DNA of 42,070 bases from Candidatus Parcubacteria bacterium (GTDB lineage Bacteria; Patescibacteriota; Minisyncoccia; Phycocordibacterales; CALRHW01), in the NCBI GenBank assembly GCA_009691505.1, contig SICJ01000002.1, positions 1 through 42,070 of the forward strand, in the 5' to 3' direction. Under the pieces are notes generated by a model. It saw only the letters and a list, made by a program, of their open reading frames with translations, did no database searches and was not told where the DNA came from. This document shows positions 1 through 42,070 of this stretch, in pieces. How positions within the stretch are numbered: the first letter of the stretch is position 1; each line of letters starts with the position of its first letter. The position numbers and the translations under genes were made by a program.

Positions 1-10
1 ATGATTTTTG

Positions 11-69
11 AGTGCGCAACCAACGGCGACAATGTGTCGTGTTGCGCACTGTGGCGAGCAAGGGCTCGC
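11..69 (+). other. Two GC-rich stem-loops immediately upstream of tRNA-Asn
   Basis: AGTGCGCAAC (11-20) is the exact reverse complement of GTTGCGCACT (41-50), with an inner CGACA/TGTCG stem. A second hairpin is GCGAGC-aagg-GCTCGC (54-69). No T-run follows. Confidence 0.5.
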
Positions 70-76
70 GCAATAT

Positions 77-148
77 TCCGTGGTAGCTCAGCGGTAGAGC
101 AAGCGACTGTTAATCGCTTGGTCGTAGGTTCGATCCCTACCCACGGAG
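77..148 (+). tRNA. tRNA-Asn (anticodon GTT)
   Basis: Cloverleaf read by hand: acceptor TCCGTGG/CCACGGA, D arm GCTC-AGCGGTA-GAGC, anticodon arm AGCGA-CTGTTAA-TCGCT, T arm GTAGG-TTCGATC-CCTAC, discriminator G. CCA is not encoded. Confidence 0.93.
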
Positions 149-189
149 CCCTTGTTAAGCAAAGTAAAGTATTTTACAGTTTTTTCATA

Positions 190-198
190 TGATATACT
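190..198 (+). promoter_or_regulatory. Extended -10 promoter (TGaTATACT), 6 nt before the GTG start at 205
   Basis: TG-a-TATACT, then aaatca, then GTG. The spacing implies a leaderless or near-leaderless mRNA. Confidence 0.5.
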
Positions 199-204
199 AA
201 ATCA

Positions 205-816
205 GTGATATTGACTCCTGATTTTAAATTTTGGCTCGCTGTGCTTACTTCTATATTAACCATATGGGCTTTTTACGGATATTTTAGAGATATTTTTAAG
301 AAAAAAACAAAACCTCACGTTTATACTTGGTTAGTTTGGTCTATAACACAAGGAACAGCAACTGCCGTTTTAGTTTATGGCGGAGGAGGATATGGGGCAA
401 TGAGTCTTATTGTGAGTACAGTTGTTGTTTTTGTAATATTCCTCCTTTCTTTTAAGTATGGAACAACAAATATAACAACAAGCGATACTATTGTTTTAAT
501 TGCTGCACTTATTGCAATTGCTGTATGGTGGCAATTAAAAAATCCATTACTTACTGTCCTTATAGCTTCCGCAATTGACGGGTTAGGATACATACCAACT
601 TTTAGAAAAACATATCAAGAGCCTTGGAGTGAGACGCTTGCATATTGGCTCAATATGTTTGCCTTGAGTGTTTTGACAATGGTTTCTAATACCGAATATA
701 ATCTTTTAACTCTTACTTATCTAACCGTATTAGCCTTAGCTAATATAACTGTATATCTAATTTGTCTTATACGTAGGAGAGTTGTTCAAAATCCACACAC
801 GCCAAGTCTTTCTTAA
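205..816 (+). CDS. Polytopic membrane protein (about 7 predicted TM helices) with an internal repeat; PQ-loop/SWEET-like topology is a guess
   Basis: Hydrophobic segments run through the whole 203-aa ORF. Two loop motifs look related: GYFRDIFKKKTKPHVYTWLVW and GYIPTFRKTYQEPWSETLAYWL. No family identified with certainty. Confidence 0.6.
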   Translation: MILTPDFKFWLAVLTSILTIWAFYGYFRDIFKKKTKPHVYTWLVWSITQGTATAVLVYGGGGYGAMSLIVSTVVVFVIFLLSFKYGTTNITTSDTIVLIAALIAIAVWWQLKNPLLTVLIASAIDGLGYIPTFRKTYQEPWSETLAYWLNMFALSVLTMVSNTEYNLLTLTYLTVLALANITVYLICLIRRRVVQNPHTPSLS

Positions 817-840
817 TACTTACCCAATCCAAAGTTCTAA

Positions 841-1068
841 ACGTATCCAACCACGGGAGCCAAACTTTCAACCTTATTCTTCAACACACATTTTTCATAT
901 CCTAAAACTGATGGATATTGTTTACCGATTCTGGATATATTTTACAAAAAAGTATTTGAGTCTGGTTATGTAAGCACGGCTCTATTCTTACCAGATTGGC
1001 AAAGTTCTAAAGGGGCAACTTGGGAGAGAAAATTAGTTTCAGATTTAGGAATTAAAATGTATAATTAA
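841..1068 (+). pseudogene. Start-less remnant resembling the C-terminus of a DUF4406 / nucleoside 2-deoxyribosyltransferase-like protein
   Basis: An open frame follows TAA at 838-840 and has no ATG/GTG/TTG start. It translates as ...FNTHFSYPKTDGYCLPILDIFYKKVFESGYVSTALFLPDWQSSKGATWERKLVSDLGIKMYN*. The family assignment is from memory of the LxGWxxSxGAxxE motif only. Confidence 0.35.
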
Positions 1069-1297
1069 ATGATTATTAATTAACTTAAATAAAAATATGG
1101 GAAAAGGAAACAACGCTCAGAGAAAAGAAAAGAAGAAAGCAAAAAAAGTTAAGAAATAAGAAATAAGAAAGTTAATACTCGCATGTATTTACATCTCTAA
1201 ACACTCATTGCCACGTACGGCTATGTAGAGGTTTTTTTCTTTATAATTAGTCATATTATAAAAAGAATATTTAAAGATGTCGTGGACAAAGATAGGG

Positions 1298-1306
1298 TGC
1301 TATAAT
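1298..1306 (+). promoter_or_regulatory. Extended -10 promoter (TGcTATAAT), 6 nt before the ATG at 1313
   Basis: TGcTATAAT, then gagtag, then ATG. Confidence 0.55.
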
Positions 1307-1312
1307 GAGTAG

Positions 1313-2188
1313 ATGTTACCGCAGACGAACCCAAAAAAGCTTAGCGTAATAGTTTTATGTGTCGTGCTTTTATCTATATTGGTTTTTGGATTTTACAAAT
1401 ATTACGTAGTCGCGATTAAATTAATAGAAACAGAAAAAGAATTAGCTAGCACAATCGAAAACTTTAAATTGTTTCAACAAAAAGTTTTCGAGCTTCAAGC
1501 CAGTCTTTTACAACTGTCACAAGATAAAGAAAATCAATCCAAAGCGTATCAAGATGAACTCAAAGATGCAGATAAAAAAGTGCAAGATCTTAAAAAATTA
1601 ACCGAAACAGATCCACAGCTTTTAGCTAAGTATTCAAAAGTATATTTTTTAAATGAAAATTATGCTCCACCAAGCCTCGTTTCAATTGATGAAAAATATT
1701 TGGACGATACAAGTAAACCACAAGAAATTCATAAGGAGGTAGAGAAATATTTGAAGAGAATGCTTGGTAGGGCACTGAGAAGTGGAATAAAATTAACAGT
1801 AACTTCTGCGTATCGTTCTTTTTCAGACCAGTTTTCTTTAAAAGCAGGTTACAAGGTCACTTATGGCGCGGGCACAGCAAATCAATTTTCAGCAGAGCAA
1901 GGATACTCTGAGCATCAGCTCGGTACGACGGTAGACTTAAATTATGCAAGCACCACGGCTTTTGTAAACTTTGAAAACTCAGACGCCTATAAATGGCTTC
2001 TTGATAACGCATATAAATACGGTTTTGTGATTTCATATCCAAAAGGCAATGTTTATTATCAATTTGAGCCATGGCACTGGAGATTTGTCGGTTTAGAATT
2101 AGCACACGATTTGCACGAGGACGATCAATATTTCTACGACTTAAGTCAGCGTGATATAAACAAGTATCTTTTAAACTTTTTTGATTAA
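1313..2188 (+). CDS. D-alanyl-D-alanine carboxypeptidase, VanY/peptidase M15B family, with N-terminal TM anchor and coiled coil
   Basis: Motifs SAYRSFSDQ, SEHQLGTTVDL and EPWHWRF match the M15B zinc-peptidase signature. Confidence 0.85.
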   Translation: MLPQTNPKKLSVIVLCVVLLSILVFGFYKYYVVAIKLIETEKELASTIENFKLFQQKVFELQASLLQLSQDKENQSKAYQDELKDADKKVQDLKKLTETDPQLLAKYSKVYFLNENYAPPSLVSIDEKYLDDTSKPQEIHKEVEKYLKRMLGRALRSGIKLTVTSAYRSFSDQFSLKAGYKVTYGAGTANQFSAEQGYSEHQLGTTVDLNYASTTAFVNFENSDAYKWLLDNAYKYGFVISYPKGNVYYQFEPWHWRFVGLELAHDLHEDDQYFYDLSQRDINKYLLNFFD

Positions 2189-2201
2189 ATGTCAGATTGT
2201 T

Positions 2202-2210
2202 TGATATAAT
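2202..2210 (+). promoter_or_regulatory. Extended -10 promoter (TGaTATAAT), 6 nt before the ATG at 2217
   Basis: TGaTATAAT, then gataat, then ATG. Confidence 0.55.
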
Positions 2211-2216
2211 GATAAT

Positions 2217-2591
2217 ATGAAAATAAATACAAAAGCAAAAAATATAACGATTTCTGCGGAGACTTCAGATTATTTAATAAAAAAACTTGCGACTTTGGAC
2301 AAGATTGTAAATGACGATGAAATGCTTTGCGAAGTAGAGCTTGGAAGAGAATCAATGCATCACGCAAATGGCGATGTCTTTCGTGCGGAAATAAATTGCA
2401 GTTCAAAAGGGAAAAATTATTTTACTGTCGCTACCGAACAATCACTTCATGGCGCGATAGACATTATGAAAGACGAGCTTCTGCGGGAGATAAAATCTTA
2501 TAAATCGCGACAAAAAACACTTTTGCGACGTGGAGGAGCAAAAATAAAAAATATACTTAAAGGTCTTTATCCTTTTAAAAAATCAAGGTAA
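2217..2591 (+). CDS. hpf: Ribosome hibernation promoting factor / RaiA family (S30EA)
   Basis: The N-terminus MKINTKAKNITISAETSDYLIKKL... and the length are typical of short HPF/RaiA proteins. The 3' end overlaps the fmt 3' end by 25 nt. Confidence 0.75.
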   Translation: MKINTKAKNITISAETSDYLIKKLATLDKIVNDDEMLCEVELGRESMHHANGDVFRAEINCSSKGKNYFTVATEQSLHGAIDIMKDELLREIKSYKSRQKTLLRRGGAKIKNILKGLYPFKKSR

Positions 2592-3427
2592 CTAGTTTCT
2601 TTTTTTCCTTCAGGAATTACTCTTTTTATTTTAAGTACGCCATCTACTATTTCAGCATCGGTGATTATTACGCGTATTTCTTTATTTCTTTTGTGAGTGA
2701 AAAAATACGCACTAGGCCAGACGTTGTATGCTTTTATTTTCCGTAGGTTTTTTTCTGCATTGTCTTCTAGTGAAATAAGCCCGTCTGCTTTTTCTATTTT
2801 TTTTGTAAATGTCGCCGTGTTGTGGTCTTGCTCTTTTTCTATGATTTTTCCTGCGATCCAATCAGGTAAAATTTCTGCGAGGAGTAAGCCACTTTCCTTA
2901 CCGAGAAGTGTTTCGAGCTCGTCGTATTTTGGTGGCCATTTTTCTGTCGCGATGATTTTTTGCGCAACGATAGGGCCGTGATCCATTTTTTCATCCAGTC
3001 TGATAATGGTGACCCCTGTTTCATTTTCCGTGAGTATCGCGGTTTGAATAGGGGACGAGCCACGAAGTTTTGGTAAAAGAGAGGGGTGAATATTGAGGGT
3101 TTTATGTGTTGGTATGTCTAGTATGCTCTGCGGGATAATTTTACCGTATGAAGCTACTATAAATACGTCGGAAGCGCGCGAGCGTAGCTCGCGCGCGAGT
3201 TCCGTTACCACCACCTCATTTTTTAAATTTTCTGGCTGTAAAAAATCCACCTTATTCTCAAGAGCCCACACCTTTACCTGCGACGGAGTTATTTTTAATT
3301 TTCGTCCACTTGGTTTATCAGGAGTCGTTATTATCTGCGCAGGTATCAAACCTTTTTCTTTTAGCGCATTCAATACGTGTACCGAAAACTCTGATGTACC
3401 AAAAAAAGTGAAAGAAATATTTTTCAT
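2567..3427 (-). CDS. fmt: Methionyl-tRNA formyltransferase
   Basis: N-terminal FFGTSEFSV, the NIHPSLLPKLRGSSPIQ formyltransferase core, and synteny with def. Confidence 0.92.
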   Translation of the reverse strand: MKNISFTFFGTSEFSVHVLNALKEKGLIPAQIITTPDKPSGRKLKITPSQVKVWALENKVDFLQPENLKNEVVVTELARELRSRASDVFIVASYGKIIPQSILDIPTHKTLNIHPSLLPKLRGSSPIQTAILTENETGVTIIRLDEKMDHGPIVAQKIIATEKWPPKYDELETLLGKESGLLLAEILPDWIAGKIIEKEQDHNTATFTKKIEKADGLISLEDNAEKNLRKIKAYNVWPSAYFFTHKRNKEIRVIITDAEIVDGVLKIKRVIPEGKKETSYLDFLKG

Positions 3428-3445
3428 ATTTTAATCTGTTCAAGT

Positions 3446-3958
3446 TTAATTTTCAGGAGGCAGGTCTTGCACGTCCACCGCCGTGTCTATAAAAAGCACG
3501 CCATTTAAATGGTCAGTTTCGTGTTGGAAGATTTGCGCAAGAATTCCAGAACCACCTTTTGTAAAACGTTTTCCATTTTCATCGTATGCTTCCACCATTG
3601 CTTTTTGAAAGCGTTTCACTTTTCCGTATAGGTATCGCACACTGAGGCATCCCTCGTCCATCATTTTTGTAGATTTAGATAGTTTTGTAATTTTTGGATT
3701 GATAAAAACCATATCTTCGTATTTTTTAATATCCCCATCTTTTTTTTCCATACCAAAAACCTTATTTGATATCACAAAAATCCGCAACAGTTCTCCTATC
3801 TGTGGCGCAGCTATGGCAACACCGTCATCTTGTGACACGAGTGATTTTTTCATTGCGGAAATTATCTTTTGCACTTTTGCAGAAGTAATCTCTTTTACAG
3901 GCACTTCAAGAGATTTTTTTCTAAGCAAGGGGTCATTTTTTTGCAAAATTTTTGGCAT
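3446..3958 (-). CDS. def: Peptide deformylase
   Basis: The three PDF motifs are present: GVAIAAPQIG, EGCLS and HETDHL. Confidence 0.95.
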   Translation of the reverse strand: MPKILQKNDPLLRKKSLEVPVKEITSAKVQKIISAMKKSLVSQDDGVAIAAPQIGELLRIFVISNKVFGMEKKDGDIKKYEDMVFINPKITKLSKSTKMMDEGCLSVRYLYGKVKRFQKAMVEAYDENGKRFTKGGSGILAQIFQHETDHLNGVLFIDTAVDVQDLPPEN

Positions 3959-3974
3959 TTTTCTTAATTATATA

Positions 3975-5879
3975 CTACAAAACGCTCTCTGGGTCTACTT
4001 TTATCATAAATTGTGGAGGAAGAGAGCGCAGAGTTTTCAGCACATTTTTGTCTACCCACTTTCCTTCTGGGATTTTTATAAGAGCGTGCATTACGTGTTT
4101 TCCACGTACTTTATTTGTAAAAGCCTCAAAAATATCCGTTTCAAATGGCGTGAAAAGTGCTGGTAGTTTTTGCATCTCTTTTTCCACAGCTTTTTTCTCA
4201 CCTTGTAGCGTGATTTTTATAAATACTGAAAATGGCGGATAACCAAAAGATTTTCTTTCTTCTATTTCATCTCTATAAAAATCCACTAGGTTGCCTTTAA
4301 ATGCGTAATCAAATATTTTTTCCTCGGGGTTGCGAGTTTGCAAAACAAAATTTTCTTGTGTCATAGAGCGAATCTTGAGCATTATGGAAAGCACCTTTTC
4401 TCTCATGCGAAAATCAGGCACAGAAAAAAGCGCGTCAATTGAAGCCACTGCAGAGTTTTCTATTTTTTTAGATAAATATAAAAGCGCCATTTCTGTACCG
4501 ATGAGCACGCTTCCGGGTGTATTATAAAATTTATTTACAATATTAAGTGCTTTTTTGTGCGTCCCTGCATTTTCCGAATCAATCCTAAAAATTTTTACAT
4601 CTGGATATTTTATACGCAATCCTTTCTCTACGAGCTCAATACCTACGCCGAGCGTAACCAGTTTCCAGCTTGTGCAGTGTTTACATTTTTCTTTTGCGTC
4701 ACGACGTTTACCGCAAGTAGGGCATTGAAAAAAGTTTTCGCTCATAGGAGCATTGCCTGCGTGAAGTACGACAGGTGTACTGCACACACTACAAGTCGCA
4801 ACGGTGCCACAGTCTCCGCAAAGTGTCAGTGGCGCAAGCCCTTTTCGCACACAAAAAATAAAAAGATTTTCATTTTTTTCTTTATTCCACTCTACAAGTT
4901 TCTCTAGTTCTTTTGAAACAGCGCTAAAAGCAACACCCTTTTCGTCTGCATTTTTTCTGGTATCTATTATGATTTGTTTTGCGTTCGTTGTAGATCTAAA
5001 TTTTATAGGAGAAAATTCAATATACTCATCATTTTTAAGTCGCCACATTGTTTCGGTACGAATAAGCATATCTCCCATTAGTAGTCGCGCTTTTATTCTT
5101 TTTGTATAAAATTGAGCAAATGTTCTGATGTCTAAAAAAGGTCTAAAGGGAATTTTGTAGGCACGCGAACCTTCGCGTTCAAGAATTATCGTGCCGATAT
5201 TTTGATGAGGAACACAAAAATATTGCCCTGTCGCAATGATGAGCGCGGGATGGGTTTCCTTTGCAAGTTTATTCCACAGCTCGCTCAACTCTTTCTTTTT
5301 TAAATTACCATGAAATACATAAGCATATTGCTCAATTCCTTTTTCTAATGTATGTTGTGCTCGTTTTACGTCTTCAATTGTAGGTAAACATACAAAAACA
5401 GATAAACCTCTCGCAAACTCTTCACGAATAAGACTTTTGTAGTTTGCAAATCTTTCTTCATCGTCGGCTTGAAGGACGAGCTGTTCTGAGTTGTTTTTTT
5501 GGAGTAAATCCTTACTGGTCGCGGTCTCAAAAGTTACACTGTTTAAATTATTTAAAACTGCAGAGGGAATGAGAGTGTTTAGCACACTTCCGGTAGAAGA
5601 TGCAAAATATTCCGCAGTTTCTTTGGCAGTTTCTATAAAAGCTTCCGTTAAAAATTGATGAGCTTCTATGTGCTCCATTTTTCGCAGTGCAAAACTCGCA
5701 GATTTTATTTCAGATTTTGCTGTGGAAACATCCTCTTTTTCCACGACGATAGCGTGAATCATTTTTTTTCGCAGTGGTACTAGAACTATTTTTCCAAGCT
5801 CTACATCTGTCGCAGTAAAATATGAAAGGCGGTCAAGCAAAATTCCTTTTGAAATTGGTATGACGTGAATAATTTTCAT
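3975..5879 (-). CDS. priA: Primosomal protein N' (PriA) homolog with degenerate ATPase motifs
   Basis: PriA-like overall architecture and Cys cluster (CGDCG...CSVCS...CPTCG...CKHC). The positions aligned to Walker A, DEEH, motif III and motif VI read QADDEERFANY, LEREGS, LMGDMLI and SIMLKIRS. Confidence 0.8.
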   Translation of the reverse strand: MKIIHVIPISKGILLDRLSYFTATDVELGKIVLVPLRKKMIHAIVVEKEDVSTAKSEIKSASFALRKMEHIEAHQFLTEAFIETAKETAEYFASSTGSVLNTLIPSAVLNNLNSVTFETATSKDLLQKNNSEQLVLQADDEERFANYKSLIREEFARGLSVFVCLPTIEDVKRAQHTLEKGIEQYAYVFHGNLKKKELSELWNKLAKETHPALIIATGQYFCVPHQNIGTIILEREGSRAYKIPFRPFLDIRTFAQFYTKRIKARLLMGDMLIRTETMWRLKNDEYIEFSPIKFRSTTNAKQIIIDTRKNADEKGVAFSAVSKELEKLVEWNKEKNENLFIFCVRKGLAPLTLCGDCGTVATCSVCSTPVVLHAGNAPMSENFFQCPTCGKRRDAKEKCKHCTSWKLVTLGVGIELVEKGLRIKYPDVKIFRIDSENAGTHKKALNIVNKFYNTPGSVLIGTEMALLYLSKKIENSAVASIDALFSVPDFRMREKVLSIMLKIRSMTQENFVLQTRNPEEKIFDYAFKGNLVDFYRDEIEERKSFGYPPFSVFIKITLQGEKKAVEKEMQKLPALFTPFETDIFEAFTNKVRGKHVMHALIKIPEGKWVDKNVLKTLRSLPPQFMIKVDPESVL

Positions 5880-5896
5880 ATTTTTTTAATACCCAT

Positions 5897-7420
5897 TTAA
5901 TTATCTCGCAAAATTTTTACTTTCGCACCGATACTACATAGTCTTTTTATGATATCTTCGTAGCCACGATTTATACTATATATGTTGCGAAGTATTGATT
6001 TGCCACTTGCCCCCAGCATTCCTATGAGAATAATAGCGCCAGGACGTAGAGCGGGCGGACAAATAACCTCCGCTGATTTCAATTTTGTCGGCCCAGTAAT
6101 ATATAGTCGGTGTGGATCTACGAGATTTGTATTTGCTCCGAGTTTGTCTATGTCCTTCATGTAAATTGCGCGCTTTTCATAAGCCCAATCGTGGATGAAA
6201 GTTGTGCCTGTCGCCTGTGTTGCAATGATTGCAAAAAAAGGAAGATTGTCCATGTTGAGTCCTGGGTAGGGTCGGCACTCTATTTTTTCTTCAAGGGCGG
6301 TGAGTTTGGATGGAAAAGTTGTGATGTCTACAAGGTCGGTGTATTCATTTAATGCTTTGTATTTTTCGCTTCTTTTATATTTGAACCCCATTTTTTCTAG
6401 TTTAAGTAATTCAATTTCCAAAAAATCTATTGGACAACGTTTGATGATGATAGAAGAATTTGTGACGATGGCTGCCGCAAGAAAAAACATAGATTCAATA
6501 GGATCTTCCATAAGATAATATGTGACAGGTGTATTTATATTTTCTACTCCATAAATAGTGATATTTGTAGTACCTATACCTTCTACCTTTACCCCACATT
6601 TTTCTAAAAATAGACAAACTTCTTGTCCCATATAATTTGCTGATGCAAATTTAATAACGGTCTTGCCTGGGATAAGCGCCGCCGCCATTATTGCATTTTC
6701 TGTCACGGTGTCTCCAGATTCATATAGCACTATTTCCGCAGGTCTTAGTTTTGATGACGATATTTCATAGTTATCTTTGTTTGTTTTTATATTTACACCA
6801 AGTTTTTCTAACGCGAAAAAATGAGGACGCACAGTGCGTGAACCCAGGTTGCATCCACCTGGTTGAGGAATCTTAAAATTTTTTAGGTTGTGGATAAGCG
6901 GTCCGATAAGCATAATAATACTTCGTGTTTTTCCCGCCGCAGCGCCGTCTATATTTTTTATTGCAAAAGTTTTTGGAGGTTTTATTTCTACGTCGTTGCC
7001 GTGCCACTTTACATTTACGCCGATACTTTCAAACACTTCAATCATTCTATACACCTCCTCTATTTTCGGGACGTTTTTTATTGTCGTCGTGTTGGTATTG
7101 AGCAGGGAAGAACAGAGTATTCCCATCGCTCCGTTTTTAGAAGTTTTAGTAACGATTTCTCCTGAAAGTTTTCTACCGCCCTCTATTTCAATATTTAACG
7201 CGCCAGTTGAAAGTGTGACGATGTCGCGATTGAGCGCGTCACTGATTTTTGAAATCATTTCTGTGGTCAGGTTTTGCTCACCTTTTTCAATACGCGCCAC
7301 AGCGCTTTGCGTTGTGCCGAGTTTTTTTGCAAACTCTGCTTGTGTAATTCCTCGTTCTTCGCGAAGCGTCTGCGCCAGTTTTCCTATGTGTGCAAATTTT
7401 TTGTTGGCATTTTTGGGCAT
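5897..7420 (-). CDS. murA: XRE-family HTH domain fused to UDP-N-acetylglucosamine 1-carboxyvinyltransferase (MurA)
   Basis: Residues about 10-66 (LREERGITQAEFAKKLGTTQSAVARIEKGEQNLT) form a classic Cro/C1 HTH. The rest aligns with MurA, including the catalytic-Cys loop PQPGGCNLGSRTVRPH. Confidence 0.88.
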   Translation of the reverse strand: MPKNANKKFAHIGKLAQTLREERGITQAEFAKKLGTTQSAVARIEKGEQNLTTEMISKISDALNRDIVTLSTGALNIEIEGGRKLSGEIVTKTSKNGAMGILCSSLLNTNTTTIKNVPKIEEVYRMIEVFESIGVNVKWHGNDVEIKPPKTFAIKNIDGAAAGKTRSIIMLIGPLIHNLKNFKIPQPGGCNLGSRTVRPHFFALEKLGVNIKTNKDNYEISSSKLRPAEIVLYESGDTVTENAIMAAALIPGKTVIKFASANYMGQEVCLFLEKCGVKVEGIGTTNITIYGVENINTPVTYYLMEDPIESMFFLAAAIVTNSSIIIKRCPIDFLEIELLKLEKMGFKYKRSEKYKALNEYTDLVDITTFPSKLTALEEKIECRPYPGLNMDNLPFFAIIATQATGTTFIHDWAYEKRAIYMKDIDKLGANTNLVDPHRLYITGPTKLKSAEVICPPALRPGAIILIGMLGASGKSILRNIYSINRGYEDIIKRLCSIGAKVKILRDN

Positions 7421-7446
7421 TTTGATTTATTTAAATAATTTTTTGT

Positions 7447-7455
7447 ATTATAACA
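7447..7455 (-). promoter_or_regulatory. Extended -10 (TGtTATAAT on the minus strand) for HTH-murA
   Basis: The minus strand reads TGtTATAAT followed by a 26-nt A-rich leader with no SD. A possible -35 (TTGATT) lies inside the left arm of the 7469-7601 palindrome. Confidence 0.45.
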
Positions 7456-7459
7456 TATA

Positions 7460-7468
7460 TGCTATAAT
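7460..7468 (+). promoter_or_regulatory. Extended -10 (TGcTATAAT) pointing into the palindromic element
   Basis: A consensus extended -10. The predicted transcription start, near 7475, falls a few nt inside the left arm. Confidence 0.45.
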
Positions 7469-7601
7469 AAATCAAAACATTAATAAAAAGCCTGTGCTTT
7501 CAGAGCACGCGTAAAAATCTGCTGATTTTTCTGCTCCGCTCGGCGCCGACGCGCCTGCGCGAGTCTCTTCAAGCACAGGCTTTTTATTAATGTTTTGATT
7601 T
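7469..7601. repeat. Palindromic element A: perfect 31-bp inverted repeat around a 71-nt core with an AT hairpin and a GC hairpin
   Basis: 7469-7499 is the exact reverse complement of 7571-7601. Inner stems are AAAAATC/GATTTTT (7513-7530) and CGC-tc-GGCGC...GCGCC-t-GCG (7537-7559). Confidence 0.9.
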
Positions 7602-7652
7602 CTTTAAACATTTGTCAATCTTCCCAAACTCCCTTATGATATGCTTATCTTT

Positions 7653-8666
7653 ATGTCATTTTTCTCAAAAAAACTCGGTATTGATTTGGGAACCACAAGC
7701 ACCCTTGTGTATGTGCCTGGAAAGGGAATTGTCCTAAACGAGCCTTCTGTCGTTGCTATTTCTGAAGAAGACAACAGAATCCTCGCTATTGGTCTTGAAG
7801 CAAAAAATATGATCGGTCGCACACCTGAGAGCATTATTGCTTATCGTCCGATGAAAGACGGAGTCATTGCAGATTATCGTGTGACAGAAGCAATGCTTCG
7901 TTATTATATAAACAAAGCGCTCGGCAAGTGGAATTTATCAAAGCCAGAAGTGCTGGTGTCTGTGCCCGCAGGAGTCACATCCACAGAACGTCGTGCGGTC
8001 GTGGAGGCCGCTATTCGTGCAGGTGCAAAAAATGCTTATGTTGTAAAAGAACCGATTCTTGCAGCGATTGGTGCAGGGATTCCTATCCAAGAAGCGATGG
8101 GACACATGGTAGTAGATATTGGCGGAGGTACGACAGACGTCGCTGTTATTTCTCTTGGAGGAATTGTCGCAGCGACTTCTGTAAAATGTGCAGGTAATAA
8201 AATTGATTATGCGATTACTGATTACATTAAAAAACAATTCAATCTAGGTATAGGCGACAAAACCGCTGAAGATATAAAAATAAAAGTGGGCTCTGCTATT
8301 CCACTTGATGAAGAGCTTGCGGTGACGATAAAAGGACGAGATTTTGTGACAGGTCTTCCTCGTTCAATTGAAATTAAAACCAACGAAATAGTAAAAGCTA
8401 TCAACAAAGAACTTCGCGAAATCGTAAAAGCAATTAAAGATGTATTTCAAGATACTCCACCAGAGCTTGCGTCAGATATTATAGATAATGGAATTATTAT
8501 GACAGGTGGTTCATCACAGCTTCGTAACCTTCCAGATCTTGTTTATCGTCGCACAGGTGTAAAAGCCGTCCTTGCAGAAGACGCATTGTATTGTGTAGTG
8601 AAAGGGACAGGAATTGCCCTAGAGCATCTAGATGTATACAAAAAGAGTATTATTGCTAAGAGGTAG
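7653..8666 (+). CDS. mreB: Rod shape-determining protein MreB (paralog 1)
   Basis: Actin-fold motifs GIDLGT, VVDIGGGTTD and MTGGSS. I placed the start at the second ATG (MSFFSKKLGIDLGT); the ORF opens at 7641. Confidence 0.9.
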   Translation: MSFFSKKLGIDLGTTSTLVYVPGKGIVLNEPSVVAISEEDNRILAIGLEAKNMIGRTPESIIAYRPMKDGVIADYRVTEAMLRYYINKALGKWNLSKPEVLVSVPAGVTSTERRAVVEAAIRAGAKNAYVVKEPILAAIGAGIPIQEAMGHMVVDIGGGTTDVAVISLGGIVAATSVKCAGNKIDYAITDYIKKQFNLGIGDKTAEDIKIKVGSAIPLDEELAVTIKGRDFVTGLPRSIEIKTNEIVKAINKELREIVKAIKDVFQDTPPELASDIIDNGIIMTGGSSQLRNLPDLVYRRTGVKAVLAEDALYCVVKGTGIALEHLDVYKKSIIAKR

Positions 8667-8674
8667 AGTGGTGG

Positions 8675-8701
8675 TTGACAAATTTATTTTATTGGTATAG
8701 T
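8675..8701 (+). promoter_or_regulatory. Promoter of the unclassified RNA (TTGACA ... TGgTATAGT)
   Basis: TTGACA at 8675-8680 and the extended -10 TGgTATAGT at 8693-8701, directly after the mreB stop. Confidence 0.55.
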
Positions 8702-8707
8702 ATGTAA

Positions 8708-8997
8708 TAGACTGATCTTTTTTACTCGGAGTAGTGAAAGGTGGCGGTATTGCTATCCGACCTCACTTTACTGAATAGTCTGTGTTTTCAGAGTCTGCGT
8801 CTCATCGCATAGATTTTGACACAGACACTCGGTACTGAGACTCTACTCTCTGAAGCACAAGGAAAGGTTGTCGCCTGAAGATTGCCCATATGTGACCGCG
8901 AAACACCCCCTGTGCGCCGATCAGCCCCCCCCAGCCATTGTGCCATATACTCTTTGTCGGAAAAGAGATGGAAACACAACGGTGGGGGTTTTTCTTT
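8708..8997 (+). ncRNA. Unclassified structured RNA candidate, about 290 nt
   Basis: No plausible ORF. Visibly less AT-rich than the flanks. Helices: AGTGA-GGT-CGG/CCG-ACC-TCACT (8733-8767), TTCAGAG/CTCTGAA or AGAGTCT/AGACTCT (8787-8854) and GTCTG/CAGAC. The terminal long hairpin (about 8927-8988) is followed by TTTTTCTTT. Confidence 0.55.
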
Positions 8998-9016
8998 GGT
9001 GTATAATATTTAAATA

Positions 9017-9778
9017 ATGGAAGATCTCGCTCAAGTTTATAAAAAAACATCCAGTCTCCATCACGCTTATGTGATTGAGGGAAATCAAAAAAAAGATTTT
9101 GCAGGTCTGCTTTCGTTTTTGGAAAAAAGTGTTGGGTTTAAAACTCATGGTAATCTAGATTTTTATCACGAAAGTTTTGATTCTTTTGGTATTGATGAGG
9201 CTCGCAGGATTAAAGAGATGCAACAAAAAAAGCCTTTTACAGAAGGTGGAAAAAAAGTTTTTATTCTTTCTTTTAATTTTATTACGCGCGAGGCGCAAAA
9301 CTCACTTCTGAAAGTTTTTGAAGAACCTACTTCTGGAACACATTTTTTTCTTCTTGTGCCGTCAGCAGAAATTTTTCTGCCAACGGTACGTTCTAGAGTG
9401 GTGATTTTATCGCAAAAATATTCTGTTGAGGGAAGACATGGGAGTGATGGCGGGAGCGGGAGCAGGGAAATTGCCTACGGCAATTTCCCTGCCGACTTCT
9501 GCAAAAATTTTCTCAAAAGCTCGCCTAAAGTGCGCCTTGAAATGTTTGCAGAAATTATTGAAGAAAAAGATAAGGCACGCGTGATAAGTTTTTTAAATAA
9601 TTTGGAATCGCTACTTTTTCAAAAATGGAATAAAAATTTAAGCGTCGAAAAAACCACCGACAAAGCGGAAATTTTTAAACAGATTATCACTTGTAGAAAT
9701 TATCTTCACGACCGCGCGCCGAGCGTAAAAATGATTTTAGAACACATCACACTTGTTACTCCAGTTGTAATAAGTTAA
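9017..9778 (+). CDS. holB: DNA polymerase III delta' subunit (HolB-like), short form
   Basis: HHAYVIEG at the N-terminus and FNFITREAQNSLLKVFEEPTSGTHFFLL (the sensor/SRC region of clamp-loader subunits). Confidence 0.8.
   Translation: MEDLAQVYKKTSSLHHAYVIEGNQKKDFAGLLSFLEKSVGFKTHGNLDFYHESFDSFGIDEARRIKEMQQKKPFTEGGKKVFILSFNFITREAQNSLLKVFEEPTSGTHFFLLVPSAEIFLPTVRSRVVILSQKYSVEGRHGSDGGSGSREIAYGNFPADFCKNFLKSSPKVRLEMFAEIIEEKDKARVISFLNNLESLLFQKWNKNLSVEKTTDKAEIFKQIITCRNYLHDRAPSVKMILEHITLVTPVVIS
9462..9492. repeat. Perfect 14-bp stem with a 3-nt loop inside the holB coding sequence
   Basis: GCAGGGAAATTGCC-tac-GGCAATTTCCCTGC. It encodes ...SREIAYGNFPA... within a Gly/Ser-rich insertion and is preceded by the GGGAGC GGGAGC tandem. 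Confidence 0.9.
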
Positions 9779-9802
9779 AATCAAACAATAAACAAATAAA
9801 AT

Positions 9803-10354
9803 ATGGCATATAATTTTGCACCATTTAAACAAAGTATAAAAGATTTAGAAGATTGGCTAAAAAAAGAGTTTAGTTCTATCCGCACAGGTCGTGCGACCCC
9901 TGCTATTTTGGATGGTGTTTTTATGGAATCTTATGGCACCAAAATGCCAATAAGTCAGGTGGGGAGCGTCGCGATTGAGGGAGCGAGAAGTCTACGCATT
10001 GCTCCTTGGGACTCTTCTCAAATAAAAGGCATAGAAAAAGCTATTATTACCTCAAATTTAGGGCTTTCTGTGGCGGTAGACGATAGAGGTTTGCGTATTA
10101 CTTTTCCCGAGCTTACCACTGAAAGTCGTAATACTTTTATAAAAATAGCAAAACAAAAACTTGAAGAATCGCGCGTTACACTGCGGGCCGAGCGTGACAA
10201 AGTTTGGAATGATATTCAAGCACATGAAAAAGAAGGAGGAATGGGTGAGGATGAAAAATTTCGTCTAAAAGATGAAATGCAAAAAATTGTAGATGAAGCG
10301 GGTGGCAAGCTAGAGGCGCTCGCTATCGCAAAAGAGAAAGAGATGATGAGCTAA
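9803..10354 (+). CDS. frr: Ribosome recycling factor
   Basis: Full-length match to the RRF pattern (FSSIRTGRATPAILD..., C-terminal coiled coil). Confidence 0.93.
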   Translation: MAYNFAPFKQSIKDLEDWLKKEFSSIRTGRATPAILDGVFMESYGTKMPISQVGSVAIEGARSLRIAPWDSSQIKGIEKAIITSNLGLSVAVDDRGLRITFPELTTESRNTFIKIAKQKLEESRVTLRAERDKVWNDIQAHEKEGGMGEDEKFRLKDEMQKIVDEAGGKLEALAIAKEKEMMS

Positions 10355-10390
10355 TAAATGTGGCGCAGCTACGCGCGCTACCCATAAAAA

Positions 10391-11488
10391 ATGTCCATAA
10401 TAATTTTCATAATAATTTTAGCAGTTTTGATTCTCGTCCATGAGTTTGGGCATTTTATCGTGGCTGTAAAATCGGGGATTAAGGTAAGTGAGTTTGGGAT
10501 TGGTTTTCCCCCTCGCTTAAAAAAACTTTTTAGATGGAAAGAAACAGATTTTACTTTAAACGCTATCCCTTTCGGCGGTTTTGTAAAAATTTTCGGCGAA
10601 AATCCTAACGAAGAATCTATTTCTGGTCCAGATAGTGCGCGGAGTTTTGTAAATAAATCAAAATGGATTCAATCGCTCGTGCTCGTGGCGGGCGTGAGTT
10701 TTAATATTATTTTTGCTTGGCTCCTCATTTCGGCTGGATTTATGTCTGGTTTGCCGACTCCTGTAGACTACGGCGGTCCGGGAAAAATAGAAAACGCGCG
10801 AGTAATTATTACCAGCGTTACAAAAGATTCTCCTGCAGAAAAAGCAAATCTAAAAACAGGCGACGCTATTATAAGTATTGCATCAGGAAAAAATACTCTG
10901 TTTGCGCCTCTTTCCCCAGAAAATGTTTCTGAGTTTATTAAAAATAGTGGTGACGAAAAAATAGACATAGTTTATACGAGAGGAGAAACCGAGCTTCGTT
11001 CTAGTGTGTTGCCTGTCGTCGGAATTGTAGAAAACAAAAAAGCTATCGGTATTTCTATGGATCTCATAGGTATTTTACATTTGCCTTTTTATCAGGCGTT
11101 TTGGGAAGGAGCAAAAACAACAGTCTCTCTTTTGCAAGCCATCGTTGTTGGGCTTTATGGTTTTCTGCGTGACATCGTTTTGGGTCGTGGTGGTTTTTCA
11201 CAAGTGACTGGTCCTGTGGGCATTGTCGGCATGGTGGGGGACGTGTCGCATCTTGGTTTTATTTATCTGCTTTCTTTCACAGCTTTTATTTCGCTAAATC
11301 TTGCGGTGATAAATTTACTTCCATTTCCAGCACTTGACGGCGGACGTTTACTTTTTGTTTTTATTGAAGCGATACGTCGAAAACCCATCAGTGTGCGTGT
11401 GGCCAACACTTGCAACGGCGTCGGTTTTTCTCTACTCATTTTACTTATGGTTGCGGTGACGGTGCATGATGTGATAAAGCTGTTTTAA
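10391..11488 (+). CDS. rseP: RIP metalloprotease RseP (site-2 protease, M50) with PDZ domain
   Basis: HEFGHF zinc motif in TM1, a central PDZ-like segment, and the C-terminal NLLPFPALDGG motif. Confidence 0.9.
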   Translation: MSIIIFIIILAVLILVHEFGHFIVAVKSGIKVSEFGIGFPPRLKKLFRWKETDFTLNAIPFGGFVKIFGENPNEESISGPDSARSFVNKSKWIQSLVLVAGVSFNIIFAWLLISAGFMSGLPTPVDYGGPGKIENARVIITSVTKDSPAEKANLKTGDAIISIASGKNTLFAPLSPENVSEFIKNSGDEKIDIVYTRGETELRSSVLPVVGIVENKKAIGISMDLIGILHLPFYQAFWEGAKTTVSLLQAIVVGLYGFLRDIVLGRGGFSQVTGPVGIVGMVGDVSHLGFIYLLSFTAFISLNLAVINLLPFPALDGGRLLFVFIEAIRRKPISVRVANTCNGVGFSLLILLMVAVTVHDVIKLF

Positions 11489-11588
11489 ATTTCAAACCCC
11501 TTTCAGGAGATATCGCAATGTATGAACTGGTTACAGAAAATCGTTTCCATTCCTTCTTAAAATATTTTTGACCCGCCCACTCCTTTAA

Positions 11589-11597
11589 TGTTAATAT
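11589..11597 (+). promoter_or_regulatory. Extended -10 (TGtTAATAT), 6 nt before the proS ATG
   Basis: TGtTAATAT, then tcaaga, then ATG. TTGACC lies 18 nt upstream. Confidence 0.5.
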
Positions 11598-11603
11598 TCA
11601 AGA

Positions 11604-12866
11604 ATGTTACAGTCTTCACTTTTTACAAAAACACGAAAAGAAGCCCCAAAAGATGAGGTTTCAAAAAACGCGGATCTCTTGATTCGCGCAGGATTTATTC
11701 ATAAAGAAATGGCGGGCGTTTACTCATATTTACCGCTCGGTTTTCGTGTCCTAGAAAAAATCGCAAATATTGTCCGTGAAGAAATGAATGCTATCGGCGG
11801 ACAAGAAGTATCACTTACAGCCCTGCAAGATAAAAATGTTTGGGAAATAACTGGACGGTGGAATGACGAAATAATTGACGTTTGGTTTAAAACAAATTTA
11901 AAAGCTGGAGGCGAGCTCGGTCTCGCGCCGACTCACGAAGAACCCTTCACGAGTTTGATGAAAAATTTTATACGCTCATATCGTGACCTTCCACTTTATA
12001 CATATCAATTTCAAACAAAATTTAGAAACGAAATTCGTGCAAAAAGCGGAATTTTACGCGGTCGAGAATTTTTGATGAAAGATTTGTATTCGTTTTCAAA
12101 AAACGAAGAAGAGCATACTATATTTTACGAAAAAATGTCAAAAGTTTATCACGATTTTTTTGAAAAAGTGGGTCTTGGTGAACATACATATTTTACACTC
12201 GCATCTGGTGGAAGTTTTAGTAAATATTCACATGAGTTTCAAACCGTCACTTCTGCAGGCGAAGACACTATTTTTGTCTGTGAAAAGTGTAAAATGGCTG
12301 TAAATAAAGAGGTAAGAGAAAAGCAAAAAATGTGTCCACATTGCAAGAATGAAGATTTAACTGAAAAAACCTCAATTGAAGTAGGAAATATTTTTAATCT
12401 AGGTACTCGTTTTTCTGACACGCTTGACCTTACCTATCTTGATGATAAAGGAAAGCCACAACCTGTTTTTATGGGAAGCTACGGCATTGGAATCGGTAGA
12501 GTGATGGGCACAATAGTAGAGGTCCTCGCCGACGAAAAAGGAATCGTCTGGCCAAAATCTGTTGCGCCGTTTCTCGTTCACCTTATATCAGTGGGAGAAA
12601 GTGAAGAAGTAAAAACCGCCTCGCAGGAAATTTATGACGCGTTAAACGCACAAAAAGTAGAAGTGCTTTTTGATGACCGCGACGCTCGTGCGGGAGAAAA
12701 ATTTGCCGACAGCGACCTCATCGGAATACCTTACAGAATTGTAATTAGTGAAAAAACATTAGCCGAAAAATCCGCCGAAATAAAAGTTCGCGCGACAGGA
12801 AAAACAGAGATGCGCCCGCTTGCCGACCTTAAAAAAGACGCTATTGCAGTCCTTGACGTCTTTTAA
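11604..12866 (+). CDS. proS: Proline--tRNA ligase, bacterial type without the INS editing domain
   Basis: Class II motifs (FRNEIRAKSGILRGREFLMKD; GSYGIGIGR) and an anticodon-binding C-terminus. A short CxxC...CxxC segment sits where the INS domain normally is. Confidence 0.88.
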   Translation: MLQSSLFTKTRKEAPKDEVSKNADLLIRAGFIHKEMAGVYSYLPLGFRVLEKIANIVREEMNAIGGQEVSLTALQDKNVWEITGRWNDEIIDVWFKTNLKAGGELGLAPTHEEPFTSLMKNFIRSYRDLPLYTYQFQTKFRNEIRAKSGILRGREFLMKDLYSFSKNEEEHTIFYEKMSKVYHDFFEKVGLGEHTYFTLASGGSFSKYSHEFQTVTSAGEDTIFVCEKCKMAVNKEVREKQKMCPHCKNEDLTEKTSIEVGNIFNLGTRFSDTLDLTYLDDKGKPQPVFMGSYGIGIGRVMGTIVEVLADEKGIVWPKSVAPFLVHLISVGESEEVKTASQEIYDALNAQKVEVLFDDRDARAGEKFADSDLIGIPYRIVISEKTLAEKSAEIKVRATGKTEMRPLADLKKDAIAVLDVF

Positions 12867-12903
12867 TAGAATTATGCCGACTGAAGCTGACAAATGACAA
12901 CCT

Positions 12904-13965
12904 ATGAAAAAACATCTAGAAAAATTTTATGCCCTATTTTCCAATGATATCGGCATTGATCTCGGGACTGCCAACACTCTCGTATATGTAAAGGGTCGCG
13001 GTATTGTTTTAAATGAGCCTTCAGTTGTGGCGATCAATCAAAAAACTGGTCGTGTGGTAGCTATCGGCAATCAAGCAAAACAAATGCTCGGCAGAACACC
13101 CGGACACATCGTTGCGGTGCGTCCTCTCGTAGACGGTGTTATTTCAGATTTTGAAGTAACAGAAGAAATGGTTACTTATCTTTTAAATACCGCTCAAAAA
13201 GATAATAAAAAGTTTTTTGGACCGCGTGTAGTTGTCGGTGTTCCGAGCGGAATCACGAGCGTAGAAATCCGCGCAGTGCGTGACGCGACAAAAAATGCTG
13301 GCGCACGCGAAGTGCATATTATTGAAGAGCCAGTGTCGGCAGCTATTGGTATCAAGCTTCCCGTGATGGATCCAGTGGGGAGTATGATTATAGACATCGG
13401 AGGTGGCACGACAGACATAGCGGTGATTTCCCTCGGTGGTGTCGTGCGTTCAAAAAATGTACGCATCGCTGGTGACAAACTCAACACCGACATCATTTCA
13501 TATATCAGAAGTGAATTTAAAATTTTAATTGGTGAAAAGACGGCTGAAAGTGTAAAAATTGCTATTGGTTCTGTAATACCAGGAAGTGTGCCAATGGAGG
13601 CAGTGATAAAAGGTCGCGATCTTGTGACTGGTTTACCTCGCGAAGTGGTCATTACAGACGCAGATATTCGCGAAGCTATTTCGCAGTCTGTAGATACACT
13701 TGTAGAAGCAGTAAAAGAGGTTTTGGAAACTACACCGCCAGAAATACTTTCGGATGTGATGCATCGTGGCGTGTATCTCGTGGGCGGAGGCGCGCTTATA
13801 AAAGGCTTTCCAGAGCTTTTAAATGAATATATAAAAATCCCTGTTTACGTCGCGGAAGACCCGCTTACCGCAGTCGCGCGAGGCACAGGTATCGTGCTTG
13901 AAGACTTGCAGGCTTTTGCTGAAGTTTTAATTGTAAATGAAGATGACATACCTTCTGCAAAGTAA
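12904..13965 (+). CDS. mreB: Rod shape-determining protein MreB (paralog 2, in the mreBCD-PBP2 operon)
   Basis: GIDLGTANT, IIDIGGGTTD and LVGGGA motifs, followed by mreC. Confidence 0.93.
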   Translation: MKKHLEKFYALFSNDIGIDLGTANTLVYVKGRGIVLNEPSVVAINQKTGRVVAIGNQAKQMLGRTPGHIVAVRPLVDGVISDFEVTEEMVTYLLNTAQKDNKKFFGPRVVVGVPSGITSVEIRAVRDATKNAGAREVHIIEEPVSAAIGIKLPVMDPVGSMIIDIGGGTTDIAVISLGGVVRSKNVRIAGDKLNTDIISYIRSEFKILIGEKTAESVKIAIGSVIPGSVPMEAVIKGRDLVTGLPREVVITDADIREAISQSVDTLVEAVKEVLETTPPEILSDVMHRGVYLVGGGALIKGFPELLNEYIKIPVYVAEDPLTAVARGTGIVLEDLQAFAEVLIVNEDDIPSAK

Positions 13966-14782
13966 AAAAAATTGGCCAAAAAAATATGCACCGCTCATCG
14001 TGGTCGGTGTTTTTATTTTTATTGTCGTCGTGATTACTTTTATTTCGCCATCTTTTTTAGGACGGGTGAGCAACAGCATCGGTTTACCTTTTTGGCACTC
14101 TGGCGGATTTTTATTTGATAAAGTATCAGATTTAAAAGCCTTTACTTCTTCTCGTTTTATATTACTTGAAACAAATAAAAGTCTGCAAGCACAACTAACA
14201 GAAACGCAGATTCGTTTACTCGCTTTTTCTGTAATTGAAAAAGAAAATAGTGATTTAAAAAAAGCGTGGGGAAGGAGCGGTGAAAGTAAAGATGGAAGCG
14301 AAGACGGAAGTGAAGATGGAGGCAAGAACGAAGTAAATAGCATTTTAGCTTATGTGCTTGTAAAACCACCGCAATCTTTTTATGACACACTTATTTTAGA
14401 TGTTGGCCAGGACAAAAATATAAATAAGGGAAGTAAGATTATTGTTGCTAACACTGTCGTTTTGGGAACGATTGACGAAGTATTTGGAAAAACTTCTCGC
14501 GCAAAACTTTTTTCAAGCGCCGATTTAGAGACACTTGCGACAATAGACAGAAATAGTCTCCCCGTGACATTGATAGGAAAAGGCGCAGGAAATTTTGAAA
14601 TCCAAGTTCCTCAAGAAGTAGATATCGTATTTGGCGACACTATTATTTTATCGGGAATAAAACAGGAAATCGTCGCGACAGTTTTTGAAATAGAATCTAT
14701 CCCTTCAAATTCATTTAAAAGAGTGTTTTGTAAGGTTCCAGTAAATATAGACGAGCTACGTTTTGTTTCTATAGCAGATTAA
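13937..14782 (+). CDS. mreC: Rod shape-determining protein MreC
   Basis: N-terminal TM, coiled coil and C-terminal beta-rich domains. Position after mreB. Contains the low-complexity insert GESKDGSEDGSEDGG. Confidence 0.75.
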   Translation: MKMTYLLQSKKNWPKKYAPLIVVGVFIFIVVVITFISPSFLGRVSNSIGLPFWHSGGFLFDKVSDLKAFTSSRFILLETNKSLQAQLTETQIRLLAFSVIEKENSDLKKAWGRSGESKDGSEDGSEDGGKNEVNSILAYVLVKPPQSFYDTLILDVGQDKNINKGSKIIVANTVVLGTIDEVFGKTSRAKLFSSADLETLATIDRNSLPVTLIGKGAGNFEIQVPQEVDIVFGDTIILSGIKQEIVATVFEIESIPSNSFKRVFCKVPVNIDELRFVSIAD

Positions 14783-14817
14783 AAGCAAATTAAAGACAGA
14801 TTTAAAAGTCTAAAAAT

Positions 14818-15072
14818 ATGTTATTTTTACGAATTTTTGTAGACATTGTGATTTTAATAGGTATTTTTCTTTTTCCTGCGTGGATTTTTATTATCTTAAG
14901 TCTAATCGGCGTTTTCTATTTTCATAGATATTATGAAATTCTTCTTGTCGGCTTGATGGTAGATTCTCTTTACAATTCACACATTCTTTTTTCAGGCTTT
15001 TTCTACACCATCACTTCAATTCTCATTTTTTTGATATCATTTGAAATAAAGAAACGGCTCAAGTTTTATTAA
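14818..15072 (+). CDS. Small 3-TM membrane protein in the MreD position
   Basis: Sits between mreC and PBP2 and is hydrophobic. It is much shorter than canonical MreD, so the assignment rests on position only. Confidence 0.4.
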   Translation: MLFLRIFVDIVILIGIFLFPAWIFIILSLIGVFYFHRYYEILLVGLMVDSLYNSHILFSGFFYTITSILIFLISFEIKKRLKFY

Positions 15073-15092
15073 TTTTCTCGCCCAAAACAAAA

Positions 15093-16808
15093 ATGCCTCT
15101 TAGAAAAATATTTAAAATTTTCAAACGCAGAGTTTCTTATAAAGACGCTGAGATATATCCAGACGAGATTTTTCTTGATTCCAGAAATCTACCACAATTT
15201 GACGTGCATCAGTTTGAAGGTCGTTTGGAAAAGCCGATTTCAAAAATTGTTTTAAAAATACTTGGCGGAATTTTCGTTTTTGCTGGTTTAGTTTTTATTT
15301 CTCAGATTTGGATTCTTCAGATTTATAAAGGTAAAGCGTATTCAGAACGAAGTGAAAATAATCGTCTCAGGAAAACTTCTATTTTTTCAAATCGTGGAAT
15401 TATTTATGATAGAAACGCTGTAGAGCTTGCGTCTAATACTATAAACGAATCAGACCCAGATTTTGCTTTACGAAAATATGCGCTAATAAAAGGCATTTCA
15501 CATATTGTGGGTTATTTAAAATATCCCACAAAAGACAGCGCTGGATTTTATTATAAAACAGAATACGATGGTAAAGACGGAGCAGAGAAAATTTTTAATG
15601 ACGAGCTGTCAGGTGAAAATGGCGTAAAAATAGTAGAGACTGACGCGCGCGGAGCAGTAAAATCTGAAAACACAATGCAACCTCCAAAAGATGGAAAAAA
15701 CGTCACGCTAGCTATTGATTCCAGAATCAATGATAAATTATATAAATTAATAGAAGACGCGTCTATTCAACGTGGTTTTCGTGGAGGTGCTGGTGTGATA
15801 ATGGATATTTATACAGGAGAAATACTTTCACTCACGAGTTTTCCAGAACCAGATTTAAATGTGATGACTGACGGTAGCGATAACACAACTATTTCTGGTT
15901 ATTTAAAAAACCCAAACAACCCATTTTTAAATAGAGCGGTATCAGGACTTTATACACCGGGTTCTATCGTAAAACCATACATGGCTCTTGGCGCTTTAAG
16001 TGAAAATATTATTGACCCTTTAAAAAATATTTTAAGTACTGGCTCTATTTCAATACAAAATCCGTATTACAAAGATTTAAAAACCGTTTTTCTGGATTGG
16101 CAACCACAAGGTTGGGTAGATATGCGACAAGCGCTCGCCCTTTCTTCAAACGTATATTTTTACACTATTGGCGGTGGCTATGAAGATCAAAGAGGTCTAG
16201 GTATAGCAAATATAGAAAAATATATGCGGATGATGGGGCTTGGAGAAAAAACAAATATAAATCTTTTGGGTGAAGCAGAAGATACGATTCCTAGTCCTGC
16301 GTGGAAAGAAGAGTTTTTCCCAGGCAATCCATGGAGAATAGGAGATACATATCACACATCTATTGGTCAATATGGTTTTCAACTCACTCCCATTGCAGCG
16401 GTGCGTTCTATAGCCGCGGTTGCAAACAACGGCACACTTTTGACACCGACAATTTTACTTAAAAATAAAGATGAGCTGGTTTTAAATTCAACAACCGTTC
16501 CAATCAAAGATGAATATTTTAAAATTGTGAAAGAGGGAATGAGGCAATCTGTTTTTACTGTTACTGCAAGTGCGCTCAATCTACCTTTTGTTGCGGTGGC
16601 AGCAAAAACAGGTACTGCCGAGCTCGGCACAAAAAAACAATTTGTAAATTCTTGGGTGGTAGGTTTTTTCCCATATGATAATCCACGATATGCTTTTGCC
16701 GTGATACTTGAAAGGGGGGCAAGGACAAATCAGCTGGGCGCGACTTATGTGATGCGCAATTTACTTGATTGGATGCATATCTATACTCCACAATATTTGA
16801 GCGATTGA
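15093..16808 (+). CDS. mrdA: Penicillin-binding protein 2 (elongation transpeptidase)
   Basis: SxxK (SIVK), SxN (SSN) and KTGT(A) motifs, N-terminal TM, and synteny with mreBCD. Confidence 0.88.
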   Translation: MPLRKIFKIFKRRVSYKDAEIYPDEIFLDSRNLPQFDVHQFEGRLEKPISKIVLKILGGIFVFAGLVFISQIWILQIYKGKAYSERSENNRLRKTSIFSNRGIIYDRNAVELASNTINESDPDFALRKYALIKGISHIVGYLKYPTKDSAGFYYKTEYDGKDGAEKIFNDELSGENGVKIVETDARGAVKSENTMQPPKDGKNVTLAIDSRINDKLYKLIEDASIQRGFRGGAGVIMDIYTGEILSLTSFPEPDLNVMTDGSDNTTISGYLKNPNNPFLNRAVSGLYTPGSIVKPYMALGALSENIIDPLKNILSTGSISIQNPYYKDLKTVFLDWQPQGWVDMRQALALSSNVYFYTIGGGYEDQRGLGIANIEKYMRMMGLGEKTNINLLGEAEDTIPSPAWKEEFFPGNPWRIGDTYHTSIGQYGFQLTPIAAVRSIAAVANNGTLLTPTILLKNKDELVLNSTTVPIKDEYFKIVKEGMRQSVFTVTASALNLPFVAVAAKTGTAELGTKKQFVNSWVVGFFPYDNPRYAFAVILERGARTNQLGATYVMRNLLDWMHIYTPQYLSD

Positions 16809-16860
16809 CTTTTAGGTTCTTAATCTATACAATATCCACAATTATATAAAAAAGACTACC

Positions 16861-17328
16861 ATGAAAGAAGAAAAGCACTATTTAACGCAAAAGAAATTTG
16901 ATGAATTCAAGGCGGAGCTTGAAACACTAAAAACTGTCCGAAGAAAAGAAGTGGCAGAAAATCTAGAATATGCAAAAGCACTTGGGGATCTTTCAGAAAA
17001 CGCAGAATATCATGAAGCACGCGACACGCAGGCAAACATAGAAGATAGGATTTCAAAACTAGAATCTATCATGAAAACCTCTGTTATAGTTTCAAGTCAC
17101 GATACTAATTCTGTAGATGTGGGTTCTGTGGTTACAGTACAAAAAGAAAAAGAAAAATCAGATCATACATATACTATCGTGGGTTCAGAAGAAGCGGATA
17201 TTTCTGCTTTTAAAATATCAATGACATCTCCACTTGGCGCCGCGCTCATCGGACGAAAAAAAGGTGAACATTTTTCAGTTTCCACTCCGAGTGGAATAAT
17301 GAAGTATACTGTAGTAGAGATAAAATAG
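16861..17328 (+). CDS. greA: Transcription elongation factor GreA
   Basis: Coiled-coil N-terminus containing GDLSENAEYHEARD, plus the C-terminal FKBP-like domain. Confidence 0.93.
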   Translation: MKEEKHYLTQKKFDEFKAELETLKTVRRKEVAENLEYAKALGDLSENAEYHEARDTQANIEDRISKLESIMKTSVIVSSHDTNSVDVGSVVTVQKEKEKSDHTYTIVGSEEADISAFKISMTSPLGAALIGRKKGEHFSVSTPSGIMKYTVVEIK

Positions 17329-17352
17329 TTTTCGCGCTCGCGCGATTTTGCA

Positions 17353-18819
17353 ATGTCTTCTTTTGATGAAATAAGAAATAATAGAATACAAAAAGTAGAA
17401 GCGCTTAAAAAAGCGGGTGTTTCTGTTTATCCGGTAAATTCCGCACGCGACCATTCTCTTGCTGAAGCCGTGAGTGATTTTGACACGATTTCCGGCGGGA
17501 AGAAAAGTGTACATCTCTGTGGGCGAATAATGTCTTTGCGACCGCAAGGCGCGCTTGTGTTTTTTACGCTTGACGACGGCACCGGACGATTTCAAGGACT
17601 TATCAAAAAAGGAGAGATAGATGAAAAGCAGTATGAGCTTTTTGCGACGATGACGGATATTGGCGATTTTATAGAAGTTTACGGTCCACTTTTTGTGACG
17701 GCACGAGGAGAAAAATCTATTCAAGTGCTAGCGTGGAAAATGCTTTCAAAAAGCTTGCGACCATTACCAGAAAAATGGCACGGTCTGCAGGATGCTGATG
17801 AGCGTTTTAGAAAAAGATATTTAGATACTTTGATGTCGCCTGAAGTGAAAGCACGATTTTTAATGCGTTCTCGTATCATCGCCGAGCTACGTTCACACTT
17901 TGATAAAAAAGATTATCTTGAAGTGGAGACTCCTATGCTTCAACCGCTTTCTGGTGGAGCGAGTGCCGAGCCTTTTGTGACTCATCATAATGCTCTAGAT
18001 ATGGATTTATTTTTGCGAATTGCGCCAGAGCTTTATTTAAAAAAACTCTTGATCGGTGGTTTTCCAAAAGTTTATGAAATAAATAGAAATTTTAGAAATG
18101 AGGGAATAGACATGACTCACAATCCTGAGTTTACGATGCTTGAGTTTTATGAAAGTTTCAGTAACGCAAGTGAGCAAATGATTTTTACTGAAAAAATGCT
18201 AAAGGGAATTGTGAAAAAACTTCTCGGCAAAACCAGTTTTGAATTTGACGGGCAAGCGATAGATTTCAAAAAGAAATTTGCGACGATTTCATATTCTGAC
18301 TTACTTAAAAGATACGCGCTCGTTTCCAACCCCGAAACTATTTCACTGGAAGACGCTCGCGCGAAAGCAATGCAACTCGGCGTAAAAGTAGATCCTACAG
18401 ACCCTGCGCAAAAAATTATTGATAATATTTACAAAAAAACTTGTCGACCGAAAATTATCCAGCCAACTTTTGTGATTGATTATCCGACCGCCAATTTTCC
18501 ACTAGCAAAAAAGAAAGAGGGAAATGACGCGATTGCTGAAGTTTTTCAGTTCGTCGTGTGTGGTATTGAGCTTGTGAAAGGTTTTTCAGAACTCAACGAT
18601 CCGCTAGATCAGCGCGCACGTTTTGAAGCACAGGAAGAAAATAAAAAGCTGGGCGACGCAGAAGCACAGACCACTGACGAAGAATTTATTGAAGCGATGG
18701 AATACGGAATGCCACCAGCTGGCGGTGTGGGTATCGGTATTGACCGTCTCGTAATGCTTCTCACAAATACTAAAAATATAAAAGAGGTGATTTTGTTCCC
18801 GACGATGAGGAATAAGTAA
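17353..18819 (+). CDS. lysS: Lysine--tRNA ligase (class II)
   Basis: OB-fold N-domain and class II motifs (FRNEGID; GGVGIGIDRL). Confidence 0.94.
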   Translation: MSSFDEIRNNRIQKVEALKKAGVSVYPVNSARDHSLAEAVSDFDTISGGKKSVHLCGRIMSLRPQGALVFFTLDDGTGRFQGLIKKGEIDEKQYELFATMTDIGDFIEVYGPLFVTARGEKSIQVLAWKMLSKSLRPLPEKWHGLQDADERFRKRYLDTLMSPEVKARFLMRSRIIAELRSHFDKKDYLEVETPMLQPLSGGASAEPFVTHHNALDMDLFLRIAPELYLKKLLIGGFPKVYEINRNFRNEGIDMTHNPEFTMLEFYESFSNASEQMIFTEKMLKGIVKKLLGKTSFEFDGQAIDFKKKFATISYSDLLKRYALVSNPETISLEDARAKAMQLGVKVDPTDPAQKIIDNIYKKTCRPKIIQPTFVIDYPTANFPLAKKKEGNDAIAEVFQFVVCGIELVKGFSELNDPLDQRARFEAQEENKKLGDAEAQTTDEEFIEAMEYGMPPAGGVGIGIDRLVMLLTNTKNIKEVILFPTMRNK

Positions 18820-18838
18820 TAATGTGCCGGACATAAAC

Positions 18839-18867
18839 TTGACACAAAGTCACAATGGGTGGATGAT
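18839..18867 (+). promoter_or_regulatory. Candidate promoter of the less AT-rich cassette (TTGACA-17-GATGAT)
   Basis: A perfect -35, a 17-nt spacer and a 4/6 -10. It would give a leader of about 155 nt carrying several stems, for example TTGCCACA/TGTGGCAA and ACCGAC/GTCGGT. Confidence 0.4.
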
Positions 18868-19029
18868 AACAACAGATAGATCATTGAAACTAACTTACAT
18901 TTGCCACAGCCTAGAGTGCCTATAAATAACCAAAAATAAGGGCTTTCTATGTTGTGGCAAAACGCCACTGTCCCTATAACCTCGGGAAGAGGTGGAATCA
19001 CCGACAATTAGTCGGTAAAGGTGTATCTC

Positions 19030-19140
19030 ATGACACGCGGTCAATTTACATATGAACAAATAGTGGCGGTCTGGAACAAGTTAGGTAGCAAGGAAGCTAC
19101 TGTACGCTTACTAGAACAAAAGAGTCTAAGGTGGTTATGA
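19030..19140 (+). CDS. 36-aa ORF (MTRGQFTYEQIVAVWNKLGSKEATVRLLEQKSLRWL), coupled to the next ORF
   Basis: SD-like AAAGGTG lies 6 nt upstream. Its TGA overlaps the ATG of the next ORF (ATGA). It may instead be the detached N-terminus of a frameshifted gene. Confidence 0.4.
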   Translation: MTRGQFTYEQIVAVWNKLGSKEATVRLLEQKSLRWL

Positions 19141-19565
19141 ATCAATACATCATTGACGGCGAAAAGAAGCCCTTCCAACCAAAGGGCTGGGCTATTGTGG
19201 AGCATCGTAAAGACGGTTGGTCACCGTGGAACTCAAAGCATGCCCTGCATCTCTCCTGCGGTCAGAAGGGCAATAATGTCAGCAATGGTAACCAGCTCCG
19301 CGAGGAACTCGCTGGTCTAGCTGTCCTGAACGCCAACACGTTGGATTATTTTTTAAGTAATCCAGACCGCATTCCCACATCATGGAAAATGGATAAAAAA
19401 GGACGTCACTGGTGGGTTTGTTTTTGGGGCACGATCTACCGTCTTTACGACGGTGGTCTCTGTGTCCGATGCCTCTGCTGGGGCACCTATGGGTGGTGCT
19501 GGAGTTCCTGCAGGATTGGCCTTTCCTTTTCTGGACAATACCCTGCGGCTGTGCTCGTAAGTTAA
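19137..19565 (+). CDS. Hypothetical Trp/Cys-rich protein, 142 aa
   Basis: AAGGTGG lies just upstream. The C-terminus reads WWVCFWGTIYRLYDGGLCVRCLCWGTYGWCWSSC. No family recognised. The ORF track opens this frame at the GTG at 19131. Confidence 0.55.
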   Translation: MNQYIIDGEKKPFQPKGWAIVEHRKDGWSPWNSKHALHLSCGQKGNNVSNGNQLREELAGLAVLNANTLDYFLSNPDRIPTSWKMDKKGRHWWVCFWGTIYRLYDGGLCVRCLCWGTYGWCWSSCRIGLSFSGQYPAAVLVS

Positions 19566-19664
19566 AGTTATGAGGACTCGTTCTCTGTGATCTTTTAGAT
19601 CCTTGGGACTTAGTTCTTCTCGGCGATTTTCGCCAAAAGTATTCCAAAACTTTAAATATGGAAA

Positions 19665-19691
19665 CTCTGCATGTAATGTGCAGGGTTTTTT
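19665..19691 (+). terminator. Intrinsic terminator closing the cassette
   Basis: CTCTGCA-tgtaatg-TGCAGGG followed by TTTTTT. Confidence 0.75.
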
Positions 19692-19715
19692 CTTTATCTA
19701 AAACCCTAAACAAAA

Positions 19716-19783
19716 GTGTGGATAACTATGTAGTATTGTGGGATAGAGTGTCATATAATGTGTATCAAGTGGGAGAAAGTGGT
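19716..19783 (+). promoter_or_regulatory. mraZ control region: TATAAT at 19754-19759, GTGG(G/T) repeats, and one perfect TGTGGATAA
   Basis: GTGG motifs at 19718, 19738, 19769 and 19779, the last two 10 nt apart. TGTGGATAA is at 19717-19725. Confidence 0.45.
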
Positions 19784-19800
19784 AAGCATAAAAAATCACA

Positions 19801-20235
19801 ATGCTTTTAGGAGAATACACACATACGGTAGATGAAAAAAATAGAATTTCGTTGCCGTCAAAATTTCGCAAAGAAGTAGGAAAAAAAATTGTGATTACCC
19901 ACGGTTTAGATACGTGTCTGTTTTTGTATCCGCTCAAAGAATGGGCAAAAATTGCGAGTAAACTTTCCGAGCTCGGAATGGGACAAGCAGACACGCGAGG
20001 GTTCAATCGTTTTATGCTCGCTGGAGCAGTAGAAGCGGACGTAGACGGCACAGGTCGAATCCTCATTCCTGATTTTCTTAAGGAATTTGCTGACCTTAAG
20101 AATAAAGTTGTTTTCACTGGAGTCCACAACAGAGTGGAAATCTGGAATGAAAAAAACTGGAAGGAATACAAGAGCAGAATTGAAAAGCAAGCGGATAGAA
20201 TGGCGGAAAAGCTTGGTGAGATAGGAGTCTTTTAA
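19801..20235 (+). CDS. mraZ: Transcriptional regulator MraZ
   Basis: MLLGEYTHTVDEKNRISLPSKFR and a second SpoVT-AbrB repeat (DGTGRILIP). Confidence 0.93.
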   Translation: MLLGEYTHTVDEKNRISLPSKFRKEVGKKIVITHGLDTCLFLYPLKEWAKIASKLSELGMGQADTRGFNRFMLAGAVEADVDGTGRILIPDFLKEFADLKNKVVFTGVHNRVEIWNEKNWKEYKSRIEKQADRMAEKLGEIGVF

Positions 20236-20238
20236 TAT

Positions 20239-21183
20239 ATGCAAGCGCCAAGTATAAAAGTATCCGCTAGTAAAAGCAATCAAAACAGTGTGGTTCACAA
20301 AAGTGTTCTTTTACAACAATCAATACTCGGATTAGATATCAAAGCAGGAGATGTCTTCGTAGATGCGACGCTCGGTGGCGGAGGTCATAGCGAAGCGGTC
20401 TGCGAGGTTGCTCACGGCAACGTGACAATCATCGGCGTAGACGCAGACCAAAAAGCAGTACAAAGATCTCAAATGCGTTTGAAAAAACAGGACTGCAAAA
20501 TTTTATTTAAACAATCCAACTTTCGCAACCTTGATGTCGTGCTCGCAGAGCTAGGATTTACGCAAGTAGATAAAATTCTTTTTGATCTAGGATTGAGTTC
20601 ACAAGAAATACAAGAGTCTGGTAGGGGATTTACATTTCAAAAAAATGAACCACTTCTCATGACTTTCAATGCCGAGCCAAAAGAAGAAGACTTAACTGCC
20701 CGCGAAATCGTAAATACTTGGGATGAAGAAAATATTGAAACGATAATCAAAAGCTATGGCGAAGAAAAATATGCGCGTCGCATTGCAAGAATGATAGTAG
20801 AGAGTCGCGCAGAAAAGCCGATAGAAACCACTTTTGATCTCGTGGAAATAATTAAAATGGCGACGCCAAGCTCTTATCATAGAATGAAAATTCATCCAGC
20901 GACTCGCACATTTCAAGCCCTGCGAATGACAGTAAACGACGAGGTTCGCACTCTCACCGAAGGTTTAGAAAAAAGTTTTGCGAGTTTGCGGGTAGGTGGG
21001 CGAATAGCGGTGATTTCTTTCCACAGTATTGAAGACAGAGTTGTAAAACATTATTTTAAAAAGTTGGCGGTAGACGGAAAATTAATTTTAATAAACAAAA
21101 AACCAATAACCCCGACAGACGAGGAAATCGCCGAAAATCCCAGATCCAGAAGCGCCAAACTCAGAATCATAGAGAAAATTTAA
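20239..21183 (+). CDS. rsmH: 16S rRNA (cytosine1402-N4)-methyltransferase RsmH
   Basis: HKSVLL...DATLGGGGHS and FHSIEDR motifs, plus dcw synteny. Confidence 0.93.
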   Translation: MQAPSIKVSASKSNQNSVVHKSVLLQQSILGLDIKAGDVFVDATLGGGGHSEAVCEVAHGNVTIIGVDADQKAVQRSQMRLKKQDCKILFKQSNFRNLDVVLAELGFTQVDKILFDLGLSSQEIQESGRGFTFQKNEPLLMTFNAEPKEEDLTAREIVNTWDEENIETIIKSYGEEKYARRIARMIVESRAEKPIETTFDLVEIIKMATPSSYHRMKIHPATRTFQALRMTVNDEVRTLTEGLEKSFASLRVGGRIAVISFHSIEDRVVKHYFKKLAVDGKLILINKKPITPTDEEIAENPRSRSAKLRIIEKI

Positions 21184-21219
21184 AAAAGCCCTTTTAAAAA
21201 AGCCCATTAAAAAACTAAA

Positions 21220-21543
21220 ATGAAAGCAAAAATAATAGAATTAAAAAACGAAAGAACGATGGTGTGGGTTACTCTAGCCTTTGTTGTAACACTTCTTTTG
21301 CTATATGTATATTTCATGAATGAAACAGTTTTTACTGTTGCAAAACGGGCAAGCTTACAACAAGAGCTCGCTTTACACACTTCTAAAATCAGCCAGCTTG
21401 AATTCAAAAGTATCTCACTTCGCAACAACATTGATTTAGCACTTGCATATTCTCTTGGTTTCAATGATATAAAAACAAACGAACTTAGGTACATTTCAAA
21501 AACTCCCACCACAGCTCTCGCAACACTTAGCAGTGTTCAGTAA
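21220..21543 (+). CDS. ftsL: FtsL-like small bitopic division protein
   Basis: A single TM followed by a coiled coil, positioned between rsmH and ftsI. The sequence itself is not diagnostic. Confidence 0.45.
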   Translation: MKAKIIELKNERTMVWVTLAFVVTLLLLYVYFMNETVFTVAKRASLQQELALHTSKISQLEFKSISLRNNIDLALAYSLGFNDIKTNELRYISKTPTTALATLSSVQ

Positions 21544-21563
21544 CGTGTTATGCTTAAATTAGG

Positions 21564-23273
21564 ATGAAACCTAGTATTTTTAGAATCAGATTTTTATTTT
21601 CCCTCATTTTTTTATGCGTCCTCGTGCTTGTATTTCGTTTGTATATTGTGCAAGTGGTAGATGCTGGTAAATATAAAGACGTAGCAAATCAACAACACAC
21701 AAAAATAGCTTCAAGTATTTTTAATCGTGGAACGATTAGTTTTACAAAAAAAGACGGAGGGCTCGTCTCGGCGGCAACCTTGCAATCTGGGTATACCGTC
21801 GCTATAAATCCACGAATTTTAAAAAATGCGGAAGATGTTTATAAAAAACTCGTCGCTCTCGTGCCTAGTTTAGATGAAAATATTTTTCTCACTCACGCAA
21901 AAAAAATAAACGACCCACACGAGGAAATTTTAAAACATGTGGATAGCGACACTGGCAAAAAAATCGGCGCACTCGGTATTGCTGGATTAAGCATTTTTCA
22001 AGACAAATGGAGATTTTATCCGGGAGATTCTATGGCTGCTCACGTCCTTGGACTCGTGGGATACAAGGGTAATGAGCTCGGCGGACGATATGGTTTAGAG
22101 CGTTTTTATGAAGACAATTTAAAAAAAGATAATCAGGTATCTTATGTCAATTTTTTTGTTAGTATTTTTTCAAACATAAAAAACGGTCTGTCTGGTAATG
22201 CAAAATATGAAGGGGATATTGTGACTACTATTGAGCCGTCAGTGGAGGCTTTTTTAGAACGTGAGCTGGAACAAGTAAATAAAAAATGGTCTTCGGATTA
22301 TAGCGGTGGAATAATTATTGACCCAAAAACTGGTGAGATAATAGCGATGGCATTGTATCCGACCTTTAATCCAAACGCACCTCAAAATGAAATCAGCTCT
22401 GCTATTTTTTCCAATCTTCTTGTAGAAAATGTTTACGAAATGGGTTCTATTATCAAACCTCTCACAATGTCTGCTGGAATAGACGCTCTTGCCGTCACTC
22501 CAAAAACAACATATTTTGATACAGGTTCCGTGACTTTAAACGGCAAGACGATTTCAAATTATGACGGAAAAGGTCGCGGACTTATTCCAATGCAAGAAGT
22601 GCTCAATCAGTCGCTCAACACTGGCGCGGCTTTTGTTGTAAAAACGATGGGAAAAGAAAAGTTTTCAAAATATATGTTTGATTTTGGTCTTGGTGAAAAA
22701 TCAGGAATTGATTTACCAAATGAAGCCGCTCCACTTGTGGCTAATTTAAATAGTCCAAGAGAAATAGAGCCAACGACCGCATCTTTTGGACAAGGAATAG
22801 CTATCTCTCCAATCGTTACTGTGCGCGCGCTTTCCGTTTTAGCAAATGGGGGAATACTTATAAATCCACACATTGTAAAAAAAATTGACTACACCACAGG
22901 CCTTTCAAAAACCGTATCTTTTCCAGAAGGTCGGCGTGTTTTAAAGTCAGAAACATCTGAAACGATATCAAAAATGCTAGTAGAAACCGTAGACAAATCT
23001 ATTATTGAGGGGAAAATAAAAATTTCAAATTATAGCGTTGCCGCAAAGACGGGGACTGCTCAGATTGCAAAAGAGGAAGGAGGCGGTTATTATGATGACC
23101 GATTCCTGCATTCGTTTTTTGGTTATTTCCCAGCATATAATCCTCGTTTTCTGGTTTTTATTTTCACATATTATCCAAAAGGTGTGAAATATTCTTCCGA
23201 TACATTACCATTTCCATTTATGAATATTACAAAATTCCTCATCAATTATTACGATATTCCGCCAGACCGATAG
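21564..23273 (+). CDS. ftsI: Penicillin-binding protein (FtsI/PBP3-type transpeptidase)
   Basis: SIIK (SxxK), SLN (SxN) and KTGTA motifs, N-terminal TM, and its position in the dcw cluster. Confidence 0.88.
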   Translation: MKPSIFRIRFLFSLIFLCVLVLVFRLYIVQVVDAGKYKDVANQQHTKIASSIFNRGTISFTKKDGGLVSAATLQSGYTVAINPRILKNAEDVYKKLVALVPSLDENIFLTHAKKINDPHEEILKHVDSDTGKKIGALGIAGLSIFQDKWRFYPGDSMAAHVLGLVGYKGNELGGRYGLERFYEDNLKKDNQVSYVNFFVSIFSNIKNGLSGNAKYEGDIVTTIEPSVEAFLERELEQVNKKWSSDYSGGIIIDPKTGEIIAMALYPTFNPNAPQNEISSAIFSNLLVENVYEMGSIIKPLTMSAGIDALAVTPKTTYFDTGSVTLNGKTISNYDGKGRGLIPMQEVLNQSLNTGAAFVVKTMGKEKFSKYMFDFGLGEKSGIDLPNEAAPLVANLNSPREIEPTTASFGQGIAISPIVTVRALSVLANGGILINPHIVKKIDYTTGLSKTVSFPEGRRVLKSETSETISKMLVETVDKSIIEGKIKISNYSVAAKTGTAQIAKEEGGGYYDDRFLHSFFGYFPAYNPRFLVFIFTYYPKGVKYSSDTLPFPFMNITKFLINYYDIPPDR

Positions 23274-23285
23274 TTAAAAGACCCA

Positions 23286-24644
23286 ATGACAAAAAAAATA
23301 TTTAAAAAAATAATAGCCTACATAATTTTAGTTGAGGCAAAACTAGTGCTTAAAAAATATAAGCCAAAGATTATTGCTGTGACGGGAAGTGTGGGGAAAA
23401 CCACATCCAAAGACGCCATTTATGCTGCACTTTCACAATTTTATTTTATACGAAAAAGTTTAAAAACTCTGAATACCGATATCGGCGTACCACTTACTAT
23501 TATCGGGTGTCCAAATGGTTGGAGCAATCCTTTTGTTTGGATGAAAAATATTTTAGAGGGAATTGCTCTCATTATTTTACCAAATGTTTATCCAAAGTGG
23601 CTTGTGCTTGAAATCGGAATAGATAAGCCCGGAGATATGGAATATATCACCTCGTGGCTAAAGCCAGACATTGTGGTGCTTACACGTTTGAGTAAAGTGC
23701 CTGTGCATGTAGAATTTTTTTCGTCGCCACAAGCTGTGATGGAAGAAAAAGGGAAACTCGTAAAAGCAGTAAAACCAAACGGCGTAGTAATTTTAAATGC
23801 AGATGATGAAGACGTGCTTGCGTTTAGAGGTGTCACAAAAGCACGCACAATTTTATTTTCTGCTGACACAGATCACGACACAAATCACGGCGCCGATCTC
23901 GTCGCTTCAAATTACGCTGTTACTTATGAAGAAAAAGCTGGCGAGCAAGTTCCAACAGGAATTACATTTAGACTAGATTACGACAGCACAAGTATTCCTG
24001 TCACTATTTACGGTTCGCTCGGACATCAATATGTTTATACTTGTCTCGCGGCTTTATCTGTAGGAGTTTCGCAAGGACTCAATCTCGTGAAGCTCGCCAG
24101 TGCGCTTTCTTCATACGAGACTCCGCCGGGAAGAATGAAAATTTTGGAAGGAATAAAAAATTCTATACTCATTGACGACACATATAATTCTTCGCCAGTT
24201 GCTTTGGCGTCTGCTCTTGACGCACTCGCGGATTTAAAAAGTGGCAGAAAAATAGCGGTGCTTGGCGACATGCTTGAACTTGGAAAATACTCTACTGAAG
24301 AACATCGCACAGCTGGCGCGCGCGTGGCAGAGGTCGCGGATGTCTTGATTACAATAGGCGTGCGTGCACGTTTTTTTGCAGAAGGTGCTCTGGGAGTAGG
24401 TGGAGGTGGCGAAGCTCGCGCGACGCACGCAAAAAAAATGAAAGAAAAGAATATTATAAAATTTGAAGACTCAAAACAAGCTAAAGAATTCCTAAAGAAA
24501 TTTATAAAAAAAGGCGATATCGTGCTTTTGAAGGGGTCGCAATCTATGCGTGTAGAACGTGTGACAGAAGGGCTACTGGCTCATCCTGAGTATTCAGTGG
24601 ACCTTTTGGTGCGACAGGACAAGGACTGGCTGAAACGGCAGTAA
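23286..24644 (+). CDS. murF: UDP-N-acetylmuramoyl-tripeptide--D-alanyl-D-alanine ligase
   Basis: Mur ligase P-loop VTGSVGKTTSKD and a DDTYNSSP motif. Contains the Gly-rich insert GVGGGGEARATH. Confidence 0.9.
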   Translation: MTKKIFKKIIAYIILVEAKLVLKKYKPKIIAVTGSVGKTTSKDAIYAALSQFYFIRKSLKTLNTDIGVPLTIIGCPNGWSNPFVWMKNILEGIALIILPNVYPKWLVLEIGIDKPGDMEYITSWLKPDIVVLTRLSKVPVHVEFFSSPQAVMEEKGKLVKAVKPNGVVILNADDEDVLAFRGVTKARTILFSADTDHDTNHGADLVASNYAVTYEEKAGEQVPTGITFRLDYDSTSIPVTIYGSLGHQYVYTCLAALSVGVSQGLNLVKLASALSSYETPPGRMKILEGIKNSILIDDTYNSSPVALASALDALADLKSGRKIAVLGDMLELGKYSTEEHRTAGARVAEVADVLITIGVRARFFAEGALGVGGGGEARATHAKKMKEKNIIKFEDSKQAKEFLKKFIKKGDIVLLKGSQSMRVERVTEGLLAHPEYSVDLLVRQDKDWLKRQ

Positions 24645-24681
24645 ACGCCAAAACACCTCAGATTTGGTGGTTTTTTGGCGT
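24645..24681 (+). terminator. Terminator hairpin after murF
   Basis: ACGCCAAAACACC...GGTGGTTTTTTGGCGT forms a long stem with the T-run inside it. Confidence 0.6.
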
Positions 24682-24717
24682 AGAATGGTTATAATTGGCG
24701 CTGTGCGGTGCGGTTTT

Positions 24718-24789
24718 GGCCCTATCGTCTAATGGTTAGGACGGGAGCTTCTCAAGCTCCAAATCCGGGTTCGATTCCCGGTAGGGTCA
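24718..24789 (+). tRNA. tRNA-Glu (anticodon CTC)
   Basis: Acceptor GGCCCTA/TAGGGTC, anticodon arm GGAGC-TTCTCAA-GCTCC, T arm CCGGG-TTCGATT-CCCGG, discriminator A. CCA is not encoded. Confidence 0.92.
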
Positions 24790-25390
24790 CACTAAGGGAT
24801 TTTGTATCTCTAAATTCATCAGCTAGCTTGTACGGTATAGATAATTTTGGTGTTCCATTAAGTACTTCTTCATAAGTTGGTAATTCTTCAAAAATAAGAC
24901 CGAACAAGCCCTTCAAAGTTTGAATATCTTCTTGTTTTACAAGCATTTCTACTGGGTGTTCCATTAGGTTTTTTACATACCCCACAAATGAATGAATGTC
25001 ATTTTCTTGAACTTCTAGGCCATTCCTTTGTTCTCTAGCTAACTCTAATTGTCGGTGTAATTCGTTGATTTGTTTTTCAAGTTCATTTCTGATTATTTCA
25101 TTTCTAGTAGAGGTGTAGACTTCTATTTTTTGTTTCTTCTCTATTTCAAGTTGGATGACTGTTGTTCCAACCCTTACTGAAAATTCACCCAATTCTTTTT
25201 CCTTTTCTCGATATTTATTTATTAGGGTGGCCTCAAGACCTTTTATAAAACCGTCATCTTTATATTTTAAATTAGAGACAAATTTAAAACATAATCATTA
25301 CTATTAAAGGTTTCTTCAAGGGGATTAAGGGCCGACAACCAAACAGTGTCATTGTCAGTTTCAAATGATTTATATGAACCCTTTGGGTTC
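24790..25390 (-). pseudogene. Frameshifted C-terminal remnant of a recombinase-like gene abutting tRNA-Glu
   Basis: Two minus-strand frames join to give ...IENPKGSYKSFETDNDTVW...(frameshift)...KYKDDGFIKGLEATLINKYREKEKELGEF...coiled coil...LFGLIFEELPTYEEVLNGTPKLSIPYKL. There is no N-terminal catalytic domain and the frame runs into the tRNA 3' end. The large-serine-recombinase assignment is a recollection of similar C-termini. Confidence 0.4.
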
Positions 25391-25533
25391 TCAATAATTA
25401 TTTTGTATTTTGAATAATCAATCATATCTCTTGTTCGATAATAAATTCATTTCCGTCAGCGTCGGCAATAATGGCTTCTTTCCAGCCCCATGGTTTAGTC
25501 TCAATTTGTTGAACAATTTTTGCTCCGAAGTCA
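25391..25533. repeat. 143-bp direct repeat, copy 1 (3' end of the VOC gene plus 30 nt downstream)
   Basis: Aligns base for base with 26040-26182, with 6 mismatches. Confidence 0.92.
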
Positions 25534-25715
25534 TGGAACCATACTAGTGCTTGCACAATATTTCGATCAGCTTCTGTGTAAATATCACAAAGTTCTAATG
25601 CAATATGTTCAACAATTTTTAGGTGGTAATTAACCATCCATTCATGATAAGTAAAACTTTCTCTTGAAAAGTTTTCTATCGTAATGTTTTTAAATTTTGT
25701 GATACTTTCTTGCAT
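25422..25715 (-). pseudogene. Chimeric ORF: N-terminal fragment of an HD-domain protein fused to the duplicated VOC C-terminus
   Basis: ...HLKIVEHIALELCDIYTEADRNIVQALVWFHD is joined at DFG to AKIVQQIETKPWGWKEAIIADADGNEFIIEQEI. That tail is nearly identical to the tail of the 26071-26436 product. Confidence 0.65.
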
Positions 25716-25719
25716 ATAA

Positions 25720-26043
25720 TTAATATCGACTTATGTCGTTATTTTTCAGTTTTGATAAAATTGGGTTAGGTATATTGTTTAACACTTGCTTTACTTCTCC
25801 ATCAGAAATCATTGTTCTAATGAAATTAGTAATTTTTTCTAGTAGCTCTTGCTCATGGGTATTTTCAATTAAAGCGAATCTTACGGTATTTTCTTCGTCT
25901 TGTGCATTTTCTGCAAGAAGCACAATATCATTTTCTATGGCAAACTTTCGAACACTACCACGGAATTTTACCCCGATGAGGTTTTTCGTTGCACTATTTA
26001 CCTGATAGATATCCCAATTAATCATATTATTTAATCCAGTCAA
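25720..26043 (-). CDS. Hypothetical protein (weak acylphosphatase-like pattern)
   Basis: 107-aa ORF. IGVKFRGSVRKFAIENDIVLLAEN...VRFAL loosely recalls the acylphosphatase fold. The likely start is the internal ATG at 26025. Confidence 0.35.
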   Translation of the reverse strand: MTGLNNMINWDIYQVNSATKNLIGVKFRGSVRKFAIENDIVLLAENAQDEENTVRFALIENTHEQELLEKITNFIRTMISDGEVKQVLNNIPNPILSKLKNNDISRY

Positions 26044-26182
26044 TAATTATTTTGTATTTTGAATAATCAATCATATCTCTTGTTCGATAATAAATTCGTT
26101 TCCGTCAATATCGGCAATTATTGCTTCTTTCCAGCCCCATGGTTTAGTCTCAATTTGTTGAACAATTTTTGCTCCGAAGTCA
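26040..26182. repeat. 143-bp direct repeat, copy 2
   Basis: See copy 1. Confidence 0.92.
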
Positions 26183-26436
26183 GAAACTTTCTGTAAAAAT
26201 TGTTCTAAATTATCGACTTGGAATGATACTTGTTTTCGCCCGCCTATATAATTACTTGCCCAATCTTTTGAACGATAGTCAGCATTTTCTTCAATATTAA
26301 ATTCAACATCGTCAAGTTTTGCGGAAGCGAACGGCGGGCGAAACTCGTCAAAAGTCATTCCAAAAATTTCCTCATAGAATGATTTTGATTTATTGAGATC
26401 GGCTACGCCGATTAAAATTGATGAAACTTTTATCAT
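26071..26436 (-). CDS. VOC (glyoxalase/bleomycin-resistance/dioxygenase) family protein
   Basis: About 120 aa with the paired beta-alpha-beta-beta-beta pattern (ILIGVADLNKSKSFYEEIFG... / ...WGWKEAIIADIDGNEFII). Confidence 0.7.
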   Translation of the reverse strand: MIKVSSILIGVADLNKSKSFYEEIFGMTFDEFRPPFASAKLDDVEFNIEENADYRSKDWASNYIGGRKQVSFQVDNLEQFLQKVSDFGAKIVQQIETKPWGWKEAIIADIDGNEFIIEQEI

Positions 26437-26512
26437 AAAATTATTTATCTTCTTTTATTCTCATTGTATTTATATAAGATATCACAATTATGTAGGGTTT
26501 TTTCTATTTTAG

Positions 26513-26824
26513 CTACTCTAATTTCAAGTTCAGATATTTCAAAAGCTTTAATTGGGTGACCAGTACGATTTTTTCTATCACTCTGACCTTTTCCTCAACT
26601 TTCTTCAGTCCAAGCTTTGAAAGCATAAATTCCGCTTGGGGTATAATCTTTGATATAATTCCATTAATCAATGGGTAGAGATAATCAGGGCAAGATATCA
26701 TGTTTTTGTTGACAAATAAGGTCATTTTCTGGGTCTTTACTGCTAAGCCACAGCGAGTAAAAACCGTATTCCACCTAATAACCATATTTTCTATGGTGTT
26801 CCATTCTAGGTATGGTGAGCTCAC
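26513..26824 (-). CDS. Hypothetical protein
   Basis: 103-aa ORF with a GTG start and TATACT upstream. No recognisable motif. Confidence 0.3.
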   Translation of the reverse strand: MSSPYLEWNTIENMVIRWNTVFTRCGLAVKTQKMTLFVNKNMISCPDYLYPLINGIISKIIPQAEFMLSKLGLKKVEEKVRVIEKIVLVTQLKLLKYLNLKLE

Positions 26825-26841
26825 AGAGTGAAAAAAATTAA

Positions 26842-26955
26842 ATTCATGCTAGTATAGTTGTGAGAGTGAGTTTCAACGCTCATACTTATACTGTCATAAC
26901 TGTGATGAAAATTGCTTCGGGTTTGGGTGTTAGCGTTGATGATTTAATGAAATAA
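26842..26955 (+). pseudogene. 3' remnant of an XRE-family HTH gene
   Basis: The frame ends ...HTYTVITVMKIASGLGVSVDDLMK*, which is the typical last helix of a Cro/C1 HTH. The N-terminal helices are missing. Confidence 0.5.
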
Positions 26956-26963
26956 ACAATTTT

Positions 26964-27186
26964 ATGAAAAAAATTAAAAACCTCACACTTTCGTATTTTA
27001 CAAAAAATTTTTCTATTGTCGTCGGGCTTGTTTTGATCTAGCGAGGAATTTGGTATGTCTTGGATTAGATAGACGGTATGTTTTTTGACAGCAATCATAT
27101 ATGGACTGCGTTAGGTGGAATTATTCTCGGGCTGATCATTTTATATATTCCAGATAAAGATTTAAAGGAAATAGAGAAACTTTAAA
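26964..27186 (+). pseudogene. Decayed small membrane-protein gene (two in-frame TAG codons plus a frameshift)
   Basis: MKKIKNLTLSYFTKNFSIVVGLVLI-TAG-RGIWYVLD-TAG-IDGMFFDSNHIWTALGG, then a +1 shift near 27115 into ...EIILGLIILYIPDKDLKEIEKL*. Confidence 0.55.
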
Positions 27187-27236
27187 AAAAGTGATAATAT
27201 TGATATAACATTATAAAAATAACACAACAAACTTCA

Positions 27237-27581
27237 TTGCCCGCCGAAGCCTTGGTACAGGCGGGATGGCATGCAAAAATAGTTTCTGATGTTCTTCTCG
27301 CACTCCATTCCCATGAACACGGCCTGACAAAAGAAGAGGCTGTCGAGCGGTTTCAAAAATACGGCCTCAATAAACTTCCTGAAGGAAAGGTAGACGGTTT
27401 GCTCCTTATTTTTTTACATCAATTTCAAAGCCCGCTGATTTACATTCTTTTTGTAGCGGCCGGTATTATTTTTGCTATGGGGTCAGCTATTGACGCCTCG
27501 ATTATTTTTATAGTACTTTTTTTTAATGCGATTTTGGGAACTGCCATTTCCTTATTATTAGAGAAAAAAGAATTTGATTAA
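27237..27581 (+). pseudogene. N-terminal fragment of a P-type cation-transporting ATPase
   Basis: Cation_ATPase_N pattern (GLTKEEAVERFQKYGLNKLPE...QFQSPLIYILFVAAGI...DASIIFIVLFFNAILG), then a stop after about 114 codons. There is no ATG start, and the catalytic domains are absent. Confidence 0.7.
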
Positions 27582-27687
27582 TTTATAGACAAAATTATTA
27601 TTAAAAATAAAAAAGTTAAAAACAATGGGTTATTTTTGATTTTATGGTAAAATAGGACCCTTGGTTTAGGATGATGGAAAGATTTAG

Positions 27688-27897
27688 ATGTTTACAAACT
27701 TATTCAAAATCATTAAAGAATATATACACAACAGACCGAAAATCAAAAAGGTAGTCGGTGTTATTTTAATTCTTATTGGAATTACCGCCTTCTTAACTCC
27801 TCTCACGCCAGGCTCATGGCTGGCAATTATTGGTCTTGAATTATTAGGCGTGCGGATTTTATTTTTTGATAAATTTAAATTTTGGAAGAAAAAATAA
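27688..27897 (+). CDS. Small 2-TM membrane protein (PGPGW-like motif LTPGSW)
   Basis: 69 aa with a basic N-terminus, two hydrophobic helices and a basic tail. Confidence 0.45.
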   Translation: MFTNLFKIIKEYIHNRPKIKKVVGVILILIGITAFLTPLTPGSWLAIIGLELLGVRILFFDKFKFWKKK

Positions 27898-27898
27898 A

Positions 27899-28936
27899 AT
27901 GAACCATCAAAAATCAGAGTTTTATTTTTTGTCCGCTCTCCTTACAGGAATATTTGTCCTCACTTTTTTCATTTTTAAGCCTTTTTTCTACGCTCTTATC
28001 TTGGCAATAGTATTTGCAACCGTCTTTAAACCGCTACACACAAGAATACTTGCCATGACGCGAGATAGAAAAGGGTTGGCGGCGCTTCTTACTACCATTT
28101 CCGTTCTTATTGTTGTTATTGTGCCTCTCTCTTTTTTAGGCATACAGATTTTTCAGGAAGCAACGGGGCTGTATTCTTCTCTCACACTGAACGGCGGTGC
28201 GACCCATCTTTCTCGTGGATTGGGAGATGCGGTAAATAATCTCACAAGATTTTCTCCTGTGCCGATAGATTCCATCGACATTAACGAGTATCTAAAACAG
28301 GGGTTAAGCTGGTTGCTTCAACATCTTGGTCCGCTCTTTGCGAATGTTGCAAAAGCAATGGTAGGTGTCTTTATATTTCTCGTCGCTCTCTATTACTTAT
28401 TTAAAGATGGTTACAAACTAAAAAGAGATGTTGTTGCTTTAAGCCCCTTGCAGGATATTCACGATGAAACAATTTTTAATAAACTTACTATGGCAATTAA
28501 TTCAGTCATCAAGGGAAGTCTTGCGGTGGCACTCGTTCAGGGTATATTAACCGCAATCGGGTTCGCTATTTTTGGAGTTCCCAACGCAACACTTTGGGGT
28601 AGTGTCGCGACAATCACCGCATTAATCCCCGGCATTGGAACAGCACTAATACTCCTCCCGGCTATTCTTTATCTATACTTTAGCGGGGAAATGATTTCCG
28701 CGGTTGGCCTTCTTATCTGGGGAGTGGTTGCCGTTGGGCTTGTTGATAATTTTTTGGGACCGAAACTCGTTGAAAGAGGAATGCGACTTCACCCATTCCT
28801 TATTCTTCTTTCTATTTTGGGAGGTATCAGCTTTTTCGGGCCTCTTGGATTTTTGCTTGGACCCCTCGTCTTGAGTTTACTCTTCACTCTCCTTGACATT
28901 TATTTCGCGATTCACAAGGAATACGAAGAGCGGTGA
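27899..28936 (+). CDS. AI-2E family transporter (PerM/UPF0118)
   Basis: Eight hydrophobic segments, with the pattern ...LIPGIGTALILLPAILY... and C-terminal HPFLILLSILGG. I placed the start at the ATG at 27899 (MNHQKSEF); the ORF opens at 27866. Confidence 0.75.
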   Translation: MNHQKSEFYFLSALLTGIFVLTFFIFKPFFYALILAIVFATVFKPLHTRILAMTRDRKGLAALLTTISVLIVVIVPLSFLGIQIFQEATGLYSSLTLNGGATHLSRGLGDAVNNLTRFSPVPIDSIDINEYLKQGLSWLLQHLGPLFANVAKAMVGVFIFLVALYYLFKDGYKLKRDVVALSPLQDIHDETIFNKLTMAINSVIKGSLAVALVQGILTAIGFAIFGVPNATLWGSVATITALIPGIGTALILLPAILYLYFSGEMISAVGLLIWGVVAVGLVDNFLGPKLVERGMRLHPFLILLSILGGISFFGPLGFLLGPLVLSLLFTLLDIYFAIHKEYEER

Positions 28937-28938
28937 CT

Positions 28939-29031
28939 ACCTATGAAGAGGCGCTCCGAGCGCAAATAGATGGCAATTGGGCGCGCTACGGTGAGGCAAT
29001 AAAGCGACTAGGAGATGTTCTTAAACAATAA
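28939..29031 (+). pseudogene. Short 3' gene remnant (UPF0182-like tail?)
   Basis: The frame reads TYEEALRAQIDGNWARYGEAIKRLGDVLKQ* with no upstream body. The family guess is from memory only. Confidence 0.3.
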
Positions 29032-29071
29032 TATTATAAATAATATACTGAAAATTAAATAAATTTTATAT

Positions 29072-29113
29072 AAAAAACAGGACAGCTTTGGCATTTGATT
29101 GCCTCGGCTGTCC
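29072..29113 (-). terminator. Intrinsic terminator for the 150-aa orphan gene
   Basis: GGACAGC...GCTGTCC stem, followed on the minus strand by TGTTTTTT. Confidence 0.7.
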
Positions 29114-29147
29114 CGTGACGTATGGCGGTGGTTGCGTGAGCAGAAAG

Positions 29148-29600
29148 TTATTTCAACTGCTCAAGTAGATAGTCGGTGCGCTTTTCATCCAACAACTGAA
29201 GATCATGAAGTCTTTTGACTTCTTCTCGCACTTTTTCCTTAGGGACTGTCCCCATCGAAACGATTTCATTTTCAGGGATTCCCAATTCACGCCCAAATCT
29301 TTTCAAGGTATCCTTGAGGTCAATTTGCTCGCCCAATACCTCAAGACTGAGTTTCTTGAATAAGGGATGCTGATTGAGAATCTCATTCTGCAAAAAAGCA
29401 CGAAAGATAGGCCACGTTTCCTCTGGAAGTTGTTTTATCCCAGTCATGTGCCTTATCAAACACCCAAGCTCCATTGTCAATTTCTTTGTGTCCGTCCCGT
29501 ATTCAGGTGGGTCAAGATACTTCCCTGAAAGCACCAACAAGATCGTTGATGCACGAAAAAAGCTTTTGGCCGCAGATGTTGTTATATTTTTTTGAAACAC
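29148..29600 (-). CDS. Hypothetical protein, 150 aa, SD-dependent
   Basis: I placed the start at the GTG 7 nt after AAGGAG (29608-29613). The ORF track opens further upstream, at 29651. No motif recognised. Confidence 0.5.
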   Translation of the reverse strand: MFQKNITTSAAKSFFRASTILLVLSGKYLDPPEYGTDTKKLTMELGCLIRHMTGIKQLPEETWPIFRAFLQNEILNQHPLFKKLSLEVLGEQIDLKDTLKRFGRELGIPENEIVSMGTVPKEKVREEVKRLHDLQLLDEKRTDYLLEQLK

Positions 29601-29689
29601 TTCCAGTCTCCTTATTCTAAGTTTCCGTTGAAGGTTATGTAATTGGTCCACGTTGAACCAAATTTTTTGTACATATACTTCTGTTAATT

Positions 29690-29718
29690 ACTATAATGAG
29701 GATATTAAATTGTGTCAA
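29690..29718 (-). promoter_or_regulatory. Sigma70-type promoter TTGACA-17-TATAGT
   Basis: A perfect -35 and a 5/6 -10 on the minus strand with exact 17-nt spacing. Confidence 0.6.
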
Positions 29719-29748
29719 ATAAAAAACGCACTTCCGTAAGTGCGTTTT
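29719..29748. terminator. Bidirectional terminator hairpin
   Basis: AAAAAACGCACTT-ccgt-AAGTGCGTTTT: a 9-bp stem flanked by an A-run and a T-run. Confidence 0.8.
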
Positions 29749-29767
29749 GAGTGGTATCAGGCACTCC

Positions 29768-29971
29768 TCAAGTTTTTTCTCGCGGTGTTCCCTTACGGAA
29801 TAAACTCGCAATTTCGCTCATCCTCTCAGCTGTAACTTCGAAACCAAACGCTCGTAGCGCTTGTCTGATAATTGATGGGATGTTGTTTCCCCCTTCTCCT
29901 ACTCTCTTGCTGTTTTGGTACAGCTTCCGGACTCTATTCAAAACCTTTTCTTTTTCTGTGACATATGACAA
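29768..29971 (-). CDS. Hypothetical small protein, 67 aa, SD-dependent
   Basis: TTG start 8 nt after AAGGGAG, with a terminator directly downstream. Confidence 0.45.
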   Translation of the reverse strand: MSYVTEKEKVLNRVRKLYQNSKRVGEGGNNIPSIIRQALRAFGFEVTAERMSEIASLFRKGTPREKT

Positions 29972-30065
29972 TTTTCCATCTCCCTTATAAAAAGGTTCAT
30001 TTCTCTAGTAGAGCTTTCGCACTCCACTTTTTTCCTATATAATCATACCATAGACTTTTGAAAAA

Positions 30066-30521
30066 TCAAATAAACATAGCCTCCACCACTTCTTTCACAT
30101 CCGCACCGTCAGCTTTTCCTTTCAACTCTTTCATAACCGTACCCATAAAAATACCCAATTTTGATTTGTCTGTTATGCCCATCTCTGCACGTTTTTTCTC
30201 CGCGACTGCGCGGATGTCTTCCTTACTCATTGTCGCTGGTAGGAAGGTTTGCAAAATAGTGAGCTCCGCTTCTTCGGAAGCGACAAGGTCAGCACGCCCG
30301 CCTGCTTTAAACTGCTCAATAGAATATTTGCGTTGTTTTACTCCGCGACGGATCACGTTTAAGGCATCTTCGTCTACTAGTTCTTCTTGCGGTTTTCGTT
30401 TTTGGGCGATAACTTCATTTACAAAAGCGGTCACAAGTCCGCGTAGCACGTTTAGTCGCACTTTATCTTTTGCAAGCATCGCTCCTTTTATTTCGCCCCG
30501 TATTTTTTGTTGTAAAGTCAT
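30066..30521 (-). CDS. GatB/YqeY domain protein
   Basis: Full-length YqeY pattern (LAKDKVRLNVLRGL..., ...MGTVMKELKGKADG). Confidence 0.85.
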   Translation of the reverse strand: MTLQQKIRGEIKGAMLAKDKVRLNVLRGLVTAFVNEVIAQKRKPQEELVDEDALNVIRRGVKQRKYSIEQFKAGGRADLVASEEAELTILQTFLPATMSKEDIRAVAEKKRAEMGITDKSKLGIFMGTVMKELKGKADGADVKEVVEAMFI

Positions 30522-30566
30522 GTTGTTGTTTGATTATTTGTTATGTATACGAACAGTATAACAATT

Positions 30567-30575
30567 TGCTATAAT
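30567..30575 (+). promoter_or_regulatory. Extended -10 (TGcTATAAT), 7 nt before the rmuC ATG
   Basis: TGcTATAAT, then ttttgat, then ATG. Confidence 0.5.
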
Positions 30576-30582
30576 TTTTGAT

Positions 30583-31650
30583 ATGTCAGTTGAAACCTTA
30601 TTTATTATTTTACTTTTAGCGCTTTTAGCAAATGCTATTTTTATTTGGCTTATATTTAAACGTGTCGTTGGAAAACCAGAGCTAGAAGAAAAAAAAGACA
30701 CTGGTCTCAATCTTCTTCTTCAACAAATGCACGAACTCACTCGCACAGTGGATTCAAAAATCGGTGAGAGCAGTAAGCAGGTAAATGAGTCTATGCGAAA
30801 TCAGTTTAGTGAATCATCGCGCTTGATACGGGAAGTAACGGCAAGCTTGACGAAGCTAGACGAGACCAATAAACAAGTCGTATCATTTGCCGACCAACTA
30901 CAGTCGCTCCAAGATATTTTAAAAAATCCAAAACAGCGCGGAATAGTGGGGGAGTATTATTTGGAAACGCTCCTTAAAAACGTACTTCCGCCTGGCTCGT
31001 ATCAGATGCAATATGCTTTTAAAAATGGCGACATCGTGGACGCAGTAGTTTTTGTAAAAGATAAAGTTATTCCGATTGACTCCAAGTTTTCTCTAGAAAA
31101 TTACAATAAAATAATTGAAGAAAAAAATCCCGCAGAAAAAGAGCGGTTGGAGAAAGTTTTTGTAAATGATTTAAAGAACCGCATTTCTGAGACCGCAAAA
31201 TACATACGCCCGACAGAAGACACGATGGATTTTGCTTTTATGTTTATTCCGCACGAAGCGATATATTATGATCTTTTGATAAATAAAGTTGGCGCATCGG
31301 CAGAAGACGCGGAAAATCTAATCCAGCGTGCGGCAGGAAAATACAAAGTTATTATTGTGTCGCCCACTTCTTTTTTAGCATATTTACAGACAGTGCTCCA
31401 AGGTTTAAAAGCGATGCAAATTGAAGATACTGCAAAGGATATTGTCAAACACGTCGGCGAGCTCGGTAGACATTTAAAAAGCTACAACGATTATCACAAA
31501 AAAATGGGCAACGCTCTTTCAACTACAGTAAACCATTTTAACGCGAGCTCAAATGAATTTAAAAAAATAGATAAGGATGTGATGCGTATTACAGAGCAAG
31601 AGATTGGGATAAAAGCCATAACTCTTGAAAAGCCAGAAATTGAGGAGTGA
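30583..31650 (+). CDS. rmuC: DNA recombination protein RmuC
   Basis: N-terminal TM, a long coiled coil, and the C-terminal RmuC nuclease-like region (VDAVVF...IPIDSKF...FMFIPHEA). Confidence 0.85.
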   Translation: MSVETLFIILLLALLANAIFIWLIFKRVVGKPELEEKKDTGLNLLLQQMHELTRTVDSKIGESSKQVNESMRNQFSESSRLIREVTASLTKLDETNKQVVSFADQLQSLQDILKNPKQRGIVGEYYLETLLKNVLPPGSYQMQYAFKNGDIVDAVVFVKDKVIPIDSKFSLENYNKIIEEKNPAEKERLEKVFVNDLKNRISETAKYIRPTEDTMDFAFMFIPHEAIYYDLLINKVGASAEDAENLIQRAAGKYKVIIVSPTSFLAYLQTVLQGLKAMQIEDTAKDIVKHVGELGRHLKSYNDYHKKMGNALSTTVNHFNASSNEFKKIDKDVMRITEQEIGIKAITLEKPEIEE

Positions 31651-31720
31651 CGAGTGCGCGCGGGATACGTCCCATGACCTTTCTTGCTTTTTATAGCCAT
31701 TTATGTAAAATATACAGATT

Positions 31721-32038
31721 ATGGAATTTGCAGTTATTCAAACAGGTGGTAAGCAATACCAAGTAAAAAAGGGAGATACTCTCACTATAGAGAAGCTTCC
31801 TGGCGATTTTAAAGCAGGTGATAAAATCACTTTTGATAAGGTGCTACTTGTGGATAATGGTAAAGATACAACTATTGGAACTCCTTTTATCGCAGGCGCT
31901 TCAGTGATGGCAACCTTTACAGAAGCAGGACGAGCAAAGAAAATTGACGTTATCAAATACAAGCAAAAGAGTAGATATTTTAAGAAAAACGGTCACCGAC
32001 AGCCATTTTTTAAGGTAAAGATTGAGGAGATAAAGTAA
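31721..32038 (+). CDS. rplU: 50S ribosomal protein L21
   Basis: MEFAVIQTGGKQYQVKKGD... is typical of bL21. Confidence 0.95.
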   Translation: MEFAVIQTGGKQYQVKKGDTLTIEKLPGDFKAGDKITFDKVLLVDNGKDTTIGTPFIAGASVMATFTEAGRAKKIDVIKYKQKSRYFKKNGHRQPFFKVKIEEIK

Positions 32039-32042
32039 GAAT

Positions 32043-32066
32043 AAAACCGCCCAGAAAGGCGGTTTT
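32043..32066. terminator. Bidirectional terminator between rplU and recR
   Basis: AAAACCGCC-cagaaa-GGCGGTTTT. Confidence 0.8.
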
Positions 32067-32067
32067 A

Positions 32068-32685
32068 TTATTGTCTGTTCTGTAAGGCGTTTTTAAGGGT
32101 TTCCGCGTCAGAATATTCAAGCTCCGTTCCTGTGGAAAGCCCGCGTCCGAGTAGGGAAATTTTGATGTTGTGTTTTTGGGTAAGGGGAGCGAGTATTTTT
32201 TTAATGTAATCGCTAGTGTTTTCACCTTCGGGATTTGCATTTACTGCAAGCACGATTTCATGCAAACCTTCGGAAGTGCGAGTTTCTACTGCGCGAAGCA
32301 ATTCTTTAATCCGTATTTTGTTTTCAGGTTGTGATTCTAAAATCGGCACTGTTCCACCAAGCACAAAATATTTTCCATTATAAACACCGGTTTTTTCAAT
32401 ATTTTCCAAATCTACATCGCGACTGACTACGGTGAGCATACTTACGTCGCGATTTTTTGCCGAACAAATGTCGCACGAGTTTGAGTCAGAAAAGTTTTTG
32501 AAAAAGAATCTGTAACAACTTTCGCAAGTTTTCATTTCCTCTTTTATTTTTGCAATCAGGGAAGCGAGCTCGTCTAGATGGCTTTGATTTCTGGTAAGTA
32601 AAAAATACACAAAACGTTTTGCTTGCCGTGGACCTATTCCAGGAAATTCAGAAAAAAAGGAAGTGAGTTTTAAAAGAGTGTTCAT
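32068..32685 (-). CDS. recR: Recombination protein RecR
   Basis: FPGIGPRQAKRF helix-hairpin-helix, a Cys4 finger and a Toprim domain. I placed the start at MNTLLKL (32685) rather than where the ORF opens (32823), which would overlap dnaB. Confidence 0.9.
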   Translation of the reverse strand: MNTLLKLTSFFSEFPGIGPRQAKRFVYFLLTRNQSHLDELASLIAKIKEEMKTCESCYRFFFKNFSDSNSCDICSAKNRDVSMLTVVSRDVDLENIEKTGVYNGKYFVLGGTVPILESQPENKIRIKELLRAVETRTSEGLHEIVLAVNANPEGENTSDYIKKILAPLTQKHNIKISLLGRGLSTGTELEYSDAETLKNALQNRQ

Positions 32686-32698
32686 ATCTCGTGTAAAA

Positions 32699-34090
32699 TT
32701 AGAAATCCTTAAACTCTTTATCCGCTCCGCCAAAATTGTCACGCGCGACACTTTGGAAAGTAGCTTTTTTGTCATTAAAATATAAATCAATTTTTCCTGT
32801 AGGACCATTACGATGTTTCTCAATTAAAATTTCGGCGATATTTGTGCGCTCACTTGCTTCTTTAAATTTATCTTCACGATGAATAAACATCACGACGTCA
32901 GCATCTTGCTCAATAGATCCAGAATCTCGCAAATCAGAAAGACGAGGCTTGCCACCGCGAGACTCCACAGCACGAGAAAGCTGGGAAAGCGCGAGCACTG
33001 GCACTTTTAGCTCACGGGCAAGATTTTTTAATGAACGAGAAATTTCGGTTACTTGTTGCACGAGATTGTCTCCAGCACGGGAATTGGTAGGAACCATGAG
33101 TTGTAAGTAGTCCACGATAATAAGTCCGAGCCCTTTTTCGCGTTTGAGCCGACGTGCAACAGAACGCATTTTAAGAATATTGTTGCCAGCTTGGTCATCT
33201 ATATAAATTGGTGCAGTTGCTAGCTTATCTAGCGCCTGACGGATAGAAGCAAAGTCATCTTGATTTGTGATTTTTCCTGTTCGCAGTTTCCAAGAATCCA
33301 CATCAGCTTGCGACGCGAGCATTCTATCCACAAGTTGTTGTGAGCTCATTTCCAAAGAAAAAATGCCGACAGGCGTGCCGTGGTTGATTGCAGTCTGACG
33401 AGCTATGTCTAAAGCGAGCGCGGTTTTTCCCATTGATGGTCGTGCCGCTAAAATGATCAGGTCAGACTCTTGAAGGCCTGCGAGATGTTCATCTAATGCT
33501 GTGAAGCCGGTAGGAATTCCGCGGAGCCCGCCTTTTGAATTATGTAATCTATCAAAACGTTCCCACGCTTCGTTTAGCGTATCTTTTAGTTCAATAAATT
33601 TGTGAGCTGTACTATTTCCACTTGTCGCTTCCACCATTCTTTTATCGGCTTTGTCTAAAATAATTTCCAAATCTTCTGCCTCATCAAAACCGAGCTGGCA
33701 GACGTATTCAGACGCATCTATAAGTCCGCGCATCATACTTTTTTTGTGAATGATGTCGCCGTAGTGTTTTATATTTGCAGAAGAGGGGACGACGTGTACA
33801 AGCTCGGTTAAATAAGTGTTACCTCCGATTTGGTCAAGCATGTTTTTTTCCTTCAAACGTGAAGAAAGTGAAAGTAAATCAATCGGCTGATTTTTTTTGA
33901 ATAGCTCAAACATCGTGTCAAAAATCATACGATGCCGTTCAGAATAAAATGACGCAGATGAAAGAGTGTCTATAATTTCATGAATGGCTTCCGGACGAAG
34001 CATAATAGAACCGAGTAGAGCCATCTCAGCTTCTATGCTTTGTGGAGGAATTCTTATTGCGCGGTTTTTATTTTTATTATTGTCGCTCAT
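32699..34090 (-). CDS. dnaB: Replicative DNA helicase DnaB
   Basis: PPQSIEAEMALLGS N-terminus and Walker A GARPSMGKTA. No intein. Confidence 0.95.
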   Translation of the reverse strand: MSDNNKNKNRAIRIPPQSIEAEMALLGSIMLRPEAIHEIIDTLSSASFYSERHRMIFDTMFELFKKNQPIDLLSLSSRLKEKNMLDQIGGNTYLTELVHVVPSSANIKHYGDIIHKKSMMRGLIDASEYVCQLGFDEAEDLEIILDKADKRMVEATSGNSTAHKFIELKDTLNEAWERFDRLHNSKGGLRGIPTGFTALDEHLAGLQESDLIILAARPSMGKTALALDIARQTAINHGTPVGIFSLEMSSQQLVDRMLASQADVDSWKLRTGKITNQDDFASIRQALDKLATAPIYIDDQAGNNILKMRSVARRLKREKGLGLIIVDYLQLMVPTNSRAGDNLVQQVTEISRSLKNLARELKVPVLALSQLSRAVESRGGKPRLSDLRDSGSIEQDADVVMFIHREDKFKEASERTNIAEILIEKHRNGPTGKIDLYFNDKKATFQSVARDNFGGADKEFKDF

Positions 34091-34097
34091 TGCAACA

Positions 34098-34106
34098 ATA
34101 CTAACA
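34098..34106 (-). promoter_or_regulatory. Extended -10 (TGtTAGTAT on the minus strand), 7 nt before the dnaB ATG
   Basis: The minus strand reads TGtTAGTAT, then tgttgca, then ATG. Confidence 0.5.
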
Positions 34107-34189
34107 TGGTGTGGTCGGCGCGTGAAAGTTAAAAAACTTGATAGACTGTGGTTAAACTGTGGAGAACGAAAAGTGCATTTATTTCTTCT

Positions 34190-35608
34190 TTAGACTTTCT
34201 TGAGTTTTGTGCCGTTTTCGGTATCTTTAAGCTCAAAACCCTGTTTTAATATATCGTCACGAAGCTCATCAGCATGTTTCCAGTCATTGTTTTTGCGGGC
34301 GATTTCCCGTTCTTTGACCAGTTTTTTCACGGTGTCGGGTATTTTTTTGTCGGTTTTGGCGAGAGCGAACACTTCTTTCGCAAGAGTTTTTAAACTTAAT
34401 CCAAGCACTTTGTCAAATTCGTTTAAGGTCGCTTTTTTATCTCGCGCAGAAACAGTCTTGTCGCGTATCATGTTCCACATTTCAGCGATAGCACCAGGAG
34501 TGTTCAAATCATTATTTACATGCGTTTCAAATTTTTCCAGCCATTTTTTACTAATTTTTCCAAAACTTGGAAGCTCGCTATAAACACGCACAAGTTTCAT
34601 AAGCGCTACATTTGCACTTTCAAGTGGCTCCCAAGCAAAAGTAATAGGAGAACGATAGTGTGCGGTCAGTAACCAGTAGCGATAACTCACAGGATTTATT
34701 TTACGCGCAACAACATCTGCGAGCCGTAAAAATCCACCAGCAGATTTTGCCATTTTTTCGCCCGAGCCAATTCCAGAACTCGCCATATTTACAAAAGCAT
34801 TGTGAAGCCAAAATCGCACATACTCTTTTCCTGTTGCACATTCAGACTGAGCGATTTCGTTATTGTGATGAACAGGAATGTGGTCAATTCCGCCTGTGTG
34901 TATATCAAAAGTTTCACCGAGATATTTCATCGCCATAGCCGAACATTCTATGTGCCAGCCGGGGAAACCTACACCCCACGGAGACTGCCACTCTTGCTGA
35001 CGTTTTTCGTGAGGCTCAGCAAATTTCCACAGTGCAAAATCAGTATTGTGTTTTTTTTGCGAGTTTATAGTAACGCGCGCACCTTCTTTTAAATGCGCCA
35101 AATCAATGTTGCCAAGCTTCCCGTACGGCTTAAATTTTTGCGTATCAAAATAAATTCCGTCTGAAGTTTTATATGTAAAACCTTTTTGCTCTAAAGTTTT
35201 TATAAGGTCAATCTGCTCAGCAATATGCTCTGTCGCTCGCGGAAATTTTATATCGTGCACATCTATATTGAGCATTTTTAGATCTTCCATAAACGCCAAA
35301 GTGTAAAAAGCGATTACTTCTCTCGCGGTTTTGCCTTCCTTGCGTGCACCTTCTTCAATTTTATCGCGTCCTTCGTCACCATCACCAAGTAAGTGACCTA
35401 CGTCAGTAATATTTATTACCTGATTAACTTTATATTTATTGTAAATAAGCATGCGCTTCAAAATGTCCGCAAAAACATAAGACCGTAGATTTCCGATATG
35501 CGCATAGTTGTAAACAGTCGGTCCGCAATTATACATACCCACTTTTTTCTTTTCCAGTGAAGAAAAAGGCTCTTTTCCTCCAGACATTGTATTCCAAAGA
35601 GTAATCAT
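34190..35608 (-). CDS. cysS: Cysteine--tRNA ligase
   Basis: HIGN and KMAKS class I signatures. Confidence 0.94.
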
Positions 35609-36519
35609 AACCAGTGTTTAAACTTAAAAAAAGAAAACATCACTACTCCGACAGCAAAAATTCCACCGATGAGTATCCAAAAATCATTTGGCTGACCAAT
35701 AAGCGGTCTAGCGACAGTGTCTATCTGAAATACTGAAACGATGAGAGAAAGCGGAACGGCAATAAAAGCCATAATAGTAAGAACTTTTGTAATTTCATTT
35801 CCTTTTGTGTCTAGTAGAGAATTATTTGTTTCGCGAAGTTCAACTACGACGTCACGTAAGTTTTTAATTGTGTTTTGAATTTTGTGGTACTCTTCAAGAG
35901 CCACACGCGTGTATAAAGAAAAATGATTTCCTAAAGCTTTTTTGCCGATAATTTCAAGTGAGATAAGCACTTCTTTATGTGCGTCCATTGTTTTTTGAAA
36001 ATCAAGAAGAGTGCGACTTACATTTGATAAATCAAAAACCATATTACGTTCGTCTCCTTTAAAAATCTTGTTTTCAATATTTTTCTGCCAGCTTTCAATA
36101 TATGACAACTCATCAAAAATTGTGCTGTAAATTTCCTTCAAAATCATATAGAAAATATAACCAGTAGGATATTCTATATTTTTTTTATCTAAAATTGAGC
36201 TCACTTCTAGCTGTTTTGCAAATTTATGAAGAGCATCTACTGTGTCGTAGCGTGCCGTCACAAGAAAATCGCGACCGATTATGAAATCCACTTCTTGCGT
36301 GGTTTTATCAGAGTGACTGTGTTTAAAAGCTGGAAAATGTAAGACAAGATAAATAAAATCATGATAAAGCTCAACACGAGGTTTTATAGATGGTTTGGAA
36401 AGTTCGTTTGCAATGACGCCGTCAATTTTAAACTCTTTTATAATGTCATCAACATCTTTATCTGTCGGATGATCTAGGTCTAGCCAAGTAATTCCTTTGT
36501 AAGAATATCTTTGTATCAT
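35605..36519 (-). CDS. CorA-family divalent cation transporter homolog lacking the GMN motif
   Basis: CorA-like cytoplasmic domain and two C-terminal TM helices. The position of YGMNF reads SVFQID. Confidence 0.7.
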   Translation of the reverse strand: MIQRYSYKGITWLDLDHPTDKDVDDIIKEFKIDGVIANELSKPSIKPRVELYHDFIYLVLHFPAFKHSHSDKTTQEVDFIIGRDFLVTARYDTVDALHKFAKQLEVSSILDKKNIEYPTGYIFYMILKEIYSTIFDELSYIESWQKNIENKIFKGDERNMVFDLSNVSRTLLDFQKTMDAHKEVLISLEIIGKKALGNHFSLYTRVALEEYHKIQNTIKNLRDVVVELRETNNSLLDTKGNEITKVLTIMAFIAVPLSLIVSVFQIDTVARPLIGQPNDFWILIGGIFAVGVVMFSFFKFKHWL

Positions 36520-36607
36520 GTGTTAATTTCTTTTAATTATAAAAGTTATTGCGAGTTTGGGCAAGGACGCAAAGGCGTGTATGATGTTTGACCACTGCAC
36601 ACGATTT

Positions 36608-36616
36608 TGAGATAAT
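36608..36616 (+). promoter_or_regulatory. Extended -10 (TGaGATAAT) with TTGACC 17 nt upstream, for the S41 protease gene
   Basis: TTGACC-17-GATAAT, preceded by TGa. Confidence 0.5.
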
Positions 36617-36626
36617 AAAATGACAA

Positions 36627-37859
36627 ATGGATTCACGGTTTTCTAAACATAGAATTTTTGTAATAGCTTCACTCCTTATAGTAGGAGCTTCTTTTTTTTG
36701 CGGATATTATTTTGGTTCTCAAAGCATAAATGAAACCAAAAGCTCCGCCAACTTAGAAAATAAAAACCCAACTTCTTTTGTAAATGCCAATTTTGCGCCG
36801 TTTTGGAAAGCTTGGGATATTCTAAATGAAAAACATGTTTCATCAAGCTCTTCTACTCCTGTTCTTGCCGACCAAGACAAAATTTGGGGCGCGATAGGGG
36901 GTTTGGCCGATTCTTTTGGTGACCCTTACACGATTTTCTTGCCTCCAGCAGACGCAGAGATATTTGAAAGCGACATAAGTGGCAATTTTCAAGGTGTAGG
37001 AATGGAAATTGGAATGCGCGACGGGATACTCACTGTTATTTCTCCACTAAAAGGCACTCCAGCTCAAAGATCAGGAATTCTTTCTGGTGATAAAATTTTG
37101 AAAATTGATGACACTTCCACCGCCAAACTTAATTCTGAGGAGGCAATAAAACTTATTCGTGGAAAAGAGGGAACTAAAGTAAAATTTACTATTTTACGCG
37201 GCGTTGAAAGTGTCCCAATTGAAATTTATGTGACTCGTGCGACGATAGACATACCGACTATCAGTACTCATCTACGAAATGACGGCATATTTGTAATTGA
37301 ACTTTATAATTTTTCTGCAGTGTCCGCTGATTTGTTTAGAAAATCTCTTCGCAACTTTGTGTCTTCTGGAAGTAAAAAACTCGTGCTGGATTTACGTGGA
37401 AATCCCGGAGGATATTTGGAAGCAAGCATAGATATGGCGAGTTGGTTTTTGCCACTCGGCGATGAGGTAGTGCGAGAAGATTTTGGAACAAATGAAGACG
37501 AGATTGTGCATAGAAGTAAAGGTTATAATATTTTTAATGACAAATTAAAAATGGCGGTACTTATAGATGGTGGCTCAGCATCCGCTTCAGAGATTTTAGC
37601 TGGCGCTCTTCAAGAGCATAATGTAGCAAAACTTGTCGGTGTAAACTCATACGGAAAAGGCTCTGTGCAAGAACTCATAAAAATCACTCCAGACACTTCT
37701 TTAAAGGTGACTATCGCTCGTTGGCTCACACCAAACGGTAAATCTATTTCAGATGGCGGGCTCAAGCCTGACATTGAAGTAAAAAAGACTGAAGATGATA
37801 TAAAAAAGGGTCTTGATCCACAAATGTCTTCGGCTATTGAGTATTTAATGAAAAAGTGA
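36627..37859 (+). CDS. Carboxy-terminal processing protease (S41) with PDZ domain
   Basis: PDZ segment (GILSGDKILKIDD), RGNPGGYL, and the GGSASASEILAGAL catalytic Ser region. Confidence 0.9.
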   Translation: MDSRFSKHRIFVIASLLIVGASFFCGYYFGSQSINETKSSANLENKNPTSFVNANFAPFWKAWDILNEKHVSSSSSTPVLADQDKIWGAIGGLADSFGDPYTIFLPPADAEIFESDISGNFQGVGMEIGMRDGILTVISPLKGTPAQRSGILSGDKILKIDDTSTAKLNSEEAIKLIRGKEGTKVKFTILRGVESVPIEIYVTRATIDIPTISTHLRNDGIFVIELYNFSAVSADLFRKSLRNFVSSGSKKLVLDLRGNPGGYLEASIDMASWFLPLGDEVVREDFGTNEDEIVHRSKGYNIFNDKLKMAVLIDGGSASASEILAGALQEHNVAKLVGVNSYGKGSVQELIKITPDTSLKVTIARWLTPNGKSISDGGLKPDIEVKKTEDDIKKGLDPQMSSAIEYLMKK

Positions 37860-37889
37860 TAGAAATAGGCTTATTAAAAATGAAACATC

Positions 37890-38336
37890 ATGAAAATAAT
37901 ATTACTTAAAACTGTGCCGAAGGTAGGACAAAAATATGAGGTGAAAGACATTTCAGATGGACACGCGCTCAATTTTCTTATCCCAAAAAAGCTCGCGGAA
38001 GTGGCGACTCCTTCTGCTATAAAAAGAATCGGACTATTGCAAGCAAAAGACATGCAAGAAAAAAATATTCACGCAGACTTGCTCGCTAAAAACCTAGAGG
38101 ATATAAAAGGTGCACGTGTAGAATTTACAGAAAAAGCGAGCGACAAAGGGCATCTTTTTTCAAGTATTCATAAAGAGCGTATCGTGGAGGCTCTCAAAGC
38201 ACAGACTCGGCTAGACATAAATGCTGATTTTATAGATTTGGCAAAACCTATTAAAGAAGTTGGTGAACATAAAGTGACTGTAAAAGTGGGGGACAAAAGC
38301 GTGGAGTTTTTGGTGGTGGTTAATTCAGTAAAATAA
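37890..38336 (+). CDS. rplI: 50S ribosomal protein L9
   Basis: MKIILLKTVPKVGQKYEVKDISDGHALNFLIP is typical of bL9. Confidence 0.93.
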   Translation: MKIILLKTVPKVGQKYEVKDISDGHALNFLIPKKLAEVATPSAIKRIGLLQAKDMQEKNIHADLLAKNLEDIKGARVEFTEKASDKGHLFSSIHKERIVEALKAQTRLDINADFIDLAKPIKEVGEHKVTVKVGDKSVEFLVVVNSVK

Positions 38337-38439
38337 AAATAACCTCAAAAAGGGTACGGATTTTTTAAGCTTAAAAAATCCTGAAGCGCTCGGCTCGTCA
38401 GCCTCGCGACCCCCTTTTTGAGGTTATTTTTATTTTACT
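38327..38439. repeat. Palindromic element B: perfect 28-bp inverted repeat around a 57-nt core with an AT hairpin and a GC hairpin
   Basis: 38327-38354 is the exact reverse complement of 38412-38439. The core holds the perfect 24-nt palindrome GGATTTTTTAAGCTTAAAAAATCC (38358-38381) and CGC-tc-GGC...GCC-tc-GCG (38387-38408). The left arm overlaps the rplI stop. Confidence 0.9.
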
Positions 38440-38441
38440 AC

Positions 38442-38714
38442 CTAACCAACATGCACAATCTTTTTGATTTTGAAAGAGTTGTCAAAATGAGTCTTGCGAG
38501 TTTTTGCAAATTGCACGATACCATCTTTTAAAGCGAAAAGTGTTCGGTCTTTTCCCATTCCCACGTTTCGGCCAGGAAGCACGTCTGTACCTCTTTGACG
38601 CACTATAATAGAGCCAGCTTTTGCTACTCCTCCCGCAGTGATCTTTACACCGAGGTACTTTGGATTTGAATCTCTGCCGTTTTTGGTTGACCCACCGGCT
38701 TTTTTGGTTGCCAT
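38442..38714 (-). CDS. rpmA: 50S ribosomal protein L27
   Basis: [24 protein letters not shown]... is typical of bL27. Confidence 0.95.
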
Positions 38715-38754
38715 ACTATATTATTTATATATAATCTGTTAAAATATCAGTCAA

Positions 38755-39396
38755 ATGAGTATAAAAGATAATCTCCTAAAAATCAAGTATAAAAACCCAC
38801 TTATAGGCAAAACAGCCGTTTTTGCCCTTATTTTTGGGCTCGTTTTCATATTCTCATTCCAGCTTGGGAGACTTACGACCTTAAGTGATGCAAGGACACC
38901 CATTGTTCTGGGGTCATTTGAAACGACAGTTTTGGCGTCAGCCGAGCCATCAAAAACTACTTCCGAAACTACTCCCGAGAGCAAAAAAGAACAAAAAATT
39001 TCTGCTGGCGCAGTGGTCGCTTCAAAGCAAGGTAAAACTTATCATTTACCAAGTTGTCCTGGTGCAAAAAACATTGCCCCAGAAAATAAAATCACTTTTA
39101 CTTCACGGGCGATAGCGCAAAAAGCTGGCTACTCTCCCGCAAAAAATTGTAAAGGTCTTTCCGCATTAAAAAGCGGACTCACTGCCAACCTCAATATTGA
39201 AACTGGTAAAAAGGACGGGGTGGTCGCTGTACCACTTTTTGCAGTCACAAAAAAAGGCAACAAATCTTATGTTCAAAAAGTTTCTGGAGAAAATGCCGTG
39301 CAAACTGAAGTGACTCTTGGAATCGTTGGTCAAGATGGAATGACTGAAGTATTGTCTGGTCTCGGCGAGGGCGATACGGTAGAAGTAGGTCAATAA
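38755..39396 (+). CDS. Composite membrane-anchored protein: TM, then a YHxPxC metal-binding-like module, then a C-terminal barrel resembling efflux adaptor (HlyD/MacA) tails
   Basis: KTYHLPSCPGAKNIAPENKITFTSRAIAQKAGYSPAKNC, then GVVAVPLFAVTKKGNKSYVQKVSGENAVQTEVTLGIVGQDGMTEVLSGLGEGDTVEV. Confidence 0.5.
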   Translation: MSIKDNLLKIKYKNPLIGKTAVFALIFGLVFIFSFQLGRLTTLSDARTPIVLGSFETTVLASAEPSKTTSETTPESKKEQKISAGAVVASKQGKTYHLPSCPGAKNIAPENKITFTSRAIAQKAGYSPAKNCKGLSALKSGLTANLNIETGKKDGVVAVPLFAVTKKGNKSYVQKVSGENAVQTEVTLGIVGQDGMTEVLSGLGEGDTVEVGQ

Positions 39397-39411
39397 ATTA
39401 AATTTAGAAAA

Positions 39412-40326
39412 ATGTTTAAGATTTTACTTTTTTATAAATATGTAAACATAGACGACCCTCGTGCGTGTATGTACGAGCAACGTCGTCTATGCGAAAAATT
39501 TGGATTGAAGGGTCGGATAATAATTGCCAAAGAGGGGATTAATGCAACTCTTGAGGGCACAGAAGAAAATACAGACGCTTATTTAAAAATTTTTCTGAGT
39601 GACGAGTGTTTTAAAGATACTCATATCAAAAGAAGTGTCGGCACGGGAGATGCTTTCCCAAGACTTTCAATAAAAGTGCGGAACGATCTTGTGAGTGACG
39701 CCTTTGGCGTTGAACTAGATCCTACAAAAGAAACAGGTAAACGTCTTGCACCAGAAAAACTAAACGAATGGCTAGAAAAAAAGCCCGGCACTTTCCATAT
39801 TATTGATATGCGAAATGACTATGAGTATCGCGTTGGACATTTTGACGGTTCAATACTCATGGATATCAAAAATTTTCGCGATTTACCGCAAGCACTCGCG
39901 CAGATAGCTCATTTAAAAAACGAGCCAGTTGTTCCTGTTTGTACTGGCGGAGTGCGTTGCGAAAAGGCCTCTACTTTGCTCATAAAAGAGGGTTTTAAGG
40001 ATGTTTATCAGCTAGATGGGGGGATCGTCAGTTATATGGAAAAATACCCAGGAAAAGACTTTAGGGGTTCTTTATATGTATTTGATAACCGAAAGGTAAT
40101 GAATTTCACCGACCCCGACAAACATGTGATGATAGGGGAATGCGATATTTGTCAAAAACATTCAGAAAATTATGCAAACTGCTCTCTTGATACCTGTCAT
40201 AGGCACTTTATTTGCTGTGAAAACTGTCAAAATAATCAAAATGGGTACAGTTTCTGCTCCCAAAATTGTCAGGAACGATACTTCACTGAAAATCCCGTTC
40301 AAGCTGGCATCAAGTCAGTTGTCTAA
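39412..40326 (+). CDS. trhO: Rhodanese-domain tRNA uridine(34) hydroxylase TrhO (UPF0176/YceA)
   Basis: MFKILLFYKY N-terminus, the rhodanese active-site loop CTGGVRCEKA, and a Cys-rich tail. Confidence 0.85.
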   Translation: MFKILLFYKYVNIDDPRACMYEQRRLCEKFGLKGRIIIAKEGINATLEGTEENTDAYLKIFLSDECFKDTHIKRSVGTGDAFPRLSIKVRNDLVSDAFGVELDPTKETGKRLAPEKLNEWLEKKPGTFHIIDMRNDYEYRVGHFDGSILMDIKNFRDLPQALAQIAHLKNEPVVPVCTGGVRCEKASTLLIKEGFKDVYQLDGGIVSYMEKYPGKDFRGSLYVFDNRKVMNFTDPDKHVMIGECDICQKHSENYANCSLDTCHRHFICCENCQNNQNGYSFCSQNCQERYFTENPVQAGIKSVV

Positions 40327-40385
40327 AATAGCTATAAAACCCAGTATTTAAGCCATATTTATACCACAGAAAACTCATTTTGTCG

Positions 40386-40414
40386 TTGACAGACTAGACA
40401 GGATATGCTATTAT
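40386..40414 (+). promoter_or_regulatory. Promoter TTGACA-17-TATTAT with TGc extension
   Basis: Consensus -35, 17-nt spacer and extended -10. The transcript would begin with the hairpin CTCAG-ttagcg-CTGAG followed by T6 (40423-40444). Confidence 0.6.
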
Positions 40415-40485
40415 GTACACATCTCAGTTAGCGCTGAGTTTTTTATTTGGATAAACCGAAAGGCATAATCCAAGTAAACAAATTT

Positions 40486-40977
40486 ATGTTAAATATGACA
40501 GCAACTAGTCTTTATATGGTACTTGCAAGCCTTACCGGTAATACGGGAAGTGCTCAGCTTGTCCAAATTCCTACAAACATACAACCACAACTTGTGGAGG
40601 AAAAATCAACTCAAAAACAAGAGGCGGAAAAAAACGTATCAACAGAGGCTTATGTTAGAAACTATTTTGCAGATCTTCCTATTATGATTGAAGTTGCTCG
40701 ATGTGAGTCTCATTTTAGACAAACAGATAGCAATGGAAAAGTTTTACGAGGTAAAGAAAATCGCTTTGACGTTGGTGTGATGCAGATAAATGAATATTAC
40801 CATGCTAATACAGCAAAAAGGCTCGGATATAATATTTACAGCACAGAAGGCAACACAGCTTTTGCTCGGTATCTTTATGAAAAAAATGGTATTAAAGATT
40901 GGAAACCTTCGTGGGATTGTTCAACAAAGTCAAATCAGATTGCGATGCGTACTGATAGTGGGGTGAGTTGGGAATAA
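40486..40977 (+). CDS. Secreted lytic transglycosylase-like (SLT/lysozyme-like) protein
   Basis: ARCESHF (catalytic Glu context) and DVGVMQIN motifs after a signal/TM segment. I placed the start at the ATG at 40486; the ORF opens at the TTG at 40447. Confidence 0.75.
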   Translation: MLNMTATSLYMVLASLTGNTGSAQLVQIPTNIQPQLVEEKSTQKQEAEKNVSTEAYVRNYFADLPIMIEVARCESHFRQTDSNGKVLRGKENRFDVGVMQINEYYHANTAKRLGYNIYSTEGNTAFARYLYEKNGIKDWKPSWDCSTKSNQIAMRTDSGVSWE

Positions 40978-40984
40978 AAATTAC

Positions 40985-41018
40985 AAAAAAGACTCTTGCT
41001 AAAGCGAGGGTCTTTTTT
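40985..41018 (+). terminator. Intrinsic terminator
   Basis: AGACTCTTGC-taaa-GCGAGGGTCT followed by TTTTTT. Confidence 0.8.
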
Positions 41019-41063
41019 GTTTGTTTAAAAAATTATGATACAATAAATTTACAACTAAATAGT

Positions 41064-41219
41064 TGATTATCAAGAGAGTGGCGAGAACACTGGTTCTAGG
41101 ACCCACCGGCAACCAATTAGAAATAATAAGGTGCTAAATCCAGCCAAAGTATTGCGAAAGCAATATTATGGAAAGATAAGACTAGTCATCTATCTTTCCT
41201 CTTTATGAGGAATTTTTTA
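41064..41219 (+). promoter_or_regulatory. SAM-I (S-box) riboswitch with terminator/antiterminator platform
   Basis: TTATCAAGAGAG...GGCAACC...GGTGCTAAATCC...AGATAAG matches the S-box core. The antiterminator is GGAAAGATA/TATCTTTCC. The terminator is TTCCTC-tttat-GAGGAA plus T6 (41196-41218). Confidence 0.88.
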
Positions 41220-41228
41220 TTTAAAAAA

Positions 41229-42070
41229 ATGAAAAAAACAGCAGAATTTGTGAGTCCAAAACATCCAGATAAAATTTGTGATTTTATCGCGGATAGTATT
41301 TTAGATGCGTATCTCTTAGAAGACCCAAAAAGTCGTGTAGCAATAGAAGTAATGGGTGGCCACAACCTCATTACAATAAACGGTGAGGTAACAAGTATGG
41401 CAAAACCCGATATAGAAATGCTGGTAAAAGAAATAGTTGGACAAGGGTTTAAAATTTTAGTGCATATTGATATTCAAAGCCCAGAGATTGCACGAGGAGT
41501 GGATAGTGGCGGGGCAGGTGATCAAGGGATCATGAAAGGCTATGCCACCGCAGAGACAAAAAATTATATGCCCGTAGAATATGAACTAGCTCGAAATCTA
41601 TGCATGAAAGTATTTGAACGCTATCCTTTTGATGGTAAAACGCAAGTCACGGTGGAAGGTGGTAGTGTGACAAATGTTGTTGTAAGTTTTCAAAATACAA
41701 AAAATGGCGAGCTTTTAGAGCTTGTTAAAAAAATTATTATTGCAAAAGAATATTTTATAAACCCAGCGGGGCAGTGGACTTGTGGGGGTTTTGATGCAGA
41801 TACTGGTCTATCTGGCAGGAAACTTATAGTAGATAATTATGGACCAGAAATAACTATTGGGGGCGGTTCTTTTTCAGGTAAAGATTATACAAAGGTAGAT
41901 AGATCAGGTGCGTATATGGCGCGTCGACTCGCTGTTGAATTATTGGAAAAATATAATGCAAAAGAAGTACAAACAAAACTTGCTTATGCAATTGGGAAAA
42001 AATATCCTGTAATGGCTGTAGCTGTGATAGATGGTGTAGAAAGAGAAATTGACGGCTATGATTTAAGTCC
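41229..42070 (+). CDS. metK: S-adenosylmethionine synthase (partial; runs off the window)
   Basis: MKKTAEFVSPKHPDKICDFIADSILDAYL..., GAGDQGIMKGYA and GGGSFSGKDYTKVDRSGAYMAR are MetK signatures. There is no stop before 42070. Confidence 0.9.
   Translation, partial: MKKTAEFVSPKHPDKICDFIADSILDAYLLEDPKSRVAIEVMGGHNLITINGEVTSMAKPDIEMLVKEIVGQGFKILVHIDIQSPEIARGVDSGGAGDQGIMKGYATAETKNYMPVEYELARNLCMKVFERYPFDGKTQVTVEGGSVTNVVVSFQNTKNGELLELVKKIIIAKEYFINPAGQWTCGGFDADTGLSGRKLIVDNYGPEITIGGGSFSGKDYTKVDRSGAYMARRLAVELLEKYNAKEVQTKLAYAIGKKYPVMAVAVIDGVEREIDGYDLS

What the first reader, a model, noticed from the sequence alone, without database searches (positions are those of the whole stretch)
5897..7420. XRE-type helix-turn-helix domain fused in frame to MurA
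The first 70 or so residues form a textbook Cro/C1 HTH (GITQAEFAKKLGTTQSAVARIEKGEQN). They are followed without interruption by a full MurA with the catalytic Cys loop intact (GGCNLGSR).

MurA catalyses the committed step of peptidoglycan synthesis and is normally a stand-alone enzyme. A DNA-binding domain on it suggests either direct transcriptional feedback or nucleoid tethering; both are inference. The gene's own promoter overlaps the 31-bp palindrome arm at 7469-7499.
Basis: partly seen in the sequence, partly recalled or inferred. Interest (0 to 1): 0.58.

Follow-up and report, generated by a model that had tools for sequence, protein, structure and literature searches.

The report
MurA enzyme fused to own repressor
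The only MurA (first committed enzyme of cell-wall synthesis) of this tiny Patescibacteria genome carries a phage-repressor-type DNA-binding domain, and a matching 18-bp palindrome lies on its own promoter wherever that domain is present, so the enzyme very probably shuts off its own gene.

Summary
ORF 5897-7420(-) encodes 507 aa: Pfam HTH_3 (aa 19-68, E 8e-16), a poorly conserved linker of about 14 aa with low model confidence, and a full-length MurA with all catalytic residues. It is the sole MurA in a 466-kb genome.

It is not an assembly error. All 120 best database homologues and 79 of the 80 best species genomes carry the same fusion, including cultured Streptomyces and Knoellia.

New here is an 18-bp palindrome (TATATCA-N4-TGATATA type) at 7449-7466. 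It lies in the spacer and -10 of the predicted murA promoter, and its core pattern occurs only once in the whole genome. A site with 3 or fewer mismatches lies upstream of murA in 16/21 and 54/77 fused loci, but in 1/20 unfused orthologues and 0/13 canonical MurAs. The recognition helix is nearly invariant.

Best reading: a bifunctional enzyme and autorepressor of the trigger-enzyme type, like BirA, PutA and NadR. DNA binding and ligand control are inferred, not shown.

The scan reached the same reading earlier on other genomes; I found the operator before reading those notes. I found no paper describing it.

The parts
5897..7420 (-). HTH-murA coding sequence (507 aa plus stop). It is the sole EPSP-synthase-fold gene of the genome.
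7217..7387 (-). XRE/Cro-C1-type HTH domain (aa 12-68), modelled as four helices at aa 4-22, 27-34, 38-45 and 53-62
   Evidence: Pfam HTH_3; the only HTH_3 above cut-off in the genome; AF2 model pLDDT 81-88
7286..7315 (-). Recognition helix (aa 36-45). T36, Q38, S39 and R43 are nearly invariant, E45 is invariant, and Q49/N50 just after it are nearly invariant.
   Evidence: alignment A1 of 53 fused proteins; mean pairwise identity of aa 36-50 is 75%
7193..7234 (-). Linker (aa 63-76), poorly conserved and with low model confidence
   Evidence: pLDDT below 50 at aa 69-72; 41% mean identity against 60% for the HTH and 64% for MurA
5900..7192 (-). MurA catalytic domain (aa 77-507). Cys190 is at 6851-6853. 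K95, N96, R166, R195, D306, R417 and R459 are kept.
   Evidence: end-to-end alignment to solved MurAs, best 5ujs at E 2e-55; invariant columns in A1
7449..7466 (.). Candidate operator, an 18-bp near-palindrome. It has 2 mismatches to the family consensus and 1 to the G/C variant of its closest relatives.
   Evidence: the only hit with 3 or fewer mismatches in the window, 0.02 expected; best PWM hit in the genome; the only match to the core pattern in 466 kb; conserved upstream of fused genes
7447..7475 (-). Predicted sigma-70 promoter of HTH-murA: -35 at 7470-7475, a 17-nt spacer, TG at 7454-7455, and -10 at 7447-7452. The operator covers most of the spacer and the first 4 nt of the -10.
   Evidence: 10 of 12 consensus matches, TG present; same architecture in relatives
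7469..7601 (.). Palindromic repeat element with 31-bp perfect arms, inserted between murA and mreB. It is not part of the regulatory pair, but it supplies the -35 hexamer.
   Evidence: at least 13 further copies of its core in the genome

Best explanation
HTH-MurA is a bifunctional protein. Its C-terminal 430 residues are an active UDP-GlcNAc enolpyruvyl transferase and the cell's only one. Its N-terminal XRE-type HTH binds, presumably as a dimer, the 18-bp palindrome at 7449-7466. Because that site covers the spacer and part of the -10 of the gene's own promoter, a bound protein would block RNA polymerase. MurA would then hold its own level constant by negative autoregulation.

What is shown:
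- the domain architecture;
- the intact catalytic residues;
- the conservation of the recognition helix;
- the co-occurrence of HTH and palindrome;
- the position of the palindrome in the predicted promoter.

What is inferred:
- actual DNA binding;
- dimerisation;
- the sign of the regulation (repression);
- any modulation by UDP-GlcNAc, PEP or UDP-MurNAc through the open/closed movement of MurA.
For: Architecture and copy number:
- HTH_3 plus a full MurA in one frame.
- It is the sole MurA of the genome, and murB is present.
- The catalytic Cys loop and the Lys/Arg/Asp residues align with solved MurAs and are invariant in 53 fused homologues.

The HTH is under constraint:
- Helix-3 residues at the positions corresponding, by my alignment from memory, to the base-contacting ones of 434 repressor (Q38, S39, R43) are nearly invariant.
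- The HTH is almost as conserved as the enzyme, 60% against 64% mean identity.

The palindrome tracks the HTH:
- A site with 3 or fewer mismatches lies within 300 nt upstream in 16/21 fused loci, 1/20 unfused orthologues and 0/13 canonical MurAs (Fisher 1.4e-8).
- Phylogenetically independent fused/unfused pairs go the same way 5-7 times and the other way 0 times (sign test p about 0.03).
- A second, independent set of loci gives 54/77 at 3 or fewer mismatches and 64/77 at 4 or fewer. The adjacent coding DNA never reaches 4 or fewer, and the one unfused gene in that set has 7 mismatches.
- The two fused loci with a changed recognition helix (L019, L021) lack the canonical site.

The site is specific and well placed:
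- In five (near-)complete genomes one site lies directly upstream of murA. Only 0-2 more occur elsewhere, like the reversed-pattern control.
- In this genome the core pattern occurs once.
- The right half-site plus 2 nt forms an extended -10 in most loci, and in the window.
- AT-rich palindromes lie at the same place in about 70% GC Streptomyces, Knoellia and Brachybacterium.
Against: - There is no experiment of any kind; binding, stoichiometry and repression are inferred.
- The right half of the palindrome is itself an extended -10 (TGnTATAAT-like), so part of its conservation is promoter conservation.
- About a quarter of fused loci have only a poor match (5 or more mismatches in 5/21 and 13/77).
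- The HTH has been lost many times, even within a genus: at least 8 changes on well-supported branches. Its function is therefore dispensable.
- MurA is usually described as a monomer (from memory), so the source of dimerisation is unknown.
- The association between residue 37 and operator base 5 does not survive phylogenetic pairing.
- The window's own site is imperfect, with 2 mismatches.
Confidence: 0.8

Rival explanations
1. The HTH is a protein-protein module like the cytoplasmic HTH of RodZ. On this reading it tethers MurA to MreB filaments, whose orphan paralogue lies divergently next door, rather than binding DNA.
For: - mreB (7641-8666) is the divergent neighbour.
- The only faint HTH_25 hit in the genome is this domain, at E 0.059.
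Against: - HTH_25 is far below its cut-off, whereas HTH_3 is well above.
- Helix 4 has none of the aromatic residues that RodZ uses to contact MreB (from memory of the T. maritima complex).
- mreB is next to murA in none of the 20 other fused loci. It is next to murA in the syntenic relative whose MurA lacks the HTH.
- This reading does not explain a palindrome that comes and goes with the HTH.
Confidence: 0.04
2. The HTH binds the palindrome, but the outcome is not simple self-repression. It might act as an activator, or as a regulator of a wider cell-wall regulon for which the murA site is only one target.
For: - A second good PWM hit (19.1 bits) lies in the thyA/glyA divergent promoter region of this genome.
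- Other genomes hold 0-2 extra sites.
- Earlier notes of the scan report murB as a second target in other lineages.
Against: - Extra sites are no more frequent than in the reversed-pattern control.
- They lie next to unrelated genes (thrS, a class II aaRS, CAP-domain, pirin, glyA).
- murB in this genome has no site.
- murB lies 1.4-2.8 kb away in only 5/21 fused loci.
- A site that covers the -10 and spacer is the classical position of a repressor.
Confidence: 0.1
3. The palindrome is a promoter feature or the site of another factor. On this reading the HTH is a relic, or binds DNA unspecifically (nucleoid tethering).
For: - The right half-site coincides with an extended -10.
- The HTH is dispensable in many lineages.
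Against: - Unfused sister genes lack the palindrome although they still need a promoter.
- The left half-site has no promoter role.
- The recognition helix is the best-conserved part of the HTH, at 75%, which a relic or an unspecific binder would not require.
- In this genome it is the only XRE-type HTH above cut-off, so no other protein of that family is available.
Confidence: 0.05
4. Assembly or frameshift artefact that joins two genes.
For: None was found. Reads could not be inspected.
Against: The same in-frame fusion is present in hundreds of independent assemblies, including isolate genomes.
Confidence: 0.01

Closest known systems
Enzyme-repressor fusions ('trigger enzymes' with their own DNA-binding domain): E. 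coli BirA/bioO, PutA, NadR
   Same: [quoted passage not shown] The expected outcome is that enzyme level or ligand state feeds back on transcription.
   Different: - The enzyme is different (MurA, peptidoglycan).
- The DNA-binding fold is different: an XRE/Cro-C1 HTH, against a winged helix in BirA and a ribbon-helix-helix in PutA.
- No ligand dependence is known here.
- Nothing has been tested experimentally.
- The comparison rests on my knowledge of those systems, not on a tool result.
Autoregulated XRE/Cro-C1 repressors with dyad operators (434 and P22 repressors, HipB, PezA, SinR, C.AhdI controller proteins)
   Same: - The best sequence matches of the HTH among solved structures are PezA, HipB, 434 repressor and C.BclI.
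- The GTTQ...E.G signature is the same.
- The operator is a palindrome of about 18 bp that overlaps the regulator's own promoter.
   Different: Those proteins are small stand-alone regulators or antitoxins with a dimerisation domain. Here the C-terminal partner is a 430-aa essential enzyme, and no toxin gene is adjacent.
Canonical MurA (E. coli, Enterobacter cloacae, Campylobacter 5ujs) and Streptomyces MurA2 (SCO5998 / sven5810)
   Same: - Full-length alignment with the same catalytic residues.
- A fused orthologue exists in Streptomyces luteireticuli.
   Different: - Canonical MurAs have no DNA-binding domain.
- This clade is only 32-39% identical to the canonical MurA of other Patescibacteria, and it has a roughly 12-aa insertion.
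- Papers on MurA2 treat it as a plain second MurA under BldM-WhiI, SigB or DmdR1 control and do not mention an HTH (PMC4125116, PMC8346170, PMC12161575).
- I could not verify that SCO5998 itself is fused.
XRE-HTH fused to shikimate kinase (NCBIfam PRK08154, 'anaerobic benzoate catabolism transcriptional regulator')
   Same: An XRE-type HTH is fused N-terminally to a small-molecule enzyme. There is a weak HTH-only hit, E 4.4e-5.
   Different: The enzyme domain is unrelated, and the hit is far below the cut-off (22.8 against 204 bits).

Membership tests
MurA (UDP-N-acetylglucosamine 1-carboxyvinyltransferase) | Profile match above the curated cut-off | tested here: met
   NF006873 scores 325.5 bits against a cut-off of 297. 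The stricter equivalog model TIGR01072 scores 322 bits, below its cut-off of 392.7, so this is a divergent clade.
MurA (UDP-N-acetylglucosamine 1-carboxyvinyltransferase) | Catalytic loop Cys (E. coli C115), plus K22, R120, D305 and R397 equivalents | tested here: met
   C190, K95, R195, D306 and R459 align with solved MurA 5ujs. They are invariant in 53 homologues. E. coli numbering is from memory.
MurA (UDP-N-acetylglucosamine 1-carboxyvinyltransferase) | It acts as the cell's MurA: sole copy, with the rest of the pathway present | tested here: met
   It is the only EPSP-synthase-fold gene in a 93.6% complete genome, and murB is present. Enzymatic activity is not testable here.
XRE / Cro-C1 HTH DNA-binding domain | HTH_3 profile match and a helical-bundle fold | tested here: met
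   HTH_3 scores 58.3 bits against a cut-off of 23. The AF2 model has four helices at pLDDT 81-88.
XRE / Cro-C1 HTH DNA-binding domain | Sequence-specific binding to a dyad-symmetric operator | not testable with these tools
   The evidence is indirect only. A conserved 18-bp palindrome co-occurs with the HTH.
Trigger enzymes with a fused DNA-binding domain (BirA, PutA, NadR type) | Active enzyme and DNA-binding domain in one polypeptide | tested here: met
   (activity inferred from intact residues)
Trigger enzymes with a fused DNA-binding domain (BirA, PutA, NadR type) | Operator on a promoter of its own gene or pathway | tested here: met
   The site 7449-7466 lies inside the predicted promoter 7447-7475.
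Trigger enzymes with a fused DNA-binding domain (BirA, PutA, NadR type) | DNA binding switched by the enzyme's substrate or product state | not testable with these tools
   There are no data. The linker is modelled with low confidence, which neither supports nor excludes coupling.
RodZ-type MreB-binding HTH | HTH_25 profile match | tested here: not met
   E 0.059 and 12.6 bits, against a cut-off of 24.6. No HTH_25 hit appears among the Pfam hits at E 0.01 or better.
RodZ-type MreB-binding HTH | Transmembrane segment after the HTH | tested here: not met
   The HTH is followed directly by the soluble MurA domain.

The most novel reading that the evidence does not exclude
HTH-MurA is a true ligand-gated trigger enzyme. 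The large open-to-closed movement of MurA on binding UDP-GlcNAc/PEP, or its tight complex with the pathway product UDP-MurNAc, would change dimerisation or operator affinity. One polypeptide would then sense precursor supply and set transcription of the committed step of wall synthesis. In this 466-kb genome it would be the only XRE-type regulator. The same device would operate from ultra-small Patescibacteria to Streptomyces, possibly exchanged between Saccharimonadia epibionts and their actinobacterial hosts.
Probability: 0.3. Interest if true: 0.8.

Novelty: new member of a known kind. Interest (0 to 1): 0.6.

Why it matters
MurA is the committed step of peptidoglycan synthesis and the target of fosfomycin. 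The controls I know of from memory are post-translational or use separate regulators: ClpCP/ReoM proteolysis in Firmicutes and feedback inhibition by UDP-MurNAc. A MurA that carries its own repressor domain and operator would be a new and very compact control circuit for cell-wall synthesis.

It would also be one of the few inferable transcription circuits in genome-reduced Patescibacteria, which cannot yet be manipulated. The same fusion and an equivalent palindrome occur in cultured Actinomycetota (Streptomyces luteireticuli, Knoellia subterranea). The hypothesis can therefore be tested directly with standard genetics and biochemistry.

Databases annotate these proteins simply as MurA, so the regulatory half is currently invisible to users.

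Tried and rejected
1. The 31-bp palindrome (7469-7499 / 7571-7601) as operator: rejected. It is absent from the other fused loci.

2. A RodZ-like link to MreB: mreB adjacency is not conserved and there is no HTH_25 signature.

3. A split form: unfused genomes hold no close stand-alone copy of this HTH. The best is 35% identity at E 4.5e-7, against 45-60% identity at E 1e-17 to 1e-22 in fusions. Some unfused genes keep linker-like N-termini (L026, L029). The unfused state in the derived clade therefore reflects loss by 5' truncation.

4. A wider regulon: extra sites are as rare as in the control and show no common theme. murB has no site here.

5. Protein-DNA covariation (residue 37 T/S with operator base 5 G/T, MI 0.73): not significant once phylogeny is taken into account. 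I do not use it as evidence.

6. Rfam: nothing in the murA-mreB spacer.

7. Literature: seven full-text searches found no description of an HTH on MurA. The library lacks most subscription journals.

It was re-run by reference.

Full report
**1. Observation**

- Pfam gives HTH_3 at aa 19-68 (E 7.6e-16, 58 bits, cut-off 23) and EPSP_synthase at aa 80-494 (E 9e-49).
- NCBIfam gives the MurA subfamily model NF006873 above its cut-off (325.5 against 297 bits, aa 77-503). The stricter equivalog TIGR01072 falls short (322 against 392.7 bits).
- The MurA part aligns end to end with solved MurAs (best 5ujs, E 2e-55). The Cys loop and the Lys, Arg and Asp residues of the active site are in place.
- It is the only EPSP-synthase-fold gene in the 466-kb, 93.6% complete genome. 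murB is present elsewhere.

**2. Not an artefact**

- All 120 best homologues (69-96% identity; NCBI, JGI, ENA and Logan assemblies) carry both PF00275 and PF01381.
- In an even sample of 401 genomes of the phylum, a distinct MurA clade (44% identity or more to the query) appears in 68 genomes. Of these, 44 are fused and 24 are not. The other genomes have a canonical MurA of 32-39% identity without an HTH.
- A scan of one genome per prokaryotic species found at least 591 species with this clade. Of the 80 best, 79 are fused. By record title they include:
  - Paceibacterota/Parcubacteria lineages;
  - many Saccharimonadales;
  - single Gracilibacteria, Uhrbacteria and Doudnabacteria records;
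  - the Actinomycetota Streptomyces luteireticuli JCM 4788, Knoellia subterranea KCTC 19937 and a Brachybacterium MAG.
- Pfam confirms both domains in the Streptomyces and Knoellia proteins.
- The ESM Atlas lists 30 clusters of 50 or more members with this architecture.

**3. Evolution of the fusion**

- On a tree of the MurA domain, the basal rows of the clade are unfused. The fusion appears inside a derived group, where fused and unfused genes are intermingled.
- At least 8 changes are forced by well-supported branches, some within one genus.
- The window's nearest sampled relative with the same synteny (priA-murA / mreB-holB, G337) is unfused.
- Unfused genomes hold no close stand-alone copy of this HTH.
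- Some unfused genes keep linker-like N-termini.
- I read this as one gain followed by repeated loss through 5' truncation.

**4. The HTH looks functional**

- In 53 fused proteins, R20, E45 and G47 are invariant. T26, Q27, T36, Q38, S39, R43, Q49 and N50 are nearly so.
- Aligned by eye with 434 repressor (from memory), Q38, S39 and R43 fall on its base-contacting positions.
- Mean pairwise identity is 60% for the HTH, 64% for MurA, 41% for the linker and 75% for helix 3 plus the following turn.
- The AF2 model (mean pLDDT 90.6) has a four-helix HTH (pLDDT 81-88), a low-confidence linker (below 50 at aa 69-72) and a confident MurA domain with a floppy Cys loop.
- Among solved structures, the HTH matches a designed DNA-binding protein, PezA, HipB, 434 repressor and controller proteins.

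**5. The operator**

Reading the 160 nt upstream of the 21 fused genes showed a recurring 18-bp palindrome of the form TATATCA-N4-TGATATA.

Counts of sites with 3 or fewer mismatches within 300 nt upstream:
- 16/21 fused loci;
- 1/20 unfused orthologues, the exception being the sister of a fused gene;
- 0/13 canonical MurAs (Fisher 1.4e-8).

Because kin are not independent, I also used phylogenetically independent fused/unfused pairs. The site goes with the HTH in 5-7 pairs and against it in none (sign test p about 0.03).

A second, independent set from the species scan gives 54/77 at 3 or fewer mismatches and 64/77 at 4 or fewer. The roughly 2 kb of adjacent coding DNA never does better than 5 mismatches, and the single unfused gene has 7.

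The two fused loci whose recognition helix has changed (L019, L021) lack the canonical site.

Even the about 70% GC actinobacterial genes have an AT-rich dyad 30-50 nt before the start codon.

**6. Specificity**

- In the window the site is 7449-7466. It is the only hit with 3 or fewer mismatches, against 0.02 expected.
- It is the best PWM hit in the whole genome.
- It is the only match to the core pattern in 466 kb.
- In five (near-)complete fused genomes, one site always lies directly upstream of murA. Only 0-2 lie elsewhere, no more than for the reversed control pattern.
- The extra sites lie beside unrelated genes.
- murB has no site in this genome. It lies within 3 kb of murA in only 5/21 fused loci. 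The murB link reported in earlier notes was therefore not reproduced in my sample.

**7. Promoter geometry**

- The scan predicts a -35 at 7470-7475, a 17-nt spacer with TG, and a -10 at 7447-7452 (10/12 matches).
- The operator covers most of the spacer and the first four bases of the -10.
- Across 81 sites, the right half-site plus two bases gives 5/6 or better to the -10 consensus in 58. A -35 of 4/6 or better at 16-18 nt is found in 40%, against 13% at random positions.
- Part of the palindrome's conservation is thus promoter conservation. The mirrored left half is not, and it disappears with the HTH.

**8.

- The 31-bp arms (7469-7499 / 7571-7601; extended to 7459-7611) belong to a dispersed element.
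- It is not the operator, though its arm supplies the -35 hexamer.
- Rfam finds nothing there.

**9. Mechanism**

Best reading (0.8): an enzyme-autorepressor that binds its own promoter.

Rivals:
- A RodZ-like MreB tether. HTH_25 is not met, mreB adjacency is not conserved, and it gives no account of the palindrome.
- A wider or activating regulon.
- A relic or unspecific binder.
- An artefact.

Whether substrate or product binding gates the DNA-binding activity is open.

**10. Novelty**

- Seven full-text searches found no description of an HTH on MurA.
- Papers on Streptomyces murA2 treat it as a plain second MurA.
- The scan itself has reached the same reading on at least eight other windows. 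I read those notes after finding the operator.
- As a kind, it joins BirA, PutA and NadR, so it is a new member of a known kind.

Noticed in passing
G000:C8:8309-8326 (L056:2501-2518): This is the second-best operator-like site of the genome (19.1 bits, 3 mismatches). It lies in the 26-bp gap between divergent thyA and glyA, overlapping what looks like an extended -10 of a leaderless glyA. It was not seen next to glyA in the five other genomes scanned, so it may be chance.
   Followed up: partly
L137, L141, L143 (Streptomyces luteireticuli, Brachybacterium MAG, Knoellia subterranea): The actinobacterial HTH-MurA genes form one clade nested among Saccharimonadales sequences in a FastTree (98 and 99 local support). 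That fits gene exchange between Saccharimonadia epibionts and actinobacterial hosts. The sampling of Actinomycetota is thin and their composition is biased, so the direction is open.
   Followed up: partly
L024:5376-5393 (G275, unfused murA): An unfused murA, sister to a fused gene of the same genus, still has a 3-mismatch palindrome 38-55 nt upstream. It may be an operator relic left after a clean deletion of the HTH-coding part.
   Followed up: no
window 7469-7601: This 133-bp palindromic element has at least 13 more copies of its core in the 466-kb genome. Here it sits between murA and mreB, which are only 27 bp apart in the syntenic relative G337, and it provides the -35 of the murA promoter.
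   Followed up: partly
phylum sample: Two MurA types (the HTH clade and the canonical type, 32-39% identical) are distributed patchily, even within the window's own order. This suggests replacement of one type by the other through transfer.
   Followed up: no
L060:2492-2527 (G383): A palindrome of about 36 bp that embeds two perfect operator half-sites lies upstream of thrS in a genome with a fused MurA. It could be a hairpin or a second target.
   Followed up: no
L031:371-1048 (G261): A 225-aa protein with an XRE-type HTH (E 2e-7 to the query HTH) is encoded directly upstream of an unfused murA, on the same strand. It was a single case in my sample.
   Followed up: no

Follow-up and report, generated by a model that had tools for sequence, protein, structure and literature searches.

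A palindromic element between murA and mreB

The stretch of DNA analysed here, hereafter the window, comprises 42,070 nucleotides from a Candidatus Parcubacteria bacterium (GCA_009691505.1 SICJ01000002.1:1-42070), the host being a member of Candidatus Paceibacterota (Parcubacteria, Patescibacteria), in which the HTH-MurA fusion is widespread. Placed between the divergent promoters of HTH-murA and mreB is an element of arm-core-arm layout at 7469-7601 (copy 1), in which a perfect 31-bp inverted repeat encloses a 71-nt interior, the right arm (7571-7601, plus strand) being the exact reverse complement of the left arm (7469-7499, plus strand). The interior has a G+C content of 59%, as compared with 38% for the window, and contains a conserved core at 7506-7564 (CACGCG...CGCGAGT, plus strand), which is built of two hairpins. 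The first, P2, is AT-rich and has a conserved TGCT loop (AAAAATC/TGCT/GATTTTT, 7513-7530, plus strand), its stem being extended by a basal helix (7509-7511/7532-7534), and the second, P3, is GC-rich with a TC/T internal loop (CGC-TC-GGCGC-CGAC-GCGCC-T-GCG, 7537-7559, plus strand). The original prediction had described the inverted repeat, the GC-rich interior and both hairpins, and its coordinates and sequences proved correct throughout. A 43-aa ORF at 7480-7611 on the minus strand was judged spurious, as it crosses the palindrome, and conservation in other copies is not possible for the part of it that lies in the arms. Otherwise the window consists of ordinary chromosomal DNA, encoding mraZ/mraW, PBPs, a Mur ligase, RmuC, RecR, aminoacyl-tRNA synthetases and ribosomal proteins, and a Pfam search of the window ORFs scanned returned no transposase, RT or HUH/Rep domain, several small ORFs being without a family.

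A promoter-like site for murA (TTGATT-17-TGtTATAAT, 7447-7475, minus strand; 10/12 matches, with a TG ahead of the -10) overlaps the left arm, such that its -35 (TTGATT, 7475-7470, minus strand) lies within the arm, as had been anticipated, and the outer ~10 nt of this arm (AAATCAAAAC) are native promoter DNA. The left-arm sequence AAATCAAAA from the murA -35 region is common to the flank of a differing element in the sister lineage L003/L004. The outer GTTTTGATTT of the right arm is an inverted copy of the native murA -35 region, and the right-arm sequence is missing at the corresponding flank of L003, L005 and L009. A promoter-like site for mreB, identified by a promoter scan (TTGTCA-17-TATGAT, 7612-7640, plus strand), lies just beyond the right arm and is conserved in the same three relatives. 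An extended -10 pointing into the element had been proposed as well; the motif itself (TGCTATAAT, 7460-7468) is present, but the promoter scan found no matching -35 for a plus-strand promoter.

A second copy between rplI and rpmA

A second element (copy 2, 38327-38439) fills the intergenic region between the convergent rplI (L9) and rpmA (L27) and has 28-bp perfect arms that are unrelated in sequence to those of copy 1, in agreement with the earlier proposal that the same kind of element recurs here with different arms. Its left arm (38327-38354, plus strand) overlaps the final 10 nt of rplI (L9 ORF, 37890-38336; stop codon, 38334-38336), such that the outer AGTAAAATAA represents the last codons and the stop of rplI, the end of which reads AGTAAATAA or AGTAAGTAA in relatives, while the inner CCTCAAAAAGGG corresponds, by its conservation profile, to the conserved inner arm of type A elements. 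The right arm (38412-38439, plus strand) is an inverted copy of the rplI 3' end and stops 2 nt ahead of the rpmA stop codon (38442-38444). The core enclosed by these arms (38355-38411, plus strand; P2, 38358-38381; P3, 38387-38408) is 95% identical to the type A consensus. Copy 2 is identical at 113/113 positions in L214, whereas the flanks are only 90-95% identical and the two lineages share ~90% ANI. This identity across diverged flanks points to selection or recent recombination rather than to a purely selfish element.

Both copies fold, on either strand and as either RNA or DNA, into a junction of two hairpins closed by a long stem, with folding z-scores of -8 to -12 (-10.5 to -11.7 for copy 1), and 0/200 shuffles folded as well. 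The three-way junction suggested by the original prediction is the minimum-free-energy fold and is backed by covariation across 13 cores. The motif CGCTCGGC..GCCT.CGCGA occurs twice in the window as compared with 0.00 expected occurrences, and the similarity between the two cores, which had been made a test of the claim, is therefore far above chance. In addition, the covariance model R1, which was trained solely on 13 cores of types B, B2 and C, found just the two copies in the window with its filters off, matching copy 1 with 93.9 bits over 7497-7573 and copy 2, a type A member, in the same orientation at E = 5.5e-6.

An arm length of exactly 31 would be compatible with an artefact of k = 31 de Bruijn assembly. 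However, identical element sequences recur in independent assemblies (L001/L002, L010/L011 and L214), among them k = 141 MEGAHIT contigs, and the copies differ in arm length (13-39 bp), which rules this origin out. Because the same sequences recur in this way, neither element of the window is an assembly artefact. The Logan contigs L001 and L002 start one base inside the right arm of copy 1; of the two contigs at copy 2, L010 stops at the palindromic loop of the AT hairpin and L011 inside the core.

Members and range of the family

Copy 1 belongs to a family of small DNA repeats, not described before, that is found in the ultra-small Paceibacteria. The superfamily has core types A, B, B2 and C, copy 1 being of type B and copy 2 of type A; each type is nearly invariant across genomes, the copy 1 core sharing 98-100% identity with those of L097, L216 and L126, and several types occur together in one genome. 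A pattern scan and the retrieval of loci via neighbouring proteins yielded 26 distinct copies, all from Paceibacterota/Parcubacteria, which are non-coding and about 85-140 bp in size. Each GTDB species was represented in the pattern scan by one genome, and chance matches in GC-rich genomes predominated; among the matches listed, every one with flanking inverted repeats came from Patescibacteria, and the family occupies at least this taxonomic range. Carriers include the Paceibacterota genome STL-PAT9, the Parcubacteria genomes TrH-25oct19-271 and viral-cat_42_20, a Vogelbacteria MAG, a 'Patescibacteria group' MAG and a Saccharibacteria-labelled MAG, the contigs of which are 94-98% identical to STL-PAT9. 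R1 recovers all 26 copies, finding every type A copy in the same orientation at E-values from 1e-5 to 3e-3, and detected 6 further members in 686 kb of more distant Paceibacteria. As such, the further copies in relatives that the original prediction had set as a test were indeed found.

The elements can be dense. One STL-PAT9 contig holds at least 7 copies in 24 kb (three 8-kb blocks), and the block L049 reads, in order, type B element, rplJ-rplL, type A element, hypothetical gene, MscS-like gene, type B2 element, hypothetical gene, type C element and 23S rRNA, with one element per operon boundary (before rplJ, after rplL, after the MscS-like gene and before 23S rRNA). The orientation of the core with respect to neighbouring genes is mixed, with sense, antisense, convergent and divergent arrangements all represented.

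Full-text literature searches returned no description of such elements in Patescibacteria. A search of Rfam 15 in gathering mode gave no match at either copy, and at E-values up to 10 only far-below-gathering matches to miRNA-precursor models and a few unrelated families appeared, such as a Thr_leader match of 27 bits against a gathering score of 55. The core pattern had only 4 matches, all by chance in GC-rich viral contigs, and phage and plasmid collections gave no meaningful match to the cores. We also considered whether the arms might be captured foreign 'spacers', and rejected this idea as two arm sequences had no exact match in IMG/VR. Searches for arm sequences elsewhere in the window or in the loci returned chance AT-rich matches only.

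Conserved core and variable arms

What is conserved in these elements is the centre and not the ends. The conserved unit consists of a 51-64-nt core that forms two hairpins on either strand and whose fold brings its 5' and 3' ends together, and it includes at most about 12 bp of semi-conserved inner arm. P2 is composed of a 3-bp basal helix and a 7-bp helix, with a UGCU loop that is invariant in types B and C, and is connected to P3 by a short junction (YUGYU). P3 has an outer helix of 2-3 bp, a UC/U internal loop, an inner GC helix of 4-5 bp and a variable loop, and the core ends with CGCRA at its 3' side. A resemblance of the junction to a hammerhead (CUGAAAC...GA) was discarded on inspection by eye, as the essential G8, A9 and A14 are lacking.

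The fold is strongly supported by covariation, which had likewise been named as a test. Across the 13 cores, 88% of the cells are paired, as compared with 67% in shuffles and 35-49% with slid partners, and 24/30 pairs have changed on both sides, values that 0/500 shuffles reach. P2 has 99% of its cells paired, with 9/10 pairs changed on both sides, and P3 has 86%, with 6/8 pairs changed on both sides.

The arms are 13-39 bp long (median 23) and are perfect in 12/26 copies. In type A elements, sequence conservation fades ~10-12 nt out from the core (consensus CTCAAAAAG|GGTAC...GAC|CCCCTTTTTGAG), and the outer arms are complementary at 12.3/16 positions within a copy as compared with 7.9 +/- 2.3 between copies; the outer arms are thus complementary in a copy-specific manner. 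In type B, only 2 nt are conserved beyond the core. In most copies, an A-tract (A5) on the 5' side is accompanied by a T-tract (T5) on the 3' side, and many copies abut stop codons. The A-rich 5' arm was evaluated as an orientation signal and rejected, as a palindrome shows an A-rich 5' arm on both strands. Resemblance between the arms of different copies exceeds that in shuffles, with 14 pairs scoring >=10 as compared with 1.1 expected. Between L127 and L049, two positions differ in one arm, and this orthologous pair shows that the arms decay by ordinary point substitution.

Turnover at orthologous sites

At the murA-mreB site, the window has a type B element, L005-7 have type A and L009 is clearly empty, while L003/L004, which share 88-93% nucleotide identity with the window and encode an identical MreB protein, have a type C element in opposite orientation with 35-bp perfect arms. 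The same site holds a decayed type A element in STL-PAT9 and a C-like element in L142, and in several relatives with murA-mreB intergenic regions of 50-130 nt no fold-back was seen. At the rplI-rpmA site, the window and L214 share the identical copy 2, L216 has a type B element, and L215, L218 and L222 have plain terminators. In addition, STL-PAT9 and TrH-25oct19-271 have elements at three orthologous boundaries with differing core types (L049 vs L057).

These comparisons bear on the original suggestion that copy 1 is an operator for the HTH domain of the MurA fusion. The element does adjoin HTH-murA, but L009 encodes the same fusion and is clearly empty, the corresponding intergenic regions of other relatives are short, and copies are found at many loci unrelated to murA. 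We thus consider the operator, like the k = 31 artefact, to be effectively refuted.

A near-identical pair of filled and empty sites was not obtained for types A, B or C, and the 'empty' sites could therefore be deletions. The differences between orthologous sites are observed, and the direction of events, be it insertion or deletion, is what we infer from them.

The same comparisons, together with the fold, allow an assessment of the proposal that the element is a functional structured RNA, or a processing/termination module, that is kept by selection at operon boundaries and whose mobility is incidental. The core would then be a protein-binding RNA and the stem an RNase III/terminator hairpin, spread by duplication. 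The covariation, together with loop and junction nucleotides that do not vary, shows that folding of a single strand is important, and to this extent the small RNA of the original prediction stands. The 100% conservation of copy 2 over 113 nt between lineages at ~90% ANI, the A-tract/T-tract layout of the arms, and the presence of an element, even though its type has changed, at each of three operon boundaries that are orthologous between two genomes are supportive of it as well. However, the core can be oriented either way with respect to transcription, the two strands fold equally well, and G-U mismatches are not in excess over A-C mismatches (4 vs 11 in the arms, 6 vs 7 in P3), although such counts are uninformative as a test of the RNA strand. 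Moreover, the promoter scan found no promoter into copy 1 and none at copy 2, Rfam holds no matching family, and the element is subject to presence/absence and type replacement, being clearly absent from murA-mreB in L009 and with no fold-back in other short intergenic regions. Thus, we regard a functional RNA as an unlikely account of the family, with weak support for the small RNA as originally formulated.

Origin of the arms

The outer arm of both window copies holds native functional DNA, namely the murA -35 box in copy 1 and the last codons and stop of rplI in copy 2, and we therefore take the opposite arm in each case to be an inverted copy of the flank. A similar picture emerges for the type B element of L216, which has 21-bp perfect arms and whose left arm matches sequence in the element-free L218. 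The inner arm sequence, by contrast with these ancestral outer arms, is absent from comparable element-free sites (L009, L127 and L201), and an ancestral state could not be demonstrated for it. Likewise, most of the arm sequence is missing at the empty site when L049-B2 is compared with L127, and L173 with L201; at L049-B2 and L173, the arms either move along with the element or were lost together with it. Judged from these alignments, flank duplication seems to explain only the outer part of the arms. Because inner arms are absent at empty sites and arms resemble each other across copies, the copied unit seems to include a portion of each arm, with the outer part probably added locally. As a side observation, the native arm lies on the 5' side of the core in 4/4 cases, of which L216/L218 and L003/L009 are open to other readings.

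Of the three readings offered by the original prediction, insertion into terminator-like palindromes came closest. In its strict form, only the core is mobile and targets the apical loop of long, pre-existing palindromic terminators, the arms being native. Native bidirectional terminators of the clade can indeed be long perfect palindromes, with 21-bp arms in L215 and 14-bp arms in L222, most element arms show the 5' A5 and 3' T5 that are typical of terminators, and a core with juxtaposed ends would leave the stem undisturbed. In addition, a type C core is found in type A-like arms (L049_C vs W2_A, i.e. copy 2, 15/16 positions), and differing cores occur at the same sites with homologous-looking outer arms (L049 vs L057). 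However, none of the four empty or near-empty orthologous sites (L009, L127, L201 and L218/L222) has a pre-existing palindrome corresponding to the arms, the murA-mreB site of L009 included, and the L216 element and the L049 B2 copy adjoin an intact native terminator instead of lying inside it. Type A outer arms are AT-only and would make poor terminator stems, the arms of copy 2 include rplI coding sequence, and the divergent murA and mreB promoters need no terminator between them. On this evidence, loop insertion seems quite improbable.

Discussion

Given the conserved core, the arms that are complementary within each copy, the native sequence in the outer arms and the turnover at orthologous sites, we consider it on balance probable that these are copied or mobile, non-autonomous hairpin elements whose arms arise by fold-back synthesis and which double as terminators or insulators. 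The core would be copied between intergenic sites, either by a putative enzyme that recognises folded single-stranded DNA or, alternatively, through replication-associated template switching between hairpins. A 3' end beside the folded core might copy the opposite flank and thereby create an inverted duplication of native DNA, and such fold-back (hairpin-primed, template-switch) DNA synthesis would make the long arms, lengthen them and keep them perfect, the conserved centre being the recognised or selected module. Published work describes template switching as creating perfect hairpins from adjacent sequence, homogenising arms and inverting spacers (PMC8794818, PMC8604942, PMC7202029). By analogy, this process would fit the perfect arms, the flank-derived outer layer and the cores in either orientation. 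The resulting A-tract/stem/T-tract palindrome may act as, or replace, a bidirectional terminator or insulator, and we propose that operon boundaries tolerate the element, and in some cases conserve it, because its structure would serve in this capacity.

We further speculate, although we regard this as unlikely, that the elements represent a new class of mobile DNA in which a folded single-strand T-shaped intermediate joins a target 3' end and primes synthesis on the flank. If this were the case, each insertion would be marked by an inverted instead of a direct target-site duplication, and the elements would be a bacterial chromosomal counterpart of rolling-hairpin priming, possibly operating via a host replication enzyme or one of HUH type that has escaped recognition.

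The streamlined genomes of Patescibacteria are tiny and are thought to carry few repeats, and a dense and diverse palindromic family at operon boundaries alters this picture. The elements may show how Patescibacteria terminate or insulate transcription and, by combining a conserved centre with perfect, copy-specific arms that are in part copied from the flank, might represent a natural record of fold-back/template-switch synthesis. Such a record could uncover a transposition mechanism that is new or, alternatively, a quasipalindrome pathway of unusual activity in these organisms, in which repair is reduced. In addition, k=31-based Logan contigs end at or inside the elements, which breaks CPR metagenome assemblies precisely at operon boundaries.

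Comparison with known systems

Intrinsic bidirectional terminators share the A-tract/stem/T-tract layout with the Paceibacteria elements, many of which lie directly after stop codons and which, at rplI-rpmA, replace the plain terminator of relatives. However, the elements have a structured insert of 51-71 nt in place of a loop of 3-8 nt, their arms reach 39 bp and, unlike terminators, they are also found between divergent promoters. A simple terminator scan of the window called neither copy, because their loops exceed the limit of the scan.

Template-switch (quasipalindrome) mutation (PMC8794818, PMC8604942, PMC7202029) involves the same stem-perfecting reverse-complement copying as proposed for the arms. 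It is a process and not an element, and leaves unexplained the presence of the same core at dozens of loci.

The ITR of parvoviruses such as AAV combines a long stem with two small hairpins, exists in flip and flop configurations, and primes DNA synthesis from its folded 3' end. Its similarity to the Paceibacteria element is one of topology alone, with no sequence similarity. The AAV ITR lies at the end of a linear ssDNA genome, where Rep, an HUH nuclease, processes it at a defined site, whereas the present element is internal to the chromosome, and no Rep/HUH domain was found by Pfam in the window ORFs scanned.

Folded single-stranded DNA is the substrate in IS200/IS605-derived palindrome-associated elements and integron attC sites, and the Paceibacteria elements would likewise be recognised through their structure instead of terminal repeats. 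The absence of a direct target duplication and the variable stems in which pairing is kept are shared as well. IS200/IS605 elements have similar left- and right-end hairpins and a fixed target tetra- or pentanucleotide on their 5' side, and attC sites have conserved R and L boxes at their outer ends. In the Paceibacteria elements, P2 and P3 are dissimilar, no conserved flanking motif is present, and the attC R'' (RYYYAAC) and R' (GTTRRRY) boxes are absent, copy 1 ending with GTTTTGATTT and copy 2 with ATTTTACT.

Organelle genomes of high AT content offer a further comparison in the GC-rich, hairpin-forming elements that they carry, such as the double-hairpin elements of Allomyces. Yeast mitochondrial GC clusters (PMC4478555) and the repetitive hairpin-forming elements of sponges (PMC2800124) are likewise GC-rich structured modules that invade intergenic DNA in compact AT-rich genomes. 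In these organellar elements, structure is constrained, modules merge and shuffle, and the transposition mechanism is not known (PMC4478555, PMC2800124). They differ from the family described here in being without long copy-specific perfect arms, and GC42 has a short direct AG target repeat.

Small palindromic repeats and MITEs of bacteria show presence/absence polymorphism and can influence termination or mRNA processing. The Paceibacteria elements resemble them in being small, non-coding, intergenic, multi-copy and polymorphic in presence, the type A elements have a semi-conserved inner arm of about 12 bp, and related genomes do contain a true MITE-like element, unrelated to the present family, that has terminal repeats of 13 nt and a clean TTAA duplication (L166 vs L168). 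An ordinary MITE, in the sense of an IS derivative that a DDE transposase mobilises through its terminal inverted repeats, is nevertheless highly unlikely. As the original prediction had already argued from the differing arms of the two loci, conserved terminal repeats are lacking, the terminal sequences differing in every copy and type B having no conserved arm beyond 2 nt; no consistent, fixed-length direct target duplication was seen among the 26 copies; and neither a parental IS nor an ORF-bearing parent element with the core halves split by cargo was found in about 0.93 Mb. REP/REPIN sequences are conserved, imperfect 20-40-nt palindromes arranged as inverted doublets, as compared with the single asymmetric two-hairpin core found here. 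Correia/NEMIS, ERIC, RUP, BOX, REP/BIME and REPIN elements (reviewed in PMC2229807 and PMC3184786) are likewise short, non-coding, intergenic, multi-copy and hairpin-folding. In bacterial palindromic repeats and MITEs, conservation extends to the ends or to the entire unit, and a direct duplication of the target is the rule, whereas in the Paceibacteria elements it is the centre that is conserved, each copy has arms of its own that are nonetheless perfectly self-complementary, and at least the outer arm inverts the flank.

Elements, assembly breaks and a distinct palindromic element

The two-hairpin elements of the window coincide with the ends of several Logan contigs. Two contigs (L001 and L002) start, at their position 1, a single base into the right arm of copy 1, the type B element between the HTH-murA gene and mreB, and the ends of two others (L010 and L011) fall at the palindromic AT-hairpin loop of copy 2, the type A element of the rplI-rpmA spacer, and inside its core. 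As Logan contigs stop at or inside the elements, k=31-based CPR genome assemblies are broken by them at operon boundaries. A type A copy was also found in L087, which belongs to the same MAG (SRP135725_co2_60, CAYOFR01) as L127 and is, like it, labelled 'uncultured Candidatus Saccharibacteria'. L127 shares its element with L049, a locus of Paceibacterota STL-PAT9, and the sequences flanking it match that locus at 94-98% identity. Mislabelling or contamination of the MAG is probable.

In the rplI-rpmA spacer of one relative (L221, 1944-2449), an insertion of about 500 nt replaces the element and is followed by a plain terminator. Another relative (L216) carries a 'native' terminator beside its type B element, at 1570-1640, with 15-bp arms and a 27-nt loop that holds a small GC hairpin, GAGCGGGTTAGCGAAGCGCTTTAGCGA; this terminator may itself belong to the hairpin-in-loop class, as an additional member in miniature.

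A palindromic element of a distinct kind, with a GC-rich, multi-hairpin core, was observed at 3872-3953 of the related locus L166 in comparison with L168 and L169, and also with L167 and L171. Its conserved terminal repeats are 13 nt long (CCCCGTTAGAAGT), a TTAA duplication accompanies it, and its presence or absence differs among contigs of 98-100% identity. Two lineages appear to lack it precisely, a pattern that would imply that it was excised precisely or else that it inserted more than once at the same TTAA.

Other features of the window

MurA, encoded at 5897-7420, carries a Cro/C1-type HTH domain at its N-terminus, as it does in relatives; thousands of Patescibacteria proteins have this fusion, whose gene is, in some members of the clade, divergent from the adjoining mreB. 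A second MreB paralogue is encoded at 12904-13965, beside mreC. Between the first mreB and a holB-like gene lies a non-coding stretch of 350 nt (8666-9017), G+C-rich by eye, which folds slightly better than its shuffled versions do (z = -3.0) and matched no Rfam family even at E up to 1. It is 87.5% conserved in the sister lineage L004, with conservation absent in remoter relatives, and could represent an RNA or leader that has escaped annotation.

A low-G+C (32%) block at 24752-26824, made up of small minus-strand ORFs, follows immediately on a tRNA gene (24718-24789). Most of these ORFs lack a Pfam match, one encodes a glyoxalase/bleomycin-resistance-like protein, and the block could represent a small integrated island. 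A SAM riboswitch (S box; 54 bits) is present at 41064-41182, with a plain bidirectional terminator just upstream (40983-41020) and, according to the gene listing of the source contig, an S-adenosylmethionine synthetase gene downstream.

Finally, the window encodes an RmuC-family protein at 30583-31650. Inversion at short inverted repeats is elevated in E. coli strains mutated in rmuC, which makes this gene a curious companion to the long perfect inverted repeats of the same genome.

Follow-up and report, generated by a model that had tools for sequence, protein, structure and literature searches.

The window analysed here, a stretch of 42,070 nucleotides, is contig C10 of a 0.47-Mb genome (G000; 24 contigs, estimated completeness 93.6%), the nearest named relatives of which are lake MAGs of Parcubacteria/Paceibacteria. 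Within it, a stand-alone mreB gene at 7641-8666 (PF06723, E 9e-133) is followed by a spacer of 350 bp, by holB at 9017-9778 (PF13177), by frr, and by a gene for an M50 protease. The spacer was less AT-rich than its flanks, as had been seen in the preliminary description, with a G+C content of 0.47-0.53 at 8725-9024 vs 0.33-0.38 in the flanking regions and 0.394 in the genome. Its sequence was found to be single-copy in G000. The Rfam 15 matches in the window, all of them outside the spacer, were two tRNAs and one SAM riboswitch.

The spacer had been described as holding no credible open reading frame on either strand. Mechanical ORFs of 43-82 aa do occur on both strands, but the statement was upheld by the sister species G004 (a MAG recorded as CALRHW01), in which the same locus is 86% identical, lacks 22 nt and has 1 nt inserted. 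Because these indels break every reading frame, the spacer is non-coding. Both of them were also present in every environmental variant that aligned to the region.

On the plus strand, a sigma-70-type promoter was located at 8675-8703, consisting of TTGACA (8675-8680), which begins 8 nt past the mreB stop codon, a 17-nt spacer and TAGTAT (8698-8703), with 10/12 matches in the promoter scan. The same TTGACA had been proposed earlier in combination with TGgTATAGT (8693-8701), which overlaps the -10 element but leaves a spacer of 15 nt, and TAGTAT at 17 nt was judged the better partner. Based on the -10 spacing and on the alignment of the 5' ends of the family described below, the 5' end was predicted at G8710, where the 5' motif GACUGAUCUUUUU (8710-8722), a local and degenerate form of the family motif GAYCGRUCUUUGK, begins. 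The hexamer CUGAUC at 8712-8717 was predicted by the fold and by a duplex test to pair with GAUCAG at 8919-8924, the two strands forming a closing helix (P1). Further downstream, the long hairpin and U tract that had been noticed previously (8928-8997 in all) were both recovered, the hairpin at 8928-8988 in the minimum free energy (MFE) fold (61 nt, enclosing a smaller hairpin at 8950-8967) and the tract UUUUUCUUU at 8989-8997; a simple terminator scan missed the hairpin only through its 8-nt loop limit. The terminator tail is adjoined by holB's own promoter GTGTATAAT (8999-9019), situated 8-9 nt before the ATG at 9017 and kept in all relatives, including the RNA-less loci L074 and L076. The predicted primary transcript, 8710-8997, is thus 288 nt long, in good agreement with the earlier estimate of about 290 nt, and each part of the proposed promoter- and terminator-bounded structured RNA withstood testing.

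The plus strand of the spacer folded 3.45 sd better than dinucleotide shuffles, and the minus strand did likewise (z = -4.41); since both strands beat their shuffles, folding energy alone cannot assign the strand. In the predicted fold, P1 (8712-8717/8919-8924) is accompanied by a 5' domain at 8726-8853 and a more variable 3' domain at 8855-8915. The former comprises, in the MFE fold, an outer helix (8726-8736/8844-8853), a hairpin (8740-8757) and a long hairpin (8762-8839) with an apical loop at 8800-8805. The latter contains a hairpin at 8866-8886 and a 22-nt segment, approximately 8895-8916, which neither G004 nor the environmental variants possess; these extra 22 nt of G000 resemble a local duplication (CCCAUAUGUGACCG / CCCCCUGUGCGCCG).

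This fold was compatible with every difference between G000 and G004, and all 62 pairs of the consensus structure were kept in both species. There were four one-sided stem changes, all of them pairing-preserving; a further change lies at the long hairpin's tip, and one base is inserted in an internal loop. Hairpin 8740-8757 shows a G-U in G000 vs a G-C in G004, and hairpin 8866-8886 carries two one-sided substitutions with pairing kept. Of the tip changes at 8800 and 8804, the consensus structure scores 8800 as a U-G to C-G stem pair, and the single-sequence fold puts both positions in the apical loop. No double-sided compensatory change was seen in the interior helices between these two species, which form a single, very close pair. 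In addition, the alternative pairing pointed out in the preliminary description was verified at the sequence level, AGAGUCU (8790-8796) being perfectly complementary to AGACUCU (8838-8844), and UUCAGAG (8787-8793) to CUCUGAA (8848-8854); no variation in G004 bears on this pairing.

The RNA had been called unclassifiable, and RNase P RNA, tmRNA, SRP RNA and 6S RNA had been judged not to fit; model searches confirmed this exclusion. The Rfam scan that had been proposed was run with Rfam 15 under permissive filters on 8600-9060, and gave no match at E<=10. The RNase P models (RF00010/RF00011) likewise found nothing on 8600-9060 at E<=10, the true gene being located by RF00010 at C16:14915-15294 (106.7 bits). 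The segment GTGAAAGGTGGCGGTA (8734-8749), which had been said to recall RNase P RNA, does exist, but the resemblance proved to be due to chance: the string is absent from all other members of the family, and its sole look-alike outside, at G010:C6:45081-45187, lies within a protein-coding ORF of an unrelated genome. ARAGORN placed a single tmRNA at C20:27154-27554 and nothing in the region. SRP RNA (RF00169, RF01854) gave no match in the region or in G000, from which SRP proteins are absent too. For 6S RNA (RF00013), no match was obtained in the region (E<=10), anywhere in G000, or at the loci of nine relatives, and a two-sided central bubble of the 6S type appeared in none of the predicted MFE folds of six members, of which two were unbranched rods and four were branched. 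As for a riboswitch, T-box or other leader of holB, there was no Rfam cis-regulatory match and the interior was unalignable across the family; the possession by holB of its own promoter after the terminator also counts against such a reading. A literature search for CPR 6S or small RNAs found no description.

The absence of SRP components was followed in 31 genomes of the order as a side observation. Neither the Ffh M domain (PF02978) nor the small SRP RNA (RF00169) was found in any of the 31, and the SRP54 GTPase model (PF00448) gave weak, partial P-loop matches only, none of them full-length; those that could be checked fell in PilB/PilT-type ATPases. A scan of all G000 ORFs for the SRP GTPase motif found none. 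SecY was recovered in 31/31 genomes at about 1e-100, and the search was therefore sensitive enough. In short, none of Ffh, FtsY and SRP RNA was detected in any of the genomes searched, all of which have SecY. Literature searches for loss of SRP returned nothing relevant. This absence may be of wider interest than the mreB-holB RNA itself.

Transcription of the spacer was assessed in four lake metatranscriptomes (X21-X24), which share words with it. X21, X22 and X24 each yielded one discrete contig of 180-193 nt confined to the RNA. These contigs start at 8719, 8720 and 8734, run to 8894, cross the G004-type deletion and continue through GAUCAGCCCCUCCAG(CC), and they end within 2 nt of one another at the foot of the terminator hairpin, without extending into holB. 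Their depths were 28.9, 5.9 and 7.9, respectively, and neither mreB nor holB was represented by a contig in these three runs (of four). For the population's RNase P RNA, the corresponding depths were 563, 83 and 279; as far as contig depth, a crude measure of abundance, can be relied on, the mreB-holB RNA thus stands at approximately 3-7% of RNase P RNA and well above the flanking mRNAs. The contig from X23 (depth 377) was discarded as chimeric, given that only 119 of its 542 nt matched and the rest was unrelated. Because DNA runs from similar lakes cover mreB, the spacer and holB evenly and at low depth, the RNA signal is not DNA carry-over. The check on transcription suggested in the preliminary description therefore showed a discrete RNA, which we assign to the plus strand from the orientation of promoter and terminator, the contigs themselves being strandless. 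The transcript ends given here combine promoter and terminator logic with these assembled contigs. The shared 3' end may reflect a mature RNA without the terminator hairpin (about 225 nt in G000 and 205 nt in G004); alternatively, reverse transcription or assembly may stop at that hairpin.

The family was reached through synteny only. With blastn, 60 relatives yielded G004 alone, plus a 20-nt match to the terminator tail in G007, and a covariance model built from G000 and G004 yielded nothing else when run on 200 genomes of the order. Inspection of the slot between orthologous mreB and holB genes revealed a cassette in 7/8 species of the genus, which is the only one of its family in the set searched; besides G000 and G004, these are G002, G003, G005, G006 and G007, with spacers of 235-375 nt. 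The cassette was also present on six metagenome contigs (L077, L078, L080/L081, L082, L084 and L085), whose HolB proteins are 48-60% identical to that of the window. A promoter of the form TTGACA/TTGACT, 16-17-nt spacer and TAnnnT was recognized in G002, G003, G005, G006, L078, L080/81 and L084, and was unclear in G007 and L085. The G that opens GAYCGRUCUUUGK, approximately 7-8 nt past the -10 element, marks the start of the family members; G000 and L085 carry a degenerate form of the motif, GAU(C)UUUUUU. Every spacer of the family comprises a G+C-rich body, a long hairpin, a U-rich tail and then the holB promoter. The tail UUUUUCUUU (U5CU3) is common to G000, G006, L078, L080 and G007. The window itself shows all the features by which membership was judged, namely a promoter behind mreB, the 5' start, P1 and the terminator with its tail, and the test of conservation that had been recommended earlier accordingly disclosed a cassette held at the same locus across the genus.

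What is conserved in these cassettes is their ends. The lineages had no k-mer in common outside the 5' motif and tail, and when subgroup A (G002, G006, L077 and L078), the members that align best, was treated with MAFFT and RNAalifold, the alignment was confined to the 5' end, P1 and terminator. Global alignment z-scores against shuffles were 6-11 within subgroup A, 6.8 for G000-G007, 3.2 for G000-L080 and about 2 for G000-subgroup A. The closing helix was evaluated with RNAduplex, in which the first 18 nt were set against the 28 nt preceding the terminator and compared with 500 shuffles. It beat the shuffles in 8/9 lineages (p = 0.012-0.12), the exception being G007, and Fisher's method gave a combined p of about 2e-6, an optimistic value as the lineages are related. 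In 6/9 lineages, no interior window paired equally well with the 5' end. Furthermore, P1 displayed compensatory differences, reading CGGUC/GACCG in G002, CGAUC/GAUCG in L077, UGAUC/GAUCA in G000 and UCGAUC/GAUCGA in L084.

The interior of 100-250 nt, on the other hand, is G+C-rich and folded, and changes freely in sequence, length and branching. The cores have a G+C content of 0.48-0.56 vs 0.39 for the genome, and their folding z-scores against dinucleotide shuffles ranged from -6.2 to +0.8, lying below -1.8 in 8/10; those of G007 (z = +0.8) and G006 (z = -1.1) folded no better than shuffles. The predicted architecture varied from unbranched rods of approximately 150 nt in G002 and L078 to three- or four-way junctions in G000, G006, L077 and G005.

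The gene has also been lost. In G001, the remaining species of the genus, there is no spacer and mreB and holB abut or nearly so, as they do in other families. HolB-based contig searches brought up relatives at <=41% identity only, except L033 of G004 (89%), and at most of those inspected the two genes abut or nearly so. Three close HolB relatives (66-75% identity), than which only G004 (88-89%) is closer, have an mreB-holB gap of 14-91 nt, and L076 retains the terminator tail and a promoter remnant. From such small gaps and missing cassettes in close relatives, it follows that the mreB-holB RNA gene has been deleted repeatedly and is not essential.

On these grounds, we are highly confident that the spacer harbors a genuine stand-alone gene for a non-coding RNA belonging to a new family. 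By type, this is an orphan bacterial sRNA gene; the family, which is restricted to a single genus-level clade of Paceibacteria, is uncatalogued in Rfam and matches no known class. Transcription would start approximately 7 nt past the -10 element of the near-consensus sigma-70 promoter and end at the long intrinsic terminator adjoining the holB promoter. As mreB lacks its own terminator, the body of the RNA also forms the 3' end of any transcript that reads through from mreB. Stable RNAs that are protected from nucleases, and are often bound by protein, characteristically have their two ends paired, a long hairpin on the 3' side and a U tail, and RNAs conserved only in their basal stem, such as the Y RNAs, are recognized there by a protein. 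By analogy, the basal module of the mreB-holB RNA, i.e., the 5' motif, the closing helix, the 3' hairpin and the U tail, would serve as a recognition and stabilisation element that hides both ends from nucleases and probably binds a protein, and the interior would supply an effector or scaffold that differs from lineage to lineage. Built like the Y RNAs and other small RNP RNAs, the molecule would act in trans. The pairing of the ends, the 3' hairpin, the U tail and the conservation limited to the base lead us to favor such a trans-acting RNP-type or regulatory RNA, which must be accessory and not essential since several close relatives have deleted the gene. This mechanism of protein recognition through the basal module is put forward tentatively, as one possibility; the complete explanation, in which a stand-alone RNA of a new family is joined to it, seems to us to have about an even chance of being the right one.

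Other modes of action were weighed against the same observations. The cassettes contain more CCCC than GGGG words (46 vs 18 across 12 members), and C runs with an unpaired probability of >0.8 occur in G004 (apical loop CCUCCU), G002, G006, L077, L078 and G003, as would suit a base-pairing riboregulator that represses translation through exposed C-rich, anti-Shine-Dalgarno-like loops, which would pair with G-rich or SD-like stretches of mRNA in the manner of sX13, RsaE and RoxS; a weak, sub-threshold sX13 match in G003 (23.6 bits, E 0.81), together with the dispensability and fast evolution typical of sRNAs, points the same way. The C runs of the window, however, are predicted to be mostly paired (0.26-0.34), and the G004 loop CCUCCU reads UCUCAU in G000, so that not even two sister species share the putative seed. 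P1 ties up the 5' end, in contrast to most seed-type sRNAs, pairing with the 5' region of holB gave no consistent signal (RNAduplex z from -3 to +1.5, duplexfold giving unrealistic long-range duplexes), and the holB promoter lies only 8-9 nt from the ATG. We therefore consider base-pairing regulation unlikely. A cis-acting module, which would end mreB transcription and insulate or tune the holB-frr-rseP promoter by transcriptional interference, or stabilise mreB mRNA as its 3' UTR, with the RNA as a by-product, also appears rather improbable. Such a module has no need, as a plain terminator, of a consensus promoter, a 5' motif or a closing helix, the RNA-less L074 and L076 keep the same holB promoter, there is neither an aptamer-like conserved core nor an Rfam riboswitch or leader match, and no read-through into holB was seen in 3/4 RNA runs. 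It would nonetheless account for the slot strictly fixed between mreB and holB wherever the cassette is present, for an mreB without a terminator of its own and with a promoter starting 8 nt past its stop, for a tail that runs straight into the holB -10 element with the junction UUUUUCUUUGGUGUAUAAU as the best-conserved stretch, and for a free interior, which is expected if only folding and termination matter.

Since RF00013 has no match elsewhere in G000, and the mreB-holB RNA is abundant, non-essential and fast-evolving, with paired ends and several members shaped as unbranched rods of approximately 150 nt (G002, L078), a divergent 6S-type RNA sequestering RNA polymerase holoenzyme by open-promoter mimicry was also taken into account. 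It is quite improbable given that a large two-sided bubble is absent, the largest loops of the rods being 0x11 and 3x4 nt and the other members being multibranched, that the closing helix measures only 5-10 bp, that the model is silent at E<=10 for both the region and the nine relatives' loci, and that the depth is merely 3-7% of that of RNase P RNA. It is scarcely credible that the locus is a decaying, fortuitously transcribed remnant either of a mobile element or of a housekeeping RNA, in this case a partial duplicate of RNase P RNA. The resemblance of GTGAAAGGTGGCGGTA to the P10-P12 segment of RNase P RNA and the lack of the cassette in some relatives could be read in this way, but RF00010 finds the true gene on C16 and nothing here, GTGAAAGGTGGCGGTA is missing from the other members and has its one outside match within a coding ORF, and the sequence is single-copy in G000. 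The promoter, P1 and terminator are moreover maintained across lineages with HolB 48-63% identical, and the RNA is expressed; the decayed remnant that the preliminary description had envisaged for the case that conservation and transcription were wanting is thus contradicted on both counts.

The trans-acting RNA with a basal module may not stand alone in its host. At least two further Rfam-negative cassettes of like design were found in G000, at C2 ~7596-8069 and C23 ~5923-6221; no contig of the RNA runs aligned to the C2 cassette, which says nothing about its expression because these runs hold the G004-type strain. It is conceivable, if doubtful, that these belong to a wider class in Paceibacteria of strongly promoted, G+C-rich, end-closed RNAs, in which the slot, promoter, basal helix and CU-rich tail are kept and the interior turns over, and which would act as lineage-specific RNPs or regulators in hosts that lack SRP and translate many leaderless mRNAs. 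Should the cassettes form one class, their interest would be higher. To our knowledge, CPR/Patescibacteria are mostly uncultivated, and almost nothing is known of their non-coding RNAs. A family with conserved ends, a free interior and natural loss variants offers a tractable case for the roles of sRNAs in genomes of approximately 0.5 Mb, and warns annotators that G+C-rich, seemingly empty spacers in such genomes can be genes; the practical impact will be modest until a function is found.

Among known systems, DapZ and MicL of enterobacteria exemplify stand-alone or 3'-UTR-embedded sRNA genes that are driven by a separate promoter and end at the terminator of the upstream gene. The mreB-holB RNA gene shares with them a promoter directly behind the upstream stop codon and one intrinsic terminator for both mRNA and sRNA, and is likewise lineage-restricted, dispensable and fast-evolving. 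Its product differs in being larger (approximately 200-290 nt vs 55-90 nt) and more structured, and in having its 5' end in the closing helix, with no conserved single-stranded seed. Like 6S RNA, it is transcribed from a sigma-70 promoter of its own, has paired termini and is poorly conserved in sequence, and some of its members are rod-like, but it is set apart by the lack of a central bubble, the short closing helix, the mostly branched folds and the absence of a model match. With raiA, OLE and ROOL, it shares a folded, ORF-free nature, a conserved genomic context and an undefined function; whereas those RNAs keep sequence cores over whole phyla, the mreB-holB RNA keeps its basal module only, and does so in one genus-level clade. 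As in the Y RNAs and YrlA, its ends pair in a basal stem that holds the only conserved sequence, the distal part is free, the 3' tail is U-rich, and the RNA is abundant and non-essential. Unlike them, it has no Rfam Y-RNA match, no tRNA-like domain detectable by ARAGORN and no Ro/TROVE gene nearby, and its likeness to the Y RNAs is one of design, by analogy, and not of membership.

The 3' end of mreB (window 8664-8680) carries no terminator of its own, and the -35 box of the RNA promoter starts only 8 nt past the mreB stop codon, so that mreB transcripts would be expected to run into the RNA gene (the approximately 290-nt structured mreB-holB RNA) and, judged from this arrangement, must end at its terminator. 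On the opposite side, a -10 element of holB, GTGTATAAT (window 8999-9019), was located only 8-9 nt upstream of the holB ATG, and no Shine-Dalgarno sequence was found; the holB mRNA is therefore predicted to be leaderless or near-leaderless. This -10/ATG arrangement was kept in all of the relatives examined, both with and without the RNA cassette.

At window positions ~8885-8918, the RNA possesses 22 additional nucleotides relative to the sister species G004 and to all the environmental variants. The extra stretch resembles an imperfect tandem duplication of local sequence (CCCAUAUGUGACCG / CCCCCUGUGCGCCG). At L076 714-826, in a relative whose HolB is 66% identical to that of the window, the mreB-holB gap was 91 nt and retained a TTGACA box, a TGTGCGCG piece and the GTTTTTCTTTGGTGTATAAT tail; this gap is apparently the scar left by a deletion of the RNA gene. 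A MAG of Parcubacteria type that is more distantly related (CAZVFV01; L034 3650-3860), deposited as "uncultured Candidatus Saccharibacteria", has mreB directly adjoining holB, and a different G+C-rich unit of ~165 nt was identified in its holB-frr gap on the minus strand, opposite to the genes. The promoter of this unit reads TTGACA-17-TAATAT, its three hairpins have C-rich loops, and it also carries a terminator; it gave no Rfam match. Elsewhere in the window, a SAM-I riboswitch was detected at 41064-41182 on the plus strand, with a score (54.4 bits) exceeding the gathering score.

The signal recognition particle (SRP) system appears to be absent from this genome and its 30 relatives of the same order. 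Neither the Ffh M domain (PF02978) nor the small SRP RNA (RF00169) was matched in any of the 31 genomes. FtsY is likewise absent, because the SRP54-type GTPase domain (PF00448) gave no full-length match among them but only weak partial P-loop matches, of which those checked fall within PilB/PilT-type ATPases. SecY was present in 31/31 genomes (~1e-100). The literature searched contained no paper on SRP absence in these organisms.

Two further candidate cassettes, both on the minus strand, were found in the genome of the window: one of ~440 nt on contig C2 (~7596-8069; locus L086) and one of ~260 nt on contig C23 (~5923-6221; locus L087). Both are ORF-poor and G+C-rich (0.45-0.48), have a TTGACA-17-TATAAT/TACTAT promoter plus a terminator, and contain no Rfam match. 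None of the four lake metatranscriptome runs, in which the strain differs from that of the window, showed the C2 cassette. This cassette resembles the mreB-holB RNA in its start (UAGUUCUUUGAUG) and its end (GGGGUUUUUCUUUUU).

Follow-up and report, generated by a model that had tools for sequence, protein, structure and literature searches.

Several small palindromic repeats that lie between bacterial genes have been described. The repeat bcr1 of the Bacillus cereus group is a dispersed non-coding sequence of ~155 bp (Okstad 2004, Klevan 2007, summarised in PMC3184786); it has a cruciform-like shape, with a long closing stem, two independent stem-loops and compensatory changes, its distribution is not conserved between close strains, and some of its copies are destabilised (PMC3184786). 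SPRITE is a conserved multi-copy sequence within one species. Enterobacterial REP elements are combined terminators and mRNA stabilisers whose positions differ between strains (bioRxiv 10.64898/2026.03.23.713779). MITEs are small, non-coding sequences that form a long hairpin and are polymorphic for presence and absence, and their definition requires terminal inverted repeats that are conserved from copy to copy, together with direct target-site duplications (PMC3184786). The Patescibacteria (candidate phyla radiation), from which the DNA analysed here comes, have very small genomes, in which mobile DNA is believed to be scarce.

Here, we analyse a palindromic element, element B, which occupies the junction of the convergent genes rplI and rpmA in a Candidatus Parcubacteria contig; the window, meaning the whole stretch of DNA that was analysed, is 42,070 nucleotides long. 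As far as searches of Rfam 15 and of the literature show, element B belongs to an undescribed family of small palindromic intergenic elements dispersed in Patescibacteria. With moderate confidence, we propose that it is a turnover-prone palindromic element comparable to bcr1 and SPRITE, and that it serves as a bidirectional terminator. The family stands apart from bcr1, SPRITE and REP in that its centre is conserved, its arms differ from locus to locus and target duplications are missing. It resembles bcr1 in its cruciform-like design, its compensatory changes, its uneven distribution between close strains and its destabilised copies, of which the element in relative L141 is an example. In contrast, bcr1, compared here by its description, comes from another phylum, carries 5-bp direct repeats and shares its sequence from end to end, while in our family the core alone is shared and there are no direct repeats. 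Similarly, SPRITE is conserved as a sequence, whereas here conservation is confined to the loop module, every locus has its own terminator-like stem, and three of the copies (copy A, L138 and L141) do not lie at gene ends.

Like our family, the REP and BIME sequences are extragenic palindromes found in 3' UTRs and between convergent genes, at locations that vary between strains. They differ in being imperfect, GC-rich palindromes of ~35 nt whose sequence is conserved and whose copies number in the hundreds; the present family has an asymmetric two-hairpin core (57-71 nt) and, in contrast to REP, BIME and REPIN sequences, locus-specific arms and a low copy number in the DNA examined. Only two diverged copies occur in the 42 kb of the window and none in ~100 kb of relatives, which is not REP-type repetition and is also too low a density for a DNA uptake sequence, and no gene for a RAYT, the type of transposase that mobilises REPINs, was present in the neighbourhoods examined. 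A classical MITE is ruled out, since there are neither shared terminal inverted repeats nor a target-site duplication. An integron attC site was likewise rejected on reading the sequence, because attC has its conserved parts at the outer ends and this family at the centre, and because no integrase is present.

The closing stem of element B, P1, is formed by a 28-nt left arm (38327-38354; AGTAAAATAAAAATAACCTCAAAAAGGG) and its exact reverse complement at 38412-38439, which enclose 57 nt; all 28 pairs are Watson-Crick, with zero G.U. The enclosed segment, read on the + strand, starts with a 5' junction UAC (38355-38357), whose GGGTAC context is also present in the L141 element, and continues into P2 (38358-38381), an AT-rich hairpin that is a perfect 24-nt palindrome (GGATTTTTTAAGCTTAAAAAATCC) with a 10-bp stem and an AGCU loop. 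The linker UGAAG (38382-38386), which together with the C at 38381 gives a CTG common to copy A, leads to the GC-rich hairpin P3 (38387-38408; CGC-UC-GGCU-CGUC-AGCC-UC-GCG), the sequence-conserved signature of the family, and a 3' junction ACC (38409-38411) follows. Both P2 and P3 align to their counterparts in the copy-A-type model described below. The left arm carries an A-tract (38347-38351) beside GGG, and the right arm begins with CCC and a T-tract (38415-38419).

Both neighbouring genes are open reading frames with recognisable domains. The upstream one, rplI (ribosomal protein L9; 37890-38336, + strand; Pfam Ribosomal_L9_N/C on the identical protein), has its last 7 coding nucleotides and its TAA stop (38334-38336) within the left arm. 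The downstream one, rpmA (ribosomal protein L27; 38442-38714, - strand; Pfam Ribosomal_L27), has its stop codon at 38442-38444. The exact inverted arms, the 24-nt palindrome and the GC hairpin that an earlier note had read from this DNA are all confirmed. It had also put the right arm 3 nt from the rpmA stop, and the adjacency is right, although two nucleotides (38440-38441) intervene; the GC hairpin that it drew is present, but its upper stem is 4 bp, with a CGUC loop. The two RNA strands fold at -53.8 and -58.5 kcal/mol (z = -10.9 and -11.1), and 0 of 200 shuffles did as well. With DNA parameters, both strands fold equally well, in agreement with the RNA folds, and element B and the inverted repeat at 7469-7601 are the two strongest short-range inverted repeats of the window.

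An assembly artefact is ruled out. The sequence of element B is matched in four other assemblies, of which only one covers the whole element: L129, an independent ENA contig that spans the identical 113 nt with zero differences. Logan contigs from three runs enter the element from both sides with agreeing sequence, and they end at the centre of the AT palindrome or within P3, as a de Bruijn graph behaves at palindromes.

These contig breaks, the perfect inverted repeats around a short asymmetric segment, and a relative with the opposite core orientation at the locus of copy A could suggest an invertible DNA switch, in which recombination between the 28-nt inverted repeats would turn the 57-nt segment around. 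We reject this explanation as hardly credible. The core has the same orientation in every independent assembly (the window, L129 and the assembled Logan contigs of the three runs), and breaks at the centre of a 24-nt palindrome are expected from the assembly graph. The relative in question, L138, has different arms and hence is not a flipped copy A. Moreover, there is no internal promoter and no invertase gene nearby, and a segment of 57 nt would leave a recombinase very little room to form a synapse.

The inverted repeat at 7469-7601 (+ strand), copy A, is a copy-A-type member of the same family. It has perfect 31-bp P1 arms (7469-7499 and 7571-7601), a short helix P1b (7502-7505 with 7565-7568), P2 at 7513-7530 and P3 at 7535-7562, and it lies between the divergent genes HTH-MurA (5897-7420, - strand) and mreB (7641-8666, + strand). 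The 16-base motif CGCTCGGC..GCC..CGCGA occurs exactly twice in the window, in copy A (7537-7562) and in element B, both on the + strand, where none is expected. The motif was indeed found at other loci as well, and the family has at least nine further members in Parcubacteria and Saccharibacteria metagenome sequences. Two of them, in a Parcubacteria MAG (L008) and a Saccharibacteria MAG (L010), are AT-rich matches from a scan of species-representative genomes with the core as in copy A; that scan returned mostly chance noise from GC-rich genomes, and 2 of 119 stretches were real among the matches listed. Five metagenome loci (L124 to L128) were added by a pattern anchored on the junction sequences alone, and as this pattern gave only those five, the diversity of the family is certainly under-sampled. 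Another long-armed hairpin, at 3561-3638 of L010, has an unrelated loop and is not a member.

The copy-A-type cores are ~90% identical over 71 columns, and the six complete members share one fold, in which a long P1 and the short P1b are separated by a small internal loop and lead to a three-way junction with P2 (7 bp, UGCU loop) and P3. In the gap-free 71-column alignment of these six cores, 97.6% of cells are paired, against 39-61% in controls in which the 3' partners were slid; nine pairs in P1b and P2 changed on both sides, while P3 never varies and the junctions are nearly invariant. Thus, the stems P1, P1b and P2 are kept as structure, and P3 and the junctions are kept as sequence. The suggestion that structure is selected and sequence is not therefore applies to the outer stem, P1b and the AT hairpin, and fails for the GC hairpin and the junctions. 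Similarly, the exchange of A-run and T-run between the AT hairpins of the two window copies is real, but it is merely the free covariation of this stem seen across the family. A minus-strand ORF of 43 aa runs through copy A; peptide coding was rejected here, since its conservation is impossible when the arms differ in every copy.

A covariance model built from the copy-A-type cores only gives 82-101 bits to all eight copy-A-type copies, including 92.2 bits for copy A. This model misses element B at default filters. With filters off, element B aligns to the full model with 21.1 bits on the + strand, against 2.7 bits on the - strand. Compared with 82-101 bits, this makes element B a distant relative of copy A with the same architecture and polarity and not a second copy of it, as had been claimed; the common order of parts on the same strand, also claimed, holds. 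Element B and copy A are distinct subtypes of one family. The only other copy-B-type example found is the decayed element in L141 (GGGTAC, P2, CTG...GCTCGG...CGCGAC), so this subtype is known from few members, namely element B, including its L129 counterpart, and L141, with 42 kb of the source genome covered. The covariance model found no extra copies in ~100 kb of four relatives (L130, L131, L139 and L140), so a genome may carry fewer copies than one would expect of a mobile element.

Every copy has an outer stem of its own, which is near-perfect, 19-31 bp long and unrelated to the others. The left flank of a member is complementary to its own right flank over perfect runs of 11-31 nt (mean 21.1), compared with a mean of 7.3 and a maximum of 11 against the flanks of other members, and the left arms of different members share runs of 10 nt at most. 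L124 and copy A have the same nucleotide at 58 of 60 core positions, P2 stem included, on unrelated arms; L126 and L127 also combine near-identical cores with different arms. The core alone is shared, then, and the arms would not be carried by the element. The long outer palindrome, which had been taken as part of the module, is specific to each copy and not conserved. No consistent direct repeat that would indicate a target-site duplication was found in nine members, the best candidates being 2-3-nt AT strings with offsets allowed, nor was a conserved flanking tetranucleotide or target motif seen around the members.

The unusual feature of the family is that the ends of the arms copy the adjacent host sequence, without target-site duplications. 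In element B, the outer 10 nt of the right arm are an inverted copy of the rplI end, and this end of rplI is native, since the C-terminus (...VVVNSVK and stop) matches that of relatives in length and pattern. The left arm of copy A overlaps the -35 box of the murA promoter, and L138 has the same stretch outside its own palindrome. In L008 and L127, the arms overlap the last codons and the stop of the convergent gene. Because arm ends overlap native functional sequence in these cases (the rplI stop, the murA -35 box and the L008 and L127 gene ends), the partner arm must be a derived inverted copy of host DNA. A perfect complement of 10 nt beside an existing stem is not expected from point mutation. 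Templated strand-switching at quasi-palindromes is a process that yields such perfecting and extension. We infer that it acted here: inverted copying with local host DNA as template would have extended the palindrome and produced the outer parts of the arms.

In the model that we favour, the heritable unit would be a core of ~60-70 nt in which P2, with its freely varying stem, and P3, with its conserved CGCUCGG...CGCGA, stand side by side. This core sits at the tip of a long perfect stem that differs per locus and has an A-tract in one arm and a T-tract in the opposite arm. It is tempting to speculate that this is a new kind of mobile element, in which only the two-hairpin core of ~60-70 nt is transmitted and the arms are made on site by fold-back or template-switch copying until coding sequence or a promoter is reached, so that every copy would have arms of its own and lack a target-site duplication; P3 could also, or instead, mark a trans-acting small RNA freed from 3' UTRs by cleavage of the stem. 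We regard this bolder proposal as possible but doubtful.

The locus of copy A supports turnover of the core. Gene order at murA/mreB is kept in relatives, and the spacer varies: it is empty in L139 and L140 (MreB 95% and 94% identical), holds a decayed copy-B-type element in L141 (MreB 96%), and holds a third variant in L138 (MreB 100% identical as protein; mreB 96.5% at the nucleotide level). In L138, the arms are new and pair perfectly over 29 bp, and the model recognises the core on the opposite strand, with 19.1 bits. At this one site, close relatives thus have no element, or one of two subtypes, in one orientation or the other; this indicates turnover, unlike a fixed RNA gene. Gain, loss and replacement of the core thus separate close relatives, and the core behaves like a passenger that is mobile or can be transferred by recombination. 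Presence and absence at orthologous sites, here at both the rplI/rpmA and the murA/mreB spacers, is also a trait of MITEs; no clean pair of filled and empty alleles with identical flanks was found among the relatives, and no mobilising enzyme was identified.

Gene order at rplI/rpmA is kept in relatives too, and, as predicted, their spacers differ in whether the element is present. The spacer of L129 (RplI 93% identical) holds the identical element; those of L134 and L135 (RplI 76% and 74%) hold ordinary short-loop terminators; and those of L130 (RplI 71%) and L131 (RplI 67%) hold plain perfect hairpins with A/T tracts, of 21 bp (10446-10493) and 20 bp (10457-10500), respectively. Thus, the normal occupant of this site is a long Watson-Crick hairpin readable on both strands, and element B has the same design with a 57-nt module replacing the loop. 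The ordinary bidirectional terminators of this lineage (L130, L131 and 32040-32069 of the window) resemble element B in their succession of A-tract, stem and T-tract and in perfect Watson-Crick pairing on both strands, and those of L130 and L131 also in position. They differ in having a loop of 4-6 nt, compared with the 57-nt branched module, and a stem of 12-21 bp, compared with 28-31 bp.

Element B would therefore stand in place of a bidirectional intrinsic terminator, and is most likely the predicted 3'-end hairpin or terminator for the rplI and rpmA transcripts. It lies between convergent gene ends (rplI, + strand, to 38336; rpmA, - strand, from 38442), where orthologous spacers carry plain terminators, and AAAAA (38347-38351) and TTTTT (38415-38419) directly flank GGG/CCC, so that a U-tract follows the hairpin on both strands. 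Constraint on both strands would also fit the absence of G.U from the stem. What element B lacks is a compact GC-rich stem with a short loop (3-8 nt) immediately ahead of the U-tract. Its branched 57-nt loop, closed near the U-tract by just the three G-C pairs of GGG/CCC, is non-canonical and speaks against the terminator reading, and a consensus terminator scan of the window did not call it. The earlier idea of a bidirectional terminator with a large loop thus fits the relatives' plain terminators at the exact position, with the reservation that the hairpin is not canonical and goes uncalled.

Could element B simply be an unusually long bidirectional terminator, resembling copy A by chance or convergence, with no family behind it? 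The terminator position, the A- and T-tracts, the long perfect terminators of relatives at the same spot and the failure of the copy-A-type model at default filters would agree with this. We consider it close to refuted, and very improbable, on four grounds: the 16-base motif occurs twice in the window against an expectation of zero, the match to the model is full-length and strand-specific (21.1 against 2.7 bits), a second copy-B-type core (GGGTAC...CTG...GCTCGG...CGCGAC) is present at copy A's locus in L141, and the ordinary terminators of the window have stems of 12-17 bp and loops of 4-6 nt.

Conservation of element B relative to L129 is strong. Nucleotide identity between the window and L129 is 89.4% in the S41 peptidase gene, 88.8% in rplI and 95.2% in rpmA, and third-codon positions differ at 23%; element B shows 0 differences in 113 nt, within a difference-free zone (38325-38465) bounded by substitutions at 38324 and 38466. 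If the element changed at the overall coding rate, the chance of finding 113 nt without a change would be ~7e-6; with the third-position rate, it falls to ~1e-13. As far as sequence can tell, this identity would reflect either strong constraint on the paired structure or a very recent replacement of the segment. Because divergence drops to the right of the element too, a recombination boundary may lie near element B, or a short, recent recombination tract may be involved.

The main rival to a turnover-prone terminator element is a functional, processed small RNA, which we think improbable, though worth weighing. In that case, the long perfect stem would be its handle for processing or stability: a double-strand-specific enzyme (RNase III, for example) would cleave these 28-31 bp and free a three-way-junction RNA of ~70-90 nt, whose P3 and junctions would bind protein or RNA. 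Such an RNA could be transcribed with the upstream gene or independently. Several observations suit it: P3 and the junctions are nearly invariant from Parcubacteria to Saccharibacteria while the stems covary, a pattern typical of structured RNA; the base of P2 carries an invariant G.U, on the core strand only; and the conservation of element B against L129 extends to unpaired nucleotides. An orientation bias exists as well, since the core directly follows a same-strand gene in six of eight contexts, three of these with a convergent partner; this bias also suits the terminator element that we favour.

The locus is not fixed, however: close relatives lack the element or carry another subtype or the opposite orientation, which is unusual for a housekeeping RNA, and the L141 copy is decayed. 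G.U is not in excess of A.C at variable positions (4 against 3 in the core orientation), and the outer stems of the two window copies have no G.U at all (59 of 59 pairs Watson-Crick), so that there is no sign of reading from a single strand. In addition, the arms reach into coding sequence, where a terminating ribosome would melt them, and no Rfam family matches. As to gene context, two observations speak against the terminator reading: the L010 copy lies antisense within an rpsP-KH-trmD operon, and copy A and the elements of L138 and L141 sit between divergent promoters, where a terminator is unneeded. In copy-A-type elements, P3 is directly followed by UCUUUUY and resembles a conventional terminator on the core strand.

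A further alternative is that the element acts as DNA, its cruciform or single-stranded hairpins being a site for a hairpin-binding enzyme (an HUH/tyrosine transposase of the IS200/IS605 or RAYT kind, a recombinase, or a priming or replication factor), with incidental effects on transcription. The conserved GC-rich P3 is the type of feature that such enzymes recognise, as in the IS608 and REP/RAYT systems; with DNA parameters, neither strand folds better than the other; the long stems contain only Watson-Crick pairs and show no asymmetry between the strands; and presence/absence, replacement and two orientations at one site look like mobility. Nevertheless, no transposase, RAYT or recombinase gene lies near any copy; P2 and P3 are dissimilar, whereas the hairpins at IS200/IS605 ends are similar; there is no conserved flanking tetranucleotide or target motif; and the family is missing from viral contigs, phages and plasmids. 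On balance, we consider a DNA site unlikely.

Database searches place the family outside described RNA and mobile-element collections. No Rfam 15 family reached its gathering threshold at either window locus or at eight related loci, and a permissive search gave only generic long-hairpin matches (miRNA precursors) of 24-28 bits, against thresholds of at least 100. Ribozyme and riboswitch cores were rejected: the hammerhead signature (CUGANGA...GAAA), GNRA loops and group II domain V are absent by eye, and no such family appeared even at E<=10. Collections of phages, plasmids and viral contigs gave no match, and the literature searched holds no description of such elements for Patescibacteria.

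Turnover of a structured, dispersed element among strains that are nearly identical would offer a new marker for recent genome dynamics and gene flow in the Patescibacteria, and the core is common to sequences labelled Parcubacteria and Saccharibacteria. It also suggests that terminator hairpins can be landing sites or carriers of a conserved module. The copies of adjacent host sequence in the arms suggest a process that builds palindromes; the same process may account for the unusual length and perfection of terminators in these genomes.

Palindromes of this sort have a practical consequence as well. L128 consists of the left flank and gene of L126 joined to the right flank and gene of L127, and the simplest reading is that the assembly jumped across a core repeated within one genome. 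Thus, these palindromes break short-read assemblies and can make chimeric joins, and the contiguity of MAGs is affected.

When the window was compared with L129, an independent contig that carries an identical element, over window positions 36627-38913, the divergence was found to be uneven. To the left of the element, across the S41 peptidase gene and rplI, the two sequences differ by about 11%; in the element itself (38327-38439) they differ by 0%, in rpmA by 4.8% and in the next gene by 0.6%. Such a mosaic hints that recombination had one of its boundaries in or close to the palindrome. L128 is a metagenome contig that matches L126 on the left side of the 60-nt core, flank and HTH gene included, and L127 on the right side, again with both flank and gene. 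L128 is either an assembly chimera formed at the repeated core or the product of genuine recombination between two copies.

Palindromic elements of this kind break up the assemblies of these genomes: three short-read Logan contigs that read into the element from its flanks (L001, L003 and L004) stop either midway through the AT palindrome of 24 nt or within the GC-rich hairpin P3 (window 38371 and 38398). About 7 kb upstream of the element, the window encodes rmuC (~30583-31650, plus strand; Pfam RmuC). In E. coli, RmuC restricts inversions at short inverted repeats, and the gene could be relevant in a genome tolerating perfect palindromes of 28-31 bp.

Hairpins and inverted repeats of other types occur at other loci. 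The Saccharibacteria locus L010 has a second long-armed hairpin (3561-3638), located 3' of a 640-aa gene, with 25-nt arms that are 88% complementary and a 28-nt loop unrelated to the core family; therefore, large-loop terminator-like hairpins also occur outside this family. In L131, a relative whose genome is otherwise AT-rich, the cysteinyl-tRNA synthetase gene region contains a GC-rich perfect inverted repeat, GCGCGCGCTCCTTCTT (7468-7483 and 7569-7584), its 16-nt arms lying 85 nt apart. In L134, a relative at 76% RplI identity, the rplI/rpmA spacer extends over 504 nt (2061-2564) and seems to contain a short Cys-rich ORF of the zinc-ribbon type (...CMECGYNLGGCTKEECPECGEKF...) followed by a normal terminator.

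The murA/mreB spacer, where the related copy A resides, also includes a near-palindrome, ATTATAACATATATGCTATAAT (window 7447-7468), whose core, ATAGCATATAYGCTATA, is kept in the versions of this spacer from relatives (L138-L141); in L140 it forms a palindrome of 20 nt without mismatch. The adjacent gene (5897-7420, minus strand) encodes a 507-aa fusion of an N-terminal XRE-type helix-turn-helix to MurA (EPSP_synthase fold), an unusual case of a cell-wall enzyme bearing a DNA-binding domain, and the fusion is retained in relatives as 510-aa orthologues with HTH_3/HTH_31 and PF00275 Pfam domains. In the predicted murA promoter, the near-palindrome occupies the stretch separating the -35 box from the -10 box, and is therefore probably the operator of the MurA-fused HTH domain.

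Elsewhere in the window, a SAM riboswitch (41064-41182, plus strand; RF00162, 54.4 bits) is followed by a terminator-like hairpin (41196-41212) and then by the S-adenosylmethionine synthetase gene.
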